Shown here: piece by piece, positions 1 to 64,000 of the stretch
Numbering within the stretch: position 1 is the first letter of the stretch
Layout of the letters: each line of letters opens with the position of its first letter
Source: an uncultured Chloroflexia bacterium
Lineage (GTDB): Bacteria > Chloroflexota > Limnocylindria > Limnocylindrales > CSP1-4
Direction of reading: 5' to 3'
Assembly: GCA_963842695.1 (NCBI GenBank)
Contig: CAWJHK010000006.1
Span: forward strand, 163,761 to 227,760
DNA length: 64,000 bases
Translations under genes and position numbers: made by a program
The notes under the pieces: generated by a model
What the model was told of the DNA's origin: nothing
What the model saw: the letters and a program-made list of their open reading frames with translations, nothing else
Database searches by the model: none

Positions 1-1
1 G

Positions 2-307
2 GGCGAGAAGATCCTCCGCCAGGGCCTGACCGGCTCCGGCTTCTACGTCATCCTCGACGGCGAGGCGGCGATCGTGGTCGACGGCACGGAGCGCGCCCGG
101 CTCGGCCGCGGCGAGTTCTTCGGCGAGGTCTCGATCATCCTCGGCGAGTCGCCCATCGCCGACGTCGTCGCCATCCGCCCGCTGCGCTGCCTCGTGCTGG
201 CCGGGCCGCGCGTCGAGCCGTTCCTGGTCGACCACCCGCGGGTCATGTACCGGATGCTCCAGGCGCAGGCCCGCCGTCTCCGCGCGGCGAACCGATGGCG
301 GAGCTGA
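2..307 (+). CDS. cyclic nucleotide-binding domain protein (5' partial)
   Basis: Frame open from base 2: GEKILRQGLTGSGFYVILDGEA...LGRGEFFGEVSIIL, a cNMP-binding beta-roll signature. Stop overlaps the next gene. Confidence 0.85.
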   Translation, partial: GEKILRQGLTGSGFYVILDGEAAIVVDGTERARLGRGEFFGEVSIILGESPIADVVAIRPLRCLVLAGPRVEPFLVDHPRVMYRMLQAQARRLRAANRWRS

Positions 308-1809
308 GCGGGCCGTTCCCGCCGGGCGACTACCCGGTCGTCGTCGTCGGCAGCGGCCCCGGCGCGCTCCAGGTCTCGTACTCGCTCGGCCGGCTCGGGG
401 TCGACCACGCCGTCGATCTCGGCCGACCCCACGCCCGGCGGGATGTTCCGCCGCTGGCCGTTCTTCCAGCGGCTCCTGTCGTGGACCAAGCCGCATGCCC
501 CGGCCGAACGCGGCAGCCGCGCGTACGAGCGCTACGACTGGAACAGCCTGCTCGGCGACAGCCCCGAGACCCGGGCGATCCAGCCGGCGCTCATGGACGG
601 TTCGTCGTACTTCCCGTCGCGCCCCGAGATGGAGGCCAACCTCGCGGCCTTCGCCGAGAAGGCCCGCGTCGCCGTCCGCTACGGGTGCCGCTGGACCGGG
701 ACGCGTCGGACGGCCGATGAGAACGGCGACGGCTTCGAGATCGAGACGACCGACGGGACGTATCGCTGCCGCGTGCTCGTCGTCGCGGTCGGGGTGGCCG
801 AGCCGTTCACGCCACCCGGCACCGGATGGAGCATGCCCACCACTACGCCGCCGTCCGGCCGGTCGAGACGTACGCGGACCGTCGCGTGCTGATCATCGGC
901 AAGCAGAACTCCGGCTTCGAGCTGGCCAGCGGCCTGCTGCCGTGGGCCCGCCAGCTCGTCGTCTCGTCGCCGTCGAAGGTCCGCCTGTCGGTCGACACCA
1001 AGACGCTCGTCGGGGTCCGGGCGCGCTACGTCCAGCCCTACGAGGACTTCGTGCTGGGCGGCGGGGTCAGCGTCCTCGATGCCGCCATCGACCGCATCGA
1101 GCGGATGCCCGACGGCCCGCTGGACGTCCACCTGCGGCGGACCGACGGCGGCGCCGACCTGGCCATCGAGGTCGACGACGCGATCTCGGCGACCGGCTTC
1201 GTGCGCCCGCTCCTGGACCTGCCGGACCTCGGCGTGACGACGTTCGGGGCCAGCCGGCTGCCGGTCCAGACGCCGTGGTGGGAGAGCGCCAGCCTGCCGG
1301 GCATCTACTTCGCGGGCACGATCGGCCAGGGAGCCAAGGGCCTCCAGAAGCACGGCGTCCCGTCGAACTCGGGGGCGGTCCACGGGGCGCGCTACAACGC
1401 CCGGGTGCTGGCCGCCACATCGCCGAGACGCATTTCGGGGTGCGAGCTCGAGCGGCCGCACCTGGCGCCGGAGGCGGTCACGGCTTCGTCGCGGAGCGAG
1501 CTGGCCGAGTCGCCCGAGCTCTTCCACCAGCGCGGCTACCTCGCTCGCGTCCTCACCGCGGACCCGGACGGTGGCGTCCGCGACGACGGCGTCCTGCCGC
1601 TGGCCCACGTCCTCGACGCCGGCGGGCCGGACGCGCTGGCGACGACGCTCGAGGCGGACGGCACGGGGGCGATCTATCCGGTCCTCTACACCCGGATCGC
1701 GGGACGGATCGTCGAGCAGGCGATCGAGCCCGATCCGTTGATGCGCTTCGACACGCCGGACGCGCGACGAGCGATCGAGGACCTGGCCCGGCGGGTGACG
1801 TTCCGGTAG
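295..1809 (+). CDS. NAD(P)/FAD-dependent oxidoreductase (FOXRED2-like flavoprotein), frameshifted in this sequence
   Basis: VVVVGSGPGALQ FAD motif, RYDWNSLL, second Rossmann motif IIGKQNSGFE, ISATGF. Pieces lie in ORFs 295..720, 443..892 and 826..1809. Confidence 0.75.
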
Positions 1810-1818
1810 ATCGGGCGG

Positions 1819-3001
1819 TCAGGCGCGGACGCTCGAGGCGGGCCAGCCGGTCCGCGGCCGCTCGCAGCGTCTCGGTCCGCTTCGGGAACGCGAACCGCAT
1901 CTTCGTCCGCCCCAGCTCCGGCCGCGAGAAGAACGACGACCCGGGCACCGTCGCGACGCCCGGGTCGCGGATGAGCCGCATCGCGAAGGCCGACGTCGTC
2001 CTCGCCGGCCTCGGCCAGGTCGGCGATGTCGGTCATGACGTAGTAGGCGCCGGCCGGCTCGTGGACGCGGAAGCCGGCCGCGCGGAGGGCCGGGACGAGC
2101 AGGTCGCGCCGCGCGCGGTAGCCGGCCACCAGCTCGTCGTAGTACGTGTCGGGGAACTCGAGGGCGACGACGGCCGCCGCCTGCAGCGGCGCGGCCGCGC
2201 CGACGGTCAGGAAGTCGTGGACCCGCCGGATCCCGACCGACAGCTCGGGCGGAGCGATCGTCCAGCCGATCCGCCAGCCGGTGACCGAGTACGACTTCGA
2301 CATCGAATGGATGGACACCGTCCGATCGGCCATCCCCGGCAGCGTCGCCAGCGGGATGTGCTCGCCCTCGAACACGATGTGCTCGTAGATGTCGTCGGTG
2401 AAGGCGATCGCGTCGAACTCGACGCACAGGGCCGCGATCAGCTCGAGCTCGTCGCGGCGGAAGACCTTGCCGGTCGGGTTGTGCGGCGAGTTGACGACGA
2501 TCGCCCGCGTCCGCGGGCCGAACGCCGCACGCAGCTCGTCCGGGTCGATCGACCAGTCCGGCTCGTGGAGGGTCACGTAGCGCGGCACGGCGCCGGTCAG
2601 GATCGCGTCGGGCCCGTAGTTCTCGTAGTAGGGCTCGAACACGACGACCTCGTCGCCCGGGTCGAGGAGGCCGAGCATCGCCGCGACCATCGCCTCGGTC
2701 GCGCCGCAGGTGACGGTCACCTGCGTCTCCGGGTCGATCGTCGCCCCAGCCCGGGAAATGGCGGACGGTCGACGCCGCGATCGCGTCGCGCAGCGGCTTG
2801 CTGCCCCACGTGATCGCGTACTGGTTGATGTCGTCGTCGACGGCCGCCGCGGCCGCTTCCTTGAGCTCGGGCGGGCAGGGGAAGTCGGGGAAGCCCTGGG
2901 CCAGGCTGACCGCGCCGGCGGCCACCGCCAGCCGGTTCATCTCGCGGATGACCGACTCGGTGAACGCTCCGGCCTTGGCCGAGATCCGCGAGGCGTGCCA
3001 T
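1819..3001 (-). CDS. PLP-dependent aminotransferase class I/II (YbdL/kynurenine aminotransferase-like), frameshifted
   Basis: FTESVIREM...SLAQGFPDF, NSPHNPTG, DDIYE, SMSKSYSVTGWRIG (PLP lysine), MRFAFPK. End coordinate approximate. Confidence 0.85.
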
Positions 3002-3029
3002 GGTCGGCCAGTCTACGTCCGCGGCCCGG

Positions 3030-5143
3030 TCAGACGAGCCGGCGCGGGATCGTTTCCGACCAGGTCCGCCCGAAGAACGGCTCTCCGTCGAGGGTCGACG
3101 TCGAGGTCGACCGAGAGATGGAAGGCGGTCGCGTCGCTCGTCTGGATGCGAGCGGGCGCGGATCTCGACGAAGCGGTCGCTGCTCGTGCCAGCGGTAGAC
3201 GACGTCGGCGTCGAGGCTCGCGCGGGCGGGATCGGCGTCGGAGGCGGTCAGCGTCATCGTCTCGGCCGCGTACAGGCGCCGGCCGTCGTCGAGGACGTCC
3301 TCGCCGCCGTCGTGGATCGTGACCGTGACGCCGTCGCCGATGACGTCGTCGGCGATCCGCCAGATGGGTCGTCGGTCGCTGGCCCTCGCCGCCGACCTCC
3401 GGCACGTCCGGTGGCGTCGTCTTGAAGGCCGGGACGGCGACGTCGCCCGGGCCGCCCGCCGCCGGGACGACCGGCAGGACGAGGCGGGACGGCGTCGCTG
3501 GACCGCGATGGAGCGCGAACTCGGCTTCGAGCGGCGACGGCCAGACGACCGGCCACGCCGACGATGCCACCGAGACCCGGATCCGGTGACCCGGCGCGAA
3601 CCGGTAGCCGGCGGGACGGAGCGCGATCCGGACCTCCTCGACCCGGCCCGGCTCGAGTGGCTCGGGTGCTCGGCGTGGGACCGCCGGTGGGTCAGGTTCA
3701 GGATGCCCGGCACTGACCTGCGCCGACGTCCCGTCCGGGGCGACGTCGGTCAGCCGGACGACTGCGGTCGCGACCGGCGCCGACACAGCGAGATGGAGGA
3801 CGACCTCGGGCACGCCGAGGATCTCGACCGCGTCTACCAGCGGCGCCGTCGTGTAGGTCGGGCCGAACGCCTCGTCAGGGCGCAGGTCGCGAGCGAGGCC
3901 GTTGGGTGGCCCGCCGGCGCCCCACGACAGGGCGGCGCGGGTCCCGATCGTCGGACGGTGGCGGTAGCGATCGATCCCGGTGGCGGGCGGCGCACCGGTT
4001 CCGCTGCGGTCGCCGGCGAGCGCCGCCGACGAGCGGCAGCACCCCGCCCGCGAACCACCAATCGCGCGGGACGGCCGCCGGATGCGGGTACGCCTCGGCG
4101 GCCCGCCAGCGACCCGGCAACGCGGCCGGGAACGGCTCCGGCTCGGCGTACTCGCGCTCGAACCAGACGACCGCCGGCTCGCGGTCGGCGCCGTTGTCGG
4201 CGCCCTTCAGCCAGCGATCGAAGAAGCGGACCAGCTCGTGGAGCTCGTCGACGTTGGGTCCCGGAGTGGCCGATGCCGGCAGGCCGTGGACCCAGTTGCC
4301 GACGATCGTCCGGGTCGGCGCGGTGCAGGCGGCCTGCATCCGGAACGCGGCGTCGACGTACGAGTCCATCCAGCCACCGAACGACAGGATCGCGGCCTCG
4401 ATGGCGTCGTAGTCCGGGGCCAGCGAGCCCGGCCGCCAGTACGGTCCGTCGTGCTGCTGGCGCAGCCATTCGATCAGCCACGGCGGCGTGGCCTCGAGCC
4501 GGGCCAGCCACTCGTCCCGCCATCCCGTCGCCACGGAACGTTCGATCGGGCGGCATGGCGTTCATCGCCACCTGGCTGACCGCGTACTGGCGGCAGCTCG
4601 CTCGCGGTGACGCAACCGCCGATGTAGTGGACGTCGGTCAGGTAGCGGTCGTCGGTCGCCTGGATCGGCACGATCGCGCGGAGATGCGGCGGCCGCAGCT
4701 TGGCCACCTGGATCGAGGTGAACCCGCCGTAGCTGATGCCCCACATCCCGACCGCGCCGTCGCACCACGGCTGGGCCGCCAGCCACTCGACCGCGTCGTA
4801 TCCGTCGTGCGTCTCCGCCTCGGTGTACTCGTCGAGCGCGACGCCGCCGGACGAGCCGGTCCCACGGACGTCGACGCGGCACAGGACGTAGCCGCGCCGC
4901 GCGAGGTACGTCCCCCGGCCGATGTCGGCATTGCGCCGCCAGTTGTCCTTGCCGTACGGGATCATCTCGAGGATCGCCGGGAACCGATCGGAGCCCGTCC
5001 CCGGCCGGCCGCGGCAGCCAGAGATTGGCCGACAGCTCGATCCCGTCGCGGGCCGGGATCCGCGCGTCCCAGACCGTGTCGACGTCGTGGCGCGGCGGGC
5101 TCGCCGGACGCGCGTCGTCCGAGGGCGGGTCGGGGTCGGCCAT
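3030..5143 (-). CDS. CocE/NonD family hydrolase (peptidase S15-like), frameshifted
   Basis: ARDGIELSA, PYGK, VDVRGTGSSGG, nucleophile motif WGISYGG, C-terminal jelly-roll (RLTDVAPDG, GHRIRVSV). Confidence 0.85.
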
Positions 5144-5207
5144 CGCCCGAGTCTACGAGCCGGCTCGCGCCCGACGCCGGACTCCCGCGCCGTGCGACGA
5201 TGCCGGG

Positions 5208-5787
5208 ATGGAGGACGACCCGCGTCACCAGCGGCCCGTGGACCCGCCGCTCGCGGCGGGTGGCCTACGAGAACCCGTGGGTCACGGTCTGGCACGACGA
5301 GGTCACCCGGCCCGACGGCAGCCCCGGGATCTACGGCGTCGTCCACTTCGCCAACCTGGCGGCGGGCGTGCTGGTCATCGACGATCGACGACCGCGTCCT
5401 GCTCGTCGGCCAGCACCGCTACGCGCTCGACGCGTACTCGTGGGAGATGCCCGAGGGCGGCGTGCCGGACGGCGAGACGGCGCTCGAGGGCGCCCGGCGC
5501 GAGCTCCTCGAGGAGACCGGTGTGACCGCCGCGGACTGGCGGGAGCTGGCGAGGATCCATCTCTCCAACTCGGTCTCCGACGAGCTCGCGGTCCTGTTCC
5601 TGGCGACCGGCCTGACGCACGGCGTCGGCGACCCCCGACGCGACCGAGGCGCTCGAGGTCCGCTGGCTGCCGTTCGACGAGGTCCTGGCGATGACGCTCG
5701 ACGGCCGGATCACCGACGCGATGACGGTCGTTGCCGTGGAGCGGCTGGCGCTCCAGCGGGCACGGACCTCGGCGGCCGGACGGCTAG
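5208..5787 (+). CDS. NUDIX hydrolase (ADP-ribose pyrophosphatase-like), frameshifted; end approximate
   Basis: YENPW...V..PDG, Nudix box GGVPDGETALEGARRELLEETG, C-terminal GRITDAMT. Confidence 0.85.
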
Positions 5788-5797
5788 CATCGCGTCC

Positions 5798-6982
5798 GTG
5801 CAGGACACGCGACGTGACTGGGATGCGATCGTCGTCGGTCTCGGGGCGATCGGCTCCGCGGCGGCCTACTGGCTGAGCCGGACGCTCGGCGATCGCGTCC
5901 TCGGCCTCGAGCGGTTCGAGCTCGACCACGGCAACGGCGCCTCGGCCGACCACAGCCGGATCATCCGGCTGTCCTACCATCGGCCGGATTACGTCCGGCT
6001 CGCTCGGCGCGCCTACGAGACGTGGGCTGCGGTCGAGAGCGAGGCGGACGAACGGATCGTCACCGTGACCGGCGGCCTCGACCTGTGGCCGCCGGATCCG
6101 GCCATCCCGATGGCCGACTACACCGCCAGCCTCGAGGCGGAAGACGTCCCGTTCGAGCGGCTGGACGCGGACGAGGTGCGGCGCCGCTGGCCGCACTGGC
6201 GCCTCGACGACGGCACGAGCGCGATCTTCCAGGCCGACGGCGGCCTGGCCGACCCGTTCCGGGCAACGCCGCCCACCGCCGGCTGGCCCGGGCGCACGGC
6301 GCGACGCTCCGCGACCGGACGCCGGTGACCGCGATCCGCGACGCGGGCGGTGGCGACCTCGAGGTCGTGACCGACAGGGCTACCTATCGCGCCGGTCGCG
6401 TCGTGCTCGCGGTCGATGCCTGGACGAACCAGCTGCTCGCGGGGTTCGGGCGAAGCCTGCCGCTGACGATCACCAAGGAGCAGGTGACCTATTTCGCGTG
6501 CCCCGATCCCGGCGGCGTTCGCGCCGGAGCGCTTCCCGGTCTGGATCTGGATGGACGAGCCCTCGTTCTACGGGTTCCCGACCTACGGCGAGCCGGGTCC
6601 GAAGGCCGCCCAGGACTGCGGCGGCACCCGGGTCGACCCCGACACGCGCACGTTCGAGCGCGACGAGGGTGCGTTCGAGCGGGTCGAGGCCTTCCTCGCC
6701 GAGCACCTGCCGGGTGCCCTCGGACCGCCGATCCTGACCAGGACCTGTCTCTACACCCTGACCCCGGACCGCGACTTCGTGGTCGACCGGCTGCCCGAGG
6801 CGACCGGGGTGACGGTCGCGCTGGGGGCTGCCCACGGCTTCAAGTTCGCGTCGGTGCTGGGACGGATCCTTGCCGAGCTGGCCATCGACGGCGAGACGCC
6901 GTCGGCGGCCGAGCTGGCCGGATTCCGGATCGATCGGCCGATCCTGCTCGAGGCCGATCCCGCGACGAGCTGGATGATCTGA
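5798..6982 (+). CDS. solA: monomeric sarcosine / N-methyltryptophan oxidase family, frameshifted
   Basis: DAIVVGLGAIGSAAAY, GAS..HSRIIRLSY, CLYTLTPDRDFVVD, HGFKFAS. GTG start follows TAGCAT-N7. Confidence 0.8.
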
Positions 6983-7087
6983 CCCGGCCGACGGCGCACG
7001 GGATGGGTCAGCGCTTGCGCCAAACCCGGCCCTGTGCCAACGTACCGCCGACTCGGGCAAGGAGGGCCCATCAGGAGGAGACGTCCC

Positions 7088-9014
7088 ATGCGCTTGTCCC
7101 TGCGCGCCCGGACCCCGCGGACCCTCGCCGCGCTGGCCGTGGCCGCCACTCTCGCGTTCCCGATCGCGGCCCCGGCCGCCGCCGCGGACCCCGCCGTGTT
7201 GAAGGTCGGCACGACCCAGAATCTCGACTCGCTGAACCCGTTCGCGACGGAGCTTCTGGTCGGCTACGAGATCTTCACCCTCAACTACGACATGCTCGTC
7301 GGGTTCGGCCCGAACAACGAGACCATCCCCGGCTACGCCGACACGTGGACGCAGTCGACCGACGGCCTGACCTGGACCTTCAAGATCCGCTCGGGGATGA
7401 CCTGGTCGGACGGCAAGCCGGCGACGGCCGAAGACGCCGCCTGGACGCTCCAGTACTACCTCGACGCCCAGCAAGGCCGACACGAGCCTCGGCTAGGGCT
7501 ACCTCGACCCGTACGTCCTGAACGCCGCCATCACCAAGGTCGTGGCGACCGACGCGACGACGCTCACCGTGACGACCAGTCGGGCCAACGACCGGATCCT
7601 GCAGATGTACCTGCCGATCCTGCCCAAGCACGTCTGGAAGGACGTCCCGATCGCCAAGGTCGGCGACTTCGTGAACAAGCCGCCGGTCGTCGGGACCGGC
7701 CCATACCAGGTCGTGGAGTGGACCACCGACAAGTCGGCCCGACTCGTTCGCAACGAGACGTACTGGGGACCCAAGGGCGCTGCCGACGAGATCGTCTTCC
7801 AGTTCTTCCCCGACGCCACCAATGCGATGGTCGATGCGTTCAAGAACGGCGAGCTCGACTACATCCGCAACCCGACCGGATTGCAGTTCGACCAGCTCAA
7901 GACGCTGCCGAACACCGTGGGCATCAACGCGGCGGGCAACGGCTTCACCCAGATCAACTTCAACTGCTACGACAAGGACATCCCGAGCGGCGGCGCCTCG
8001 ACCAAGGCGTTCCGGGACCCGGCCTTCCGGGCGGCGCTGGGCTACGCCATCGATCGAAAGGCGCTGATCACACGCGTGCTCAACGGCTACGGCGTCGACG
8101 GCACGACGCAGGTGCCGGCCTGGCAGCGCGCGTGGCACACCGAGCCCAACGACGTCCGCCAGTTCGACCTGACGGTCGCCGCGCAGAAGCTCGAGGAGGC
8201 CGGCTACCCGCTGCGCGACGGCGTGCGCTACGACAAGGAGAACAAGCCGCTCAACCTGAGCCTCCAGTTCCCGGACAGCGACGCGTCATACCCGAAGGTC
8301 GCCCAGTTCATCCAGGACTGGTTCGGCCAGATCGGCATCAAGGTCACCAGCCGGTCGGTCGATTCCGGCACGCTGGGGACGACGGAATACCTCGATACCA
8401 GCATCCCGCTCAAGGGCCAGCTCAAGTACGACATGGTCATCTGGGGCTGGGTCGGCGATCCCGATCCGAACTCCCTCCTCCAGATCCTGACGACGGACGC
8501 GATCAGCGACTCGAGCGACAGCCAGTGGTCGAACACGACCTACGACCAGCTCTATACGCAGCAGAACGAGGCGCCGACGGCCGAGGCCCGCAAGGGCTTC
8601 ATGTCCCAGGCCCAGCAGCTGTTCTACGACCAGGCCCCGTACCAGATCCTGTACTACGACGACGAACTGCACGCCTACCACACCGACAAGTTCGGTAACT
8701 GGAAGACCCAGCCGGTGGACGGCGGCACGCCGTTCTTCGTCAACGGCTCGATCAACTACACGACGCTGAAGCTGGCGTCGGAGGTGGCCTCGCCCTCTCC
8801 GTCCGCCTCTGCTGCTGCCAGCGCCGCACCGAGCTCCGCCGTCGTCAATCCGGGCGCCAGCCCGGCGGCGACCGTGGCGCCCGGGGCCGGCGGCGACACG
8901 ACCTCGAGCAACAACACGACTCTGCTGCTCGCCGGGATCGTGCTGGTCGTGATCGGCGTCGGTGCGGCCATCGTGCTGGCCCGCCGCCGCTCGACGGCGG
9001 CCGAGGAGGAATAG
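7088..9014 (+). CDS. peptide ABC transporter substrate-binding protein (family 5) with C-terminal membrane anchor; one frameshift near 7480
   Basis: AGGAGG RBS, signal peptide, WTFKIRSGMTWSDGKPATAED, VGTGPY, Ser/Ala/Pro linker then a TM helix and RRR. Confidence 0.9.
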
Positions 9015-9055
9015 CCGCGGCCGTCAGGTCGTCATGGATGTGAACGCGTCTCAAG

Positions 9056-9078
9056 GGGGCCGCCGCAAGGCGGTCCCC
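9056..9078 (+). terminator. GC hairpin with GCAA loop between binding-protein and permease genes (partial terminator or stabiliser)
   Basis: ggggccgcc-gcaa-ggcggtcccc. Confidence 0.55.
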
Positions 9079-9099
9079 TAGGCTCGTCCGGGGGTCGCG

Positions 9100-10071
9100 A
9101 TGGGCTCGCGCTACCTGCTCAGCAAGGTCGTCCAGGCGATCGGCACGATCGTGTTCATCGTCATCCTCAACTTCGTGCTGTTCCGGATGATGCCCGGCTC
9201 GCCGGACCGTGTGCTGCTCCGCAATCCGCACGTGACCGAGGAGATCCGCGAAGCGGCGCGCCAGCGCTGGGGTCTGGACGACCCGCTGCCCGTCCAGCTC
9301 GTCAAGTACGTCGGCGCGACGCTCCAGGGCGACCTCGGCTACTCGTTCAAGTACCAGGGGGAGCCGGTCACCGACGTCCTCGCCGGCCGACTCTGGCCGA
9401 CGCTCATCTTGTTCGGCCTCGGCGAGCTGATCGCGATCATCGTCGGGCTCGCGCTCGGGGCGTACTCGGGCTGGAAGCGGGGCGGACCCGTCGACTACCT
9501 CGGCAACGGGACCTCGCTCGTCCTCTACTCGATGCCGTACTTCGTCATCGGCATGTTCATGCTCGGGATCTTCGCCACCGGGCTCGGCTGGTTCCCGACC
9601 AACGGCATGTTCGACGCCGGGCGGCAGTACGACACGGCCTTCCAGCAGGTCGGCGACTTTGCCTGGCACCTGTTCCTGCCGGTCATGACCGTCGCGATCG
9701 GTCTGATCGGCCAGTACTCGATCCTCATGCGGTCGTCGGTCATCGACACCCTCGGCGAGGACTACGTCACGACGGCCCGGGCCAAGGGCCTGACCGATGG
9801 CGCCGTTCTCCAGGGGCATGCGCTGCCGAACGCACTGCTGCCGGCGGTGACCCTGATCGCGATCAACCTCGGCTTCGTCATCGGTGGCGCGATCACGGTC
9901 GAGGTCGTGTTCAACTGGCCCGGTCTCGGGACGTTGACGGTCGACGCGGTGAGCTCACGCGACTACCCCGTGCTGCAGGGCATCTTCCTGCTGCTGAGCA
10001 TCTCGGTCGTGGCCGCCAACCTCATCGCCGACATCGTCTACGGCCGGCTCGATCCGAGGGTCCGGGCGTGA
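9100..10071 (+). CDS. peptide ABC transporter permease (DppB/OppB-like)
   Basis: MPGSP, GDLGYS, EAA loop DYVTTARAKGL, RDYPVLQG, LDPR. Confidence 0.93.
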   Translation: MGSRYLLSKVVQAIGTIVFIVILNFVLFRMMPGSPDRVLLRNPHVTEEIREAARQRWGLDDPLPVQLVKYVGATLQGDLGYSFKYQGEPVTDVLAGRLWPTLILFGLGELIAIIVGLALGAYSGWKRGGPVDYLGNGTSLVLYSMPYFVIGMFMLGIFATGLGWFPTNGMFDAGRQYDTAFQQVGDFAWHLFLPVMTVAIGLIGQYSILMRSSVIDTLGEDYVTTARAKGLTDGAVLQGHALPNALLPAVTLIAINLGFVIGGAITVEVVFNWPGLGTLTVDAVSSRDYPVLQGIFLLLSISVVAANLIADIVYGRLDPRVRA

Positions 10072-11025
10072 GCGCCCCGGCGACCGGCCTCGAAGGGCCC
10101 GCGCCCCAGGCGGCAGCACGGCGAACCTGGCTGCGCGGCCAGCGCGACTTCTGGCGCCAGTTCACCCGCCACCGCGATGGGCTGTTCGGGGTCGTGGTCC
10201 TCATCTTCTTCTCGGTCATGGCCATCGCGCCGCAGATCTTCGTCGGGCCCCTGGAGACCGTCACGACGGCTTCGGGCGCCCAGCTCGATCCGCCGTCGGC
10301 CTCCCACATCTTCGGCACCGATGAGCTGGGCCGCGACATCCTCAACCTGACCGTCCACGGCGCCCGCGTCTCGATGGTCATCGGTCTGCTGGCGACGGTC
10401 ATCACGATCCTGCTCGGCGCCGTCATCGGCATCGCGTCGGGCTTCTTCGGCGGCCGGACCGACGCCTTCCTGATGCGCGTCACCGACTTCTTCCTGGTGC
10501 TGCCGACGTTCGTCCTGGCCCTCGTCCTGGCGCCGATCATCCTCGACATCGTCGGCGAGAGCAGCGAGGTGGCCGGCATCCGGATGACGCTCGTGGTGAT
10601 CATCATCGTCATCGGGATCACCAGCTGGGCGTCGACGGCACGGATCATCCGGTCCCAGGCGCTGAGCGTGAAGGAGCGCATGTTCGTCGACCGGGCACGG
10701 GTCATCGGCTCCGGCGGGCCGCACATCATGCGGCGGCACATCCTGCCGAACGTCCTCAACCTCATCGTCGCGAACACCGTCCTCGTGTTCGGTGGGGCGA
10801 TCCTGACCGAGACGCTGCTCGCCTTCGTCGGCCTCGGCGACCCGTTCGCCCCGTCATGGGGACAGATCCTCAACTCCGCCGAGGAGCAGGGGGCGCCGAC
10901 CCTCGGGAGCGTGGTGGTACATCATCCCGCCGGCGACCTGCATCGTTCTCGTGGTGCTGTCGTTCACGCTGGTCGGCGGGGCGCTCGACTCGGTCCTCAA
11001 CCCGCGGCTGCGGAGGCGTCGGTGA
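10068..11025 (+). CDS. peptide ABC transporter permease (DppC/OppC-like); frameshift near 10905
   Basis: HIFGTDELGRD, HILPN, SWGQIL. True C-terminus WWYIIPP...LNPRLRRRR is in the neighbouring frame and ends at a GTGA overlap. Confidence 0.88.
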
Positions 11026-12263
11026 GCGACCGGGCCTTCCCGCCGTCGACCGAGCCCGGGCTGACGCCGCCCGACATCCGGCCGGAGGAGCTCGAGGCCG
11101 ACCCGAGCGTCACTGACGAGGCCGACGGTTCGGGCCCGACCGACGCCACGTCCATCTCGCACGCGGCGCTCGCCCGTGAGCCGGAGGGCCCGCTCCTCGG
11201 ACGCCGCCAGTGGCCCCTGCCAAAGCAGGCCGACCCCAACGCACCCCTGCTCGAGGTCACGGACCTGCGGACCTACTTCACCCTCGAGTCGGGGACCGTC
11301 AAGGCGGTCGACGGCGTCAGCTTCCGTCTCGATTACGGCGAGGCGCTCGGGATCGCCGGCGAGTCCGGCTGCGGCAAGACGACGACGGCCCTGTCCCTGG
11401 TCAACATCCTGCCGGCCAACGCGCGGATCCTCGAGGGCAGCATCAAGCTGATGGGCATCGACCTCGTGCCCAAGACCGAGAACCAGCTCCGACGCTACCG
11501 CTGGCGCGAGATCAGCATCGTCTTCCAGGGCGCGATGAACGCCCTCAACCCGGTCCGTCGGGTGCGCGACCAGATCGCCGAGCCGCTCGAGGTCCGGCTG
11601 GGCCAGTCGCCCAAGGCTGCCCGCCAGCGCGCCGGCGAGCTCCTCGAGCTCGTGGGCATCCCGCGCAAGCGCGGACAGGCGTACCCGCACGAGCTGTCGG
11701 GCGGGATGCGCCAGCGGGCGATGATCGCGATGGCGCTTGCATGCGACCCGGCCATCGTCATCGGCGACGAGCCGACGACCGCGCTCGACGTCATGGTCCA
11801 GGCCCAGATCCTGCAGCTCCTCGAGGACCTGCGAGCCAAGCTCGGGCTGTCCCTGGTGCTGATCACGCACGACCTGTCGGTCATCGCCGAGACGTGCGAC
11901 CGCGTGCTGATCATGTACGCCGGGCGCGTGGCGGAGGAGGGCCCGGTCGACGAGGTCTTCCGCCGGCCGCGCCACCCGTACACCCAGAAGCTCCTGGCCG
12001 CCTTCCCGAACATCGCCGCCGACCGCCGGTCGCTCGAGGTGATCCCCGGCTCGCCGCCGGACCTGCGCAACCCGCCACCCGGCTGCCGGTTCGCACCGCG
12101 CTGCTTCGCGGCCATGGCCATCTGCTCGGAGGAGGTCCCGCCCGAGACGACGTTCGACGGCGTCCGCGTCGCCTGCCACCTCTACCACGAGGGCGACGAC
12201 GGCCGGCCCGTCACGACCGCGCCGGCCGACGCGATCGGGCCGACCGCGGTCGGGGTGGGCTGA
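11022..12263 (+). CDS. peptide ABC transporter ATP-binding protein (DppD-like)
   Basis: GESGCGKT, LSGGMRQR, DEPTTALD, HPYT, GCRFAPRC. Confidence 0.92.
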   Translation: MSDRAFPPSTEPGLTPPDIRPEELEADPSVTDEADGSGPTDATSISHAALAREPEGPLLGRRQWPLPKQADPNAPLLEVTDLRTYFTLESGTVKAVDGVSFRLDYGEALGIAGESGCGKTTTALSLVNILPANARILEGSIKLMGIDLVPKTENQLRRYRWREISIVFQGAMNALNPVRRVRDQIAEPLEVRLGQSPKAARQRAGELLELVGIPRKRGQAYPHELSGGMRQRAMIAMALACDPAIVIGDEPTTALDVMVQAQILQLLEDLRAKLGLSLVLITHDLSVIAETCDRVLIMYAGRVAEEGPVDEVFRRPRHPYTQKLLAAFPNIAADRRSLEVIPGSPPDLRNPPPGCRFAPRCFAAMAICSEEVPPETTFDGVRVACHLYHEGDDGRPVTTAPADAIGPTAVGVG

Positions 12264-13351
12264 TGGACGAAGAGCTGCTCCGCCTCGAGGGACTCGAGGT
12301 CCACTTTCCGGTCCGCCGCGGCGTGATGGATGCGCTGGTCGGTCGGCGCAGGCTGGTCGTGCGCGCGGTGGACGGCATCGACCTGACGCTCCATCGCGGC
12401 GAGGTCCTCGCCCTGGTCGGCGAATCGGGGAGCGGCAAGACCACGACCGGTCGCGTCGTGGTCAAGCTCACCCGCCAGACGGCCGGCCGGGTGACGTTCG
12501 AGGGCCGCGACGTCAGCGACGACTGGGGAACGGGCTCGCTGCGCGACTACCGCCGTCGCGTCCAGATCATCTTCCAGGACCCGTACGAGACGCTGAACCC
12601 CAAGCAGACGATCCACGACTTCGTCGCGGAGCCGCTCGTCGTCAACGGGCTGGCGTCGGGCGACGATCGCGAGGCGCGAGTCGTCGCCGCGCTCGAATCG
12701 GCCGGGCTGCGGCCGGCGACGGACTTCCTCGCCCGCTACCCGCACGAGCTGTCGGGCGGACAGCGGCAACGCGTCGTGATCGCCGGTGCCCTCGTCATGG
12801 ATCCCGAGCTGATCGTCGCCGACGAGCCCGTGTCGATGCTCGACGTCTCGATCCGGACCGAGCTCCTGCGGCTGATGCTCGACGTCCGTCGCGAGCGCGG
12901 CCTGACCTACCTGTTCATCACCCACGACCTCTCACTGGCGTGGGTGATCGCGGACCGCATCGCCGTCATGTACCTCGGCAAGATCATGGAGATCGGACCG
13001 GCCGAGACCGTCATCCGCTCCCCGCGCAACCCGTACACGCAGGCGCTCGTGTCGGTCTCACCATCGCCGGACCCGCCCGACGCCGGTCAGCGGGCGAAGC
13101 GGACGATCCTCGAGGGCGAGACGCCCGATGCTGCGCACGTCCCGAAGGGCTGTCGCTTCCATCCCCGCTGTCCGCTGGCGTTCGATCGGTGCCGGGTCGA
13201 CGAGCCGCCGTTGTTCGACCTCGGTGGCGGCCAGGCGGCTGCGTGCTGGCTGGCGGAAACCGACGCGATCCCGGCCGCGAGCCCAGCCGCTGGAGCCGAG
13301 CCGTCCGATGTGGCCGCCGCTGCGGCCGGCCCGGCCACGGGGGCGGCATGA
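12263..13351 (+). CDS. peptide ABC transporter ATP-binding protein (DppF-like)
   Basis: TGATG overlap; GESGSGKT, LSGGQRQR, DEPVSMLD, GCRFHPRC. Confidence 0.92.
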   Translation: MDEELLRLEGLEVHFPVRRGVMDALVGRRRLVVRAVDGIDLTLHRGEVLALVGESGSGKTTTGRVVVKLTRQTAGRVTFEGRDVSDDWGTGSLRDYRRRVQIIFQDPYETLNPKQTIHDFVAEPLVVNGLASGDDREARVVAALESAGLRPATDFLARYPHELSGGQRQRVVIAGALVMDPELIVADEPVSMLDVSIRTELLRLMLDVRRERGLTYLFITHDLSLAWVIADRIAVMYLGKIMEIGPAETVIRSPRNPYTQALVSVSPSPDPPDAGQRAKRTILEGETPDAAHVPKGCRFHPRCPLAFDRCRVDEPPLFDLGGGQAAACWLAETDAIPAASPAAGAEPSDVAAAAAGPATGAA

Positions 13352-13890
13352 AGGCCGAACGCACGCCGCTGCCGCCCCAGCGCATCGCAGAGCTCCTCGA
13401 GGCGTCTGGCGCGATCGTCGTGGCCGAGGTGCTCGGGCTCGGTGATCAGTCCGGCTGGCGCCCGGCCCCCGGTGAGTGGAGCGCCAACGAGTGCGTCGGC
13501 CATCTCATCGAGGCGGAGCGGCGCGGATTCGCAGGCCGGATCCGCTCGATCGTCACGGGCTCCACGCCCGGTACCGCGATCCCTCTCGAGGGCTGGGATC
13601 CGCCCGCTGTCTCGGCGGCACGCGGCGATCACCTGCGGGACGGCGGGGAGCTCGTCGCGGAGCTCGAGGCGCTCCGGGCCGAGAGCGTGGCGCTGGTGCG
13701 TGGCCTGCTCCCGGCCGACCTGGAGCTCGGCGGGATGCACCCGGAGGTCGGGCTCTTGCGCGTCGACGAGCTCCTCGGCGAATGGGTCCACCACGACCGC
13801 AACCACATCCGGCAGATCCTCGCGGTGACCCAGGACCGCGTGTGGGACCAGATGGGCAACGCCAGGCGGTTCAGCCTCGAGGACCTGTAG
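13348..13890 (+). CDS. DinB/YfiT family protein
   Basis: ATGA overlap; PAPGEWS..E.VGHL and HDRNH metal-binding histidines. Confidence 0.8.
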   Translation: MKAERTPLPPQRIAELLEASGAIVVAEVLGLGDQSGWRPAPGEWSANECVGHLIEAERRGFAGRIRSIVTGSTPGTAIPLEGWDPPAVSAARGDHLRDGGELVAELEALRAESVALVRGLLPADLELGGMHPEVGLLRVDELLGEWVHHDRNHIRQILAVTQDRVWDQMGNARRFSLEDL

Positions 13891-13907
13891 GGCCGTCCGG
13901 GCGGCGC

Positions 13908-14768
13908 TCAGGCGACCGGCGACTGCCCGATGGCCGGCCGGTTCGGTTCGATCCCCGTCGCGGCCAGGGCGACCGCGACCCGCCGACGGAGCTCCGTCTC
14001 GACCGCGATCCGGGCGTCGGGCCGGATCCGTCCCGACAGGCGGAGCGTCGCCCCGCCGGCCCGCAGCGCCGTGGTGCCGCTGTACCGCGGCGCTTCCAGC
14101 AGCCGCGGGCTCCACTGCTCGTCGAGATAGATCTCGCTGCCGACACGATCGAGGACCTCGATCGCCCGTTCGACGTCGGCCTCGGCGATCCCCTCGAGGT
14201 GGACCATCGCGATCGCGTAGTTCCGGGTGAGGTTGGTCGAGCGACGGATGAGCCCGTTCGAGACGGAGTGGAGGGCCCCCCGGTTGTCGCGGATCACGGT
14301 GCGCCGAACGCCGACCTCCTCGACCGTGCCCTCGAGCCCCTCGACGACGATGACATCGCCCTTGAAGTACTGACCCTCGACCAGGATCAGGATCCCCATC
14401 AGGTAGTCGAGGACGATGCTCTGCCCGGCGAGCGTGATCGCGGCGATGATGACACCCAGGCCGGCGAGGAGCGGCCACAGGTTGAACACCCCGAACACGA
14501 CGAGGACGACGACGAGGATGTAGAAGAAGCGGAGTCCTCGATCGACGAGATCCTCGATCGTCTCGACGCGCCGGTTGGTCTCGGCCACGACCGACGGGTC
14601 GTTGCCCTGCTCGGCCGCCTGCGACCGGAAGATCCGGATCAGCAGGCGGTGGATCGCGGGCTTCGCGGCTCGCGAGGCGACGAGCAGGATGATCGCCGCG
14701 ACGATGAGGCCGAGCGCGTGGTCGCGGAACCAGATGGCAAGATCGCCGGCGGTGGATGCTGCGTCCAT
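13908..14768 (-). CDS. MscS family mechanosensitive channel
   Basis: Three TM helices, GQSIVLDYLMG, GDVI...GTVEEVGVRRT.IRD..G...VSNG. Confidence 0.88.
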   Translation of the reverse strand: MDAASTAGDLAIWFRDHALGLIVAAIILLVASRAAKPAIHRLLIRIFRSQAAEQGNDPSVVAETNRRVETIEDLVDRGLRFFYILVVVLVVFGVFNLWPLLAGLGVIIAAITLAGQSIVLDYLMGILILVEGQYFKGDVIVVEGLEGTVEEVGVRRTVIRDNRGALHSVSNGLIRRSTNLTRNYAIAMVHLEGIAEADVERAIEVLDRVGSEIYLDEQWSPRLLEAPRYSGTTALRAGGATLRLSGRIRPDARIAVETELRRRVAVALAATGIEPNRPAIGQSPVA

Positions 14769-14887
14769 GGGCTCGATGGGCTCTCAGACGCAACGAACGC
14801 CCGACGGCGGCCGGACCGGAGCCGGGCGGTCACCCGGCTTCGGTCTGCGCATCGAGGGTCGACTGGGTGGTGGCGTGGTCGCGGAGC

Positions 14888-15565
14888 TCAGCTCACCCGT
14901 TCCGCCGCTGCCGGAAGCTCCGCCTCGGCGACCTTGTAGATGCCGAAGCCGATGATCCCGCCGATGACCGGCCCGACGAGGTAGATCCAGAGCTGGCTCA
15001 AGTCGCCGCCGACGAGCGCGGAGCCGATCGACCGCGCGGGGTTGACCGACGAGCCGCTGAGGGTCGCGATGGCGAAGTGGATGGCGACCAGCGTGAAGGG
15101 GATGGCCAGGGCGGCCAGCCCGGGCGAGCGGTTCGAGGAGATCAGGATGACCAGCAGGAAGATCGCCGTGAAGATGATCTCGAGGACGAGCGCGCTGATG
15201 TCGCTGATGCCCGCGCCGGGCTTGGTGATACCGGCAGCGACGGCATTTTGGCTCACGGTGAGGTAGATGACCACCGCGGCAGCGATCGCGCCGATGATCT
15301 GGGCGATGATGTAGCCCACCCCGGCGACCGCTTCCGTCCGCTTGTCGAGGATCATCGCCACCGTCACCGCCGGGTTGAAGTGGCCGCCGGAGATATGGCC
15401 GAACGAGAAGATCGCGGCCAGCAGGCCGAGGCCGAATGAGAACGGGACGACGAGCAGGTTCGGCGCCGGTACCGAGGCGTTCGAGATGGCGGCCACGGAT
15501 CCGTAGCCGATCATCATGAACAGGAACGTGCCGAGCAGCTCCGCGAGGTAGACGCGTGCGTTCAT
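14888..15565 (-). CDS. aquaporin (MIP family)
   Basis: AELLGT, HISGGHFNPAVT and SSVNPARS (two NPA boxes); GGAGGGAG RBS. Confidence 0.93.
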   Translation of the reverse strand: MNARVYLAELLGTFLFMMIGYGSVAAISNASVPAPNLLVVPFSFGLGLLAAIFSFGHISGGHFNPAVTVAMILDKRTEAVAGVGYIIAQIIGAIAAAVVIYLTVSQNAVAAGITKPGAGISDISALVLEIIFTAIFLLVILISSNRSPGLAALAIPFTLVAIHFAIATLSGSSVNPARSIGSALVGGDLSQLWIYLVGPVIGGIIGFGIYKVAEAELPAAAERVS

Positions 15566-16230
15566 GCTCCCTCCTCTGACTGTGAACGAGACTTGGGCGC
15601 GTCCAAGATACGCACCGCCGCAAGTGCCCCGCGAATCAGCAGCGCGTCCCGCCACGCGCGGCAGAGGACCTCGATGAGCTCGAGCCGGTCGACCGCCTGG
15701 TGGAGGTCGACCCCGACTGCCACCGCCCCATGCCGTTCCAGGATCACCGCAGGGGCGAGCGGCTCGGGTGGCTCGGACAGTGCTGCCGCGATGCGACCGG
15801 CAAGCTCGAGGCTGCCCATCTCGCCGAACGGCAGGTAGGGCAGCCGCGGCAGGTGAACGGCCGTCTCCGGGAGGGCCGCCGGATCGGGCGCCTCGCCCGC
15901 CAGCGTCAACGCCATCGAGGCCGGCAGGTGCGCGTGGGCCACCGCGCCGATGTCGGGTCGCGCCGCGTGGATCGCGAGATGGATCGCCAGGTCCGAGGTC
16001 GGCCCGAGGCCGCTCCGCGAGGTCGCCGCACGCTCGTCGTGGCCGATCCTGACGACCACCAGGTCATCCTCGCCGAGCTCGTCCTTGCGGCGGCCCGTCG
16101 GAGTCACGAGGAGCCGCTCGCGATCGAGCCGGATGGAGAGGTTGCCTTCGCCGGCCGAGATCAGACCGCGCCCGCCGAGCCGGCGACCCGCAGCGATCAG
16201 CTCGGCCGCCGCGAGCGCGAGGGGATCCAT
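15562..16230 (-). CDS. class II aldolase/adducin family protein
   Basis: EGNLSIR, VTPTG, HLAIH..RPD..AV.HAH, LERHG; leaderless TAGCAT-N6-ATG. Confidence 0.88.
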   Translation of the reverse strand: MDPLALAAAELIAAGRRLGGRGLISAGEGNLSIRLDRERLLVTPTGRRKDELGEDDLVVVRIGHDERAATSRSGLGPTSDLAIHLAIHAARPDIGAVAHAHLPASMALTLAGEAPDPAALPETAVHLPRLPYLPFGEMGSLELAGRIAAALSEPPEPLAPAVILERHGAVAVGVDLHQAVDRLELIEVLCRAWRDALLIRGALAAVRILDAPKSRSQSEEGA

Positions 16231-16311
16231 CGCGCCATGCTACGACGCGGCCAGGACGCGAAACGGGCGCCGGTTGCACCCGACGCCCGATCGTTTGCTC
16301 GCCCGACGATG

Positions 16312-16830
16312 TCAGGGCGTGGGAATCGTCCAGAGACCGCGGCCGTGCGTCGCCGCGATGATGTAGCTCCCATCGGGGCTCAGCTGGAGGTCGTTCACCG
16401 AGGCGTTCGGGAGGCCGGTGCCGAACCGCGCCCACGTCGCGGCCCCGTTGTCCGATCGGAACACGCCGATGTCCGTACCGACGATGAGCTTTCCGCTCGG
16501 CGTCAGCACGAGGTCGTCGCCCGGTGCATCCGGGAGATCGCCGCTGATGTCGGTCCAGGTCGCGCCGCTGTCGGTCGTCTCGAAGACGTGACCCTCACCG
16601 GCCGAGAACACGTTGGTCCAGCGGCGCGAGAAGCCGTTGAAGACGACATACGCGTGGTTCGGGTGATCCCGCTCCACGACGAGCCCCTGGATGAACCGGT
16701 TCGGGAAGTCGGTCGGCAACGCCAGCTGGTGAACGGTGCCGCCGGCGTTGGTGAGGATCCCGCGCGCGAAGCCTGCGGCATTGCACGGTCCGCACCACGC
16801 CGCGTACCAGGTGCCGTTGGACATCGCCAC
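16312..16830 (-). pseudogene. C-terminal fragment of a BNR/Asp-box beta-propeller (glycoside hydrolase/sortilin-like) protein
   Basis: Asp-boxes TTDSGATW and SDNGAATW, GTDIGVF, terminal ATHGRGLW. No signal peptide or RBS; the frame runs into the divergent MFS promoter. Confidence 0.7.
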
Positions 16831-16847
16831 CTGGGTACCATCGGCCG

Positions 16848-18089
16848 ATGCCCACCGAGGCGGAGGCGAGCCCGCCCGAGCTGCCGCTCGCCCGGAACCG
16901 CGACTTCAAGGTCCTGCTGTCGAGCCAGGCGATCTCGTCGTTCGGTGATGCGGTCAGCTTCACCGCGCTGCCCCTGCTCGTGCTGGCCCTCACCGGCTCC
17001 GGCCTGGCGATGGGTGTCGTCGGGGCCATCCAGACCCTGCCGGACCTCGTGTTCGCGATGGTCGCCGGCGCGATCGCGGACCGCAGCGACCGGAAGCGGA
17101 TCATGTTCCTGGCCGACCTGGGTCGGGCGGTCCTGACCGCGCTGATCCCGATCTCCGTCGCGCTGGACGGTCCGACGATGGCGGTCGTCCTCGTCGTCGC
17201 CGCACCGACGGCCATCCTCCGGGCGTTCTTCCTGGCGGGCTACACGGCCTCGATCCCGGCCCTCGTCGGGCGGAGCCAGGTCGGTCGCGCGAACTCGTAC
17301 TTCGAGGCCATCTATTCGCTCGGCTTCATCCTCGGCCCTGCCATCGCCGGGTTCCTGGCGGCGACCATCGGTCCCGGCCCGACGCTCGCCATCGACGCCG
17401 CGTCGTTCCTGCTGTCCGCGGCGGGCCTGCTCTTCGTCCATCGTGAGCTGCGGGCGCCGGTCGACCGTCCGCGACAGCGCCTCCTGACGGACATCCGCGA
17501 AGGCATCGACTACATCCTCGCCAGCCCGCCGCTCCGCACCATGATCCTCTTCTGGGGCACGATCTCGATCCTGCTCGCACCGCTCGTCACGGCCCTGACC
17601 GTGCGGATCACCCGTGACCTCGACCTCGCTCCGTCGATTCTCGGCCTGCTGCTGGCGGCGTATGGCGTCGGTGCGGTCACGGGCTCCCTGCTGATCGCCC
17701 GGACGATCGGTCGCGCGCCGCCCGGCCGTATCCTCGTCGGAGGCAGCCTGACGACCGGGCTCGCGCTCGTAGCGCTGTCGATCGTGACGCAGGTCCCGGG
17801 CCTGCTCGTGGTCGCCGTCGTGGCCGGCGCCGCCCAGTCCATGGTCCTGGTCACGTACATCAGCCTGCGCACGGCCTATTCGCCCGACGATCTCCTCGGC
17901 CGGATCGGCGCCACGGCACGGACGATCTCCCTCGGCCTCCAGCCGGTGGGCCTGCTCGTTGGCGGAGCGCTCATCGACCTCACGAGCGGCTCGACCACGA
18001 TCGGGCTGATGGGCGTTGTCGTGGCAGGCGTCAGCATTGCCTTCGTCCCCGTCGGGGCGCTCCGGCGCGCGTCACTCCAGCCGCGTTGA
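16848..18089 (+). CDS. MFS transporter
   Basis: About 12 hydrophobic segments, motif A GAIADRSDRKRIM; TACCAT-N6-ATG. Confidence 0.9.
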   Translation: MPTEAEASPPELPLARNRDFKVLLSSQAISSFGDAVSFTALPLLVLALTGSGLAMGVVGAIQTLPDLVFAMVAGAIADRSDRKRIMFLADLGRAVLTALIPISVALDGPTMAVVLVVAAPTAILRAFFLAGYTASIPALVGRSQVGRANSYFEAIYSLGFILGPAIAGFLAATIGPGPTLAIDAASFLLSAAGLLFVHRELRAPVDRPRQRLLTDIREGIDYILASPPLRTMILFWGTISILLAPLVTALTVRITRDLDLAPSILGLLLAAYGVGAVTGSLLIARTIGRAPPGRILVGGSLTTGLALVALSIVTQVPGLLVVAVVAGAAQSMVLVTYISLRTAYSPDDLLGRIGATARTISLGLQPVGLLVGGALIDLTSGSTTIGLMGVVVAGVSIAFVPVGALRRASLQPR

Positions 18090-18097
18090 TCCGTCCT

Positions 18098-18241
18098 TCA
18101 GGCAGCCTTGCCGATCGGCTCGGCGATGGCGTCCGGAGCCAGCTCGACATGGACGCCACAGTCCACGCAACGGATCTCGCCGCCGTCGGCGACCTCGACG
18201 GTGGCCGTTCCGGCGCACCATGGGCACTCGATATGGATCAT
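18098..18241 (-). CDS. 47-aa zinc-ribbon microprotein (absent from ORF track)
   Basis: AGGAG-N9-ATG; MIHIECPWCAGTATVEVADGGEIRCVDCGVHVELAPDAIAEPIGKAA with two CxxC pairs. Confidence 0.75.
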   Translation of the reverse strand: MIHIECPWCAGTATVEVADGGEIRCVDCGVHVELAPDAIAEPIGKAA

Positions 18242-18312
18242 CTCGTTCGACTCCTGTGCTTGCCCCGTCCTCCTCGTCGAGGACCGCTCGACCCGAACGT
18301 TGACGGCGGGCT

Positions 18313-19266
18313 GTGACAGCTAGCGTGTCAACGCCCGCGATCGACCTCGCCGGGGTGGTCAAGGCCTACGGCCGGACGCGCGCGCTCGACGGGCTCGACC
18401 TGTCCGTCGGGCGCGGCGAGCTGGTCGGCCTGCTGGGACCCAACGGCGCCGGCAAGACGACCACGGTCAAGCTGCTCCTCGGCCTGGCGCGTCCGACGTC
18501 GGGTACCGGGCGGGTCCTGGGCGCCCCGCTCGGCGACCGGCGTGCTCGCGCCCGGATCGGGTACCTGCCCGAGCTCTTCCGGTACCAGCCGTGGCTGACC
18601 GCGCGAGAAGTCCTCGGTCTGCACGCGGAGCTCGGTCGGCTCCCGCGCGAACGCCGCCCCGACGGCATCGAGGCCGCCCTCGAGCGCGTCGGCCTCCGCG
18701 AGCGGGGGAGCGACCGCGTCGGCGGCTTTTCGAAGGGGATGCAACAGCGTCTCGGGCTCGGCGTCGCGCTGCTCGGCACGCCGGAGCTGATCCTGCTCGA
18801 CGAGCCGACATCCGCCCTCGATCCTGTCGGCCGAGCCGATGTCCGCGCGATCGTCCGCGATGCGCGCGATCGGGGTGCGACCGTGATCCTGAATTCGCAC
18901 CTGCTGTCCGAGGTCGAGCAGGTCTGCGACCGGGTCGTGATCCTCCATCACGGCAAGGCGATCGCCGACGGGACGCTCGACGAGGTCGTCGCCGTCGACG
19001 GAGTCAGGGTCCGCCTCGAACGCATCACCCCGGCCATCGAAGCTGCTGCGGCCGCGTTCGGCCCGGCAACGGTCGGCGCCGATGGCTGGCTGACCGTCCG
19101 CCCGCTCCCGGCCCAGCGGATCCCCGACCTCGTCGCCGCGGTCGTCGGCGCCGGCGGGCGGGTCGAAGCGGTCGAGCCGGGACGTGGCTCGCTCGAGACG
19201 CGTTTCCTCGAGCTCCTGTCGGACACCGACGGCGACGCGACGCAGGCCGGGGCTTCGCAGCCGTGA
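18313..19266 (+). CDS. ABC transporter ATP-binding protein (exporter type); start approximate
   Basis: GPNGAGKTT, FSKGMQQR, LDEPTSALD, H-loop NSH. Confidence 0.9.
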   Translation: MTASVSTPAIDLAGVVKAYGRTRALDGLDLSVGRGELVGLLGPNGAGKTTTVKLLLGLARPTSGTGRVLGAPLGDRRARARIGYLPELFRYQPWLTAREVLGLHAELGRLPRERRPDGIEAALERVGLRERGSDRVGGFSKGMQQRLGLGVALLGTPELILLDEPTSALDPVGRADVRAIVRDARDRGATVILNSHLLSEVEQVCDRVVILHHGKAIADGTLDEVVAVDGVRVRLERITPAIEAAAAAFGPATVGADGWLTVRPLPAQRIPDLVAAVVGAGGRVEAVEPGRGSLETRFLELLSDTDGDATQAGASQP

Positions 19267-20114
19267 TCGTCATCGCCCGGTTGACGGTCCGCGAGCTGTT
19301 CCGCCGGCGGGTCGTCTGGGTGCTCGCGGTCCTCACGATCGTCTCGGTGGGGCTCGTTGGTTGGGGGCTCGATCGCCTGGTCGACCTCGCGCGTGAGCAC
19401 CAGGCATCGGAGCTCGAGATCCAGATCGGCGTGTCGCAGGTCCTGATCCTGATCGCGTTCATGTTCAGCTTCGTGCTCGCGATGACGGCGGCGTTCGTGG
19501 GCGCCCCGGCGATCGGCGGCGATCTCGAGAGCGGCGTCGCCTACGCGATCCTCGCCCGGCCCCTGCGCCGTGCCGACCTGCTCGTCGGTCGCTGGATCGG
19601 CTCGGCGATCGTGGTCGTCGCGTACGCCGCCGCGTCCGGCCTGCTGGCGATCGGCGTGGCCGTCCTCGTCTCCGGTCACGGTCCGCCCGAGCCGCTGCTC
19701 GCCGTGGCCTTCCTGGCGGGCGAGGCACTCGTCCTGTTGACGCTGACGCTCGCGCTCGGCTCGGTCATGCCGTCGATCGCCGCCGGAGCGATCGCCGTGG
19801 TCGGCTTCGGGCTCGGCTGGATGGCCGGGGTCCTGGCCGGCGTGGCGGCTGCCCTCGGTGTCGAGGGGCTCAAGGGGGTCGCCGAGGTCAGCCGCTGGAT
19901 CCTGCCGACGGACGGGCTCTGGCGCGGCGTCATCTACGGCCTCGAGCCGCCGCTGGTCGCGCTCATCGCCGCGGGTCGCGCGCCGAACCTCGTCGAGGCC
20001 AACCCGTTCTACGCCGCGACCCCACCGCCGCTGCCGTTCGTGATCTGGTCGGTCGTCTGGATGGCGGCGGTGCTCGGCATCGCGACCTGGTGGTTCTCGC
20101 GACGCGATCTGTGA
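19263..20114 (+). CDS. ABC-2 type permease
   Basis: GTGA overlap; IARLTVRELFRRR, DLESG...ILARPLRR, six TM helices, FSRRDL end. Confidence 0.85.
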   Translation: MIVIARLTVRELFRRRVVWVLAVLTIVSVGLVGWGLDRLVDLAREHQASELEIQIGVSQVLILIAFMFSFVLAMTAAFVGAPAIGGDLESGVAYAILARPLRRADLLVGRWIGSAIVVVAYAAASGLLAIGVAVLVSGHGPPEPLLAVAFLAGEALVLLTLTLALGSVMPSIAAGAIAVVGFGLGWMAGVLAGVAAALGVEGLKGVAEVSRWILPTDGLWRGVIYGLEPPLVALIAAGRAPNLVEANPFYAATPPPLPFVIWSVVWMAAVLGIATWWFSRRDL

Positions 20115-20194
20115 TCGACGCGGCGTGCGCCCGCGTACACTCGGAGAACGGCCGGCAGTGATCGTCTCGAGGCCGAAGGAGGGGTCAGGATCCG

Positions 20195-20482
20195 ATGTGC
20201 TGCGTGATCGCTTCGTTGTTCGCGCTCGGCCCGAGGGCCGCGATCCTGTTCTGGTGGCTGATCGAGCCGGTGCGCTGGAGCGCGACCTTCGACACGTTCG
20301 TGTGGCCGTTCCTCGGCTTCCTGGTCATGCCCTGGACGACGCTGATGTACGTGCTCGTCTACCCGGCTGGCATCAACGGCTTCGACTACGTCTGGCTCGT
20401 GATCGCGATCTCGTTCGACGTGTTCACGTGGTTCGGCGGCGGCTATACCAACCGCGACAGGATGCCGACGTCGGCAGCCTGA
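20195..20482 (+). CDS. small membrane protein of unknown function
   Basis: AAGGAGG RBS; Trp/Phe-rich 3-TM pattern (GPR, PWTTLMY). Confidence 0.75.
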   Translation: MCCVIASLFALGPRAAILFWWLIEPVRWSATFDTFVWPFLGFLVMPWTTLMYVLVYPAGINGFDYVWLVIAISFDVFTWFGGGYTNRDRMPTSAA

Positions 20483-20498
20483 CGGGGGTCGCGAGCCC

Positions 20499-21083
20499 CT
20501 ACCCGCGGTAGCGGAAGCAGCCGGGCACGTGGTCGTCGACCAGCCCGACGCTCTGCATGAACGCGTAGACGATCGTCGAGCCGACGAAGCGGAAGCCCCG
20601 CTTGCGGAGGTCCTTCGACAGGGCGTCGGAGACCGGGGTCGTGTCCGGGATCTCGCCTGACCGGGCGCTCGGCGGCAGGATCGCCGGCGGTGGCGGCACC
20701 ATCGTCGCGAGATAGCGATCGAACGAGCCGAACTCGTCGGCCAGGGCAAGCACGCCCTCTGCGTTGCCGACGGTCGCATCGATCTTGGCGCCGTTACGGA
20801 CGATCGAGGCGTCCGCCATGAGGCGCTCGCGGTCGGCCGGGCCGAACGCCGCGACGATCCTCGGGTCGAACCCACGGAACGCCGTCCGGAAGCCCTCGCG
20901 CTTGCGGAGGATCGTCGACCACGACAACCCGGCCTGGAACGACTCGAGCGCGAGCCGCTCGAACAGCTCGGTCGTGTCGTGGACGCGGCGGCCCCACTCG
21001 AGGTCGTGGTAGGCGACCATCAGCGGGTCGGGCCTGGCGGCGTCGGCTCCCGCCCACCAGCAGCGCGGTCGTGGCTCGATCAT
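20499..21083 (-). CDS. tag: DNA-3-methyladenine glycosylase I
   Basis: RCWW, YHDLEWG, LESFQAGLSW, IVRN..KI, GFRFVGST, DDHVPGC. Confidence 0.95.
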   Translation of the reverse strand: MIEPRPRCWWAGADAARPDPLMVAYHDLEWGRRVHDTTELFERLALESFQAGLSWSTILRKREGFRTAFRGFDPRIVAAFGPADRERLMADASIVRNGAKIDATVGNAEGVLALADEFGSFDRYLATMVPPPPAILPPSARSGEIPDTTPVSDALSKDLRKRGFRFVGSTIVYAFMQSVGLVDDHVPGCFRYRG

Positions 21084-21132
21084 GACCAGCCACGATACGC
21101 GTCCGGCTCCCTCTCGTTGCTACCCTGACGCG

Positions 21133-21657
21133 ATGGGAATGCGGTGCTACCTCGGACACGGCGCGAGCGGGACCGCGGCGAGCATGGCCCCGTTCGTCGA
21201 CGGCCTGCGAGAGCGGGGAGTCGACGCGACCGCGATCGACCTGCCCAAGCGGAAGGCCGAGGATGCCGTGCCGGCATTCCATCTCGTCGTGCCCTCGACC
21301 CCCGACGTGGCGGTCGGCGGTCACTCGTTCGGCGGACGTGTGGCCAGCCTCGCCGCGAGCGAGCCGGACGCCCCGTATGCCGCGCTCGTCCTCTTCAGCT
21401 ATCCGCTCCACCCACCGGGCTCACCCGAGCGCACCGATGCCCGGATCGCCCACTGGCCGGCGATCCGCTGCCCCGTGCTGCTCCTGTCCGGCGAGTCGGA
21501 TCCGTTCGCCCGGATCGAGCTGTTGCGCGCCGTCGTGCCGCGGCTCGCACGAGCCGAGCTGGTGACCTACCCGAAGCTCGGCCACACGCTCAAGCCCGTC
21601 CTGGACGACGCCCTCGATCGCGCCGCCGCGTTCCTCAAGAACGCCGGCGCGCCGTAG
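21133..21657 (+). CDS. small alpha/beta hydrolase (KANL3/Tex30-like)
   Basis: HGA, GHSFGGR nucleophile elbow, YPLHPPG, GESDPF, GH. Confidence 0.85.
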   Translation: MGMRCYLGHGASGTAASMAPFVDGLRERGVDATAIDLPKRKAEDAVPAFHLVVPSTPDVAVGGHSFGGRVASLAASEPDAPYAALVLFSYPLHPPGSPERTDARIAHWPAIRCPVLLLSGESDPFARIELLRAVVPRLARAELVTYPKLGHTLKPVLDDALDRAAAFLKNAGAP

Positions 21658-21877
21658 AACAGGGACCAATAGGTCGAATTGCCCCCTTGCGGCGCGTCTG
21701 GCGCGATGCCTACCCTGTCGGTCCCCCAGGCCCGGGCGCCCGACAGGCCCGGTCCTCAGCCACGCACGTCGCCATCCGATGGGCTCCGCGGCCCCAACCG
21801 CGGGTGCGTCCTCGAGATCGGCGGCCCGGCCGACGTTCGGCGCGCTCACCGTGCCGTCCCGGTAGAGAGGAGCCCCA

Positions 21878-22801
21878 TTGCGAGTCCGGTTCGGCCGCCT
21901 TGCCGCGGTCCCCGTCGTCTTGCTCGTGACAGCGACCCTGGTCGCGGCCATCGGCGTCGCGCCGACCGCCGCCTCCGGGCCGGCCGGTCTCGGACGCTTC
22001 ATGTACGCGCTCGGGCAGGTCGAATCGCACGGCAACTACGAGGCGCGCAACGCGGTCTCCGGCGCCTACGGCAAGTACCAGTTCATGCCGGCGAGCTGGC
22101 GAGGCTGGGCGAAGCGCTACCTCGGTGACGCCAACGCCACGCCGACACCACGAAACCAGGACATCGTCGCCGCGGCGAAGCTGACCGCGCTGTACAAGGG
22201 GCTCGCGAGCTGGCGCCGCGTCGCCTACTGGTGGCTCACCGGATCGAGCCGAACGGGCCCCTGGACGAAATACGCGACCCGCTACGTCAACCGGGTGATG
22301 AGGGTCTACGACAGCACGCAGGACGCTGCCCCGCCGCCGCCCCCACCAACCGCGACGCCAACGCCCAAGCCAAAGTCGACGCCGACTCCGAAGCGCACGT
22401 CGACCCCGCCGCCGCAACTCGCCTCGAACGTCGTTCGACGTGTCTCGGACCGGCACCCGGGCATCCGGTACTCCGGCGCCTGGATGTCGGCCCGGTTCTC
22501 GGCCTACGAGGGTCGGGAGGTCCGATACGCGACGGCCGCCGGCGCCCGGGCGACCCTGGCGTTCAACGCGCACGCGATCACGTGGATCGGCCCGATCGGC
22601 CCGACGCGGGGCCAGGCTCGCGTCTACATCGACGGCAAGCTCGCGACGACGGTCGACCTCTTCGCCCAGGCGTTCTCGGCCCGCAAGGCGCTGTTCACGA
22701 AGACCTGGCTCAAGAACGGCAACCACACGATCGCGATCGAGGTCGTCGGCACCGCGGGCCGGCCGTACGTCGCGATCGACGAGTTGACGGTGACCCAGTA
22801 G
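21878..22801 (+). CDS. secreted lysozyme-like/lytic transglycosylase domain + Pro/Thr linker + beta-sandwich domain
   Basis: AGGAG RBS, TTG start, signal peptide, VES catalytic Glu, GAYGKYQF, TP.NQD; C-terminal GPTRGQARVYIDG...VDL. Confidence 0.75.
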   Translation: MRVRFGRLAAVPVVLLVTATLVAAIGVAPTAASGPAGLGRFMYALGQVESHGNYEARNAVSGAYGKYQFMPASWRGWAKRYLGDANATPTPRNQDIVAAAKLTALYKGLASWRRVAYWWLTGSSRTGPWTKYATRYVNRVMRVYDSTQDAAPPPPPPTATPTPKPKSTPTPKRTSTPPPQLASNVVRRVSDRHPGIRYSGAWMSARFSAYEGREVRYATAAGARATLAFNAHAITWIGPIGPTRGQARVYIDGKLATTVDLFAQAFSARKALFTKTWLKNGNHTIAIEVVGTAGRPYVAIDELTVTQ

Positions 22802-22818
22802 TCGGGGTGGCGCCTGGT

Positions 22819-23199
22819 CTACCGCGTCGCGATGACCTCGATCTCGACGCGGTAGTCGGCGGCAAGGGCGGTCACACCGACCGTCGCGCGGGTCGGTGGC
22901 TCGGTCGGGAAGTACTCCCGGTACACGGCGTTCATCGCCGCGAACTCGGTGAAGTCCTTCAAATACACCGTCGCCTTGACGACGTCCTTGAAATCGAGGC
23001 CGACCGCCCGCAGCAGCCGCCCGACGTTCTCGAGCATCGCGCGCGTCTCGGCATCGATGCCGCCCGGCACCGCGCCCTGGACCCCCGGGGCGCTGCCGAC
23101 CTGGCCGGCCACGAACACGAGGCCGTTGGCCTCGACGACCTGCGAGAACGGGAACTGGCTCGGTTCGAGGCCCGGGCCGGTCGGGACGGTCTTCGGCAT
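22819..23199 (-). CDS. RidA/YjgF family enamine deaminase
   Basis: AGGAG RBS; FVAGQ, VVKATVYL, MNAVY, PTRATV, VEIE. Confidence 0.92.
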   Translation of the reverse strand: MPKTVPTGPGLEPSQFPFSQVVEANGLVFVAGQVGSAPGVQGAVPGGIDAETRAMLENVGRLLRAVGLDFKDVVKATVYLKDFTEFAAMNAVYREYFPTEPPTRATVGVTALAADYRVEIEVIATR

Positions 23200-23245
23200 G
23201 GCGATCTCCTTCGCTCGTGGCTTCGATCGACAGCGTAGCGAGCCG

Positions 23246-24368
23246 TCAGAGTCGCCGGTCGGCGGCCTCGACGGCCCGTGCCGACCACCACGCGAGATCG
23301 TCGGCGGCCGGGATCCCCGAGGCGAGGATGGCACCAGCTTCGGCGTCGAAACCCTTCCGCCAGCCGCGCATGAGCAGGCCGACGATCCACGTCAGGTCGA
23401 GCTGCACCTCCCAGTCGCCGATCGTCGCATCGAGGCCGCGGGGAGGCAGCCGATCCGGGTCGCGTTCCATGACCGGACCGACCGACGGCCCGAAAGGCCA
23501 GGCGCGCCCCATCGCGAGCGACTCACGAGCGGCGCGGACCGCACGCGGCGTGGTATCCCGACATCACGTCGTCAGGCGATCGCCGGAGGCTCGCGCTGTT
23601 CGACACGAGCAACCAACCGAGCTCGATCGCGACCGGACCGAGCGACATCATCTGCCAGTCGATCAAGGCGACGCGGCCGTCGTCGAGCGGTGCGACGTTG
23701 GCGAGCTTCAGGTCTCCGTGCAGGCCGGTCTGCGGCAGCCGACCGAGCGCGTCGAGCAGGGGACCGGGCTCCACGGACAGGCGCTCGACCAGGTCGCGGG
23801 CGGCCGCCGGCGCGGACCGATCGAATGCGTCCCAGCCGGCCAGGAAACGGTCACCGACCGCGACGCCCTCGTCGCGGTAGCGCTCGGCGAACGGTCGCGA
23901 CAGCAGGAGCAGTCGTTCGCGCAGCGGGCACCACGGCCAGTCCCAATCGGCGGTCGTCGGGCGGTAGTCCGCCCACGGCATCGCATGCAGGCGGGCCGTC
24001 GCGTCGAGGACGCGGATCAGCGTCGAGTCGTCGATCGGATGCTCCCAGGCGATCAGCTCGGCGGACAGGTCCGGCATGAGGATCGCGATCGACTCGCCGG
24101 CCGAGCCGATGCCGAAGTAGGGCGCCACGAGCGGCTCGGCGAGCCGGACCTGGCCCCCGGCGAGGACTCCCTCCCGGATCGCCACGTCGCGCGTGGCGCG
24201 GACGATCCAGTCCGCGGACGGCGACGTCCGCTTGAGCACGAACCGGTCCGTGCCGCGGGTGATCGACGTCAGCCGCGAGCCGGACCAGCCGTCGTTCGCG
24301 AAGTCGGCCTCGGGCAGGCCCTCGAGCTCGTGCTCCGCGAGCAGCTGCCGGAGCGACCGCGTCGTCAG
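23246..24368 (-). CDS. aminoglycoside/choline phosphotransferase-like kinase; frameshift near 23520, start approximate
   Basis: GWSGS loop, FVLKR, ARLHA, Brenner motif HGDLKLAN, IDWQ. Confidence 0.8.
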
Positions 24369-24372
24369 GCCC

Positions 24373-24789
24373 TCAGCACGGGGCCGGCACGTCGAGCGCG
24401 CCGTCAGGCCCGCCGTCGAGATAGACCACGTGCGAATCGGGGCAATTGCGAGTCAGCACCACGACGAGCGGCTCGGTCGTGGAGGCGTTGGCCTCGACAT
24501 GGATCTCGCCGGCCGGGATGTAGACGAAGTCGCCGGCGGCCGCGTCGAACGTCTCCTCCACCCCGGTCGGCCCGAACGTGTAGTGGGCGGCGCCCGACAG
24601 GATGTAGATCGACGTCTCGCAGTCGCCGTGATGGTGGATCCGCGTGCGGTCTCCGGGAGCCGTCGAGACGATCGACGAATACAGCCGCCGCGCCCCGACG
24701 GTCGGCGCCGAGATGGCGATCGACCGCTCCATGCCCGGGTGCTGCCCGATCGTCGTGTGCCGGTCGGTCGGCCGGATCCGGGTCGCCAT
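24373..24789 (-). CDS. cupin domain protein
   Basis: HHHGDCE..IYILSG and GDFVYIPAGEIH; TATCAT-N6-ATG. Confidence 0.88.
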   Translation of the reverse strand: MATRIRPTDRHTTIGQHPGMERSIAISAPTVGARRLYSSIVSTAPGDRTRIHHHGDCETSIYILSGAAHYTFGPTGVEETFDAAAGDFVYIPAGEIHVEANASTTEPLVVVLTRNCPDSHVVYLDGGPDGALDVPAPC

Positions 24790-24823
24790 CGGGCGATGAT
24801 ACGAGCCGGGTACCATCCGCCGC

Positions 24824-25831
24824 GTGCCCCGCTGGACGCCAGACCCCGACCGGTTCCCGCGCTTCCCGCTGCTGGACGGTCCCTCGCCGCTGACGCGTCT
24901 GGCGCGTCTCGAGACGGTGCTCGGCGGCCGTGCCGAGCTGTGGATCAAGCGCGAGGACCTGCTGCCGCTCGCATTCGGCGGCAACAAGCTGCGCAACCTG
25001 GAGTTCCTCGTCGGCGCGGCGCTCGCCGAGGGCGCGGACAGTCTCGTGACGTCCGGCCGACGCTGGTCCAATCATGCCCGGCTGACGGCCGCGGCCGGGG
25101 CGCGCGCCGGGCTCGAGGTCCATCTCGTGCTGTCGGGCCCACCGACCGACCCGGTAAACCCCGGTACCGCCCTCGATGAGCTGCTCGGCGCGACGGTCCA
25201 CCAGGCGCGGACCGCGGACCGGGTCGAGCGAGCCGCCCTCGTCGACAACGTGGTTGGGAGCCTCCGAGCCGCGGGCCGACAGCCGGCCGTCGTGGCGGTC
25301 GGCGGCTCGGGCGTGACGGGGGCGATCGGACAGGTCCTGGCGGCAGCGGAGGTTGCCGAACAGGCAGCGGCCTCAGGCTTCGAGCCCGACGACCTCGTCC
25401 TGCCGTCCGCCACCGGGGGCACGCAGGCCGGCCTCGTGGTCGGCCTGCGGACGGCTGGGCTAGCCACGACCGTCCACGGCATCGCCGTTACGCCGCTCGC
25501 CGAGCTGCGACCCGGCGTCGAGCGGCTGATCGCCGACCTGCGCACGGTCGACGGTCTGGCGTGGACGGCCGAGGCCGACATCCGGGTCGACGGCGACCAG
25601 CTCGGCGACGGCTACGGCATCCCGACGGAGGCCGCTGCCGAGGCGACCAGGCTCCTGGCACGCAGCGAGGGCATCCTCGTCGACCCGATCTACACCGCCA
25701 AGGCGCTCGCCGGGCTCGTCGCCAGCGTCCGGGCGGGCAGGTTCGACGGCCGCCGAGTCGTGTTCTGGCACGCCGGCGGGACGCCCGGCTTGTTCGAGCC
25801 GCTCGAGCAGGCCACTGGGGACGATAGATGA
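24824..25831 (+). CDS. D-cysteine desulfhydrase / ACC deaminase family PLP enzyme
   Basis: IKRED...FGGNKLRNLE, SNHAR, TGGTQAG, EGILVDPIYTAK. Confidence 0.9.
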   Translation: MPRWTPDPDRFPRFPLLDGPSPLTRLARLETVLGGRAELWIKREDLLPLAFGGNKLRNLEFLVGAALAEGADSLVTSGRRWSNHARLTAAAGARAGLEVHLVLSGPPTDPVNPGTALDELLGATVHQARTADRVERAALVDNVVGSLRAAGRQPAVVAVGGSGVTGAIGQVLAAAEVAEQAAASGFEPDDLVLPSATGGTQAGLVVGLRTAGLATTVHGIAVTPLAELRPGVERLIADLRTVDGLAWTAEADIRVDGDQLGDGYGIPTEAAAEATRLLARSEGILVDPIYTAKALAGLVASVRAGRFDGRRVVFWHAGGTPGLFEPLEQATGDDR

Positions 25832-26517
25832 CGGAGCTGGGTGGTCTCCGGCGGCACTGGCGGACGAACGGCGTCCCCGGTCTCCTTGAACGAGAGTGGG
25901 AGATGTATTGGCCGCTCGACCTGGATGCGATGCCCTCGATCGGAAGGACGCTCGATGGGACGCTTGACTGGCTCCTCGAGGCGCCGAGCCATGTTCGGTC
26001 GCTCGAGCGGGGCCCAGATGATGCGACCCAACGTGATGCGAGTCCCGCGGAGCTCCGGGCGATCGCGCCGAATGTGACGCTCTCCGGCGCCTTTCGGCGA
26101 TTTGTCGAGGACCCGGAACCTCGTCGGCATATCCGGTCCGCAACCGCATGCTATCTCGATCTCGGGCACTTTCCCGTGCGCACGAGCGACGGTGGGACGC
26201 TCATCCACTTCCTCTCGGATCAGCAGTGGGTGTTCCATTGGCTGATCTACGTCGGGTCAGATGGTCTCGAATCCGTCATCGGTTCGCCTAGCCCGCTCGG
26301 CTTCGACGACGGTCAGGGACCCCCACGGCGGCTCGTGACCCCGGCGACCGATCGGGACGAGCTTGATGTCTGCTCCGACACGTTCGAGGAGTTCCTCTAT
26401 CGCTACTGGGCTGAGAACGAACTCTTCTTCCGGCTCGCGGTCGACGGATCGTCACTGAACGACATGCCCGCCGAGCTGCGCGAGTATGCGAACGGTTATC
26501 CGCGGGACGGCGCGTAG
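25828..26517 (+). CDS. hypothetical protein, possibly SMI1/KNR4 (SUKH)-like
   Basis: ATGA overlap; FLSDQQWVFHWLIY and CSDTFEEFLYRYW motifs; more A/T-ending codons than neighbours. Confidence 0.6.
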   Translation: MTELGGLRRHWRTNGVPGLLEREWEMYWPLDLDAMPSIGRTLDGTLDWLLEAPSHVRSLERGPDDATQRDASPAELRAIAPNVTLSGAFRRFVEDPEPRRHIRSATACYLDLGHFPVRTSDGGTLIHFLSDQQWVFHWLIYVGSDGLESVIGSPSPLGFDDGQGPPRRLVTPATDRDELDVCSDTFEEFLYRYWAENELFFRLAVDGSSLNDMPAELREYANGYPRDGA

Positions 26518-26556
26518 GTTGTAGACGTCGTCGTCGCGGTGGTTCGGCGCGTCCTG

Positions 26557-27462
26557 CTACCGGTCGAGCAGCGGCCCGCGCAGGTGCAGCCAATCGACGT
26601 CGCGTTCGTACCCGAGGCGTTCGTTCACCTGGAGCATCGGGTTCTCGGTGGCGTTGGCGGTTCGGAGCCGGCGCAGCCCGCGACGCCTGGCCGCGTCGAT
26701 CTGCGCTTGCTTGAGCGCGAGCGCGACGCCGCGGCGCCTCCACGCGCGTACTACGCCGGTCATCGCGTGGTGCCCTTCCTCGTTGTCCCCGGCGTGGAGG
26801 GTGGCATAGCCGACGACCTCGCCGTGCCAGACGGCGACGAACGAGCAGTCGCGCAACACCTGTGACGAGAGCTCCTGCGCACGCCAGTCATCGAACGTGC
26901 CGATCTCGACGCCGTCGGCCGCCGGGATGTCCGGCTCGATCTCGAGCGCCGCGACGTAGACCGTCGGCTCGAGCTCGATCGAGAACACGACGAGCTCGAT
27001 ACCGGCCGGTGGGTCGAAGTGGCCCGTCGCACCGGCGAGATCGAGAACGGACTCGCGCATCCGCAGGACTTCGACGAACCCGCGCTTGCCGAGGTAGGTC
27101 TGCGTATCGACGTCGTCGTGCCTCGCCGGCATCGTGAGCGCCGTCCGGCCGTCGCCCCGGGCACGAGCCGATAGCGCCCGGAACAGCTCAGTCCCGACGC
27201 CCCGACGGCGGTAGCGCTGCAGCACGCGGACGCTGATCCAGCCCTCGGGTCCTTCACCGGCCAGGTCGTCGCCATGCGGCTCGACGAAGCCGGTTCCGAC
27301 TGCTACGCCGTCGAGCACTCCGAGCAGATCGAGGCGCCTGGGCGACCGAAGGTGCTCGAGATACGCCGCCCGAGGCGTCATGTGCTCGGGGTCGATCTCG
27401 CTGCGGAGCGCGAGGAACACGTCGGCATCCGCCTCGGTCTCGACACGCCGCAGCTCGATCAT
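26557..27462 (-). CDS. tandem GNAT acetyltransferase
   Basis: Two acetyl-CoA motifs (RRRGVG, RRRGVA), LGKRGF, VNERLGY. Confidence 0.88.
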   Translation of the reverse strand: MIELRRVETEADADVFLALRSEIDPEHMTPRAAYLEHLRSPRRLDLLGVLDGVAVGTGFVEPHGDDLAGEGPEGWISVRVLQRYRRRGVGTELFRALSARARGDGRTALTMPARHDDVDTQTYLGKRGFVEVLRMRESVLDLAGATGHFDPPAGIELVVFSIELEPTVYVAALEIEPDIPAADGVEIGTFDDWRAQELSSQVLRDCSFVAVWHGEVVGYATLHAGDNEEGHHAMTGVVRAWRRRGVALALKQAQIDAARRRGLRRLRTANATENPMLQVNERLGYERDVDWLHLRGPLLDR

Positions 27463-27487
27463 CGGCCGCGCCTCGTCTTCAGGGCGC

Positions 27488-28684
27488 CTACTCGCCGGAC
27501 CGCCACGCGTCGCGGAGCTTGATCCGCCCCCCGAACTGGAGGACGGCGCCCGCGTAGACCCGCGCGCCGATCGTGAACAGGACGTAGATCCCGATCAGGG
27601 TGAGGATCGCCGCCACGCCGATCTGCCACGGCGGGATGGCGTCGAAGGCGGCCCGCAGCGGGACCACGAACGGCGCCGACGGCGGAAGGAACGTCGCGAC
27701 GGTGGCGACCAGCCCGTTCGGGTCGTCGATGACCGCGAAGATCGCCACGAAATAGCTGAGCATCGCGACCATCGTCACCGGGGTCGAGGCGTTCGAGGCC
27801 TCCTCCTGCCGCGACGCGAGCGCGCCGAGGAACCCGAGGGCGGTCGAGTAGAGCAGGTAGCCGAGCACGAACCAGATCGCCAGCAGGACGACCGTGCCGG
27901 GTGTCGTCGTCGGCAACACGAGACGGTCCGTCGCCAGCGCGGCGATCAACGCCGCGACGATGAACACGGCGAGCTGGGCGATCCCGAGCACACCGATCCC
28001 GAGGACCTTGCCCATGAGGAGGTCGCGGGCCCGGACGGTCGAGAGGACGACCTCGACGACGCGGCTCTGCTTCTCCTCGACGACGCCCGTGAGGACCGCG
28101 AAGCCGAAGCTGAAGATGCCGACGAGGATCAGGACCGCGCCGATGTTGGCGACCAGGAACTTCGCCTGATCCTCTTCCGTCTGCGCCTGCAGCGAGATGG
28201 TCTCCGGTGGCCGCTGCGCGTCGGCGAGCGCCCCCAGGTCGACATTGCTCTCGCCGAGGATCGATTGGACGCGCAAGGCCACGGTCGCCGCGGCGATGAC
28301 CTGGGCGGTCGCCTGGTCTGGCTGCCGCTTGACCCGGATCTCCCCGGGGCCGGACAGGTCGGCCGGGATCTCGACAACGATCTCCGCGTTGCCGTCATTG
28401 AGGGCGACATCTGCCGCCGCCGCATCTCGGTAGGTCGCGATCGCGACCTTGTGATCGAAGCGCTGGGCCGATTGCTCGATGGCGGACTGGAGGCCGGGTG
28501 GCGTCGGCTCGACGATGCCGACCTTGGTCGGGTTGTCGCCGCCGAACACGATCGCCGGGATCACGAACGAACCGACGACGATGAGCGTGGTGAAGGCCAC
28601 GCTGAGGAGGAAGCCGCGGCTCCGGCCGCGTTCGAGGATCTCGCGCCTGGCCACCAGCCAGATGCTTCGCCAGCGGGGCATCAC
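27488..28684 (-). CDS. ABC-2 permease (NatB/YhaP-like)
   Basis: VARRE, VVEEKQSRVVEVVLS, LLMGKVLG. Confidence 0.9.
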   Translation of the reverse strand: MMPRWRSIWLVARREILERGRSRGFLLSVAFTTLIVVGSFVIPAIVFGGDNPTKVGIVEPTPPGLQSAIEQSAQRFDHKVAIATYRDAAAADVALNDGNAEIVVEIPADLSGPGEIRVKRQPDQATAQVIAAATVALRVQSILGESNVDLGALADAQRPPETISLQAQTEEDQAKFLVANIGAVLILVGIFSFGFAVLTGVVEEKQSRVVEVVLSTVRARDLLMGKVLGIGVLGIAQLAVFIVAALIAALATDRLVLPTTTPGTVVLLAIWFVLGYLLYSTALGFLGALASRQEEASNASTPVTMVAMLSYFVAIFAVIDDPNGLVATVATFLPPSAPFVVPLRAAFDAIPPWQIGVAAILTLIGIYVLFTIGARVYAGAVLQFGGRIKLRDAWRSGE

Positions 28685-29601
28685 GCCACCTCCCGGGTCT
28701 CGGCCGCCGGCTCGGGCGTGACCGCTTCCATGAACAGCTCGGATAGCTTCGGCGGCTCGTACGAGAACGTGCGGACCTCGCCGGCAGCGCGCGCCCGGGT
28801 GAGCAGGCTGTCGAGGTCGACGTCACGGTCGACCAGCAGCTTGACCTTGTCGCCGGTTCGCTCGAGCACCTGGAGGTTGTCGTGGCCGTTCAGCCAGTCG
28901 CCCTTGGAGCCTGCGACCTCGATCTCGAGGTGCTGACGGCCCGACGCGGCCTTGAGCTCGTCGATGGCGCCCGAGGCAACGATCCGCCCCCGGGCGATGA
29001 TCACGACGTCCTCGCACACGTCCTCGACGAGATCGAGCTGGTGGCTGCTGAACACGACGCCGGCGCCGGCCGCGGCCTGCTCCCGGACGACCTCGGTCAT
29101 CGTCGCGATGCCGATCGGGTCGAGCCCGGAGAACGGCTCGTCGAGGACGAGCAGCTCGGGATCGTGGACGAGCGCCGTCGCGAGCTGGACGCGCTGCTGG
29201 TTGCCGTGCGACAGCTCCTCGAGCTTCGACTTCGCACGGTCGCCGAGGCCCATCCGCTCGAGCCACTTGCCGGCGGCGGCATTGGCGGCCTTGCCCGACA
29301 TGCCGTGCTGCTGGCCGAAGTAGCTGAGCTGCTCGGCGACGCGCATCCGCGGGTACAGCCCGCGCTGCTCGGGCATGTAGCCGAACCGCAGGCGCATGTC
29401 GCGATCGACCGGCTGGCCCTTCCAGCGGACCTCGCCGCGGTCGGGGACCGCGAGGCCGAAGACGCAGCGCATCGTGGTGGTCTTGCCTGCGCCGTTGGGC
29501 CCGAGGAAGCCGACGATGCGGCCCGGTCGGGCAGTGAACGAGGCACCGTCGAGGGCGACGACGGGTCCGTAGCGTTTGGTCAGATCCTGGATCTCAAGCA
29601 T
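28681..29601 (-). CDS. ABC transporter ATP-binding protein (YhaQ-like)
   Basis: GPNGAGKTT, LSHGNQQR, LDEPFSGLDP. Confidence 0.92.
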   Translation of the reverse strand: MLEIQDLTKRYGPVVALDGASFTARPGRIVGFLGPNGAGKTTTMRCVFGLAVPDRGEVRWKGQPVDRDMRLRFGYMPEQRGLYPRMRVAEQLSYFGQQHGMSGKAANAAAGKWLERMGLGDRAKSKLEELSHGNQQRVQLATALVHDPELLVLDEPFSGLDPIGIATMTEVVREQAAAGAGVVFSSHQLDLVEDVCEDVVIIARGRIVASGAIDELKAASGRQHLEIEVAGSKGDWLNGHDNLQVLERTGDKVKLLVDRDVDLDSLLTRARAAGEVRTFSYEPPKLSELFMEAVTPEPAAETREVA

Positions 29602-29699
29602 CGTTCGGGGACTCCCGGTGCGTGGTCATGCCAATGATGGCAGGCGGTCGCATCCGTGGGTGCGGACGCGATTGACGACGTGGACACGATGGATGTACC

Positions 29700-29726
29700 G
29701 AAGCCCCCGGCCAGGCCGGAGGCTTC
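29700..29726 (-). terminator. hairpin downstream of cupredoxin gene
   Basis: gaagcccccggcc-a-ggccggaggcttc inverted repeat. Confidence 0.5.
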
Positions 29727-29749
29727 GATGGCGGCGGATCACGGACCGA

Positions 29750-30137
29750 TCACTTGGCGGTGATCGTGCCCTTCATGTTGGGATGGACTTCGCAGATGAA
29801 GGTGTAGGTGCCGGCGGTCAGCGCCGGGACCTGGTAGGTCACCTTCGTGCCCGAGACGATCTCGCCCTTGAAGACGCCCTGGCCGCTCGCGTTCGAGATG
29901 GCCACGTTGTGCGGAGCGCCGTCCTGGTTGTCGAAGGCGATGGCGAACGGAGCGCCGGCCGTCGACGGTGACGTCGGGCGCGACGAACTGCATGTCCTTG
30001 GCGACGATCGAGACGGCCTCGCCGCTCGGGGTGCCGGTGTCGGGGGCCGAGGTCGCCGGCGCCGCAGAGGCGCCGGAGCAGGCGGCCAGCACGGCGGCCA
30101 GCGCGAGCAGGCCGAGGGTGAGGGTCAGGCGCTTCAT
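29750..30137 (-). CDS. cupredoxin (plastocyanin-like) lipoprotein; one frameshift near 29965
   Basis: AAGGAG RBS; lipobox LAAC; after frame correction PHNV...YTFICEVHPNM gives type-1 Cu ligands His/Cys/His/Met. Confidence 0.85.
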
Positions 30138-30172
30138 GTCGTTGGCTCCTTCGATCTCGTGGTGGGGTGAGG

Positions 30173-30598
30173 TCAGGCGCCGGCGGCGGCGGTGCCGCGG
30201 CGAGCGACGAGGGAGCCGAAGGCGGCCAGCTCGCGGCGGACGACCGCGATCGGGCTGCCGTCGTGGCGGGCGAAGTCGACGGCGAGGAGGACGATCAGAG
30301 CGACCTCGATGCCCTTGGCGATGTATGCGGTGCTGTAGTACGGGCCCTGGATCGCCCACATGACGATGGCGGTGGCGGCGTAGCCGATGAGGCCGAGCCG
30401 GATGATCCAGCGGAAGCGGACGGCGAGGGCGAGCGGGATGATCATCGCGACGGCGGCGACGGCGTAGCCGGCTGCGTTCAGGGTGAACAGCAGGCCACCG
30501 AGCGTGTAGTGGATGTAGCCGGTGGCGAGGGCGAGGGCGACGATGGCGGCACGGACCGCGACGTCGGCGGGGCGGAGCGTGGTGCGGGAGGCGAACAT
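30173..30598 (-). CDS. small 4-TM membrane protein of unknown function
   Basis: TGYIH...FTLNAAGY...IAKGIE; GAGG RBS; co-oriented with the cupredoxin gene. Confidence 0.75.
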   Translation of the reverse strand: MFASRTTLRPADVAVRAAIVALALATGYIHYTLGGLLFTLNAAGYAVAAVAMIIPLALAVRFRWIIRLGLIGYAATAIVMWAIQGPYYSTAYIAKGIEVALIVLLAVDFARHDGSPIAVVRRELAAFGSLVARRGTAAAGA

Positions 30599-30845
30599 CG
30601 GTTGGGGACCTCTCTGATGCGCTCTGGCCGGTCGATCGCCGGCGTCGGGCCGTATCGTCTAGGGGCCTGCCCTGGCGGCGCGGTGGGCAAGCGCCCGCGA
30701 TTCGGCCGGTCGGATGTCGGGCCGCTCGACCGGCCGGTCGACAGTGCCCGACCGACCGCTGACGGGGCGGGCATCGGCCGGATGACGTAGCCGGCATCGG
30801 CGAACGGCGATGCCGTGCTTCGGGGTCCCGTCGTATCCTCGCCCG

Positions 30846-33800
30846 GTGACCAGCCCGACCCGATCGCCCCGCCGTCGTGCCACGCCCAAGGCAGATGGTC
30901 CCGCCGCGACGCCGGTCGCTCCCGAGCGCAGCCCGTCCAATGGGCGTGCGAACGGGGGCCGCGCCCGGCTCGCGCCCGATCCCGACGGCGGCAGCGGCGA
31001 CATCCACGACCTGCTGATCGAGGCCGTCGACGAGGCGGCCCGCCTGCTCGACGCCGACGGCGCGATGGTCTACCTCATTGACCCAGCGACCGGCCATCTC
31101 CGGTTCGCCCACGATGCCGGGATCCGCAGCCGCCGGAGCCGTGCCTGGGTCCGCTCGATCGACCTGCCGATCGGCGTCGGGATGTTCGGCCAGGCCGTCG
31201 CCGAGCGCGGGGTCGTGCTCACGCACGACTACCTCGAGGACCCGGCGTTCACGCATGCCGAGGACACGGACCGGGTCGTCCGGGACATCGGCATCCGATC
31301 GATGGTCGTCGCTCCGCTGGTGGCGGGTGACACGGTGTTCGGCGCGCTCGGCACGTTCTCGGGACGGGCCGACGCCTTCAGCGCCGCCCAGATCGGCCTC
31401 GTCCGGGCCCTGGCCGACCATGCCGCCGCCGCGATGAGCAACGTCCGGCTGATCGAGGCGCTCGACAGCTCGCGCGACGAGCTCGCCAAGCGTGCCGACA
31501 TCGAACGCTCGCTGCGCGAGATCGGCGCACGGATCAGCGCCGCCGCCGATTTCAACGCCGTCCTGCAGCTGACCGTCGACGAGGCGGCGCGCCTGCTCGG
31601 CGCGGACGGCTCGCGGATCGACCTCGTCGACGAGACGACCGGGCTGCTGTTGGGCGCCTACGAGTCGGGCTCGCTGCGCCCGCTCGAGGAGCTCCCGCCT
31701 GACCCGAACGAGACGATCGATCAGGGCGTGGCCGGCCAGGCCGTCGTGACCGGCGCGCCGTTCTGGACCGGTGACTACCTGACGGACCAGCGGTTCAAGC
31801 ACCTGCCGGTCATCGACGGCTACATCAAAGAGGCAGGCGTCCGGTCCGTGCTGGCCGTCCCGCTGACCGGCGAGACGGGACCGTTCGGCGCCCTCCTCGT
31901 GTCGAGCGTCCGGGCGGATGCCTGGGGTGAGGCGGACGCCAGCCTGCTCGAGACGATCGCCGACCAGGCGTCGATCGCGATCCGCACGACGCGCCTGATC
32001 GGCGAGCTGGACCGCTCGCGCGATGCGCTCGGCCGGCGGGCCGAGGCGGAACAGGCGCTCCGCGAGATCGCCGCCCGGATCACGGTCCTCCGCGAGCCCG
32101 GCGACATCCTCCGCGACGTCGTCAAGCAGGCCGGCCGGCTGGTCCGCGCCGACGGCGTCATCCTCGACCTCCTCGATCCGGCCACCGGCAACCTCCACTG
32201 GGCGATGGACGACGGCCTGTCCGAGTTGTTCACCGAGGAGGAGCGCGCGGCACTGTGGATCTCGGTCGGCGTCGGCGCGACGGGCACCGCCGTTGCCGAG
32301 GACCGCGTGGTCCTGGCCGATGACGACCTGGCGTCGCAGTTCCCGCCCTCGGAGGAGTCGACCGACTTCTACCGCCGGACAGGGTTCCACTCGATGATCG
32401 CCGCGCCCATCACGGGCGACGCCGGTCCGCTCGGGGTGATCGAGGTCTATTCCCGGCAACGGGCGGCCTTCACCGCGACCGATGCCTCGCTCGTCGGCGC
32501 CCTGGCGAGCCAGGCCGCCATCGCCATCACGAACGCGCGGTTGATCGAGGAGCTTGCCCGTTCCCAGGTCGAGCTGTCGCGGGCCGCCGACGCCGAGCGG
32601 ACCCTTCGCGAGATCGCCAGCCGGGTGAGCGCCACCCACGACCAGGACGAGATCCTGCAGGCCGTGATCGATGCCTCCGTCCGCCTCCTCGGCGCGACCG
32701 GGGCGATGATCGACCTCCTCGGCGACACGGGCATGGCCGAGGCCTGGTCGAGCCGCGAGGCGGGCGCCCGCGCCTCGTTCAACATGCCCCTCCTGGGCGA
32801 GGTCAACCTCGCTCCCGACGCCGGCGTATCGGGCCGGGCACTGCGGACCCGACGGGTCGAGTGGACCGGGAACTATCTCGACGACGACCGCTTCCGCCAT
32901 ACCAGGGCCCGCGACGCGTTCGTCCGCGAGAGCGGGATCCGCTCGGTGATCGCCGCCCCGCTCATCCACCGCGAGGTCGTGGTCGGCGCGATCACCGTCT
33001 ACGGCGACCGCCCCGACGCGTTCGGCGAGGAGGACGCGGGGTTGCTCTCGGCGCTGGCCGACCAGGCCGCGGTCGCGATCGCCAACGCCCGCCTGATCGA
33101 CGAGCTCGAACGCTCGCGCGGGGAGGTCGCCCGGCGTGCAGACTCGGAGCGGACGCTCCGCGAGATCGCGGCCACGGTGTCGGCCATCCTCGAGCCGGAC
33201 GAGGTCCTTCAGCGGATCGTCGACGAGACGACCCGGCTGCTCGAGTCGGATGGAGCGCGCATCGACCTGTGGGACCCGGCGATCGAGGCCCTGCGCTGGT
33301 CCTACGCCGCCGGCGAGGCGATGGCCGTGGTCCCGCAGTGGGCGATGGAGGGCGGCCTGAAGCCGGGCCAGGCAGTAGCCGGCACGGCCTTCCAGGAGCG
33401 CCGCGCGGTGCGCACCGACGACTACCTGGCCGACACCCGTTTCGTCCAGGACGACGCGGCCCGGTCGTTCGTCGAGGACGCCGGCATCCGCTCGGTCATC
33501 GCCGTACCGCTGCCAGGCGAGACCGAGCCGATCGGCACGCTGTCGGTGGTATCGCGGTCCGTGGGCGCCTATGACGACGCGGACGGCGAGGTCCTGACCG
33601 CCCTGGCCACGCAGGCCTCGATCGCGATCCGCAACGCGCGCCTGATCGAGGAGCTCGCGAGATCGCGGGGGGTGATCGAACGCCGGGCCGAGGCCGAGCA
33701 GGCCCTCCGCGAGATCGCCACCCGGATCACCGCCATCCGCCGCCCGGACGACCTGCTCCAGCGGATCGTGGACGAGGCGCGCCGGCTCCTCCGCGCCGAC

Positions 33801-36800
33801 GGCGCGGTCATCGACGAATACGATGCGGTCGAAGGTGTCCTGGTCACGGCCTATGACGCGGGTCTGACCGAGGTCCAGCGCCAGTCCGTCCGGGCGACCC
33901 GCCTGCGGACGGGGGAGGGCCTGTCGGGCCGGGCGATGACGGAGGGCCGGGTCATCGCCGCCGGCGACTACCTCGAAGGCGAGTTCACCCACGTCGACTC
34001 GACCGACGCGCTCGCGCGCGAGACCGGGATCGGCGATCTCATCGTCGCACCGATCATCGGCGACGAGGGACCGTTGGGCGCGATCGAGGTCTACCGTCGG
34101 GATCGGCATGCCTTCGACGACATCGACGCCGCCGTGCTGGGCGGGCTGGCGGACCAGGCGGCCATCGCCATCACCAACGCTCGGCTGATCGAGGAGCTCG
34201 AGCGCTCGCAGGCGGCCGTCGCCCAGCGGGCCGACACGGAGCGGGCCCTGCGCGACATCACGGCCCGGATCGCGGCCCTGCGCGAGGTCGACGTCATCCT
34301 CGACCGCGTCGTCGACGAAGCCCAGCGCCTGCTCCGGAGCGACGGCGCGCACCTCACCCGGATGAGCGACGACGGCACGTACCTCGTGCCAGTGGTGGTG
34401 AGCGGGGCGAAGGGATCCAAGACCGGATCGTGGCTGCTCGGAAAGCGCTTCCCGGTCAATGGCGGCATCAACGGACTCGCGGCGGCGAGTGTCCATCCGA
34501 TCTGGACGAGCGACTACGCGAAGGACGAGCGGATCCCGCACGACCCGGACGACATCGACGTCGCGAAGCGGATGGGCCTCGTCGGGATGGCCGCCGCCCC
34601 CCTGCGGGCGCCCGGCGGCGAGGTCTTCGGGACGCTGGCGATCTCGTCGGAGCGGGCGCGAACCTTCGACGCCGAGGAGCTCGACCTCCTCCAGGGCCTC
34701 GCCGATCAGGCGGCCATCGCGATCACCAACTCGACGCTGCTCAGCCGCCTGACAGAGTCCGAGGAGCGCTATCGCTACCTCGTCGAGAACGCGCCGGACA
34801 TCGTCTGGTCGATCGACGCGGACACGCGGCTGACCTTCGTTTCCGATGCCGCCGAGCGGCTGACCGGCTTCCGCCCTGACGAGCTCGTCGGGCGCCAGTT
34901 CGGGGATCTCCTCCACCCGTCCTCGCGCGAGGTGGCCGAGTTCGACTGGGCGGCCGGCATGACGGCCGGCTCGCAGGAGGTCCGCGGCCGGGTCAACCTG
35001 TTCGGCCGCGACGGCTCGGCCATCCCGGCCGAGTTCATCGCCACGGCCCGACTCGACGACGACGGCGCGTTCATCGGCGCCAACGGCTCCGTCCGCGACA
35101 TGCGCGACCGCGACCGGCTCGAGCGCGACCTGCAGGAATCGGAGATCCGCTACCGGACGCTCGCCTCGTCGTCGCCGGACCTCGTCTTCGCCACCGATGC
35201 CGACGGCCGCTACACCTTCCTGAGCGACCGTGCCCAGGACGTGCTGGGCTGGGACCGCGAGGCATCCATCGGGATGCACTTCAGCGAGTTCGTGGCGCCC
35301 GGTGCCGAGGCGGCCGCGGCGGCGAGCTACACCGAGCTGATGGCGGCCCCGACCGAGGTCCACACCTCGCGCATCGAGTTCAAGCGCGGCGACGGGACGC
35401 CGATCCCGCTCGAGATCAACGTCGTCGGGAGCCTGGAGAACGGCCGGCTATCCGCCATCCACGGCGTCGCCCGCGACGTGTCCGAGCGCGAGCGTCTCGA
35501 GCGCGAGCTGCACGAGTCGGAGGCGCGCTACCGCCAGCTCGTCCAGACGACCCCGGACGTCATCTACCGCTGTGACGCGGACGGCCGGTTCCTGTTCATG
35601 GCCGAGGGTGCCGAAGTGCTGTTCGGCTGGAAGCCCGAGGAGATCAGCGGCCTGACCTTTGCCGACCTGACCGCCGATGAGTCGCTGGCCGAGGCTCTCG
35701 CCAACTTCGCCGAGCAGGGCCACGAGCACGACGTCATCCGCCGCTTCCGATACATGCTCAAGCGCCGGGACGGCTCGATCTTCCCCGGCGACATCTCCGC
35801 GGTGTCGGTCTGGGAGGACGGCCGGTTCGCGGGCGTGCAGGGCACGGTCCGCGACGTCAGCGACCAGGAGCGCCTCGAGCGCGAGCTCCGCGATTCGCAG
35901 GAACGCTATCGGTTCCTCGTCGAGAACTCACCCGACGTCGTGTTCGCGACCGATGCCGAGGGCCGGTTCACCTTCATGTCGGAGTCGATGGAGCGGATCA
36001 GTGGGTGGCGGCCGGACGAGGTCACCGGCGAGCATTTTTCGACGGTCGTCGACGAGAGCAGTCATGCCGAGGCTCTCGAGCGCTGGGATGCGCTCATCGC
36101 CGACCCGACCCTCGAGCAGGTCGCGGTGCTCAAGCTGCGCAGCCCGGACGGCCGGCTCATCCCCGTCGAGATCAGCTCGGTCGGGATCGTCGACGCGGCC
36201 GGTCGGTTCGGCGGGATCCACGGCTCGACCCGCGACATCAGCGAGCGTGACCGCCTCGAGCGCGAGCTGCGTGAATCCGAGGAGCGCTATCGCTATCTCG
36301 TGGCCTCGTCGCCGGACCTCGTGTGGCTGACCGACGCCGCCGGCACGCTGACCTTTATCAGCGACGCGGCGCGATCGATGCTCGGCTTCGAGCCGACCGA
36401 CCTGATGGGCCACCCGTACGCCGACATCTTCGCCCCGAGCGCCCGGCGCGATGCGACCATCCGGTTCCGCTGGCTGGCGCGCCACCCGAGCGCCGTCCAC
36501 CGCATGCGGCTGCCGTTCCGTCACGCCGACGGCCACGACGTGATGGTCGAGATCAACGGCACCGGGATGGCCAACGACGGGACGTTCGTCGGTGCCCACG
36601 GCGCGGCCCGCGATGTCAGCGAGCGCGACCGGCTCGAGCGGGACCTGCGCCGCCAGGCCGGCGAGCTGGCGGCCGGCGAGGAACGCGCCCATCTCGCCCG
36701 CGAGCTCCATGACTCTGTGACGCAGGCGTTGTTCTCGATGACGCTCGTGTCGCGATCGGTCGAGATGCTCCTCGACCGCGATCCCGAGGCGGCCAGGACG

Positions 36801-37334
36801 CAGCTCGCCCAGCTCCGCGACCTCCAGCGCGAGGCCCTCGCGGAGATGCGGGCCTTGATCTTCGAGCTGCGTCCCGGAAACCTGGAGCAGGACGGCCTGA
36901 CCCGGGCCCTGAAGACGCACACCGCGGCCCTCCAGGGCCGGATCGGTCTGCCGGTCGTGGTCGAGAGCACGGTCGACGAACGCCTTCCACTGCCGATCGA
37001 GGAGGTCCTCTACCGGATCGCCCAGGAGGCCCTCCACAACGTGGTCAAGCACGCCAACGCTCAGCAGGTTCGTGTCGAGCTCGGTCGCGTCTCGAGCGGC
37101 GTCCGCCTCCGGATCACCGACGACGGCCGCGGCTTCGATCCCGAGCGCGTGCCGGCCGGCCACCTGGGGCTGGCCGGGATGCAGGCACGGGCCACGAAGA
37201 TCGGCGCGCGGTTCACCTGCCGCAGTGAGCCCGGCTCGGGGACGACCATCGACGTGACCGTCCCGAACGCGGCGATCGCCGGCGGGGGGGCGGTTCCGGA
37301 AACGGCGGAGCCGGCGTCGATCCGCGACGGATGA
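30846..37334 (+). CDS. giant soluble sensor histidine kinase: 7 GAF + 5 PAS + HisKA_3 + HATPase (2162 aa)
   Basis: Seven repeats ending (A/G)LAxQAxIAIxNxRL, five xSEERYRxLV...PD...RD PAS/PAC units, H-box ERAHLARELHD, QEALHNVVKHA, DDGRGF, GLAGM. No TM segment; TATCCT-N6-GTG. Confidence 0.93.
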   Translation: MTSPTRSPRRRATPKADGPAATPVAPERSPSNGRANGGRARLAPDPDGGSGDIHDLLIEAVDEAARLLDADGAMVYLIDPATGHLRFAHDAGIRSRRSRAWVRSIDLPIGVGMFGQAVAERGVVLTHDYLEDPAFTHAEDTDRVVRDIGIRSMVVAPLVAGDTVFGALGTFSGRADAFSAAQIGLVRALADHAAAAMSNVRLIEALDSSRDELAKRADIERSLREIGARISAAADFNAVLQLTVDEAARLLGADGSRIDLVDETTGLLLGAYESGSLRPLEELPPDPNETIDQGVAGQAVVTGAPFWTGDYLTDQRFKHLPVIDGYIKEAGVRSVLAVPLTGETGPFGALLVSSVRADAWGEADASLLETIADQASIAIRTTRLIGELDRSRDALGRRAEAEQALREIAARITVLREPGDILRDVVKQAGRLVRADGVILDLLDPATGNLHWAMDDGLSELFTEEERAALWISVGVGATGTAVAEDRVVLADDDLASQFPPSEESTDFYRRTGFHSMIAAPITGDAGPLGVIEVYSRQRAAFTATDASLVGALASQAAIAITNARLIEELARSQVELSRAADAERTLREIASRVSATHDQDEILQAVIDASVRLLGATGAMIDLLGDTGMAEAWSSREAGARASFNMPLLGEVNLAPDAGVSGRALRTRRVEWTGNYLDDDRFRHTRARDAFVRESGIRSVIAAPLIHREVVVGAITVYGDRPDAFGEEDAGLLSALADQAAVAIANARLIDELERSRGEVARRADSERTLREIAATVSAILEPDEVLQRIVDETTRLLESDGARIDLWDPAIEALRWSYAAGEAMAVVPQWAMEGGLKPGQAVAGTAFQERRAVRTDDYLADTRFVQDDAARSFVEDAGIRSVIAVPLPGETEPIGTLSVVSRSVGAYDDADGEVLTALATQASIAIRNARLIEELARSRGVIERRAEAEQALREIATRITAIRRPDDLLQRIVDEARRLLRADGAVIDEYDAVEGVLVTAYDAGLTEVQRQSVRATRLRTGEGLSGRAMTEGRVIAAGDYLEGEFTHVDSTDALARETGIGDLIVAPIIGDEGPLGAIEVYRRDRHAFDDIDAAVLGGLADQAAIAITNARLIEELERSQAAVAQRADTERALRDITARIAALREVDVILDRVVDEAQRLLRSDGAHLTRMSDDGTYLVPVVVSGAKGSKTGSWLLGKRFPVNGGINGLAAASVHPIWTSDYAKDERIPHDPDDIDVAKRMGLVGMAAAPLRAPGGEVFGTLAISSERARTFDAEELDLLQGLADQAAIAITNSTLLSRLTESEERYRYLVENAPDIVWSIDADTRLTFVSDAAERLTGFRPDELVGRQFGDLLHPSSREVAEFDWAAGMTAGSQEVRGRVNLFGRDGSAIPAEFIATARLDDDGAFIGANGSVRDMRDRDRLERDLQESEIRYRTLASSSPDLVFATDADGRYTFLSDRAQDVLGWDREASIGMHFSEFVAPGAEAAAAASYTELMAAPTEVHTSRIEFKRGDGTPIPLEINVVGSLENGRLSAIHGVARDVSERERLERELHESEARYRQLVQTTPDVIYRCDADGRFLFMAEGAEVLFGWKPEEISGLTFADLTADESLAEALANFAEQGHEHDVIRRFRYMLKRRDGSIFPGDISAVSVWEDGRFAGVQGTVRDVSDQERLERELRDSQERYRFLVENSPDVVFATDAEGRFTFMSESMERISGWRPDEVTGEHFSTVVDESSHAEALERWDALIADPTLEQVAVLKLRSPDGRLIPVEISSVGIVDAAGRFGGIHGSTRDISERDRLERELRESEERYRYLVASSPDLVWLTDAAGTLTFISDAARSMLGFEPTDLMGHPYADIFAPSARRDATIRFRWLARHPSAVHRMRLPFRHADGHDVMVEINGTGMANDGTFVGAHGAARDVSERDRLERDLRRQAGELAAGEERAHLARELHDSVTQALFSMTLVSRSVEMLLDRDPEAARTQLAQLRDLQREALAEMRALIFELRPGNLEQDGLTRALKTHTAALQGRIGLPVVVESTVDERLPLPIEEVLYRIAQEALHNVVKHANAQQVRVELGRVSSGVRLRITDDGRGFDPERVPAGHLGLAGMQARATKIGARFTCRSEPGSGTTIDVTVPNAAIAGGGAVPETAEPASIRDG

Positions 37335-37419
37335 CGTAGACACCGCGGACGTTCCGCCGATGGCCGCCATGGCCGGTCGTCCGTTCCGCGTCCGCGGATG
37401 ACACCGCGACGATGGCGGC

Positions 37420-37830
37420 ATGCAGGCCGATCCCGGCGTCCCCGCCCCCCTTCGTGTCGTCGTCGTCGACGCGGACGACCGGGTGCGGGAGAGCCTGTCA
37501 CGCCTGCTCTGCATCGGCGATCGATTGAGGGTCGTCGGGATGGCCGGTGAGCCGGACCCCGCGCTCGATGTCGTCCGAGCGACCCGACCCGACGTGGTCG
37601 TCGTCGACCCGCGCCTGCCCGAGGTCGACAACGGTGTCAGCTTCCTGCGCCGCCTGCGCCGTGCCGCGCCGGAGGTTCGGGTGCTGGTGATGAGCGGCAC
37701 GGACCTTCCCGAGATGGACGAGGTGACGCCACTCGCGGACGGGGTCGTGCGCAAGACCTACCGTGCCACGGAGCTGCTGACAGCGATCCTCGGCGCGACG
37801 GTGATCCTCCCGCTGCTCGCCCTCGTCTGA
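37420..37830 (+). CDS. single-domain response regulator
   Basis: VVVVDAD, phosphoacceptor PDVVVVD, LVMS, VRK; no output domain. Confidence 0.8.
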   Translation: MQADPGVPAPLRVVVVDADDRVRESLSRLLCIGDRLRVVGMAGEPDPALDVVRATRPDVVVVDPRLPEVDNGVSFLRRLRRAAPEVRVLVMSGTDLPEMDEVTPLADGVVRKTYRATELLTAILGATVILPLLALV

Positions 37831-37918
37831 CCGCCGTCACGACGGCGCTTTGCTAGACTCGATGCCGCCGTCGGCGTCGACGGACCCGCGCCCTGCCGAT
37901 CCCGTCACTGGAGGCGAC

Positions 37919-38584
37919 GTGACTGACGCGCCCGTCATCCGCGTGCTCATCGTCGACGACCACTCGGTCGTGCGGATGGGCCTTCGCATGTTCTTCGAGC
38001 AGCTGCCCGATATCGAGGTCGTCGGCGAGGCGACCGACGGCTCGGAAGGCGTGGCGATGGCCCGACGTCTCGAGCCGGACGTGGTCCTGATGGACCTCCT
38101 CATGCCCAACATGGACGGCGTCACCGCCATCGGCCGGATCAAGGCCGAGCGTCCGGTCACCGAGATCGTGACCATGACCTCGTTCATCGAAGAGGAGCAG
38201 GTCACCGCCGCCCTCGAGGCCGGCGCCTCCGGCTACGTCCTGAAGGACGCCGAGGCCGAGGAGGTCGCCGCCGCGGTCCGGGCGGCCTACAACGGAGAGG
38301 TCCACCTCGACCCGGCCGTGGCCCGCCTGCTCGCCCAGCGGATGCGCAACCGGAAGAGTCCCGAGGACTCGCTCGTCGAGCCGCTGACCGACCGCGAGAA
38401 GGACGTCCTGCGCCTGCTCGGGCAGGGGATGAGCAACAAGGAGATCGGGGCGGCCCTGTTCATCACCGAGCGGACGGCCCGGACGTACGTGTCGAACATC
38501 CTGGGCAAGCTCGGCCTGGCATCTCGGACGCAGGCCGCCCTCTATGCCGTCGAGCACAAGCTCGTGGAGCCGCCGAAGGGCTGA
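37919..38584 (+). CDS. NarL/LuxR family response regulator
   Basis: GGAGG RBS; IVDDH, DVVLMD, GYVLK, LTDREKDVL...GMSNKEIG...ILGKLG..SRTQAA. Confidence 0.95.
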   Translation: MTDAPVIRVLIVDDHSVVRMGLRMFFEQLPDIEVVGEATDGSEGVAMARRLEPDVVLMDLLMPNMDGVTAIGRIKAERPVTEIVTMTSFIEEEQVTAALEAGASGYVLKDAEAEEVAAAVRAAYNGEVHLDPAVARLLAQRMRNRKSPEDSLVEPLTDREKDVLRLLGQGMSNKEIGAALFITERTARTYVSNILGKLGLASRTQAALYAVEHKLVEPPKG

Positions 38585-38895
38585 GCTCCGGGGACGTTCC
38601 GTGCGGCCGGCCCGCGCCGGCAAGGCCGGTCGGCCCGGCCGAGTTCCTGCCAGATGCCCGCCACGCGGGCACACGGCACGTCCTGCGCGGCCGGCGGCGA
38701 CCGATCCTGCATCGTCATTCACCACGTGGATGACAATGAACGTAGCGCCGCACTCGTCGACCGCATGACTATGCAACCGCCGGCCGGACCAGCCCGATGC
38801 CCGTGCCGAAGGTTCGCCTGACGGGCATTTGGCGGAAACGGTGCGGACACGCCATCGAGCGCGCGTCCGGCCCGAGGCCGGCGCCCGCGCCGACC

Positions 38896-40155
38896 CTATT
38901 CGATCGCCAGGACCCGGTACTCCCGAGCGCCCGCGGGCGCCGTGACCGTGACCACATCGCCCACGTCACGACCGAGCAGCGCCCGCCCGACCGGGGACGC
39001 CGAGGAGATCCGGCCGCGACCCGGATCAGCCTCGGCCGCCCCGACGATCGTGTAGCTGACGGTCTCGCCGTCGTCGTCGAGGGTCACGACCGAGCCCAGC
39101 CCGACACGCGACCCGGCCGCCGGCGCGGTGACGATCACCGCGGTCCGCAGCCGCGCCTCGATCGCCTGGACCCGCCCCTCGAGGAACGACTGCTCCTCGC
39201 GGGCCGCGTGGTATTCGGCATTCTCCTTGAGGTCGCCGTGCTCCTTCGCCGTCCGGATCCGGGCCACGACCTCCCGCCGTCGAACGGTGGTCAGCTCGTC
39301 GAGCTCGGCGCGAAGCCGCGTCTCTCCCTCGGGCGTGAGGGCCGTCGCGTCGACCGTGGTGGCGCCCCCGCCTCCATCACCGGCCGTCCCCGCTCCGCCC
39401 GCGCCGGCCCCGACGGTCGCCGTTGACGGCCCAGACCGGCCTGCCGCCCCGGATCCGACCCGACCCGACCGTGCCTTCCGTGGCGGCGGCTCGCCACGCG
39501 CGCCCTCCGCGTCGCCATCGGGCACGTTCACGACCCGGGTCGGTGGCGGGGGCGGCGCGGCCGGCTCCACGACGATCGAGCCGGTCAGCCCGGTCGCCTT
39601 CCGCTCACCGGTCGCGGTCCGCAGGTTGGCCCACGGAAGGACGACGTCCCGGTCGGGCAGAGCCGCCACGTCGGCCGGCGGGACACCGGCGGCAAAGGCC
39701 GTCAGCAGCGCATCCTCGTACTCCTCGGTGGCCTCGGTCGGCGCCCACCAGATCCGCACTGCGTCGAGTGACCGCATCGCCTTGAGCCAGTGGGCCGCCG
39801 AGTTCGGGCGCCGGTCGCCGAGCTCCGTCCGGTCGATTGCGGCCAGTCGCCGGGCGATCGAGGCATCCGCAGCACCGACGTACAGGATCGTCTGCGACGG
39901 CAGCCAGAATGCGGCCAGTCGGGCCGAGACCGCCTTCGACGACGGCCGCTCACCATCGAGTCGCATGGTCTCCACCCGCTCGACCCATTTCCCGACACGG
40001 GTCAGCTCGATCGGCGCGGTCGCCAGCGGCGCCGGCAGCTCGACGACGAAGACGCCCGGTCCCGTGGCGGGAACCGGCCGACCCCAGCGAACGGGGCCGT
40101 CGGCGAGGAGGCCGACCGCGCGGAGCAGCGAGGCAGCATCCGCGCCCGGGGTCAT
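38896..40155 (-). CDS. greA: GIY-YIG-like domain fused to transcription elongation factor GreA
   Basis: C-terminal ~150 aa: LTPEG..RL..EL..L...RR, HGDLKENAEYHAAREEQ, VGLGS.V, YTIVG..EADP..GRIS..SPVGRALLG. N-terminal ~195 aa: PGVFVV, ILYVG, RRL, EYED, LPWAN. Confidence 0.85.
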   Translation of the reverse strand: MTPGADAASLLRAVGLLADGPVRWGRPVPATGPGVFVVELPAPLATAPIELTRVGKWVERVETMRLDGERPSSKAVSARLAAFWLPSQTILYVGAADASIARRLAAIDRTELGDRRPNSAAHWLKAMRSLDAVRIWWAPTEATEEYEDALLTAFAAGVPPADVAALPDRDVVLPWANLRTATGERKATGLTGSIVVEPAAPPPPPTRVVNVPDGDAEGARGEPPPRKARSGRVGSGAAGRSGPSTATVGAGAGGAGTAGDGGGGATTVDATALTPEGETRLRAELDELTTVRRREVVARIRTAKEHGDLKENAEYHAAREEQSFLEGRVQAIEARLRTAVIVTAPAAGSRVGLGSVVTLDDDGETVSYTIVGAAEADPGRGRISSASPVGRALLGRDVGDVVTVTAPAGAREYRVLAIE

Positions 40156-40220
40156 CGGTCGATGGTACAGGTCGGCCGGTCGGGGTATCGTGCGGCGAGC
40201 ATGACCTGCCCACCTTCCAC

Positions 40221-41586
40221 GTGAACCGCCCCATCCGACGCCTCCTCGCCGCCGCCGCCCTCAGTGCCGTCGCGATCAGCGGCATCGTCGGGTTCATCCC
40301 GCGCGGCACCACTCCCGCCGGCGCCGTCTCGGGCGTGGCGGGCGCGGTCGCGTCCCCGGCCGCGAGTGCCGCCGAGTCGGCCACGGCCAGCGCACCAGCG
40401 TTGAGCGCGGCACCGTCGACCGCGGTCGCGCCTCGATCCCCGGCGCCGTCATCGCCGATCGCGACGCCGCGGGTCGGCCTCGACCCGACGGCCACGGCCG
40501 CCCTCGGAGCGGAGCTCGATGCTCGCGTCGAACGCTGGCGGGCGAAGCACGGTGCTCCCGGCGTCTCGGTGGCGATCGTCTTCGCCGACGGGACGGTCTG
40601 GACGGGCGCCAGCGGCCTCGCCGACGTCAAGACGGGGCGGCGCGTCACCCCCGACACGGCCTTCTCGGTGGCCAGCGTGTCGAAGACGTTCACGGCCGCG
40701 CTCATCGTCGACCTGGCGGCCGACGGCCACCTCCGTCTCGATGCCTCGGCCCGATCCTACGTGCCGGATCTCCCGATCGACAGCGCGATCACGGTCCGCC
40801 AGCTGCTCGACCACACGAGCGGCCTGCGCGACTTCTACCTGAACGGGCGCATCGACAAGGCCCTGCTCGGTGACAAGAGCCGGGAGTGGGATGCGAAGCG
40901 CTCCCTCGCCTACATCGGCAAGCCGGCCGCCCGCCCGGGCACGACGTGGCGCTACTCCAACACGAACTACCTCGTCCTCGGGCTGGTGGCCGAGGCGGTC
41001 GGCCGGGCGCCGGTCGCCGAGCAGCTGCGCGACCGGTTCCTGGACCCGCTCGGTCTCGCACGACACCTGGTTCCAGTCCGTCGAGACGGCCCGGGCGCCG
41101 GTGGCACATGCCTATCGATTCACGGGCGCGAAGCCCGCTCTCCGCCCGATCGACCTGTCGGACGGCACGCCGGTCGTGCCGTTCACCTCGGTCGTGACCG
41201 CGTCCGGTGCCGCGGGCTCGATCGCGAGCACCGCCGAGGACCTCGCCCACTGGGTCGGCGCCCTGTACGGCGGGACGGCCCTCGACCCGATGGCGCGGGC
41301 GACCATGGTGGCCGACGTCGTGGCGACCGCCCGGTACCGCCCGCGGATCCCGTACGGGCTCGGCGTTCAGGCCATCGAGATCGACGGGCGACCGACCCTC
41401 GGCCATTCCGGACGCTTCCTTGGCGCCCGCGCCGCTGCGCGGTGGCTGCCCAACCAGCGGATCGCCATCGCCGTCGTCACGAACCAGAGCCGGTCGGATC
41501 CCGCTCCGCTCGTCGCGGACCTGCTGACGATCGCGCTGAAACCGCCATCCCAGCCGGCCTGCTCGACCTGCCCGACGACGCCCTGA
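40221..41586 (+). CDS. secreted serine hydrolase (beta-lactamase class C / D-Ala-D-Ala peptidase-like); frameshift near 41060
   Basis: Signal peptide, SVSK (SxxK), LLDHTSG, YSN, GHSG. Confidence 0.85.
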
Positions 41587-41712
41587 TCGACCGCCCACGA
41601 CGCCGATCGGACGCTGTCGGCCCGGTACGAAGGGACTCCCCGCATCGGTACCGCCGGGTCTGTGCGCGTTCGCTCGGTGGCGCCAGACTGCGAAGAAGCC
41701 GGGGAAGGTGAC

Positions 41713-42306
41713 ATGTCGATTCGCGTCGATGCATACACGAGCGGGGGAATGGCGAGCGGCATCCTCGCGCGCCCGGGGCACCTCCGCGAGGCGCTCGAGT
41801 CGAATGACGAGCTCCCGCTGGATCGGGCCGCCTGGCAGGCGCTCGACGAGGAGACTCCCCACATCGCCGGGTCGATGTCGATCCCGAGCGACGACGTGCT
41901 GATCGCCGTCGGCGACGAGGATCCCGGCATCCCGGTCCACGCCGCATGGCACCACATCGAGCTCGACGCCGGGCCGTACAGCCTGGAGGGCGATCTCGCC
42001 ACGATGCCCGGCTTCGACCCGGGCCGCGCGCTGACGCGCCCCTCGGGCGAGTTCGTGCTCCTGCGCGACATCCGGCTGTCGGTCCGCGACCGGCCCGAGG
42101 CGGGGGTGGCGGTCGGCGACCACGCGCTGATCAACCGCTATGGCGTGGACCGGATCCGCGCGGACCTGATGCTCGGCTTCTTCTTCCCGGGTGCGGTGCT
42201 CGACTCCACGGCACCGACCGGTGGCACGGCACCGACCGGTGGCACGGCACCGGCGCCCGACACGGCACCTGCTCCTGACACGGCACCGGCCGGCGGAGCC
42301 GCCTGA
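41713..42306 (+). CDS. hypothetical protein with repetitive C-terminal tail
   Basis: GGAAGG RBS, GC3-biased codons, GPYSLEG...PGFDP...F motif. Confidence 0.75.
   Translation: MSIRVDAYTSGGMASGILARPGHLREALESNDELPLDRAAWQALDEETPHIAGSMSIPSDDVLIAVGDEDPGIPVHAAWHHIELDAGPYSLEGDLATMPGFDPGRALTRPSGEFVLLRDIRLSVRDRPEAGVAVGDHALINRYGVDRIRADLMLGFFFPGAVLDSTAPTGGTAPTGGTAPAPDTAPAPDTAPAGGAA
42208..42297 (+). repeat. five in-frame 18-bp tandem units (TAPTGG x2, TAPAPD x2, TAPAGG)
   Basis: acggcaccgaccggtggc twice, followed by three degenerate acggcacc-started units. Confidence 0.9.
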
Positions 42307-42330
42307 CGCGTCAACCCGTCGCGGGACTCG

Positions 42331-43596
42331 TCAGCGCGAATGCCCGCTCGTCGCCCCCGATCGACGTCGAACGGGCTTGCGATGCGCGTGGTGCTCGCTG
42401 CCGGTCCGGGCGTGTCCGCTCCGGGCCCCGAGCGGTCGCGGCTCGGCATTGCGATCGGGGATGAACCCTTCTTCGACAGTCCACGGGATCGCCATGCGGA
42501 GCATCCGCTGGACGGCGCGCAACAGGTCGGTCTCGTCGATGCAGACGAGCGAGATCGCCTCGCCGGTCGCCCCGGCCCGCCCCGTCCGGCCGATCCGGTG
42601 GATGTAGTCCTGCGGGTTCCACGGCAGCTCGAAGTTGACGACCGCGGGCAGGTCCTCGATGTCGAGGCCACGGGCGGCGACATCGGTCGCCACCAGGACC
42701 CGGATCTCACCGCTCTTGAAGCCTTCCAGGGCGCGCGTCCGCTCCGGCTGCGAGCGGTCGGAATGGATCGCCACCGCATCGAGCCCTTCGCGATCGAGTC
42801 GGTTGGCCAGCCGCGTCGCGGCGAGCTTGGTCCGGGTGAAGACGAGGACCTGGCGCATGTCGTTCTTGCGGATCAGGTGGGCGAGAAGGGCCTCCTTGCG
42901 GTCGCGGTCGACCGGGTAGACGAGCTGGTGGATCGCCTCCAGGGTCGTGTTCCGCGGGGCGACCTCGACCGTGGCCGGGTCGCGCAGGATGCCGCCCGAC
43001 AGGCGCCGGATGTCATCCGAGAAGGTGGCCGAGAACATCAGGTTCTGGCGCTTGGCGGGCAGCAGCGCGATGATCTTCTGGATGTCGGGCAGAAAGCCCA
43101 TGTCGAGCATCCGGTCGGCCTCGTCGAGGACGAGGATCTCGACCTGGCCGAGGTTCGCCACTCGCTGGCCGACGAGGTCGAGCAGGCGGCCCGGTGTCGC
43201 GACCAGGATCTCGATGCCACCGCGCAGGGCCTTGATCTGAGGATCCATCGGGATCCCGCCATAGACGACGGTCGAGCGCAGCGGGACGGTCCGGCCGTAG
43301 GTCTGGACGCTTTCGTCGACCTGCATCGCGAGCTCGCGGGTCGGGACGAGGATCAGGACGAGGACCGGGTGACGGGCGGGCGAGAAGCTGGTATTCGCCC
43401 GGCTGCGCAGGCGGTCGAGGATGGGCAGCACGAACGCGGCGGTCTTGCCGGTACCGGTCTGCGCGGCTGCCAGGACGTCGCGCCCGGCGAGCACGAGGGG
43501 GATGGCCGCTTCCTGGACGGGGGTGGGCTGTTCGTAGCCCTCCTCGCCCACCATCCGGACGAGGTCGGCCGACAGGCCGAGTGAATCGAAGGTCAA
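42331..43596 (-). CDS. rhlE: DEAD-box RNA helicase (RhlE-like)
   Basis: AGGAG-N6-TTG start; Q motif, AQTGTGKT, PTREL, TPGR, DEAD, SAT, ARGLD, HRIGRTGRAG. Confidence 0.9.
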   Translation of the reverse strand: MTFDSLGLSADLVRMVGEEGYEQPTPVQEAAIPLVLAGRDVLAAAQTGTGKTAAFVLPILDRLRSRANTSFSPARHPVLVLILVPTRELAMQVDESVQTYGRTVPLRSTVVYGGIPMDPQIKALRGGIEILVATPGRLLDLVGQRVANLGQVEILVLDEADRMLDMGFLPDIQKIIALLPAKRQNLMFSATFSDDIRRLSGGILRDPATVEVAPRNTTLEAIHQLVYPVDRDRKEALLAHLIRKNDMRQVLVFTRTKLAATRLANRLDREGLDAVAIHSDRSQPERTRALEGFKSGEIRVLVATDVAARGLDIEDLPAVVNFELPWNPQDYIHRIGRTGRAGATGEAISLVCIDETDLLRAVQRMLRMAIPWTVEEGFIPDRNAEPRPLGARSGHARTGSEHHAHRKPVRRRSGATSGHSR

Positions 43597-43725
43597 CCGT
43601 CGCTCCTGTGTGGTCCCGTCGCCGGCACCCGGTTCGGACTGCGACGGTGGCCCCGCACGACGTGCTAGGACGGCATCGGCCGTCCGGGCCGCGGCGAGCA
43701 TAGCCGAAATGACTAGCATCCGACC

Positions 43726-44238
43726 GTGACGCCCGCCCCGACCCGCGCCATCGAGCTCGTCAAGCGTGCCGGCATCCCGTACGCCGTCCACGAGTACGAG
43801 CTTGCCGAGCGCCACGGCCGGGATCGGGACGCGCGCCCGTCGTACGGCGTCGAGGCGGCGGCGGCCCTCGGCGTGCCGCCCGAACGCGTGCTCAAGACCA
43901 TCGTGGCGACCGTGGACGATCGCCTGGTCCTGGCGGTCCTGCCGGTGGCCAGCGAGCTCGATCTCAAGCGGCTGGGCGCGGCATTCGGTGCGCGACGGGC
44001 AGCGCTGGCGGACCCCGCCGTCGCGCAACGGGCCACGGGCCAGGTCGTCGGCGGGATCAGCCCGCTCGGCTCGCGACGGCCGATCCCCGTCGTCGTCGAC
44101 CCGGCCGTCCGCGGCCAGGCGACGGTGTTCGTGTCGGCCGGCCGGCGCGGTCTGCAGCTCGAGCTGGCGCCGGACGACCTGGTGCTCCTGTGCAAAGCCC
44201 CATGGACCAGCATCTCGAGGGACCAAGGTCCGGGATGA
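43726..44238 (+). CDS. ybaK: YbaK/EbsC aminoacyl-tRNA deacylase
   Basis: YGVEAA, VLKT, TG..VGGISPLG, VSAGRRGLQLEL. Confidence 0.9.
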   Translation: MTPAPTRAIELVKRAGIPYAVHEYELAERHGRDRDARPSYGVEAAAALGVPPERVLKTIVATVDDRLVLAVLPVASELDLKRLGAAFGARRAALADPAVAQRATGQVVGGISPLGSRRPIPVVVDPAVRGQATVFVSAGRRGLQLELAPDDLVLLCKAPWTSISRDQGPG

Positions 44239-44515
44239 CACGGATGCGGTCCGGCTGGCATACTGGCGCCGCTCCCAGGCAAGCTTCGTAGACAGGGCCC
44301 AACAGAAGAAAGCCGCCCCCCACGGCAGAAACCTGTCTCGTGTCGGGTGTCCTCCCCAAGGGTCACCTGGCCGCCCGTCGATCTCCTTTCCGTGCGTCGC
44401 CTCGGCGTGCGCCTGCCGACGATCACATCGTCGTGCCCTTCTCTGCCGCCGGCGGCACCACCCACCGTCATCGCGTGCCACCACGTGATGTTCCGGCGGA
44501 CAGGAGGCATGAGTC

Positions 44516-45358
44516 TTGCGAGTCCCAGAAGACGGCGCCCAGCGGGCGTCTTCCAACCGATCGGTCAGGCTGACCGTCCTCGGTCTCGCGTTCGCACTGG
44601 TCGGTGCGTTCGCCGTCGCCAACCCGACCCCCGCCGCGGCCGCGGGCATGAAGGTCGTCATCGTCGTCGGTCCGGTCGAGTCGAGCACCGCGAACTACCG
44701 GGACAACGCCAGGCGATACGCGTCGCAGGCTCGTTCCTACGGTGCATCCGTGGTCGAGATCTACAGCCCGAACGCGACGTGGTCCAGGGTCAAGGCGGCC
44801 GCCCAGGGCGCCAATGTCCTGATCTACCTCGGTCACGGCAACGGCTCGCCCAGCCCGTACGGTGCCTTCTCCAGGTACACCAAGGACGGCATGGGGCTCA
44901 ACAAGACGGCGGGCAACGGCAACAGCAATACGAAATATTGGGGCGAGTGGTACATGTCCACCTACCTCAAGCTCGCGCCGAATGCGGTGGTCATCCTGAA
45001 CCGGCTGTGCTACGCCTCGGGCAACTCCGAGTGGGGAACCGCCAACCCGACAAGGGCGACCGCGATCAAGCGTGTCGACAACTACGGCGCAGGCTTCCTC
45101 CGGACCGGCGCGAAGGCAGTCTTCGCCGAAGGGATCACCAGCGCGTCGTACATCCTGTACGGGCTGTTCAGGACGGGCCGCTCGATCGGCTCGATCTTCC
45201 AGAGCTCGCCCAGGTGGAGCGGGGCCTACGACCTCAAGTTCGCGTCGACGCGGACCCCGGGCTCGACCGCCTGGATGGACCCGTACGCACCGAACCGGTA
45301 CTACCGTTCCGTGATCGGCAACCTCGGTCTGAGTGCCACGAGCGTTCGCAGCCACTGA
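44516..45358 (+). CDS. secreted protein with caspase/gingipain-like His-Gly and Cys motifs
   Basis: AGGAGG-N8-TTG; signal peptide; VLIYLGHGNG and ILNRLCYASG. Confidence 0.7.
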   Translation: MRVPEDGAQRASSNRSVRLTVLGLAFALVGAFAVANPTPAAAAGMKVVIVVGPVESSTANYRDNARRYASQARSYGASVVEIYSPNATWSRVKAAAQGANVLIYLGHGNGSPSPYGAFSRYTKDGMGLNKTAGNGNSNTKYWGEWYMSTYLKLAPNAVVILNRLCYASGNSEWGTANPTRATAIKRVDNYGAGFLRTGAKAVFAEGITSASYILYGLFRTGRSIGSIFQSSPRWSGAYDLKFASTRTPGSTAWMDPYAPNRYYRSVIGNLGLSATSVRSH

Positions 45359-45380
45359 CCGATCATCGCCCCGAGACAGG

Positions 45381-45417
45381 GAGCCCCCGCGACGGCCGAT
45401 CGCCGGACGGGGGCTTC
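45381..45417 (+). terminator. hairpin after the secreted protein gene
   Basis: gagcccccg...cgggggcttc followed by ttc. Confidence 0.55.
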
Positions 45418-45527
45418 TTCGTGCGTTCCCTCGCTGGCCCGTGCCCGCGCCTTTACGGATACGCGGAGGCCCCGGTCCGGGACGAGGATCCCGGCCGGGG
45501 CCGTGAGAGGCGGGGGAGGGTCCGGCT

Positions 45528-45647
45528 CTAGGCCGTGGCGACGTTGGCGATGACGCCGAGCATGGCCAGGATGGTCAGCAGCACGACGAACAGGGCCGGG
45601 ATCGTGCCGAAGACCTCGGTCTCCAGAACGTTGATCTGGGTGGACAT
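45528..45647 (-). CDS. 39-aa single-TM microprotein
   Basis: AAAGGAG RBS; MSTQINVLETEVFGTIPALFVVLLTILAMLGVIANVATA; GC3-biased codons. Confidence 0.7.
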   Translation of the reverse strand: MSTQINVLETEVFGTIPALFVVLLTILAMLGVIANVATA

Positions 45648-45855
45648 CGACGCGACTCCTTTCTCGTCATGCGTGGTCCGCCGTGACGGCGGCCGTGCAG
45701 CGATCATCGCCGCCGCGGGCTCGGACGGCAGCCGACGTGGGGCGACCAACCGGGCTGCCGGATGCCCGTTCGCGGCATGGACGGATGACGATGTCTGCGC
45801 GCGGACAATGGCGGCAGTGAGTGCCGGTAAAGAAGGACGGGCTACCATGCCTCCC

Positions 45856-46422
45856 ATGACCAAGCCGACCTCCCTCCCGTTCACCGGCGATGACGCCGCG
45901 GACCGCCTCCTCGCCGACGATCCGCTGGCGCTGCTGGTCGGGTTCGCCCTCGATCAGCAGGTGACCGTCCAGAAGGCGTTCAGCGGCCCGGCCGAGCTCA
46001 AGCGCAGGCTGGGGCATCTCGATGCCGCGCGGATCGCGGCCATGGCACCCGACGACCTTGCGGAGGTCTTCCGCGAACGTCCGGCGCTCCACCGTTTCCC
46101 GGGATCGATGGCCGGCAAGATCCAGGCGCTCTGCGCGGCGATCGCCACGGACTACGGCAACGACGCGGCCAGGGTCTGGGGCGAGGCGGTCGACGGGCCG
46201 GACCTGGAGCGGCGGCTCCTCGGTCTGCCCGGTATCGGAGACATGAAGGCCAAGTCGCTGATCGCCGTCCTCGGCAAGCGCTTCGGCGTCAGACCGCCGG
46301 GCTACGAGACGGTCGCGCCGACCTGGCCGACCCTCGGCGACGTCGATTCGGCCGAGGCGCTGGCGACGTACCAGGCGGGCAAGCGCGCCCACAAGGCGGC
46401 GATGCGGGCCGGCGGCAGCTGA
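45856..46422 (+). CDS. HhH-GPD-type base excision repair protein
   Basis: DPLALLVG..LDQQV, AFSGP, PALHRFPGSMA, HhH LPGIGDMKA. Confidence 0.88.
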   Translation: MTKPTSLPFTGDDAADRLLADDPLALLVGFALDQQVTVQKAFSGPAELKRRLGHLDAARIAAMAPDDLAEVFRERPALHRFPGSMAGKIQALCAAIATDYGNDAARVWGEAVDGPDLERRLLGLPGIGDMKAKSLIAVLGKRFGVRPPGYETVAPTWPTLGDVDSAEALATYQAGKRAHKAAMRAGGS

Positions 46423-46430
46423 AGCCGGAC

Positions 46431-46817
46431 GTGGGCACCACCGACGACGACCGGGTTCGCCGCGCGCTGCGACACGGCCACACGATCGACATCACAACGA
46501 CCGGGCGGCGGTCGGGCCTGCCGCGACGCATCGAGATCGTCTTCCACAACTTCGGCGGGCGGATCTGGATCACCGGCACGCCGAACGCGGAACGGGAGCG
46601 GGCCTGGCTCCTCAACCTCGAGGCCGACCCGCGGTTCACCTTCCACCTCAAGCGCCCGGTCGCGGCCGACCTGCCGGCGACCGCCCGGGTGGTCACGGAC
46701 GAGGCCGAGCGGCGCACGGTGTTCGCCGAGGTCGTCAAGGTCTGGCGAGGGCATGACGTGGAGACGATGACCCGCTACAGCCCGCTGATCGAGGTCACCA
46801 TCGAGGACGCGGCCTGA
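46431..46817 (+). CDS. deazaflavin (F420)-dependent nitroreductase family protein
   Basis: TTTGRRSGLPRRIEI, WLLNLEADP. Confidence 0.8.
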   Translation: MGTTDDDRVRRALRHGHTIDITTTGRRSGLPRRIEIVFHNFGGRIWITGTPNAERERAWLLNLEADPRFTFHLKRPVAADLPATARVVTDEAERRTVFAEVVKVWRGHDVETMTRYSPLIEVTIEDAA

Positions 46818-46870
46818 GTCCTCACGCCCGCGTCGACCGTCGCGACGTGGCGCCGTTAGACTGCCACTAC

Positions 46871-47485
46871 GTGCCCGATCCCAGCGACCCACTGACGCCA
46901 CCTGCCCCGACCCGTCGCCGCCGCAGCCCGAAATTCGTGCTGCCCGAGCACCATCACGACGAGCGATCGAGCGAGCGCGCCGAGCAGCACATCGAGGCGT
47001 TCCTGACCACCCCCGCCTCGCCGCGTCGCCGGCGGAAGGCCACCGGGCGAGCTCGGCGACCGGTCGAGCTCGACACGCGACCGGACTGGACGGCCGCCGT
47101 CCGTCACGAGGCAGCGCGCCACGACCGCTACGGTCGCCCGGCCTCCATCCTGCTCATCGAGCTGGCACATTGTCCGGTCGCCGACTCCCGCGATCGGCTG
47201 GCGCGGGTGGTCGCCGATGCGATCCGGGCCGAGGCGCGTGAGACCGACCGCGCGGTCCGCTACGGCGCCGCGAGCTTCCGGATGCTGCTGCCCGAGACCG
47301 GCGACCGGGCGGCGAGGACCGTCGCGGACCGGCTCGCGCGCGCCGTCCGAGCGACTACGGACGCGTCCCTCAGCGGCGATCTCGCGATCGACGTCGTCAC
47401 GCCGTCGCGTTTCGGGACGCTCGAGGAGGCCCTGGCCGACGCCGAACGCCGCCTCACCGTAGGAGCGGTCGAACCCGTCGCCTGA
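46871..47485 (+). CDS. degenerate GGDEF-domain protein
   Basis: E.ARHDRYGRP.SILL, RETD-x5-GAASF in place of GGDEF, LLPET, ADRL, ADAE. Confidence 0.75.
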   Translation: MPDPSDPLTPPAPTRRRRSPKFVLPEHHHDERSSERAEQHIEAFLTTPASPRRRRKATGRARRPVELDTRPDWTAAVRHEAARHDRYGRPASILLIELAHCPVADSRDRLARVVADAIRAEARETDRAVRYGAASFRMLLPETGDRAARTVADRLARAVRATTDASLSGDLAIDVVTPSRFGTLEEALADAERRLTVGAVEPVA

Positions 47486-47500
47486 GGTGCCGCGCCGGCG

Positions 47501-47890
47501 CTATTCGACAAGCGTCTTCACGAGGTGGTCCAGCTCGGAATCGGGGTCGTCGCACAGGCCGGTGTGCACCTCCGAGGCCTGGATCATCGTGCTCGACGGC
47601 GAGACCAGCCAGTGGAATCGCTCCGCCTGGCCGAGCCGGGCGATCGGCCCGGCGTCCGGGTCGCCGGCCGCGATCCGCTCGATGGCGGACAGGTGCGGCC
47701 GGATGACCGCCGGGTCGAGATCCGGGGCGAAGGCGGCCATCCGCCGCTCATCGAGGGCGATGCGCGCCGCCAGGTAGCGACGCGGGCGGCAGAGCAGGAT
47801 CACGCCGACATTCAGGCACTCGCCTCGCTCGACACGCGGGTGCACCCGGACGATCGCGTATTGGAAGACGTTAGGCGGCGCGTCGGGCAC
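47501..47890 (-). CDS. DUF3037 domain protein
   Basis: FQYAIVRV.PRVERGE..NVGV, ERFHWLVSPSST.IQ.S.VHTG. Confidence 0.9.
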   Translation of the reverse strand: MPDAPPNVFQYAIVRVHPRVERGECLNVGVILLCRPRRYLAARIALDERRMAAFAPDLDPAVIRPHLSAIERIAAGDPDAGPIARLGQAERFHWLVSPSSTMIQASEVHTGLCDDPDSELDHLVKTLVE

Positions 47891-48656
47891 GATCCGCCTC
47901 CTCGACGAAGGGTCGTGGAGCCTCGAGCCGCCGGCCGATGTAGCGCACGTAGGCGCGGCGCTGGGCGGTCGCGTCGCCCGCCAGGGGATCGTCCGGCAGC
48001 CAGGCGTCGGGAAGCGCGGCGACGATCCCGTCGAGGAGCTCTTCGTCGATCCGCCCGGCGTGACGGTCGTCGGCATCCGCGATCGACCCGGCATACGGCA
48101 GCAGCACGTGGTCGCCGATCCGCTCGAACGGCCTGCGGGCGTGGTCGTCCGGGTCGCGCCAGGTGTGATGGATGTACAGCGCGGCCCCGTGGTCGATCAA
48201 CCACGGCCGGCCGTGCCAGACGAGAAGGTTCGGGTTCTGCGCGGTTCGGTCGGGGTTCGTGACGAGCCCGTCGAGCCAGACCACGTCGGCCGCGAACCCG
48301 GGATCGATCGAGCTGCGCGCCGCGACGGCCGGGTTGAACGCCAGGGCTCCGGGCAGGAAATCCATCCCGAGGTTGAGCCCGCCGCTGGCCCTCACGAGGT
48401 CGTGGATCTCCTCGTCGGGCTCCGCATCGCCGAGGGCCGGATCGAGCTCGACCGCGACGAGGTCGGGCACGGGCAGACCGATGGCCCGGCCGATCTCGCC
48501 GGCCAGCCACTCGGCCACGAGGGCGCGTGGTCCCTGCCCGGCGCCGCGAAACTTGACCACGTAGAGGCCGTCGTCGTCGGCCTCGACCAGCCCGGGCAGC
48601 GAGCCGCCCTCGCGCAGGGGCGTCACGTAGCGCGTCGCGACCACCGTCCGCATCAC
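47871..48656 (-). CDS. HipA-like kinase
   Basis: RYVTPLREGGSLP, VVKFRGAGQG, NPDRT..NPNLL, LIDHGA. Confidence 0.88.
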   Translation of the reverse strand: MMRTVVATRYVTPLREGGSLPGLVEADDDGLYVVKFRGAGQGPRALVAEWLAGEIGRAIGLPVPDLVAVELDPALGDAEPDEEIHDLVRASGGLNLGMDFLPGALAFNPAVAARSSIDPGFAADVVWLDGLVTNPDRTAQNPNLLVWHGRPWLIDHGAALYIHHTWRDPDDHARRPFERIGDHVLLPYAGSIADADDRHAGRIDEELLDGIVAALPDAWLPDDPLAGDATAQRRAYVRYIGRRLEAPRPFVEEADRARRAA

Positions 48657-48745
48657 GCCGCAGAGCGTAGCCGCCGGATCGTCGCCCCGCGCAGGCGGTC
48701 CGCGACCGTCGGACCGTCGGGCGAATCGGGTCGACCCGGAGGATT

Positions 48746-48779
48746 CCTGACAGGTTCTGGCAGGTATCCCCGCTATCGT
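48746..48779 (+). promoter_or_regulatory. putative WYL-regulator operator plus -10 box (copy 1)
   Basis: ccTGACAggttcTGGCAggtatc-cccgc-TATCGT. Confidence 0.7.
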
Positions 48780-48828
48780 CAGACGCACGAGATCGATGGC
48801 GATCGACGCGATGCGGGAGGCACCCACG

Positions 48829-49113
48829 ATGTTCCTCGAACTGTCCGCCCGGTACCTGCTGGAACGCCACCAGGCGCTGGAGAACGACCCGACCCTCGCC
48901 CTCCGCGTGGAGCTCCGGCGCCGCACCGAAGCGGCGGCCGACGAGACGGATCGCTCAGCGGGGATCGGCGGCGTATCGCTCAGCGACGGCACCGGCCGTC
49001 GCCGCCACACGGGCACGGACCTCGGGCGGCTCCAGCACTTCGACCCATCGACCTGCACCGAGCAGTACGCTGGCCACCTCATCCGGCCAGTCCATCCGCA
49101 GCCGGAGCCGTAG
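48829..49113 (+). CDS. small hypothetical protein downstream of the operator; 3' part antisense to the WYL gene
   Basis: GGGAGG-N8-ATG; MFLELSARYLLERHQALENDPTLALRVELRRR; GC3-biased over the first ~40 codons. Confidence 0.55.
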   Translation: MFLELSARYLLERHQALENDPTLALRVELRRRTEAAADETDRSAGIGGVSLSDGTGRRRHTGTDLGRLQHFDPSTCTEQYAGHLIRPVHPQPEP

Positions 49114-49929
49114 CCAGCCTTCGGGATCCGGGTCGGTCAGGGACTCGGCTGCCTGGACCACCGCGTAGCCGGCCGCTCTCCGCAGGTCGTCGAGGCGATC
49201 CGGGCGCACTCGGACGACGACCTCGATCCTGGGCGCGTCGCGCTCGAACGCGGCGGATGACTCGGTCCAGTACGAGCCGAGGTCGAAGCCGGCGGGTCGC
49301 TCGAACGTCGTCCCTTCGAGCTCGACGGCCGCGACGCGGGACACCCGGTACGTGCGCAGCTGGCCGTCGACCGACGCCACGACATACCAGATGCCGCCCT
49401 TGAGCACGACGCCGAGCGGGTCGATCACACGGCGGACGACGGCGTCCTCGCGGTAGTAGTCGATGACGCATCGCGTCCCGTTCCAGACCGCATCCGACAG
49501 TGCCCCGAGGTGAGGGACCGGCTGGCTGGCATGGAACCACTCCCCGGCGTCGAGATGGAAGCGCTCGACCAGGCGGGAGGCGCGCGTCCGGAGCTCGCTT
49601 GGGAGCGAGGCGAGGACCTTGAGCTGCGCGGCGGCGACGACCGTGCCGAGCCCGAGCTCCGCCGCCGGGCCTGGGATCCCCGCCAGGAACAGGGCCTCGG
49701 CCTCCTCGCCGGTCATGCCGGTCAGACGCGTCCGGTAGCCGTCCACCAATCGGATGCCGCCATGGGTGCCGCGCTCCGCGTAGATCGGGACGCCCGACGC
49801 GCTGAGCGCCTCGACGTCGCGATGGACGGTCCGCTCCGAGACCTCGAGCTCTCGGGCGAGCTCGGCAGCCGTCAGCTGCCCCCGTGATTGGAGGAGCAAC
49901 AGGAGCGACACGAGACGGGACGCCCGCAT
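48955..49929 (-). CDS. YafY-family HTH-WYL transcriptional regulator
   Basis: MRASRL...LARELEVSERTVHRDVEAL HTH, PLGVVLKGGIWYVVA, RTYRVSRV, VLEPPEVR (WCX). Confidence 0.93.
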   Translation of the reverse strand: MRASRLVSLLLLLQSRGQLTAAELARELEVSERTVHRDVEALSASGVPIYAERGTHGGIRLVDGYRTRLTGMTGEEAEALFLAGIPGPAAELGLGTVVAAAQLKVLASLPSELRTRASRLVERFHLDAGEWFHASQPVPHLGALSDAVWNGTRCVIDYYREDAVVRRVIDPLGVVLKGGIWYVVASVDGQLRTYRVSRVAAVELEGTTFERPAGFDLGSYWTESSAAFERDAPRIEVVVRVRPDRLDDLRRAAGYAVVQAAESLTDPDPEGWLRLRLRMDWPDEVASVLLGAGRWVEVLEPPEVRARVAATAGAVAERYAADPR

Positions 49930-49935
49930 CCGGAC

Positions 49936-49968
49936 ACGATACGCCGATACCTGCCAGAAGTTGTCATG
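49936..49968 (-). promoter_or_regulatory. putative WYL-regulator operator plus -10 box (copy 2, own promoter)
   Basis: Minus strand caTGACAacttcTGGCAggtatc-ggcg-TATCGT-N6-ATG. Confidence 0.7.
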
Positions 49969-49995
49969 TTCGTCGCATTGCCGCGGCCGGACTGG

Positions 49996-50865
49996 TCAGA
50001 TCTGGCCCTTGAACGTGTCGCAGCCGTTCGGGTCGCCCGCCTGGTAGCCGGCGGAGAACCAGTTCTGTCGCTGCTGCGATGAGCCGTGGGTCCACGAGTC
50101 CGGATCGACCTCTCCGCTCGTGGCCTCCTGGATCCGGTCGTCGCCGACGGCCGCAGCCGCGTCCAGCGCGTCGGCGACCTGCTCGTCGGTCACCGGCTGG
50201 AGGTAGCCCGTGCTGGCCGCGTGGTTCGTCCAGACGCCGGCGTAGCAGTCGGCCTGCAGCTCGACCCGGACGGACCGGCCCTCGGCGCCCTGGCTGTTCG
50301 ACGCGCCCTGGAGCGCGCCGAGCAGGTCCTGGACGTGGTGGCCGTATTCGTGGGCGATGACGTAACCCTGGGCGAGCGACCCGCCCTTCGCCCCGAACCG
50401 TGTGCGCAGCTCCTTGAAGAACTCGAGGTCGAGATAGACGAGCTGATCGGGTGGGCAGTAGAACGGGCCGCTCGACGAGCTGGCCGTACCGCAACCGGTC
50501 GAGGTCACGCCGGAGAAGATGACCGTGTTGGCCGGGGAGTACGTCTCGCCGGCGGCCGCGAACGTGTCCTTCCAGTAGGCCTGGATGCTGTTCACGAAGC
50601 CGAGGATCCGGCAGTCGTCCCGATCGTTCGCGTCCTGCCCGGTCTTGCAGTCGGTTGCGAGCTGCGAGCTGCCCGGACCCTCGACCGCGCCCGGCGCGAG
50701 CCCGGTGCCGAGGGCGCCAGGGTCGCCTCCGAGAAGCAGGTACGCGATCAGGAGCACGATGCCGAGGCCGCCGCCACCGATCGCGAGGCCCCCGGCACCG
50801 CCGCGCATGCCGCGGCGGTCGGTGATCTGGCCCGGATCGAGTGACGCGTTGGGATTGAAGGTCAT
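49996..50865 (-). CDS. neutral zinc metallopeptidase (YpfJ-like)
   Basis: GPFYCPPD, AHEYGHHVQ, ELQADCYAG, VGDD.IQ, THGS. Confidence 0.92.
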   Translation of the reverse strand: MTFNPNASLDPGQITDRRGMRGGAGGLAIGGGGLGIVLLIAYLLLGGDPGALGTGLAPGAVEGPGSSQLATDCKTGQDANDRDDCRILGFVNSIQAYWKDTFAAAGETYSPANTVIFSGVTSTGCGTASSSSGPFYCPPDQLVYLDLEFFKELRTRFGAKGGSLAQGYVIAHEYGHHVQDLLGALQGASNSQGAEGRSVRVELQADCYAGVWTNHAASTGYLQPVTDEQVADALDAAAAVGDDRIQEATSGEVDPDSWTHGSSQQRQNWFSAGYQAGDPNGCDTFKGQI

Positions 50866-51025
50866 GGAAGAGCCTCACACTGGGGTTGAGGGGCCCATCC
50901 TACGAGCGGGGTCGTGTCGCGCCCGCTGCCGTGCACGGCCAGCGCGTCTCGCAACCGTGTTGCGAACCGGCGGTGCGCGATTGACATCTGTCCATGACCT
51001 TTTCAGGACAGATGGCAGGTCCTCA

Positions 51026-51192
51026 CCGGTGTGGCCGCCCCGTACGGTGTGCACATCGCGAACGGACCGCCGGACACCGAGACTCTCGACCGGCGGCGCG
51101 TCGACCCTCCGGCGGGATGCCGGGCGGCGGCGGAGCCGGCAAACCTGCCTCAACGGCGGTCCGTCGACGACCTCTCTCGCAACCACGACCGG
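51026..51192. ncRNA. candidate structured non-coding RNA (long irregular hairpin)
   Basis: Nested complementarity ccggtgtgg/ccacgaccgg and acggaccgccg/cggcggtccgt in a gap with no convincing CDS. No Rfam family recognised. Confidence 0.3.
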
Positions 51193-51216
51193 CCATCCGC
51201 CTGCACGGATGGCCGG
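51189..51216 (-). terminator. hairpin after the PAC2 gene
   Basis: ccggccatccg-cctgca-cggatggccgg. Confidence 0.6.
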
Positions 51217-51225
51217 TTCGTGCGC

Positions 51226-52071
51226 TTACCCGCGCGTCGCGCCGCCCTGGTCGCGCAGGAACCGCTCGATGTCCGAGATCAGGTCGTCGCCGGACGGCAG
51301 GCGCTGCTCGTCGTACATCGCCTCGAGCCGCTCGACGTAGTTCCGGGTGGTGTCGTCGACGCCCGCCGCCGTGTCCAGCCGGTCGCGCAGCTCCCGCGAC
51401 TCGTCGGCCAGCTCGTGCGCCGGGATCTCCGCACCGAGATGGGTCCCGAGCGCCCGCAGCAGCTCGAGCGCCGCCGTGGCATACGGACCCGAGACGTAGT
51501 GGGGGACCTGCGCGAAGTAGCCGAGGGCCGGGATGCCGGCGGCTGCCACCTCGATCTCGAGCGCCGAGACGAGCGCGGACGGGACACGCAGGGTCCCTTC
51601 GGGTCCGGCCATGACGTCGCCCCGGAGCAGGCCTGGTGACGCTTCCGTGCCGATGATCGGGACCGGCCGGGTGTGGGGGACCGCGGCGGGGATCGCTCCG
51701 AGGCTGATCCACTGGGCTACGCCCAGCCGGCCGGCGAGCTCGACGATGTCGGCGGTCAGCGCCCGCCAGCGGTAGTCGGGCTCGGGACCGACAAGGACCA
51801 GCACGTCGCGCTCGTCGAGTCGCGTGCGCCGCAGGACGAGCTCGTGCCAGGTCAGCGTCGTCAGGCGCCCGTCGACGATCTCGAGCGGTGGGCGGCGAGC
51901 CCGGTAGTCGAACAGGCGATCGGCATCGAACGACGCCACGACCTCCCCGTCGTCGGCCAGGATGGCCAGCGCCGTCGTCGCCGCGGAGCCGGCGTCGACC
52001 CAGCCGTCGAACGCGGCGATCAGGACCGGGTCGATCAGATCGCGGCCGTCGGCCAGGGTGTACAGGCTCAC
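51226..52071 (-). CDS. PAC2 family (proteasome assembly chaperone-like) protein
   Basis: AFDGWVDAG.AA, FDYRARRP, GPEPD.RW, VPHTRP, VPHYV, LE..YD; TATGCT-N6-GTG. Confidence 0.9.
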   Translation of the reverse strand: MSLYTLADGRDLIDPVLIAAFDGWVDAGSAATTALAILADDGEVVASFDADRLFDYRARRPPLEIVDGRLTTLTWHELVLRRTRLDERDVLVLVGPEPDYRWRALTADIVELAGRLGVAQWISLGAIPAAVPHTRPVPIIGTEASPGLLRGDVMAGPEGTLRVPSALVSALEIEVAAAGIPALGYFAQVPHYVSGPYATAALELLRALGTHLGAEIPAHELADESRELRDRLDTAAGVDDTTRNYVERLEAMYDEQRLPSGDDLISDIERFLRDQGGATRG

Positions 52072-52118
52072 CGTCGAAGCATAGGCGACACGCCGGACCG
52101 GTTCCGCGAAGAGGACCG

Positions 52119-52928
52119 TCAGCCGCGGCAGAGGACCTCGCCGTGGAGCACGGTGAACCAGCCGTCCGGCTGCGCCGCCCATTCCCGCCAGGCAGCCGCG
52201 ATCGCCGCGAGCTCGGCGCGCGTGCTCGCCCCCCGCTCGAGGGCATGGGTCGCGAACGCGGAGTCGGTGACCCGGTCCGCCCACAGTCCGCCCCACCAGG
52301 CCCGATCCTCGGGCGTCGCGAAGCACCACACGGAGGCCGACGGCGACACGTCGCCGAACCCGGCCGCGTGCGCCCAGGCCAGGAGGTGGCGACCGGCGTC
52401 GGGCTCGCCTCCGTTGGCGCGGGCGATCTCCTCGTACAGGTCGCGCCAGCGGTCGAGGCGAGGGTCCGCCGGGAACCAGGTCATCGCGGCGTAGTCGGAA
52501 TCACGTGCGGCGACAAGTCCTGCCGCGCTGCAGACGCGCCGCATCTCCCTGAGAGCGGCCACGGGGTCGGCGAGGTGCTGGAGGAGCTGGTGCGCGTGGA
52601 CGACATCGAACGAGTCATCCGCGAAGTCGAGGGCATAGGCATCGCCAGTCCGGAACTCGAGGTTGGCGAGGCCCGCCGCGGCCGCCTCGGTCCGAGCGAG
52701 CACCAGTGGCGACTCCTCGCGGTCGATGCCCACGACCCGGCCAGGAGCCAGCCGGCGCGCCAGGTCGACGGTGATCGTTCCTGGTCCGCATCCGACGTCC
52801 AGCAGGCCGAGCCCGGGCTCCAGGTGCGGCTCGAGATACGCCGCCGAATTGGCCATGGTCCGCCAGCGATGGGAGCGGAGGACGCTTTCGTGATGGCCGT
52901 GCGTGTAGGTCTCGTCCGGCGCCGTCAT
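52119..52928 (-). CDS. class I SAM-dependent methyltransferase
   Basis: YTHGHHESVLRSH, LLDVGCGPG, FDVVHAHQ. Confidence 0.9.
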   Translation of the reverse strand: MTAPDETYTHGHHESVLRSHRWRTMANSAAYLEPHLEPGLGLLDVGCGPGTITVDLARRLAPGRVVGIDREESPLVLARTEAAAAGLANLEFRTGDAYALDFADDSFDVVHAHQLLQHLADPVAALREMRRVCSAAGLVAARDSDYAAMTWFPADPRLDRWRDLYEEIARANGGEPDAGRHLLAWAHAAGFGDVSPSASVWCFATPEDRAWWGGLWADRVTDSAFATHALERGASTRAELAAIAAAWREWAAQPDGWFTVLHGEVLCRG

Positions 52929-53725
52929 CCTCCGGCCGAGGCGCTCGGCTTCGGCGACGCGACCGATGGCGTCGCCGAGCGAGGCGCGCCCGACGGCGTC
53001 ACACCGGGCGGGGGCAGCGCGGCGACCGCGGCGGCCGCGACATCCGCATCGTTCGTCTCGATGTCGTACACGAGGTCGCCGCGGACGACCAGGTAGCTGG
53101 GGACGGTGTCCGCCCCGAAGTCGGCCTTGGTGACCTGCTGGCCAGCCATCGTGATCGGGGTGACGACCATGTCCGGATAGTCGACCTTCCATGCCGCGAG
53201 CAGGGCATCGTGGATGGCCTTGGGAGCGAGGCCGTCGACGTGGTAGACGCCGATGCTGCCGTCGATGGTCTGGTCCGGATCGTAGGCCTGGGCGACGCGG
53301 AGGTCCTTCGGCTCCTTGCCGACCCCGGTCAGGAAGGAGGTGACCGAGGTGCTCCACGAGTCGTCCGTCAGGATCGTGTCGCCGGTCCAGCTCTGGACCT
53401 GGAGGGCGGTGTCGCCGAGCTTGGTCGGGAGTCGAGCTTCGAGCTCGGGTGCGTCGTGGGTGTCGGCGACAGGCGGCAGGCTCGAGTCGTCCGTCGGTTC
53501 GGGCTCGAACGAGTCGGTCGGGCTGGCCGCGGCGATTGCGGGAGGACTCGACGTGCTCCGGGTCGCGAGCAGGATCGCGGCCGTCCAGCCTGCGGTGGCG
53601 GCGATCAACGCGATGATCGCGAGCGCCTGCCAGCCGTTGACGCGGCTCCCCGGGATCGACGGGCCGTGATGCGGCTCCGGCCGGCCCGGCTGCACCCGAC
53701 GGGTTCGCGGTCCTCGTGCCTGCAC
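52925..53725 (-). CDS. membrane-anchored hypothetical protein
   Basis: AGGAGG RBS, one N-terminal TM, Pro/Ser linker, acidic extracytoplasmic domain; ATGA overlap with the next gene. Confidence 0.75.
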   Translation of the reverse strand: MQARGPRTRRVQPGRPEPHHGPSIPGSRVNGWQALAIIALIAATAGWTAAILLATRSTSSPPAIAAASPTDSFEPEPTDDSSLPPVADTHDAPELEARLPTKLGDTALQVQSWTGDTILTDDSWSTSVTSFLTGVGKEPKDLRVAQAYDPDQTIDGSIGVYHVDGLAPKAIHDALLAAWKVDYPDMVVTPITMAGQQVTKADFGADTVPSYLVVRGDLVYDIETNDADVAAAAVAALPPPGVTPSGAPRSATPSVASPKPSASAGG

Positions 53726-53794
53726 GCTACCTCCTGCTTCGGTCTCGGCTCGGGTCCATTCTCGTCGAAGCGGAGGAGGACCGCCCCGGAGGCC

Positions 53795-54175
53795 TCAACC
53801 GGGTCCCCCGGGCCATGGCGCCGGTCTCGGTGGGTTGACGGGCAGGGCGTCCCAGTCCGCGCGGGTCGGCGCGAAGATGTCGACGACCATCGCGCCCTCG
53901 GGCCCGACGCTGACCTGGTGGTGGACGTTCGACGGGATCCGCCACGTCCCGCCGGGACCGAGGACCCGGGTCTCGTCACCGACGGTGAACGTCACCGTCC
54001 CGGTGACGACCATGCCCAGCTGCTCGTTCTCGTGCCGGTGCCCGGGCACGATCGCATCGGGAGCCAGCTCGATGAGCGCGAGCGTGATCCGTTCGCCTTC
54101 CACGCGTCGCGCCCTGACGGTCTCGCCCCACACGTCGATCACCGGTCGGCTGTCGAAATCCACCAGGTTGCTCAC
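53795..54175 (-). CDS. cupin domain protein
   Basis: GAGGAG RBS; PGHRHENEQ, IPSNVHH, DIFAPTRADW. Confidence 0.88.
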   Translation of the reverse strand: MSNLVDFDSRPVIDVWGETVRARRVEGERITLALIELAPDAIVPGHRHENEQLGMVVTGTVTFTVGDETRVLGPGGTWRIPSNVHHQVSVGPEGAMVVDIFAPTRADWDALPVNPPRPAPWPGGPG

Positions 54176-54276
54176 GGTCGCTCCTCGTCCAACTCGTCCG
54201 ATTCTGGTCTTCGGTCTGGTCAACGATCGTACGGCTCGGCCCGGACGGACGCCCACGCCTCTGACGGCGACCGCGA

Positions 54277-55865
54277 TCAGCCGTCGCGTGGCAGATCCGC
54301 CCGGGTGGCGCGGCGCCGCGACCCGATCGGGGTCGCGCATAGGCCGAAGTCGGGCGGCGGCCCGGGGAGCCGGCCGCCGAAGGTCGGTCTCGGCCGAGGA
54401 CTGACGGCCCGTTCGAGGTCGGCAGCGAGGCCGAGGAGCGTGGGCTCGGCAAGGAAGCCGCCGTAGATCCAGACGCCACCGGGCCGGCCGTCGTCGGTCA
54501 GCCCGGTCGGGACGGAGATGCTCGGGTAGCCCGCGACGGCGGCCGGCGACGAATCGCCGTAGGCCGGCGCGACGATCGCGTCGAGCCGGTCCGCCGCGAG
54601 GATGCGGTCGATGCCGTCCGTGCGGGTCACGGCCAGGCAGCGTCGGCGGGCCTCGCGATAGGCCGGGTCATCCAGGCCGCCCGTCGCCTCGGCGACCTCG
54701 AACAGCTCCTGGCCGAAGTACGCGAGCTCGGCCCGGCACTGCTCGTCGTTGAATGCGATCAGGTCGGCGAGCGTTCGGATCGAGGTCCGCCGGAGGTTCG
54801 CCAGGTAGCCGTCGAGCCCGGCCTTGAACTCTGTCAGGAGGACGGTCATCTCGTCCTCGACGCTCGCGTCCGTGTCCGGTGGCTCGATCGGGTCGACGAG
54901 GGTCGCGCCGAGCACCCGTAGCGTGTCGAAGGCACGCTCGGCGACCGCGTTGAGACCATCGTCGGTCCACTTGTGGCCGCCGAACAGGCGCCGGTCGACG
55001 CCGATGCGCGCGCCATCGAGCGCTCCCGGGCGCACCGCCGCACGGTAATTACGCGGCAGGGACCGGGCGGCGACATCGCCAAACGGCGAGCGCAACGCAT
55101 CGAGAACGATCGCGGCATCCATCACCGTCCGGGTCATCGGGCCCGCCGTGTCCTGGCTGTGCGAGATCGGGACGATCCCGTCCTGGGCGACCAGGCCGAC
55201 CGTCGGCTTCAGCCCGACGACGGCATTCGCCCCCGCTGGGCACACGATCGACCCGTCCGTCTCCGTGCCGATCGCCGCCGCGCCGAGGTTGGCGGCGACG
55301 GCCACGGCCGACCCGGAGCTCGAGCCGCACGGGTCGCGACCGAGATCGTACGGATTGCGCGTGAACCCGCCCCGGGCACTCCAGCCGTTGAGGTACAGGT
55401 CCCGCTCGCGGACGGCCGGCGGGACGACCCCCGGAAGTTCGCCCACTCGGAAAGGTTGGCCTTGCCGAGGACGATGGCGCCGGCCGCCCGCAGCCGACGG
55501 ACGATGCGGGCATCCCGGGGCACACGGCTGCCGACCAGGGCCAGCGATCCGGCGGTCGTCTCCATCCGGTCGTTGGTGGCGATGTTGTCCTTGACGAGGA
55601 TCGGGATCCCGTGGAGCGGACCGCGGACGCGGCCGCCGCGGCGCTCCCGGTCCCGGCGGGCCGCGATGGCGAGGGCGTCGGGGTTCGTCTCGATGACGGC
55701 GTGGAGGAGGGGATCGAGGCGCTCGATCCGCGCGAGATAGGCCGCCGTCAGCTCGGCGCTCGTCGTTTCCCGGGCGGACAGGCGCGCCCCGAGGTCGACG
55801 ATCGACGCCTCGAACCACGGTGCGTCCTCGTCCGGGTCGCGCCCTGGCTGCGGCTGACCGTCGAT
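54277..55865 (-). CDS. amidase signature family enzyme; frameshift near 55435, start uncertain
   Basis: GPLHGIPILVKDN, GKANLSEWANFR, CGSSSGS, GTETDGSI, GLKPT. Confidence 0.88.
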
Positions 55866-55908
55866 CCGCTCATCGTACCGAGGCCGAGCGCCGCCCCGGG
55901 AATCGAAA

Positions 55909-55933
55909 CGACCCGGGTCGTCGACCCGGGTCG
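55909..55933 (-). terminator. doubled 12-bp palindrome after the zinc-ribbon gene
   Basis: cgacccgggtcg-t-cgacccgggtcg. Confidence 0.5.
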
Positions 55934-55954
55934 TGATCCGTGGCGTGAGCGGGA

Positions 55955-56356
55955 TTAGCCGCGCATGCTCCGGAAGCAATCGCTGCAGTAGACCGGCTTG
56001 CCGCTGGTCGGGCGGAACGGGACCTGGGCTTCCTTGCCGCAGTTCGAGCAGGTCGCCGAGAACATCTCGCGCGGACCGCGCTCGTAGCCGCCGCCACCAC
56101 CACCGCCACCACCGCCGCCGTAGCTGCCGGCGCCGCTGGAATAGCCGCCCGAGCTGTAGCTGCCGCCGGCGCCGTAGCCACCGCCGTACGAGCTGCCGCC
56201 CGAGTCGCTGTTGCGGGCAGCCTTGCGGCTCGCCCGGCACGATGCACAGCGGCGCGGCTCGGTGAACCCGCGCTGTGCGTAGAAGTCCTGCTCCGACGCG
56301 GTGAACACGAACTCCTGTCCACAGTCTGCGCAGGTCAGATTCTTATCGTTGTACAA
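55955..56356 (-). CDS. double zinc-ribbon (CxxC-x17-CxxC type) protein with Gly/Tyr/Ser-rich linker
   Basis: CADC..F.FT..EQ.FY..GF..P.RC..C and CSNCG....VPF.P....PVYCSDCF; GAGGAG RBS, TTG start. Confidence 0.92.
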   Translation of the reverse strand: MYNDKNLTCADCGQEFVFTASEQDFYAQRGFTEPRRCASCRASRKAARNSDSGGSSYGGGYGAGGSYSSGGYSSGAGSYGGGGGGGGGGGYERGPREMFSATCSNCGKEAQVPFRPTSGKPVYCSDCFRSMRG

Positions 56357-56550
56357 CCAAAAACTCCTCTCCCGCCCCTACGCGATCGGGTTTCTCGCGT
56401 GGTTCGTGAGAGGAGTCCGAGAAGTGCGTCGAGCCAGGTTCTTGAGCCGCGGACCCTATTGCCGCGGCGCTTCCTCCCGTATTGTAGACCACCCTGCACG
56501 TTCTGAACATGGGGAATTTTCGTCGGCGCATCCGGCCGGAGACCCAGCCA

Positions 56551-57825
56551 ATGACCCTCATCGACGACTACCTCGCCCGGACCCCGCGTTCACGGGCGCT
56601 GTTCGAACGGGCGACCGCCTCGCTGCCGGGCGGATCGACTCGGACGACCGTCTACACCGCGCCGTATCCGCCGTATGTCGCGGCCGGCGACGGGCTGCGG
56701 ATCCGCGACGTCGACGGCAACGAGTACCGCGACTTCCTCGGCAACTACACATCCCTGATCCTCGGCCACGCCCATCCGGCCGTCGTGACCGCGGTGGAGG
56801 CCCAGGTCCGTCGCGGATCCGCCTTCGCCGCGCCGACGGAGCTCGAGATCGAGCTCGCGGAGGAGATCCGCCGTCGCCTCCCGTCGATCGAGCGACTTCG
56901 CTTCACCAGCTCGGGAACCGAGGCGACGATGTTCACGATCCGCGCGGCCCGCGCGTTCACCGGCCGGCCGTTGATCGCCCGATTCGAGCGCGCCTACCAC
57001 GGGACGCACGACCTGGTGATGGCCGGCACGCCGGGCGTCCCCGACGCGATCTCCGGGCTGATCGTCGACCTCCCGTGGGGCGACCCTGACGCGGTCGAGG
57101 CGGCACTGCGCGGACGCGAGTCGGAGCTGGCGGCGATCATCATCGAGCCCGTCCAGGGTGCAGGCGGCGTCCGGGCCGCCGACCCGGCCTTCCTCCGCTT
57201 CCTGCGCGACTACACGCAGCGCGTCGGTGCCCTGCTGATCTTCGACGAGATCATCTCCTTCCGCGTCGGTCCCGGCGGCGCGCAGGGCCGGACCGGCGTC
57301 CGCCCGGACCTCACCACGCTCGGCAAGATCATCGGTGGTGGCTATCCGCTCGCAGCGTTCGGCGGGCGCGAGGACCTCATGGCCGTGTTCGATGCTCGTC
57401 GGACAGGCGCGGTCAGCCACGGCGGCACCTACAACGGCAGCCCGGTCGCCGCGGCCGCCGGCCTGGCTACCCTCCGCCTGCTCGACGACGCGGCGTATGA
57501 CCGGCTCGAGCGGCTCGGCTCGCGGCTCGGAAGCGCCGTCGGGTCGGAGATCGAGCGGGCAGGCGTCGACGCGACCGTCACCGTCGTCGGCTCGCTGTTC
57601 CAGGTCTATCGCGGGGCGGGTGCCGGACAGACGGCCTTCGCGCCGGGTGCCGGCGGTGGCCCGACGCCGTTCCTCGGACTGCTTCTCGAGGGGTTCTACC
57701 TCGCGCCGCGCGGCATGGGCGCCATCCCGGTCGTGGCCACCGAGGCGGACATCGACGACCTCGCGGCCGCTGTCGGTCGGACGCTGGTCACGCTCGAGCG
57801 GACGGCCGCGCTGACGCCGGCCTGA
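56551..57825 (+). CDS. class III aminotransferase, glutamate-1-semialdehyde aminomutase-like
   Basis: LPGGSTR, DVDGNEY, SGTEA, YHG, IFDEI, LGKIIGGGYP, HGGTYNG. Confidence 0.88.
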   Translation: MTLIDDYLARTPRSRALFERATASLPGGSTRTTVYTAPYPPYVAAGDGLRIRDVDGNEYRDFLGNYTSLILGHAHPAVVTAVEAQVRRGSAFAAPTELEIELAEEIRRRLPSIERLRFTSSGTEATMFTIRAARAFTGRPLIARFERAYHGTHDLVMAGTPGVPDAISGLIVDLPWGDPDAVEAALRGRESELAAIIIEPVQGAGGVRAADPAFLRFLRDYTQRVGALLIFDEIISFRVGPGGAQGRTGVRPDLTTLGKIIGGGYPLAAFGGREDLMAVFDARRTGAVSHGGTYNGSPVAAAAGLATLRLLDDAAYDRLERLGSRLGSAVGSEIERAGVDATVTVVGSLFQVYRGAGAGQTAFAPGAGGGPTPFLGLLLEGFYLAPRGMGAIPVVATEADIDDLAAAVGRTLVTLERTAALTPA

Positions 57826-57855
57826 CCGGTCACCGCTCGCACACCGCCCACCACG

Positions 57856-59109
57856 TTGCTGGAGATCTCCGCGCTCACGGCCCGTCGCTACGTCATGGGG
57901 CGCCAGGGCCTCTGGCCGGGCCGGCGCTGGCAGGGCCTCGAGGGGACCGCGACGGCCATGAGGTCGATGGAGGATCTCCAGCTCGACCCGCTCGTCGTCG
58001 TCGCACGCGCGCACGACCTGATGCTCCACAGCCGGGTCATCGACTACGCGATCGACGACTGGGCAGTGCTGACCTACGGCCGTCGCGAGTTCTTCGAATG
58101 GGGCGGGTGGCTCGCCGTCCGGCCGATGGAGGAGCTCCCGGCGTTCCGCGTGGTCATGCGCCGCGAGCGCGACAGCGGGCACTGGCGCGAGGTGGAGGAC
58201 GGGCACGCCGAGACAGTCCACGAGATGCGGGCGGTGCTCCGGGAGCGCGGCGAGGTCAGCAATCGCGACTTCGCGATGGGCGACCGCAAGCGGGTCGACG
58301 ACTACCGCGGCCGCAAGGACAGCGCGCTCGTCCTCCACTACCTGTGGCGGGTTGGCGAGGTGATGGTCACGCGTCGTGAGCGGTTCGAGCGGGTCTATGC
58401 GCTGACCGAGGCCGTGGCGCCGAAGGCGGCGCTCGTCGACATGGACCCTGACGCCGCCGACGACCTCCTCCTCCGCAAGCAGATCGCGGCGAACGGCCTG
58501 TTCCAATTCACCGGGGTCGCCAAGTACCTCATCCACCGCGACATCCCGGCGGCCGAGCTGACCGAGCGGCGCGCGCGCTGGCTCGCGGATGGCGCCGCGA
58601 TCGAGGTCATGGTGGAGGGCTGGCGGCAGACGCAGCTCGCCCCCGGCGCCGATGCCGGAGTCCTCGCCGCGCTCGACGGCGGCGTGACCCCGCCCGACTG
58701 GTCCCCGATCGATACCACGACCGAGCAGGAGGCCACCTTCCTCTCGCCGCTCGACCCGGTCAGTGCCCGCGGGCGGGCGAAGCCACTCTTCGGCTTCGAC
58801 TACGTCTGGGAGGTCTACAAGCCGGTCGAGCAACGCAAGTTCGGCTACTACACGCTCCCGATCCTGTGGGGCGACCGGCTCGTCGGGCGCTTCGACCCGA
58901 AGCTCGACCGGGCGACCGGCACGCTCGTCATCAATGGCCTGTGGCTGGAGGACGAGTCGCTCGCCCGGGACGAGGCATTCGGCGAGGCGCTGGCGCGCGC
59001 CATGACCCGCTTCCGACGGCTCCTCGACGCCGGCCGGATCGATGTCAGCGGGGTCCCGCAGGCGAGCCTCCGCCGCCACCTCCGCGACCGCCGGACACGA
59101 CGCGGCTGA
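57856..59109 (+). CDS. YcaQ/AlkZ family crosslink-repair DNA glycosylase
   Basis: LQLDP (QxD), LHSR, LSPLDP, FGFDY.WEVYKP..RKFGYY.LPIL.GDR.VGR.D. Confidence 0.88.
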   Translation: MLEISALTARRYVMGRQGLWPGRRWQGLEGTATAMRSMEDLQLDPLVVVARAHDLMLHSRVIDYAIDDWAVLTYGRREFFEWGGWLAVRPMEELPAFRVVMRRERDSGHWREVEDGHAETVHEMRAVLRERGEVSNRDFAMGDRKRVDDYRGRKDSALVLHYLWRVGEVMVTRRERFERVYALTEAVAPKAALVDMDPDAADDLLLRKQIAANGLFQFTGVAKYLIHRDIPAAELTERRARWLADGAAIEVMVEGWRQTQLAPGADAGVLAALDGGVTPPDWSPIDTTTEQEATFLSPLDPVSARGRAKPLFGFDYVWEVYKPVEQRKFGYYTLPILWGDRLVGRFDPKLDRATGTLVINGLWLEDESLARDEAFGEALARAMTRFRRLLDAGRIDVSGVPQASLRRHLRDRRTRRG

Positions 59110-59212
59110 AGCCCGAGCGCTCGACCCGGCTGCCATACTGGCGGACATCGAGCCAAGAGTTCGGCCTTGATATCGGGCGGCCGAGCGCCAGAGACGGGTG
59201 GAGGGACCAGGC

Positions 59213-59476
59213 ATGGACATCCAGAAGGACGCGATGCGCCTCGCGACGATCGCGACCGTGTTCGTATGGGTCGGCTGGCTGGCCGTCCTGTTCGCGTTCA
59301 TCGCCGGGATCCTGTGGTGGATCGACCTGACCGCCCGGGAGACGATCAACTTCATCCAGGCGTTCGCGATCTCGTCGTCGGCCATCGGTGGACCGCTGTT
59401 CCTGGCGTTGATCGTGGCCGGACTCGGCCACTTCCTCCGCCTGTTCGCACTGTACGTCGCCAGTCGGAGCCAGTAG
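59213..59476 (+). CDS. small 2-TM membrane protein
   Basis: GGAGG RBS, two hydrophobic segments, GC3 bias. Confidence 0.7.
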   Translation: MDIQKDAMRLATIATVFVWVGWLAVLFAFIAGILWWIDLTARETINFIQAFAISSSAIGGPLFLALIVAGLGHFLRLFALYVASRSQ

Positions 59477-59497
59477 CCCGATCGGGGGAACCGTCAC

Positions 59498-60991
59498 ATG
59501 ACCCGTCGTCTGCTCGCTTTGATCGCGGTCGCCCTGCTCGCGGCCGGCTGCTCCACGGCTGCCGCCGGCGACGAGACGTCGGAGGGAAGTGGCGGCGAGC
59601 TCGGCGCGACGCAATGGGTGCTCCAGTCGTACGCCGTGGCAGGCGCCCTGACGATCGTCCCCGAAGGCCAGTTCGTCGACGCCAACTTCGAGTCCGGTCG
59701 CGTGTTCGGGTTCGGCGGCTGCAACAGCTATGACGCCATCTACCGCGGTGGGGGCCTGTTGCTGCTGATCAGCATGCCGGCAACGACGCTTCGCCTGTGC
59801 GACGACGAGGCGAATCAGCTGGAGCAGACCTACCTGCAGCTCCTCGAGCAGAGTCGCTTCTACAACGTCCAGGGGCGCACCCTCACGATCCGCGGCGCCG
59901 ACCGGTCGGCCATCCTGGTCTATGAGGCGGCTCCGAACAACCCGCTGCTCGGCAAGTGGCTCGTCGATTCCTACAGCAACGGGAATGGCGCAACCGTCGC
60001 CCCGGTTCCCGACAGCAATCCCGCCGTGGTCTTCGGCATCCGGGACGTGAACGGTACGACCGGCTGCAACTCGTTCGTCGGCAGCTACACGACGAACGGC
60101 GACGTGGTGGCGGTCGGCCCGCTGGCGTCGACGAGGATGGCCTGCGCCGACGCACTCGGTGCACAGGACACCGAGCTCATCGCGGCCCTCCAGGGCGTCG
60201 GCCGAGTCGAGTACCGTGGCGTGCGCGTGACCTTGACTGGAGCGCGGGGCGGACAGCAGGTCTTCCTCGTCCGACCGTCCGCGGTCGAGGCCTCGCCGTC
60301 GCCGAGCGCCAGCGCCGCCGCCAGCGCCGTTCCCAGTGCGAGCGCATCTGCCGCTCCCAGTGCGTCGCCCAGCCCGACGCCGACCTCCGCGCCGACCCCG
60401 ACCGCCACCCCGCAACCGACCCCGAGCCCGACCGCCAAGCCGACGGCCGCCCCGACCGGCACGCCGGCACCGACCGTCGTGCCGCCGGCGTCGCTCCCGC
60501 CGACCGCGACCTGCCAGGTGACGGCCAGCTCGGGTGGCGCGACCGTGCCCGTCGCGACGATCGTCTACCCGATGAACTGGTTCACGGTCGCCACCCCGGC
60601 GAACCTCGCATGCCGCTACTTCAGCCCGACCGCGATCACCGTCCCGTCCGATCCGACCGCACTGGTGACGGCGGTCATGATCCAGGTCGACACGACCGCC
60701 ACGTACCAGGCTGCGCTGACCGCTGCGACGAACCCGACCGCATGGAACGTCCTCCAGAACGACGCCGTCACGGTGGGCGGCCTCCCGGCCCACCAGATCG
60801 AGGCGACCTCCACGGCCGGTTCACCGGGCTACCCGGTCGGCACGACCCGCTATGGCTACCTGATCGATATCGGTGGGCACCCGGCGTGGATCGTGACGTC
60901 CGGCCAGCTGGGCTCGGCGGCGTACACGACGAACGTCGGCGTCGTCGACCTGATGGCTGCGGAGTCCACGTTCACTCCCATCCCGTCCTGA
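59498..60991 (+). CDS. lipoprotein with two META domains, Pro/Thr/Ser linker and an unknown C-terminal domain
   Basis: Lipobox LAAGC; GFGGCNSY...TLRLC and GTTGCNSF...STRMAC. Confidence 0.85.
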   Translation: MTRRLLALIAVALLAAGCSTAAAGDETSEGSGGELGATQWVLQSYAVAGALTIVPEGQFVDANFESGRVFGFGGCNSYDAIYRGGGLLLLISMPATTLRLCDDEANQLEQTYLQLLEQSRFYNVQGRTLTIRGADRSAILVYEAAPNNPLLGKWLVDSYSNGNGATVAPVPDSNPAVVFGIRDVNGTTGCNSFVGSYTTNGDVVAVGPLASTRMACADALGAQDTELIAALQGVGRVEYRGVRVTLTGARGGQQVFLVRPSAVEASPSPSASAAASAVPSASASAAPSASPSPTPTSAPTPTATPQPTPSPTAKPTAAPTGTPAPTVVPPASLPPTATCQVTASSGGATVPVATIVYPMNWFTVATPANLACRYFSPTAITVPSDPTALVTAVMIQVDTTATYQAALTAATNPTAWNVLQNDAVTVGGLPAHQIEATSTAGSPGYPVGTTRYGYLIDIGGHPAWIVTSGQLGSAAYTTNVGVVDLMAAESTFTPIPS

Positions 60992-61702
60992 TGGCCGAAC
61001 CGGTCGGCCCGGAGCCGGCCACCGACGCCTGCGGGTGCGATGCCTTCGCGTCGATCTTCGACCGCCGGACAGCCGCGCGCGACCGGGATCGCTACGAGCG
61101 CGACGGCCCTGATCGCACGACGCGGCTGCTGCTGGAGCTCCTGACGCCCTACCGGTCTGCCGGTGACAGCCTCCTCGACATCGGTGGCGGGATCGGGATC
61201 GTCGACGTCGAGCTGCTCCGAACGGGGACCGGTCATGCCGTGCTGGTCGATGCCTCGACGGCCTACCTCGAGGTGGCCCGCCAGCAGGCTCGCCGGGCCG
61301 GCCTGCTCGACCGGATCGAGTTCGTCGAGGGCGATTTCGTGCGGCGCGCCGAGGCGATCGAGCGGGCCGACATCGTGACCCTCGACCGCGTGGTCTGCTG
61401 CTATCACGACATGGACGCCCTGGTCGGGCTGTCGAGCCAGCGGGCGCGGACCGCGTACGGGCTGGTCCTGCCCCGCGATCGCTGGATCACCCGGCTCGCG
61501 ATCGCCGCCGCCAACCTCACCTACCGCCTGCGACGCCGGGCGTACCGCGCCTACGTCCACCCGACGAGCCGGGTGGACGAGATCGCCGCCGGCAACGGCC
61601 TCGTGCCGCGCGGCGGAGCGACAGACGTGGGTCTGGCGCGTCGTGGTGTACGACCGGGCGGCCGTCACCGGTTCGGCGGCCCAGGCGACCCAGGCGGCCT
61701 AG
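60991..61702 (+). CDS. class I SAM-dependent methyltransferase; frameshift near 61610
   Basis: TGATG overlap; LLDIGGGIG, VDAS, GDF, LDRVVCCY. Confidence 0.82.
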
Positions 61703-62895
61703 GCGGCCGGTCTGACCGCGGCCTCCGAGCCGCGGACCTCGACGGCGGCCGACCGGGCCCTGCCCGCGAGCAACAGCACCAGCCCGCTGGCGAAGGCGAG
61801 GATCGCGGCGCCGGTCATCGCCGGGCCGAGCCCGACCTCGACCGACAGGAAGCCCATGAACGGCGGGTACAGGATCGCGCCGACCACCGCGATCCCCGAC
61901 AGGAAGCCGCTCACGGCCGCCGACCGCGTGGGGTACCGATCGCCCGCCACGGCCATGATCAGCGGATAGACCGGTCCGAACGCGAAGCCGACGACGCCGA
62001 ACAGGACGATCGATCCCGGCAGCGACGGCACGACGACGGCCCCGACGAGCGCGACGGCACTCACGAACGCCGCGATCGCCGCGAACCGGGCGTGGTCGAA
62101 CCGGTCGCTCCATCTGGCGCTCGCCAGCCGGCCGAGCGCGAGGCAGCCCCAGAACAGCGCCAGCGTCGAGGTGGCCAGCCCGACGGTCGCCGCATCGAGG
62201 AACCGGACGAGCCAGTTCGACACGCCGAGCTCGGCGGCGACGTAGCAGCTGATCGCCACGGCCAGCAGGACGAGCGGCCAGGCGAAGGTGACCCGCGGCG
62301 ATCCGTCGACGCGCACCGTCCGGTGGCGGCCGGACGGCAGGTCGGCCAGCGCGAGTGCGGCCGCCAGCGGCAGGGCGGCGAGCGCCGTGCCGAGGACCAC
62401 CGCCTGCCAGGGCACGCCCCGTTCCACGAGCTGACCGGCGACGAGCGGGCAGGCGAGGGCTCCCACGCTGAACGCCAGGTGCAGCAGGTTGAGGGCGCGT
62501 CCCCGACTGGTCGGGTAGAGGTCGAGGATGAGCCCGTTCGAACCGCCGTCGAGGATGCCACCCCCGATCCCCATCGGCACCGCCGCGACCAGCGCCCACG
62601 ACCAGGACGGGGCACCTGCCAACGCTGCGAGGCCGCCGGCCGAGAGGAGGACGCCGGCGGTCAGGACGACCCGCCGGCCGATCCGCTCCGTGAGGAAGCC
62701 TCCCCCCATCGACCCCGTCACCGAGCCCAGCGAGCTGACGAGGAACCAGACGCCCATGCCGGCGTCGGTCTGGCCGAACCCCGCCTCGATCGACCGGATC
62801 AGGGCGGCCGGCAGGAGCATGGTCCAGCCGACGAACAGCAGGCCGGCACACCCAAGGAGCGCGGCGAGGTCGGGCCGTCGGACGGAGGATGACAT
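61699..62895 (-). CDS. MFS transporter
   Basis: GFLTERIGRR motif, about 12 TM helices; TAGCAT-N6-ATG. Confidence 0.9.
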   Translation of the reverse strand: MSSSVRRPDLAALLGCAGLLFVGWTMLLPAALIRSIEAGFGQTDAGMGVWFLVSSLGSVTGSMGGGFLTERIGRRVVLTAGVLLSAGGLAALAGAPSWSWALVAAVPMGIGGGILDGGSNGLILDLYPTSRGRALNLLHLAFSVGALACPLVAGQLVERGVPWQAVVLGTALAALPLAAALALADLPSGRHRTVRVDGSPRVTFAWPLVLLAVAISCYVAAELGVSNWLVRFLDAATVGLATSTLALFWGCLALGRLASARWSDRFDHARFAAIAAFVSAVALVGAVVVPSLPGSIVLFGVVGFAFGPVYPLIMAVAGDRYPTRSAAVSGFLSGIAVVGAILYPPFMGFLSVEVGLGPAMTGAAILAFASGLVLLLAGRARSAAVEVRGSEAAVRPAA

Positions 62896-62943
62896 CAGCA
62901 GATGCTAGCGGCGCGGCCCTTCCGGGTGTGGCGGCCGGCCCGC

Positions 62944-63660
62944 TCAGTGCCCGACCCGGGACCTCGGACGGACCTGGTCGAGGTCGGCGGAGGGCCGCAG
63001 GCGGAGGTCGTTCCACAGCCGCCGCCGGAACGTTTCGTACTCGCGGACGGCGAGGGCCTCGTTGCCTTCGTCGACGAATGCCTCGATGAGCGCGCGCTCG
63101 GCGGTCTCGCTCAGCGGTTCGATCGCGAGCGCCGTCTGCGCGACCTCGACGGCCTCGGCGTGCCGGCCCGCCGCGATGAGTCGCTCGGCCAGCGCATCGA
63201 GCGCCCGCAGCCGGAGCTGGCGGAAATGCTCGCGCTCGGGCTCGATCCAGTCCTGCTCCCAGTCGGGCAGGAGCTCCCGGCCGAGGACGCCGACGACGCG
63301 TTCGATGCTGGTCGGCAGCCGGTCGGTGGTGGCCAGGTCGCGGGCGAGGATGATCGCGTCACGCAGGTCGACACGAAGCCACGGAACGAGCTCCAGGCTC
63401 TCACCGCGCGTCCGGACGATCGGCCCGGGTGCCGGCTGGTGGAGGCGGTAGATCGCGGACCGGAGACCGGCCAGGGCCCGGCGCTCGGTGAGGGCGGGCC
63501 AGAGCGCATCGGCCACGACCGACCGTCGGACCGGCCGGTCTCGGATGGCCAGATAGCCGAGCACCATCGCCGATCGCGGCGGCACGTCGACGTCGCTGGT
63601 CCCCGCGCGCAGCCGGAACCGGTCGAGGATCTCGAGCTCTACGGTTGGTCGGTCGATCAC
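62944..63660 (-). CDS. SARP/AfsR family (BTAD) transcriptional regulator
   Basis: LAI...RS.VADALWP...LRSAIYRL, VDL, ELLPDW..DW..ERE, EPLSE, EGN..A...Y...L..DL.L.PS. Confidence 0.85.
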   Translation of the reverse strand: MIDRPTVELEILDRFRLRAGTSDVDVPPRSAMVLGYLAIRDRPVRRSVVADALWPALTERRALAGLRSAIYRLHQPAPGPIVRTRGESLELVPWLRVDLRDAIILARDLATTDRLPTSIERVVGVLGRELLPDWEQDWIEPEREHFRQLRLRALDALAERLIAAGRHAEAVEVAQTALAIEPLSETAERALIEAFVDEGNEALAVREYETFRRRLWNDLRLRPSADLDQVRPRSRVGH

Positions 63661-63904
63661 GCGTCCCGCAGCTCCACGGCCGGTCGAGGTGCCGAGGACC
63701 CGGCGCACTGGCGCCGCGTTCGCCAGTGCGAATGCGGTTTCCGCCCGTAGGCCCCCCGGCTGGATGCGTGCTCGGAGCGTGGCAGTCGGGCGGGCCGCGG
63801 GTCAATAGGCAACCCGACGCATCGGGGGTGGTACGACCGGGCGCCGGCGGGCACCGATGCCCCGCGACGTGGCCCGGACCCGGCGGCCGTGTATGGTCCG
63901 GACC

Positions 63905-64000
63905 ATGGCCAGCGGTCCCTCCGCCGGCGCCGGCGCCACCTCGCCGAGCCGCCGGCCACCGACCCCGAGCGGTGTCCTGTTCTTCGTCCACGGCGCCAAC
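63905..64000 (+). CDS. 5' end of a probable alpha/beta-hydrolase-like gene (runs off window; absent from ORF track)
   Basis: TATGGT-N7-ATG; MASGPSAGAGATSPSRRPPTPSGVLFFVHGAN. Confidence 0.6.
   Translation, partial: MASGPSAGAGATSPSRRPPTPSGVLFFVHGAN

Follow-up and report, generated by a model that had tools for sequence, protein, structure and literature searches.

A second GreA factor joined to a divergent UvrC-like GIY-YIG domain in a family of soil Chloroflexota

As a rule, a Gre factor is a small protein without further domains, and its action is confined to the secondary channel of RNA polymerase: GreA docks at the rim of this channel and, with its acidic tip inserted, promotes the cleavage of backtracked RNA. 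Long Gre fusion proteins are represented by the models NF004969 and NF011309, which we take to be from chlamydiae and spirochaetes. On the nuclease side, the closest known counterparts of the protein described here are the N-terminal GIY-YIG endonuclease domain of UvrC (PDB 1ycz and 1yd6) and the corresponding domains of UvrC-type and DEDD-exonuclease-type proteins, and modular GIY-YIG enzymes of the I-TevI kind consist of an N-terminal catalytic domain, a flexible linker and a C-terminal targeting domain. A nuclease-type domain and a Gre-derived RNA-polymerase-binding domain share one polypeptide in the effector-TPR-GreA/B-C-PIN conflict systems, which combine only the C-terminal Gre domain with TPR and PIN domains, have variable effectors and are rapidly evolving (Kaur et al. 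2021, eLife, PMC8195603). In the literature covered, with the supplementary domain-architecture data of PMC8195603 outside this scope, we found no description of a GIY-YIG domain joined to GreA, in line with an earlier interpretation made from the DNA letters and their open reading frames (the sequence-only reading), which had considered this architecture undescribed.

The gene in question is located in a 64,000-nucleotide stretch of DNA from an uncultured Chloroflexota bacterium, and this whole stretch is called the window below. The main features of the gene are as follows.

38896..40155, minus strand: whole gene, from the ORF list and translation; 419 codons plus stop, encoding a GIY-YIG-like domain, a linker and GreA
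40156..40167, minus strand: TACCAT (40162-40167) plus 6 nt before the ATG (40153-40155); candidate -10 element of a putative leaderless transcript
39571..40155, minus strand: N-terminal domain, residues 1-195; divergent UvrC-like GIY-YIG fold
39346..39570, minus strand: linker, residues 196-270; disordered, rich in Pro, Ala, Gly, Ser and Thr
39133..39339, minus strand: GreA N-terminal coiled-coil domain, residues 273-341 (PF03449, 89.1 bits)
39211..39240, minus strand: acidic tip of GreA, HGDLKENAEY, residues 306-315; intact
38899..39111, minus strand: GreA C-terminal globular domain, residues 349-419 (PF01272, 88.7 bits)

The single uninterrupted frame of 419 aa proposed at 38896..40155 by the sequence-only reading was present and contained no internal stop; that reading had left the minus strand of the gene unstated. 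The start codon at ATG 40153-40155 is backed by homologues with the same start position. In the full-length AF2 model, residues 1 to about 195 and 271-419 were structured and the pLDDT fell below 50 at 214-221 and 227-268, matching the proposed succession of a domain of about 195 aa, a linker of about 70 aa and GreA. The N-terminal domain (residues 1-195) was folded with confidence (pLDDT 95), and all the motifs that had been picked out by eye were found in the translation in the same order. Upstream of the gene, the string TGTACCATCG(A/G)CCGATGAC was kept at four of the five same-genus loci aligned, the fifth locus (L007) being unalignable. A scan of 38500-40500 for strict sigma-70 and terminator consensus sequences returned no sigma-70 site on either strand and no terminator, an outcome that carries no weight for the TACCAT promoter and none against an internal promoter.

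The possibility that two genes were joined here by an assembly indel, or that the ORF was mis-called, was evaluated by comparison with independent assemblies, and these refuted it by displaying the same one-frame architecture. All 120 homologues listed (out of 2236 at E<=1e-3 among 8000 scored) spanned 96-100% of the query and contained both Gre Pfam domains, and full-length homologues were 67-80% identical at 96-100% coverage. Both parts were encoded in one stop-free frame at 58 of 80 metagenome loci, a contig end cutting 14 of the other 22, and the genomes of the same genus had open frames of 423-958 aa. Moreover, contig pieces from soil (39235-39410, 39416-39717, 39482-39873 and 39495-39645) bridged both domain-linker junctions gap-free; the soil reads, from four runs, were in the form of short contigs, and among the pieces listed none extended over the gene or the linker in full and none covered 39411-39415. 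We therefore regard an artefact as practically negligible in probability: the relatives show one gene, and the fusion is a genuine single gene, which provides one soil Chloroflexota family with an additional, specialised Gre factor. Nothing was found in favour of an artefact; among the low-depth soil contigs, a single nucleotide was inserted behind 39803 in one, and another joined 38893 to 40030. The locus was listed for 20 DNA contig sets from soil or the rhizosphere, in which the share of the sampled words reached 0.48 at most, and no RNA data set was among them.

By profile, residues 271-419 qualify as a complete GreA. They exceeded the cut-offs of the NCBIfam models TIGR01462 greA (163 bits, cut-off 139) and NF001263 (157.8 bits, cut-off 145), and both Pfam domains, GreA_GreB_N at 273-341 and GreA_GreB at 349-419, reached 89 bits (cut-offs 24.5 and 26.9, respectively). 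The coiled coil is modelled as two long helices (275-305 and 313-338), and at the tip G307, D308, L309, E311, N312 and Y315 were invariant in 24 fused proteins; invariance also extends to the C-terminal domain. D308 and E311, the Asp and Glu of GDLxEN, are presumably the catalytic acidic pair of the GreA tip. Like canonical GreA (TIGR01462), the fusion thus has a complete Gre factor with an intact acidic tip, and transcript-cleavage activity is predicted for it. The sequence-only reading had asked whether this was the only greA. It is not, since the genome of the window also has a canonical greA, whose product is 50% identical to the Gre part of the fusion; the fusion is an extra paralogue, and in most genomes of the genus the Gre matches were two in number, a long protein and a canonical one. 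The large N-terminal extension is a feature shared with the long Gre forms. However, the NF004969 and NF011309 models matched the Gre part only (570-703 of 718 and 761-901 of 906, respectively), far below their cut-offs, indicating that the extensions are unrelated; in contrast to those proteins, the extension described here has a GIY-YIG fold and coexists with canonical GreA.

The N-terminal domain has a divergent UvrC-like GIY-YIG fold; a degenerate GIY-YIG-like domain had been suggested by the sequence-only reading from the order of the following motifs.

40042..40059, minus strand: PGVFVV, residues 33-38; GIY strand, Phe36 replacing the first catalytic Tyr
39874..39888, minus strand: ILYVG, residues 90-94; Tyr92 and Gly94 on the YIG strand, matched with the YVGKA motif of UvrC by hmmsearch against PDB and by hhalign
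39844..39855, minus strand: ARRL, residues 101-104; helix with Arg103, invariant in the N-domain family alignment and aligned to the UvrC-type Arg
39712..39726, minus strand: EEYED, residues 144-148; helix with Glu147, presumed metal-binding, invariant in the N-domain family alignment
39625..39639, minus strand: LPWAN, residues 173-177; loop with Asn177

In a structure search with VIA-align against 48,161 chains, GIY-YIG nucleases occupied ranks 1-7 of the 15 rows. When the N-domain family alignment was compared by hhalign with UvrC-type domains, the probability was 96.3% (E 2e-9, 63 columns), and Y92, R103 and E147 fell in register with the invariant Tyr, Arg and Glu of these domains. The profile alignment stopped short of Asn177, so that the equivalence of this residue to the Asn of UvrC is based on motif order only. 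The best PDB profile match obtained by hmmsearch was also UvrC (E 0.2, on the YVGKA motif), and weak sub-cut-off matches were given by members of the N-domain family to Pfam GIY_YIG_2 (7/28) and GIY-YIG (6/28), as well as weak matches to NCBIfam uvrC (8/28). The window domain alone matched no Pfam family at E<=1 and no NCBIfam family, its phmmer search of PDB produced chance rows only, and Foldseek against PDB gave nothing at E<=1e-3, R.Eco29kI rows appearing only at E about 1. In the ESM Atlas the nearest clusters were unnamed proteins of about 200 aa, and clusters bearing GIY-YIG were found only at ranks 22 and 26 (shares of 12-17%), which we take as a lead only. Of the GIY-YIG features, the window protein has the Tyr-x-Gly, Arg103 and Glu147 but not the first Tyr, which is Phe36 here; PGVY is invariant in the UvrC-type alignment.

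Compared with UvrC, the domain contains about 50 extra residues, inserted as two helices after the GIY strand and before the YIG strand, and an additional PHxGGHWLK motif. It is joined to GreA, unlike UvrC has Phe in place of the first Tyr, and is not accompanied by the UvrB-binding, Endo V and HhH domains. A true uvrC is encoded separately in 24/24 same-genus relatives, and in the 59%-complete assembly of the window neither uvrC nor a GIY-YIG Pfam match was found. The gene for Mfd was present in the genome of the window and in 40/40 relatives. The idea that the fusion substitutes for a missing UvrC or Mfd was rejected on these counts.

The fused proteins are losing the catalytic residues of the domain lineage by lineage. 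Among 30 stand-alone relatives, Y36, R103 and H118 were kept in all 30 and Y92, E147 and N177 in 29 each, whereas among 29 fused representatives Y36 was kept in 11, Y92 in 20, R103 in 26, H118 in 8, E147 in 20 and N177 in 18. Among the 27 fused representatives with a residue at position 36, Phe occurred 14 times and Tyr 11 times; His118 was kept in 8/28, Glu147 was lost in 6/26 and Asn177 in 7/25, and residue patterns such as FFRFAN and VYRLAT occurred. The degeneracy that the sequence-only reading had noticed in one protein, in which the first Tyr is Phe, is therefore part of a loss throughout the fused clade. The window protein keeps four of the six residues, Phe36 and Asn118 being the two changed. 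In addition to the change at the first Tyr, His118 and the GG motif are gone from it. At the same time, the GreA-fused clade preserves the fold along with many of the remaining positions, and some positions, e.g., E39 and W136-W137, are conserved only there. R.Eco29kI no longer cleaves when its counterpart of the first Tyr, of the His or of the Glu is substituted (PMC1952068), and the title of a PDB entry gives the Y49F variant as inactive. Taken together, the clade-wide loss and the R.Eco29kI substitutions imply that a function common to the whole clade cannot depend on canonical catalysis.

The same residue counts bear on whether the protein could be an active nuclease tethered to RNA polymerase, which, perhaps by an altered mechanism tolerating Phe36, would be brought by GreA to stalled complexes and there nick the DNA at a lesion, cut an R-loop or process the transcript. 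The window protein retains Y92, R103, E147 and N177, all six residues are kept in 2/29 fused representatives and five in seven more, and the parent family resembles active modular nucleases with targeting domains. However, the frequent Phe at the first Tyr, the scarcity of His118 and the losses of Glu147 and Asn177 are changes of the kind that inactivate R.Eco29kI, and we consider an active nuclease unlikely. A version in which at least part of the clade is still enzymatic seems to us equally doubtful: in those members the secondary-channel factor would deliver a nuclease to backtracked RNA polymerase, where DNA, an R-loop or the nascent RNA would be cut in a transcription-coupled manner, a route to incision or transcript processing that needs neither Mfd nor UvrC, and the eroded members, including the window protein, would be pseudoenzymes that keep the grip on the substrate.

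The parent family of the N-terminal domain is modular: its members occur on their own or carry, behind similar linkers, a different C-terminal module, in one case HARE-HTH-like (weak matches over nearly the full profile). The domain descends from this modular nuclease family with near-invariant Tyr, Tyr, Arg, His, Glu and Asn. The subfamily comprises 831 clusters at 50% identity and has no curated model. In 144 fused proteins the linker was 44-129 aa long (median 66), its net charge was positive in 106/144, and a P-x-G-x-A-[DE]-G pattern occurred in 99/144, close relatives dominating this set. One element of the linker is shared more widely.

39487..39540, minus strand: acidic mini-motif TRVVNVPDGDAEGARGEP in the linker, residues 206-223; kept in closer fused homologues

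This mini-motif was also found in P0135, a protein with a different C-terminal domain.

In a phylum-wide sample the fusion was present in 23/23 sampled genomes of one Chloroflexota family, and in a quick tree all 22 fused rows fell into one clade of 37 rows (SH-aLRT 94). These patterns point to a single origin of the fusion, as far as the quick tree goes, and to a vertical, housekeeping-like spread. The genome_contigs search used patterns from the Gre part, and most of its 80 loci are consequently plain greA, full or partial fused forms being found only at L009-L020. Two fused loci carried the non-Chloroflexota MAG labels Deferrimicrobiaceae and Saccharimonadales. One of them, L014, shares the neighbours of the window, and the labels thus indicate doubtful binning rather than spread to other phyla. 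In comparison with I-TevI-like enzymes, the gene is chromosomal and vertically inherited, not intron- or phage-borne; its targeting module is an RNA-polymerase-binding transcription factor instead of a DNA-binding domain, and its catalytic residues are decaying.

Nuclease effectors fused to the GreA/B C-terminal domain are described as conflict systems (PMC8195603), and by analogy the fusion could be an anti-phage or conflict system whose Gre domain reaches a hijacked RNA polymerase. Against this analogy, the Gre C-domain is the last part of the window protein, up to residue 419, no TPR or PIN family was matched at E<=1 in Pfam, the Gre factor is whole, coiled coil included, and PADLOC gave no match for any of 28 members of the N-domain family (0/28). 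Furthermore, the fusion is present in every genome of the family that was sampled (23/23) and its synteny is stable, a patchy distribution on islands was not seen, and the nuclease domain is seemingly becoming inactive, the residues eroding rather than diversifying. We consider a conflict system very improbable.

A linked neighbour of the fusion gene was examined in relation to another alternative.

42334..43701, minus strand: RhlE-like DEAD-box RNA helicase gene, with Pfam DEAD and Helicase_C; linked neighbour

The best NCBIfam match of this helicase was RhlE (557 bits, below the 743-bit cut-off). The gene lies upstream of the fusion gene on the same strand, with two opposite-strand genes between them. 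When N-domain loci whose upstream flank measured 3.5 kb or more were counted, 15/28 had an RhlE-like helicase gene upstream on the same strand, compared with 0/52 plain-greA loci, these control loci being from other phyla; at 7 loci the helicase was directly adjacent (21-157 nt). This linkage, together with the positions conserved only in the fused clade, would suit a protein-interaction or regulatory module that, instead of nucleic acid, binds the RNA polymerase surface, the RhlE-like helicase or a repair factor, or that gates the Gre moiety. However, with controls from other phyla the linkage may be inherited synteny in one lineage, and the genes between helicase and fusion differ among loci, those in the window being on the opposite strand. 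We find such a module distinctly improbable.

In the reading that we prefer, and to which we give an even chance, the partner tethered to the Gre factor is a pseudonuclease that binds nucleic acids and is for the most part non-catalytic. By analogy with known GreA, the Gre part would dock at the secondary-channel rim, insert its acidic tip and stimulate the cleavage of backtracked RNA. In the window protein, with its Phe36 and Asn118, and in most of the clade, canonical nuclease function would be gone, and the N-terminal domain may serve instead as a non-catalytic nucleic-acid-binding or anchoring module that grips the DNA or the nascent RNA of the same elongation complex. On its long, mostly basic tether, the domain could then retain the Gre moiety at certain elongation complexes that have paused or backtracked, or direct it to them.

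A whole, abundant family of soil Chloroflexota keeps a second Gre factor permanently tied to a UvrC-type nuclease fold that appears to be on the way to becoming a pseudoenzyme. Should the domain bind DNA or RNA, the protein would be a natural secondary-channel factor with a nucleic-acid anchor of its own, and it would offer a handle on how backtrack rescue could be directed to particular complexes, for instance where there are lesions, R-loops or structured RNA. Should it still cut, it would represent a transcription-coupled nuclease of a new kind. In both cases, the analysis defines an unnamed GIY-YIG subfamily and a clean natural series in which active sites range from intact to eroded.

As the sequence-only reading had stated, the fused gene (38896..40155) is a single unbroken ORF of 419 codons, and all the motifs quoted there occur in the translation in the order claimed. 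It lies on the minus strand. The C-terminal part, with its Gre tip intact, matches both Gre profiles of Pfam, GreA_GreB_N (residues 273-341) and GreA_GreB (residues 349-419), each at about 89 bits (cut-offs 24.5 and 26.9, respectively), and the NCBIfam greA model TIGR01462 at 163 bits (cut-off 139). No Pfam or NCBIfam match was detected for residues 1-200. On the coding strand the gene is preceded by TACCAT, six bases and then ATG, and the string around TACCAT-N6-ATG is kept in four of five same-genus loci, the fifth being unalignable. Because a strict sigma-70 scan of 38500-40500 gave zero sites, this candidate leaderless promoter is plausible but unproven.

A fusion of this kind could be an artefact, with two separate genes joined by an indel error. 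The word-indexed homologue search, in which 8000 candidates were scored, yielded 2236 proteins with E<=1e-3; the 120 matches listed, which derive from several sources, are all 391-430 aa long, 67-80% identical over 96-100% of the query and equipped with both Gre Pfam domains. Among the 80 metagenome loci closest to the N-terminal domain, 58 hold this domain and the Gre part in one stop-free frame; 14 of the remaining 22 are cut by a contig end and eight stop without a Gre domain. Same-genus genomes have open frames of 423-958 aa over the matched region. Both domain-linker junctions are bridged gap-free by short soil contigs from four sequencing runs (39235-39410, 39416-39717, 39482-39873 and 39495-39645), and none of the soil contigs listed from these runs spans the whole linker. 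Since relatives carry the fusion in one frame and the junctions are bridged, an indel artefact is excluded as its origin, and we regard an artefactual fusion of any kind as scarcely credible.

Two further features of the soil contigs were observed. In one contig of depth 2 (run X9), 38893 is followed by 22 other letters and then directly by 40030; such a variant would be without nearly all of the fused gene, and the contig could be a chimera or represent a deletion-bearing relative. Contig depth also peaks 10- to 40-fold at 39186-39239, the codons of the Gre acidic tip, where greA contigs of many other organisms match the conserved stretch; all of these greA contigs have G, not A, at 39220.

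When residues 1-200 were compared with 1.84 billion cluster representatives, the N-terminal domain family numbered 831 clusters with E<=1e-3, of which 602 reached E<=1e-10, and two forms were represented, fused proteins of ~400 aa and stand-alone proteins of ~200 aa. Neither Pfam nor NCBIfam has a curated model for the family. When the domain from the window is aligned with 27 stand-alone proteins, G34, G94, R103 and E147 prove invariant and Y36, Y92, H118, G120, G121 and N177 near-invariant. The AlphaFold2 model based on this alignment reached pLDDT 95 and pTM 0.90, and a Foldseek search with it against the PDB gave no match at E<=1e-3. The domain had been proposed to be GIY-YIG-like, and this is borne out by hhalign, which aligned the family with 12 UvrC-type GIY-YIG domains from Chloroflexota genomes (96.3% probability, E 2e-9, 63 columns) and paired Y92, R103 and E147 with their invariant Tyr, Arg and Glu. 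The top row of the PDB sequence profile search was UvrC with the same motif, though at E 0.2, and stand-alone members gave weak, sub-threshold matches to GIY_YIG_2 (7/28), GIY-YIG (6/28) and uvrC (8/28). Unlike canonical GIY-YIG domains, this one has two inserted helices (~50 residues in all, from the predicted secondary structure) separating the GIY strand from the YIG strand, and an additional PHxGGHWLK motif.

The residues at the catalytic positions were counted after HMM scoring in the query and 150 listed representatives, with an HMM built from stand-alone sequences.

Residues retained at catalytic positions in 30 stand-alone and 29 GreA-fused representatives (gapped sequences left out of the fused counts). 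As these groups represent related clades, the losses are not independent events.
Y36: stand-alone 30/30; GreA-fused 11/27 (Phe in 14)
Y92: stand-alone 29/30; GreA-fused 20/28
R103: stand-alone 30/30; GreA-fused 26/28
H118: stand-alone 30/30; GreA-fused 8/28
K125: stand-alone 29/30; GreA-fused 13/28
E147: stand-alone 29/30; GreA-fused 20/26
N177: stand-alone 29/30; GreA-fused 18/25

The complete Y-Y-R-H-E-N set is present in only two of the 29 fused representatives; the window protein has F-Y-R-N-E-N, and some fused relatives have FFRFAN or VYRLAT. The Phe that the sequence-only reading had noted in place of the first Tyr is Phe36; it is equated with that Tyr through a common PGVY motif, which never varies in the UvrC-type alignment, rather than by residue-level superposition. 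The loss of catalytic residues is clade-wide. As judged from these alignments, the counts show that the catalytic residues are decaying in the fused clade. For R.Eco29kI, PMC1952068 gives the active site as Y49, Y76, R104, H108, E142 and N154 and reports undetectable activity of Y49A, H108F and E142A; Y49F is named an inactive variant in a PDB entry title. A still-active tethered nuclease, to which the two complete sets would be congenial and the widespread losses would not, seems unlikely.

Other members of the family carry different C-terminal modules after similar linkers (P0229, P0230, P0252, P0261; P0244, P0245; P0135, P0138, P0162, P0175). One module type is HARE-HTH-like, with weak Pfam matches (E 0.0083 and 0.11) over nearly the full profile; a second, which we take to resemble a B3-like DNA-binding barrel, and a third of ~70 aa have no Pfam match. 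By their sequences, these proteins appear to form an unnamed modular nuclease family that shares the nuclease, linker and targeting-module logic of I-TevI. In a quick tree, one clade of 37 rows (SH-aLRT 94) takes in all 22 complete fused rows, the others being mostly truncated fused proteins, a pattern compatible with the fusion having arisen once.

Strong matches were found in 23/23 genomes of the window's family, 1/16 of the sister family and 0/4 of the small-genome family in an evenly drawn phylum sample of 401 genomes, showing conservation throughout the family; elsewhere in the sample the matches were weak, either truncated with internal stops or a YIG-Arg motif in frames of ~680-770 aa. 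The first genome draw had the fused gene in 19/24 same-genus genomes and in 0/16 of the small-genome family. Record titles of fused loci read Chloroflexota, Chloroflexia or Candidatus Limnocylindrales, and two other taxon labels are probably binning errors. The fused gene is not the only greA: a canonical copy, 50% identical to the fused Gre part, lies elsewhere on the same contig, and the fused gene is an extra paralogue. Most same-genus genomes have two Gre matches (one long frame and one short), the small-genome family one. We also considered the fusion as a substitute for uvrC or mfd. As uvrC is kept in 24/24 same-genus relatives and mfd in this genome and all 40 relatives, the fusion replaces neither repair gene. 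Neither uvrC nor a GIY-YIG Pfam match was found in the window's own genome assembly, and uvrC is likely missing through its 59% completeness.

A LuxR-type response regulator gene converges on the fused gene, and a beta-lactamase-family gene diverges from it. The surrounding features are:

30810-37334, plus strand: 2174-aa ORF in which sensor-like segments recur many times, with a C-terminus resembling a histidine kinase (judged from translation)
37420-37830, plus strand: receiver-domain-like ORF (judged from translation)
37850-38584, plus strand: ORF with Response_reg and GerE/LuxR (Pfam)
40221-41586, plus strand: beta-lactamase-family (PF00144) gene split over two frames, 40221-41000 (profile positions 2-159) and, in the other frame, 40870-41583 (profile positions 172-317)
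41662-42306: hypothetical ORF ending in short tandem peptide repeats at ~42230-42300 (APTGGT three times, then APAPDT-like), mirrored in overlapping frames
42334-43701, minus strand: RhlE-like DEAD-box RNA helicase, upstream on the same strand, two genes beyond the fused gene

The PF00144 split near 40900-41000 reflects a frameshift, a pseudogene or an error of assembly; the gene is intact at the same position in three compared loci (L009, L014, L103). An upstream same-strand helicase occurs in 15/28 N-terminal domain loci whose upstream flank extends 3.5 kb or more and in 23/56 at 1.5 kb, and directly adjoins the fused gene (21-157 nt) in seven loci; the loci named for this linkage are L111, L115-L118, L157, L165 and others. 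It was found in 0/52 plain-greA loci, but these controls come from other bacteria and are not lineage-matched, and therefore the linkage may be inherited synteny. A role for the domain in binding a protein or in regulation, perhaps connected with the helicase, would suit this proximity, and we consider it rather improbable.

No description of the architecture was known to the sequence-only reading, and none was found in the article texts searched: GreA and GIY-YIG were never named together, and Gre factor with GIY-YIG returned unrelated work only. For GreA with an N-terminal extension in Chloroflexi, this literature gave Kaur et al. 2021 alone (PMC8195603), who describe effector-TPR-GreA/B-C-PIN conflict systems; their architecture is unlike GIY-YIG-linker-GreA, and a conflict system is a very remote explanation here. 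What is new is the domain appended to a Gre factor and, seen from the other side, the partner to which this GIY-YIG subfamily is joined.

The full-length model (pLDDT 84.7, pTM 0.50) has two confident domains without confident contact between them, and pLDDT falls below 50 at residues 214-221 and 227-268. Among the 144 fused proteins in which neither domain is truncated, linker length runs from 44 to 129 aa (median 66), the linker consists of ~62% Pro/Ala/Gly/Ser/Thr, and its net charge is positive in 106; 99 of the 144 linkers contain an acidic mini-motif, close relatives making up most of the set. Established knowledge of GreA suggests that the Gre part would bind the secondary channel of RNA polymerase and stimulate cleavage of backtracked RNA, and the conservation pattern suggests that the N-terminal domain is kept for something besides canonical catalysis. 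The likeliest role of this domain, on its long basic tether, would be to grip DNA or RNA belonging to the elongation complex at which its Gre part acts. We give about even credence to the reading that such a grip would lengthen the stay of this Gre factor at certain stalled complexes, or guide it to them.

Follow-up and report, generated by a model that had tools for sequence, protein, structure and literature searches.

The regulator with a WYL domain and the small gene convergent with it make up a module of two genes that is conserved in Ca. Limnocylindria (Chloroflexota). The most probable reading, which we hold with moderate confidence, is that one palindrome occupies exactly two promoters, that of the regulator (op1) and that of the small gene (op2), and that the WYL protein activates both. 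The module was analysed in a 64,000-nucleotide stretch of DNA from an uncultured Chloroflexia bacterium, referred to here as the window. It constitutes a very compact predicted regulon of two promoters with a single operator code, from an uncultured soil lineage. Regulators of the WYL type sense nucleic-acid signals and are widespread. To our knowledge, those with known operators and targets are few: PafBC, DriD, SiwR, BrxR, and CapW. A literature search on WYL operators, autoregulation, and small proteins, conducted outside the subscription journals, returned no description of the module. The sequencing runs found for the window were metagenomes labelled as soil or rhizosphere and one metatranscriptome, which contained 7% of the sampled words.

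Operator cassettes and their conservation

The earlier note had described two nearly identical cassettes facing each other across the regulator gene as a duplicated operator and promoter, and both are present in the sequence (Table 1). A repeat search of the window recovered them as a 21-nt inverted repeat with 90% complementarity (I10). With up to three mismatches allowed, the 21-nt core matches the window in these two places and none of 100 dinucleotide-preserving shuffles. In the source assembly (2,513,233 bases, 59% complete), the core occurs in the same two places alone, and the control search with the backward pattern gave zero matches. The cassette sites are also the only ones to stand out in a position-weight scan of the assembly, where they score 28.5 and 27.3 bits, compared with 19.5 bits for the runner-up and 19.9 bits for the best site in the reversed sequence. 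The regulon looks confined to the op1 and op2 promoters within the assembled 59% of the genome; additional sites may lie in the part that the assembly lacks. At both promoters, the palindrome has the form TGACA-N5-TG(G/T)CA and is followed by a predicted -10 box of the form TANNNT. The recognition site is probably extended by GGTA-type flanks. The distance from the palindrome to the -10 box, previously given as 11–12, is corrected to 10 nt in op1 and 11 nt in op2. A scan of positions 47400–50100 for sigma-70 promoters and terminators found neither.

Table 1 Features of the module and of the adjacent gene pair, in positions of the window
Feature	Position	Strand	Sequence, evidence or detail
HTH_11-WYL-WCX transcription factor, 324 aa	48955..49929	-	Pfam, orthologues, AlphaFold, Foldseek
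Regulator promoter/operator op1	49968-49936	-	caTGACAACTTCTGGCAGGTATCGGCGTATCGT
op1 palindrome	49966..49952	-	TGACAACTTCTGGCA; 10-nt spacer, then -10 box TATCGT at 49941..49936 (predicted)
Small-gene promoter/operator op2	48746-48779	+	ccTGACAGGTTCTGGCAGGTATCCCCGCTATCGT
op2 palindrome	48748-48762	+	TGACAGGTTCTGGCA; 11-nt spacer, then -10 box TATCGT at 48774-48779 (predicted)
Predicted small-gene 5' UTR	48785..48828	+	5'-proximal hairpin ~48785-48814; Shine-Dalgarno GGGAGG 48815-48820
Small ORF, 94 aa	48829..49113	+	ATG 48829, stop 49113; positional orthologue of small helical family
HipA_2-family kinase, 260 aa	47871..48653	-	Pfam HipA_2 4.2e-18; PADLOC PDC-M66A 2.2e-23
DUF3037 protein, 129 aa, GTG start	47501..47890	-	Pfam DUF3037 2.1e-43; PADLOC PDC-M66B 8.7e-10

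The regulator contains an HTH_11 domain (residues 9–58, Pfam E-value 4.5e-17), a WYL domain (140–203, 1.9e-16), and a WCX domain (233–315, 6.6e-16), which together make up the architecture of HTH-WYL-WCX type regulators. The secondary structure of its AlphaFold model (pLDDT 75.9) agrees with the Pfam domains. In the RTYRVSR segment of the WYL domain, R192 and R195 are invariant among 36 homologues, and conservation of R198 is 90% or higher. Based on the RxxR pattern, these arginines are putative counterparts of the residues that bind single-stranded DNA in DriD, PafBC, and SiwR. The op1 -10 box is separated by 6 nt from the ATG codon of the regulator at 49929. The position of this codon directly after the predicted -10 box implies that the regulator mRNA is leaderless.

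Orthologues of the regulator were found in 154 of the 401 genomes of the class. Upstream of the orthologues, the op1 layout was recovered at 86 of 122 loci, and the palindrome is 10 nt from the -10 box in 73 of the 86. In all but one of these 86 loci (85/86), a gap of 6–8 nt separates the end of the -10 box from the start codon; it is 6 nt in 55, 7 nt in 12, and 8 nt in 18 of them. A convergent op2 is located 100–350 nt beyond the regulator stop codon in 89 of 111 loci, and its spacing is 11 nt in 84 of the 89. Operators were found in both regulator-carrying families of the class. The spacing is constant although the spacer sequence varies, and it is kept to 1 bp across approximately 40% protein divergence. 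This exact rule (10 nt for op1, 11 nt for op2) is one of the notable properties of the module; the constancy could partly reflect shared descent. At some orthologous loci, L006, L007, and L021 among them, neither the small gene nor its operator is present.

The convergent small gene

The predicted transcription start of op2 lies at approximately 48785–48787 on the plus strand. The small ORF behind it had been noted for its strong ribosome-binding site, and the Shine-Dalgarno sequence listed in Table 1 agrees with that description. Loci across the class support the view that it represents a conserved, unannotated target gene convergent with the regulator. The target gene is leaderless in some clades and leadered in others, a switch that is notable in itself, and all leadered relatives retain a Shine-Dalgarno sequence upstream of the small gene. 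The leader in the window folds with -10.7 kcal/mol (z-score -1.13). A stem of the type GCGAUC...GAUCGC is formed in the same place in most of 14 leadered relatives folded singly, the z-scores of which are mostly modest and range from +1.07 to -4.35. RNAalifold did not find a consensus structure in the MAFFT alignment of the 14 leaders, because the alignment misplaced the hairpin. A search of positions 47000–51200 against Rfam (E ≤ 1) gave zero matches.

The small proteins have the consensus MxxxELARxIxADREREIxxxLRxRRLL. The structure model contains a helix at residues 2–28 (pLDDT 89–97) followed by a disordered basic tail. No membrane segment is predicted in the protein, in which a basic tail follows a charged helix. 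DidA, the small effector to which it might be compared, is a membrane-bound division inhibitor. The two proteins differ in the absence of a predicted membrane segment from the window protein and have no sequence relationship. At E ≤ 1e-3, 312 representative clusters match the small protein. Of 98 distinct loci, 72 contain a match to the family profile that is convergent to the regulator, and 23 of those loci had served to build the profile. Of the 11 phylum-wide profile matches, 8 abut the regulator gene. The small protein was not assigned to any described family or solved structure. None of the 23 family members had a real match in Pfam, the small protein had no match in PHROGs, and the window ORF had none in NCBIfam or PADLOC. 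The best hit of a profile search of the PDB was a coiled-coil segment with an E-value of 0.069, and a search of the Atlas returned unnamed clusters alone. An unannotated family as the sole target is a further notable property of the module.

The copy in the window has diverged from this family. It lacks the DRERE core, the family profile misses it, and hhalign of the small ORFs of its clade against the family gave a probability of 8% (E 0.004). Judging by its position and by intermediate sequences that bridge it to the canonical family and score E ~1e-7, on which the homology rests, the window ORF is a diverged family member. The ratio pN/pS is 0.79 in the clade of the window and 0.53 in other clades, values that are indicative only because synonymous sites are near saturation (pS ~0.54), and the constraint on the ORF appears weak. 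The loss of the core, the failure of the profile and of hhalign to detect the window copy, and the pN/pS ratio would suit an alternative in which the ORF of this clade no longer yields a functional protein, and op2 mainly drives an antisense RNA over the 3' part of the gene for the regulator, with feedback by convergent transcription or duplex RNA. The reading frame extends into the regulator gene, no terminator-like site was found, and the length of the overlap varies by clade, all of which fit the antisense reading as well. Nevertheless, we regard it as improbable. Every member of the clade retains the Shine-Dalgarno sequence and the open frame, and the bridging sequences still connect the ORF to the canonical family. 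Furthermore, the GC content at codon positions 1, 2, and 3 (0.81, 0.43, and 0.90) resembles that of the neighbouring genes and is typical of coding sequence. The antisense tail of about 160 nt that the earlier note had reported is present and measures 159 nt (48955–49113), but a protein tail of this length is specific to the clade of the window and is not conserved.

Activation or repression of the two promoters

If transcription starts 7 nt past the -10 box, as predicted, the palindrome spans positions -37 to -23 in op1 and -38 to -24 in op2. The proximal half-site is then located at about -27 to -23 in both promoters, and neither contains a -35 hexamer at a workable spacing. With these predicted starts, both promoters have the layout of those controlled by PafBC, SiwR, and DriD, which makes activation of both the most likely mode of regulation. 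In the mechanism that we propose, the homodimer-type HTH-WYL-WCX factor would recognise the TGACA-N5-TG(G/T)CA palindrome, presumably as a dimer. The WYL domain would bind a ligand, probably a single-stranded nucleic acid, and the ligand-bound regulator would activate both promoters. The outcome would be positive autoregulation and the induction of a small effector of approximately 55–95 residues, while the convergent transcripts would run into each other's 3' ends. The earlier note had proposed autoregulation; the geometry for it exists, since op1 is part of the regulator's own promoter, and the regulation itself is a prediction.

BrxR and CapW, which are encoded next to the BREX and CBASS defence systems, are WYL repressors. 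The most common regulatory design is a regulator that represses its own gene by binding an operator within its promoter, and an operator over -37 to -23 would be equally serviceable for a repressor. The WYL protein may be a repressor of the BrxR/CapW type that covers this region of both promoters, represses itself and the small gene, and is released by its ligand, a possibility that we consider less probable than activation. In both cassettes, operator and core promoter overlap. According to Foldseek, the window regulator has the same fold as CapW and BrxR, and the title of a PDB entry describes CapW with bound single-stranded DNA. The similarity extends to the placement of a palindromic operator in the region of the regulator's promoter and to a neighbouring candidate defence pair. 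However, the fold and sequence of the regulator are nearer to those of the activators. The best Foldseek matches are DriD (8tp8, 1.8e-14, 22–23% identity) and PafBC (9fnd, 3.8e-13), whereas CapW (1.3e-8) and BrxR (1.6e-7) match more weakly, with 11–15% identity. The lack of a usable -35 hexamer in both promoters also argues against repression, and a simple occluding repressor would not need spacing that is exact to 1 bp over approximately 40% protein divergence. The association with defence systems that characterises BrxR and CapW is not conserved for the window regulator in its relatives. Promoter geometry and fold together lead us to favour activation somewhat over repression.

The activators to which we compare the regulator differ from it in several respects. 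As described in the available part of PMC8635444, PafBC of Actinomycetota acts by sigma adaptation at promoters that combine a canonical -10 box with a factor-specific element at -23 to -28 and lack a -35 element. The proximal half-site in the window occupies a corresponding position, and PafBC is the second-best fold match. The sequence match of the regulator to PafC is weak (E 6.5e-4). PafBC is a tandem WYL heterodimer encoded in a proteasome locus, with a non-palindromic site and about 150 genes under its control, whereas the module has a single regulator gene and a palindrome at two sites. Placement of the regulator in a proteasome locus was rejected, since proteasome genes were not found at 52–64 kb of the window.

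SiwR (MSMEG_1359) of Mycobacterium smegmatis is a homodimeric HTH-WYL-WCX activator. Its binding site, an imperfect palindrome of about 19 bp, falls between positions -35 and -10 of the target promoter, and SiwR requires a -26 element as well as arginines of the WYL domain (PMC10693628, available part). It has the same three-domain architecture as the window regulator and likewise a palindrome before an adjacent target, a likeness drawn from the published description. The targets of SiwR are divergent genes of the DinB superfamily, and the available text of PMC10693628 does not mention autoregulation; the target in the window is a convergent small gene. Orthology of the regulator with SiwR was rejected, as its closest Streptomyces homologues adjoin DUF3224 and HTH_3 genes, not DinB genes. 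DriD of Caulobacter crescentus binds as a homodimer to a 20-bp pseudo-palindrome, which overlaps the -35 position of weak promoters, and it was shown not to autoregulate (PMC12340889, available part). DriD has several targets, including the small protein effector DidA (PMC12340889, PMC12041258). The available descriptions of DriD and SiwR thus report no autoregulation, unlike the self-activation proposed for the window regulator.

We speculate, with considerable reserve, that the small protein is a new kind of stress effector, or a direct partner feeding back on the regulator, and that it forms a self-amplifying circuit of two promoters with the regulator through face-to-face transcription. 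If this is true, the module would be the first WYL regulon described in Chloroflexota, and it would provide a function for a family of unannotated small proteins that comprises at least 312 clusters. The operator code, TGACA-N5-TGTCA with a leaderless start, would then be common to the module and to Streptomyces homologues controlling another neighbour, a DUF3224 gene. The module also offers a testable case of whether activation of the sigma-adaptation type extends beyond Actinomycetota and whether such activators autoregulate.

The neighbouring HipA_2/DUF3037 pair

On the other side of op2, a HipA_2-family kinase and a DUF3037 protein are encoded in one operon. The kinase may start one codon earlier than listed, at GTG 48656, and the GTG start of the DUF3037 gene overlaps the kinase stop codon, with 20 nt common to both coding sequences. 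Experiments in other organisms, described in the available parts of PMC12548924 and PMC13092281, established PDC-M66/DS-6 ('HipAD') as a HipA-like kinase with a DUF3037 partner, in which the partner neutralises the toxicity of the kinase and the system defends against phages. The overlapping, same-direction genes of the window, with a HipA_2-type kinase followed by DUF3037, have the organisation of these systems. The pair appears to be a separate kinase/partner system of the PDC-M66/DS-6 type and only a neighbour of the module.

The earlier note had suggested that the WYL protein possibly also controls this divergent pair, which it called toxin-antitoxin-like. We consider it very unlikely that the protein acts on the operon through op2 as the regulator of a toxin-antitoxin-like or defence pair. 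In the window, op2 is only 95 nt from the kinase start, and WYL regulators of defence systems, BrxR and CapW, are known. The DUF3037 protein is a short form that covers only positions 4–129 of the 281-position PDC-M66B profile, and the C-terminal half of the profile is missing. The pair is found within 0.03–8 kb of the regulator throughout the genus of the window, and abuts it in genomes G013 (29 nt downstream), G325, and G364 (both ~80 nt upstream). These observations would be compatible with a shared control. The distance of about 75 bp claimed between op2 and the divergent kinase -10 box also holds, at 78 nt from the palindrome edge, but the box itself (TACGCT, 48669..48664, minus strand) is a candidate identified as a consensus match only. 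Relative to the candidate kinase start, the centre of op2 would be located near -98, which counts against such control.

Comparison with relatives also argues against control of the pair. None of 20 same-genus loci of 10–17 kb has an operator near the kinase start; the operators in these loci are at the two module promoters, and three stray weak matches are far from the kinase. The distance from the regulator stop codon to the kinase start ranges from 29 nt to 5.4 kb, and other genes intervene. In relatives, a desaturase-like gene, a DUF4112-like gene, or both lie between the pair and op2. The nearest relatives retain the desaturase-like gene between the kinase and the operator, and its loss accounts for the close spacing in the window. 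The kinase link had been made dependent on linkage in relatives, and there the two distributions differ. In family f3, 10 of 92 genomes encode DUF3037 and none (0/92) encodes the regulator; in family f4, DUF3037 occurs in 36 of 153 genomes and the regulator in 78 of 153. Distances of 0.2–1.6 Mb separate the pair from the regulator in G202, G227, and G329, and in many other genomes the two are on different contigs. Judging from these genomes, the distribution and position of the pair are independent of the regulator outside the family of the window. The regulator and its operator thus have no conserved linkage to a defence operon of the kind seen for BrxR and CapW. The module corrects the tempting but unsupported assumption that the position of a WYL gene next to a HipA-like/DUF3037 pair implies control of that pair.

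The pair also differs from characterised members of its own type. According to the available descriptions, validated DS-6B and Retron-Sda1 partners carry a C-terminal DUF1829 or DNA-binding region, which is absent from the 129-residue partner in the window. The pair is located in a conserved chromosomal neighbourhood, and not in a variable defence island as in PDC-M66/DS-6.

Operator cassettes of the WYL regulator gene

The module formed by the WYL regulator gene and a convergent small-protein gene is real. It is a form of the WYL regulator/operator theme in which the sole target belongs to an uncharacterised small-protein family. An earlier note on this DNA described two nearly identical cassettes facing each other across the regulator gene, and both are present in the sequence. 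The predicted operator/promoters of the regulator (op1) and of the small gene (op2) were recovered by a repeat search as a 21-nt inverted repeat that is 90% complementary. When up to three mismatches were allowed, the 21-nt core was found at two places in the window and in none of 100 shuffles. The genome scan proposed in the note, run over the 2.51-Mb assembly (59% complete, 71% G+C), located the core at these two places and nowhere else. A weight matrix derived from orthologous sites scored op1 and op2 at 28.5 and 27.3 bits, compared to 19.5 bits for the next-best genomic site and 19.9 bits for the top site in the reversed sequence. The cassette pair is confirmed and is no chance occurrence.

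Features of the WYL module and the adjacent kinase pair
Feature	Coordinates	Strand	Details
DUF3037 protein	47501-47890	-	Pfam; GTG start overlaps kinase stop
HipA_2 kinase	47871-48653	-	Pfam
op2, small-gene cassette	48746-48779	+	palindrome TGACAGGTTCTGGCA 48748-48762; 11-nt spacer; TATCGT 48774-48779
Small ORF	48829-49113	+	no Pfam match
HTH_11 + WYL + WCX regulator	48955-49929	-	Pfam
op1, regulator cassette	49968-49936	-	palindrome TGACAACTTCTGGCA 49966..49952; 10-nt spacer; TATCGT 49941..49936

Orthologues of the regulator with 61-80% identity occur in 25 of the 36 other genomes of the genus. Class-wide, they were found in 154 of 401 genomes, a tally that takes in five genomes flagged as unpublished, on which no further result depends; by family, the counts are f1 75/137, f4 78/153, f3 0/92 and f2 0/16. 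Nearly all orthologues, when aligned by their start codons, share the palindrome, about 10 nt, TANNNT, 6-8 nt, and ATG or GTG. The 122 loci counted correspond to 108 distinct ones after the removal of identical copies, and the operator and -10 box precede the regulator in 86 of the 122. The spacing between the two elements is 10 nt in 73 of the 86, and the gap from the end of the -10 box to the start codon is 6 nt in 55, 7 nt in 12 and 8 nt in 18 of them; in op1, six bases separate TATCGT from the regulator ATG at 49929 (minus strand). Because of this short distance across the loci, a leaderless regulator mRNA is predicted, which puts the operator at -37 to -23.

Homologues from Streptomyces (L161-L163, 52% identity) retain TGACA-N5-TGTCA, and their start codon follows a -10-like hexamer by 7 nt, which makes them near-leaderless. 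Neither the second operator nor the small gene is present, and the homologues adjoin a divergent DUF3224 gene. The retention of the operator without the small gene indicates that the operator code predates its small-gene target.

Close regulator homologues are also located on contigs whose records bear the titles Steroidobacteraceae, Polarisedimenticolia and Proteobacteria (L112, L117 and L169). The full module is present in L112 and L117, and in L169 the operator in front of the regulator was the only other part seen. For L112 and L117 at least, these are more probably mis-binned Limnocylindria contigs than cases of gene transfer. The orthologue in L027/L031 (genome G001) is seemingly split, with residues 1-136 at 92% identity and residues 135-322, in an adjoining frame, at 55%, perhaps reflecting a frameshift or a recombinant. 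At this locus the small ORF runs for 600 nt without a stop. L029/L017 (genome G007) has a second WYL paralogue (46% identity) on the same strand; it is separated from the orthologue, about 1 kb downstream, by a PAC2-family gene and has its own, different palindrome TGACACTGGATGACA.

The convergent small-protein family

The unannotated target gene that the note placed behind the plus-strand cassette has a positional counterpart that recurs, together with its operator, across the class. A second operator on the opposite strand, 100-350 nt past the regulator stop, is present in 89 of the 111 loci with enough downstream sequence, and in 84 of the 89 it is separated from the -10 box by 11 nt. It is followed by a small ORF with the conserved N-terminus MxxxELARxIxADREREIxxxLRxRRLL. 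Of 98 distinct loci, 72 have a match to a profile built from 23 members that faces the regulator convergently; the 23 training loci are counted among the 72. The phylum-wide search with this profile returned 11 matches in 401 genomes, eight of which abut the regulator gene, and the other three are weak. Database matches are all "hypothetical" small proteins, with 86 in a clustered collection; at E<=1e-3 the search matched 312 representative clusters, and 24 of these reach 1e-10. No match was found in Pfam, PHROGs or PDB. The AlphaFold model contains a single helix (residues 2-28, pLDDT 89-97) followed by a low-confidence basic tail.

The small gene is leaderless in some clades, with ATG 6-7 nt after the -10 box (L013, L016, L018-L025), and has a 40-50-nt leader with a Shine-Dalgarno sequence in others, including that of the window (L003-L005, L008, L010, L012, L015). 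The leader opens with a 6-8-bp hairpin of the GCGAUC...GAUCGC type, with mostly modest z-scores, in the window (48785-48814), L004, L005, L008, L091, L094, L102, L103, L115 and others; the stem of L103 occupies the same place but differs in sequence. Small proteins of the window's clade carry a seven-residue N-terminal extension, MYLELSA, which looks like a duplication of the first motif.

The small ORF of the window was missed by the family profile, and hhalign of the small ORFs of its clade against the family gave a probability of only 8%. Relatives with about 77% regulator identity encode intermediate small proteins (MYLELSAMHLMELHRAIEADRQRE...). These still reach about 1e-7 in searches with the profile and line up with the window protein (MFLELSARYLLERHQALEND...) residue for residue. 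The ORF shares its position, operator, orientation and Shine-Dalgarno sequence with these forms and is a diverged member of the family. GC by codon position in its non-overlapping part (0.81/0.43/0.90) resembles that of real genes nearby, which argues that it is still coding. The pN/pS is 0.79 in its clade and 0.53 over the first 30 codons elsewhere; synonymous sites are nearly saturated, and the clade value points to weak constraint.

The antisense tail of about 160 nt reported earlier is present in the window, where the ORF overlaps the regulator gene by 159 nt. Its length is not conserved, as relatives range from no overlap to about 160 nt. Since the units converge and a scan found no terminator-like site, antisense interplay between the two transcripts is plausible. 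In L036 (genome G013), loss of the small gene and its operator leaves 29 nt between the regulator stop and the kinase start. L035 (genome G016) has neither the small gene with its operator nor the kinase pair, and its regulator adjoins the GGDEF-like gene.

Activation or repression by the WYL protein

Neither promoter contains a -35 hexamer at a workable distance, according to the sequence and a promoter scan. The promoter-proximal half-site is at -27 to -23 of the predicted promoters, and the distance from operator to -10 box is kept to the base pair, with a variable spacer sequence. Similar layouts are described for PafBC, whose promoters have no -35 element and are contacted by the HTH domain at a -23 to -28 element (PMC8635444); for SiwR, a homodimer of which binds a 19-bp palindrome between -35 and -10 and needs the -26 region (PMC10693628); and for DriD, whose 20-bp pseudo-palindromic site covers the -35 position of weak promoters (PMC12340889). 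In Foldseek searches, the AlphaFold model of the window WYL protein (pLDDT 75.9) ranked DriD (1.8e-14) and PafBC (3.8e-13) ahead of CapW (1.3e-8) and BrxR (1.6e-7). The arginines of the WYL-domain RTYRVSR motif are invariant or nearly so in homologues. On these grounds, ligand-dependent activation of both promoters is mildly favoured. Repression of both promoters is considered somewhat less probable. Two points count against an activator: an operator in the same promoter position would suit a repressor too, and DriD is described as not autoregulating (PMC12340889). If it is an activator, the ligand-bound WYL protein would activate its own promoter in positive autoregulation and induce the small protein from the second promoter.

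The kinase pair and other neighbouring genes

The HipA-like kinase and DUF3037 protein form a recognised pair, named PDC-M66, DS-6 or "HipAD", and the accounts of PDC-M66/DS-6 in these sources state that the kinase is needed for anti-phage defence and that deletion of the DUF3037 gene is toxic (PMC12548924, PMC13092281). PADLOC identified the window kinase as PDC-M66A (2.2e-23) and its partner as PDC-M66B (8.7e-10), the latter match extending over just the first 129 of the 281 positions in the profile. The note had raised the possibility that the WYL regulator controls this pair, which the comparison of loci does not bear out. Operator-like sites in 20 same-genus loci are limited to the two module promoters and three stray weak matches far from the kinase. 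The kinase is present in 19 of the 20. Its start is 302 nt from the regulator stop in the window, and across the loci this distance ranges between 29 nt and 5.4 kb, with a desaturase-like and/or DUF4112-like gene in between in relatives. The desaturase-like gene has been lost in the window, and its loss places the small-gene operator within 95 nt of the kinase start. DUF3037 occurs in 129 of 401 genomes of the class, one of them unpublished (f1 82/137, f3 10/92, f4 36/153), a pattern that differs from that of the regulator. The pair and the regulator share a neighbourhood in much of family f1, and in genomes G325 and G364 the regulator follows the end of DUF3037 at about 80 nt; distances of 0.2, 1.6 and 1.4 Mb separate the pair from the regulator in G202, G227 and G329, and in many genomes they are on different contigs. 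Control of the kinase pair by the regulator is very unlikely, and the pair is most likely just a neighbour of the module.

The flanks encode proteins assigned by Pfam as an HhH-GPD glycosylase, an F420H2-dependent reductase, a degenerate GGDEF-like protein, a zinc peptidase and a PAC2-family protein. The GGDEF-like protein (212 residues, 46847-47485) has only a partial match (residues 116-173, E 1.6e-5) and may be a degenerate cyclase domain; its gene adjoins that of DUF3037 throughout the genus. The PAC2-family gene (51226-52329, proteasome assembly chaperone-like), directly upstream of the regulator in 13 of 20 same-genus loci, recalls the location of pafBC beside proteasome genes, none of which were seen at 52-64 kb of the window. 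On the minus strand at 48654-48669, a GTG at 48656, which precedes the kinase ATG by one codon, comes 7 nt after TACGCT (48669..48664). Relatives begin with MMRTVV..., consistent with the earlier GTG start, and the kinase gene may also be leaderless.
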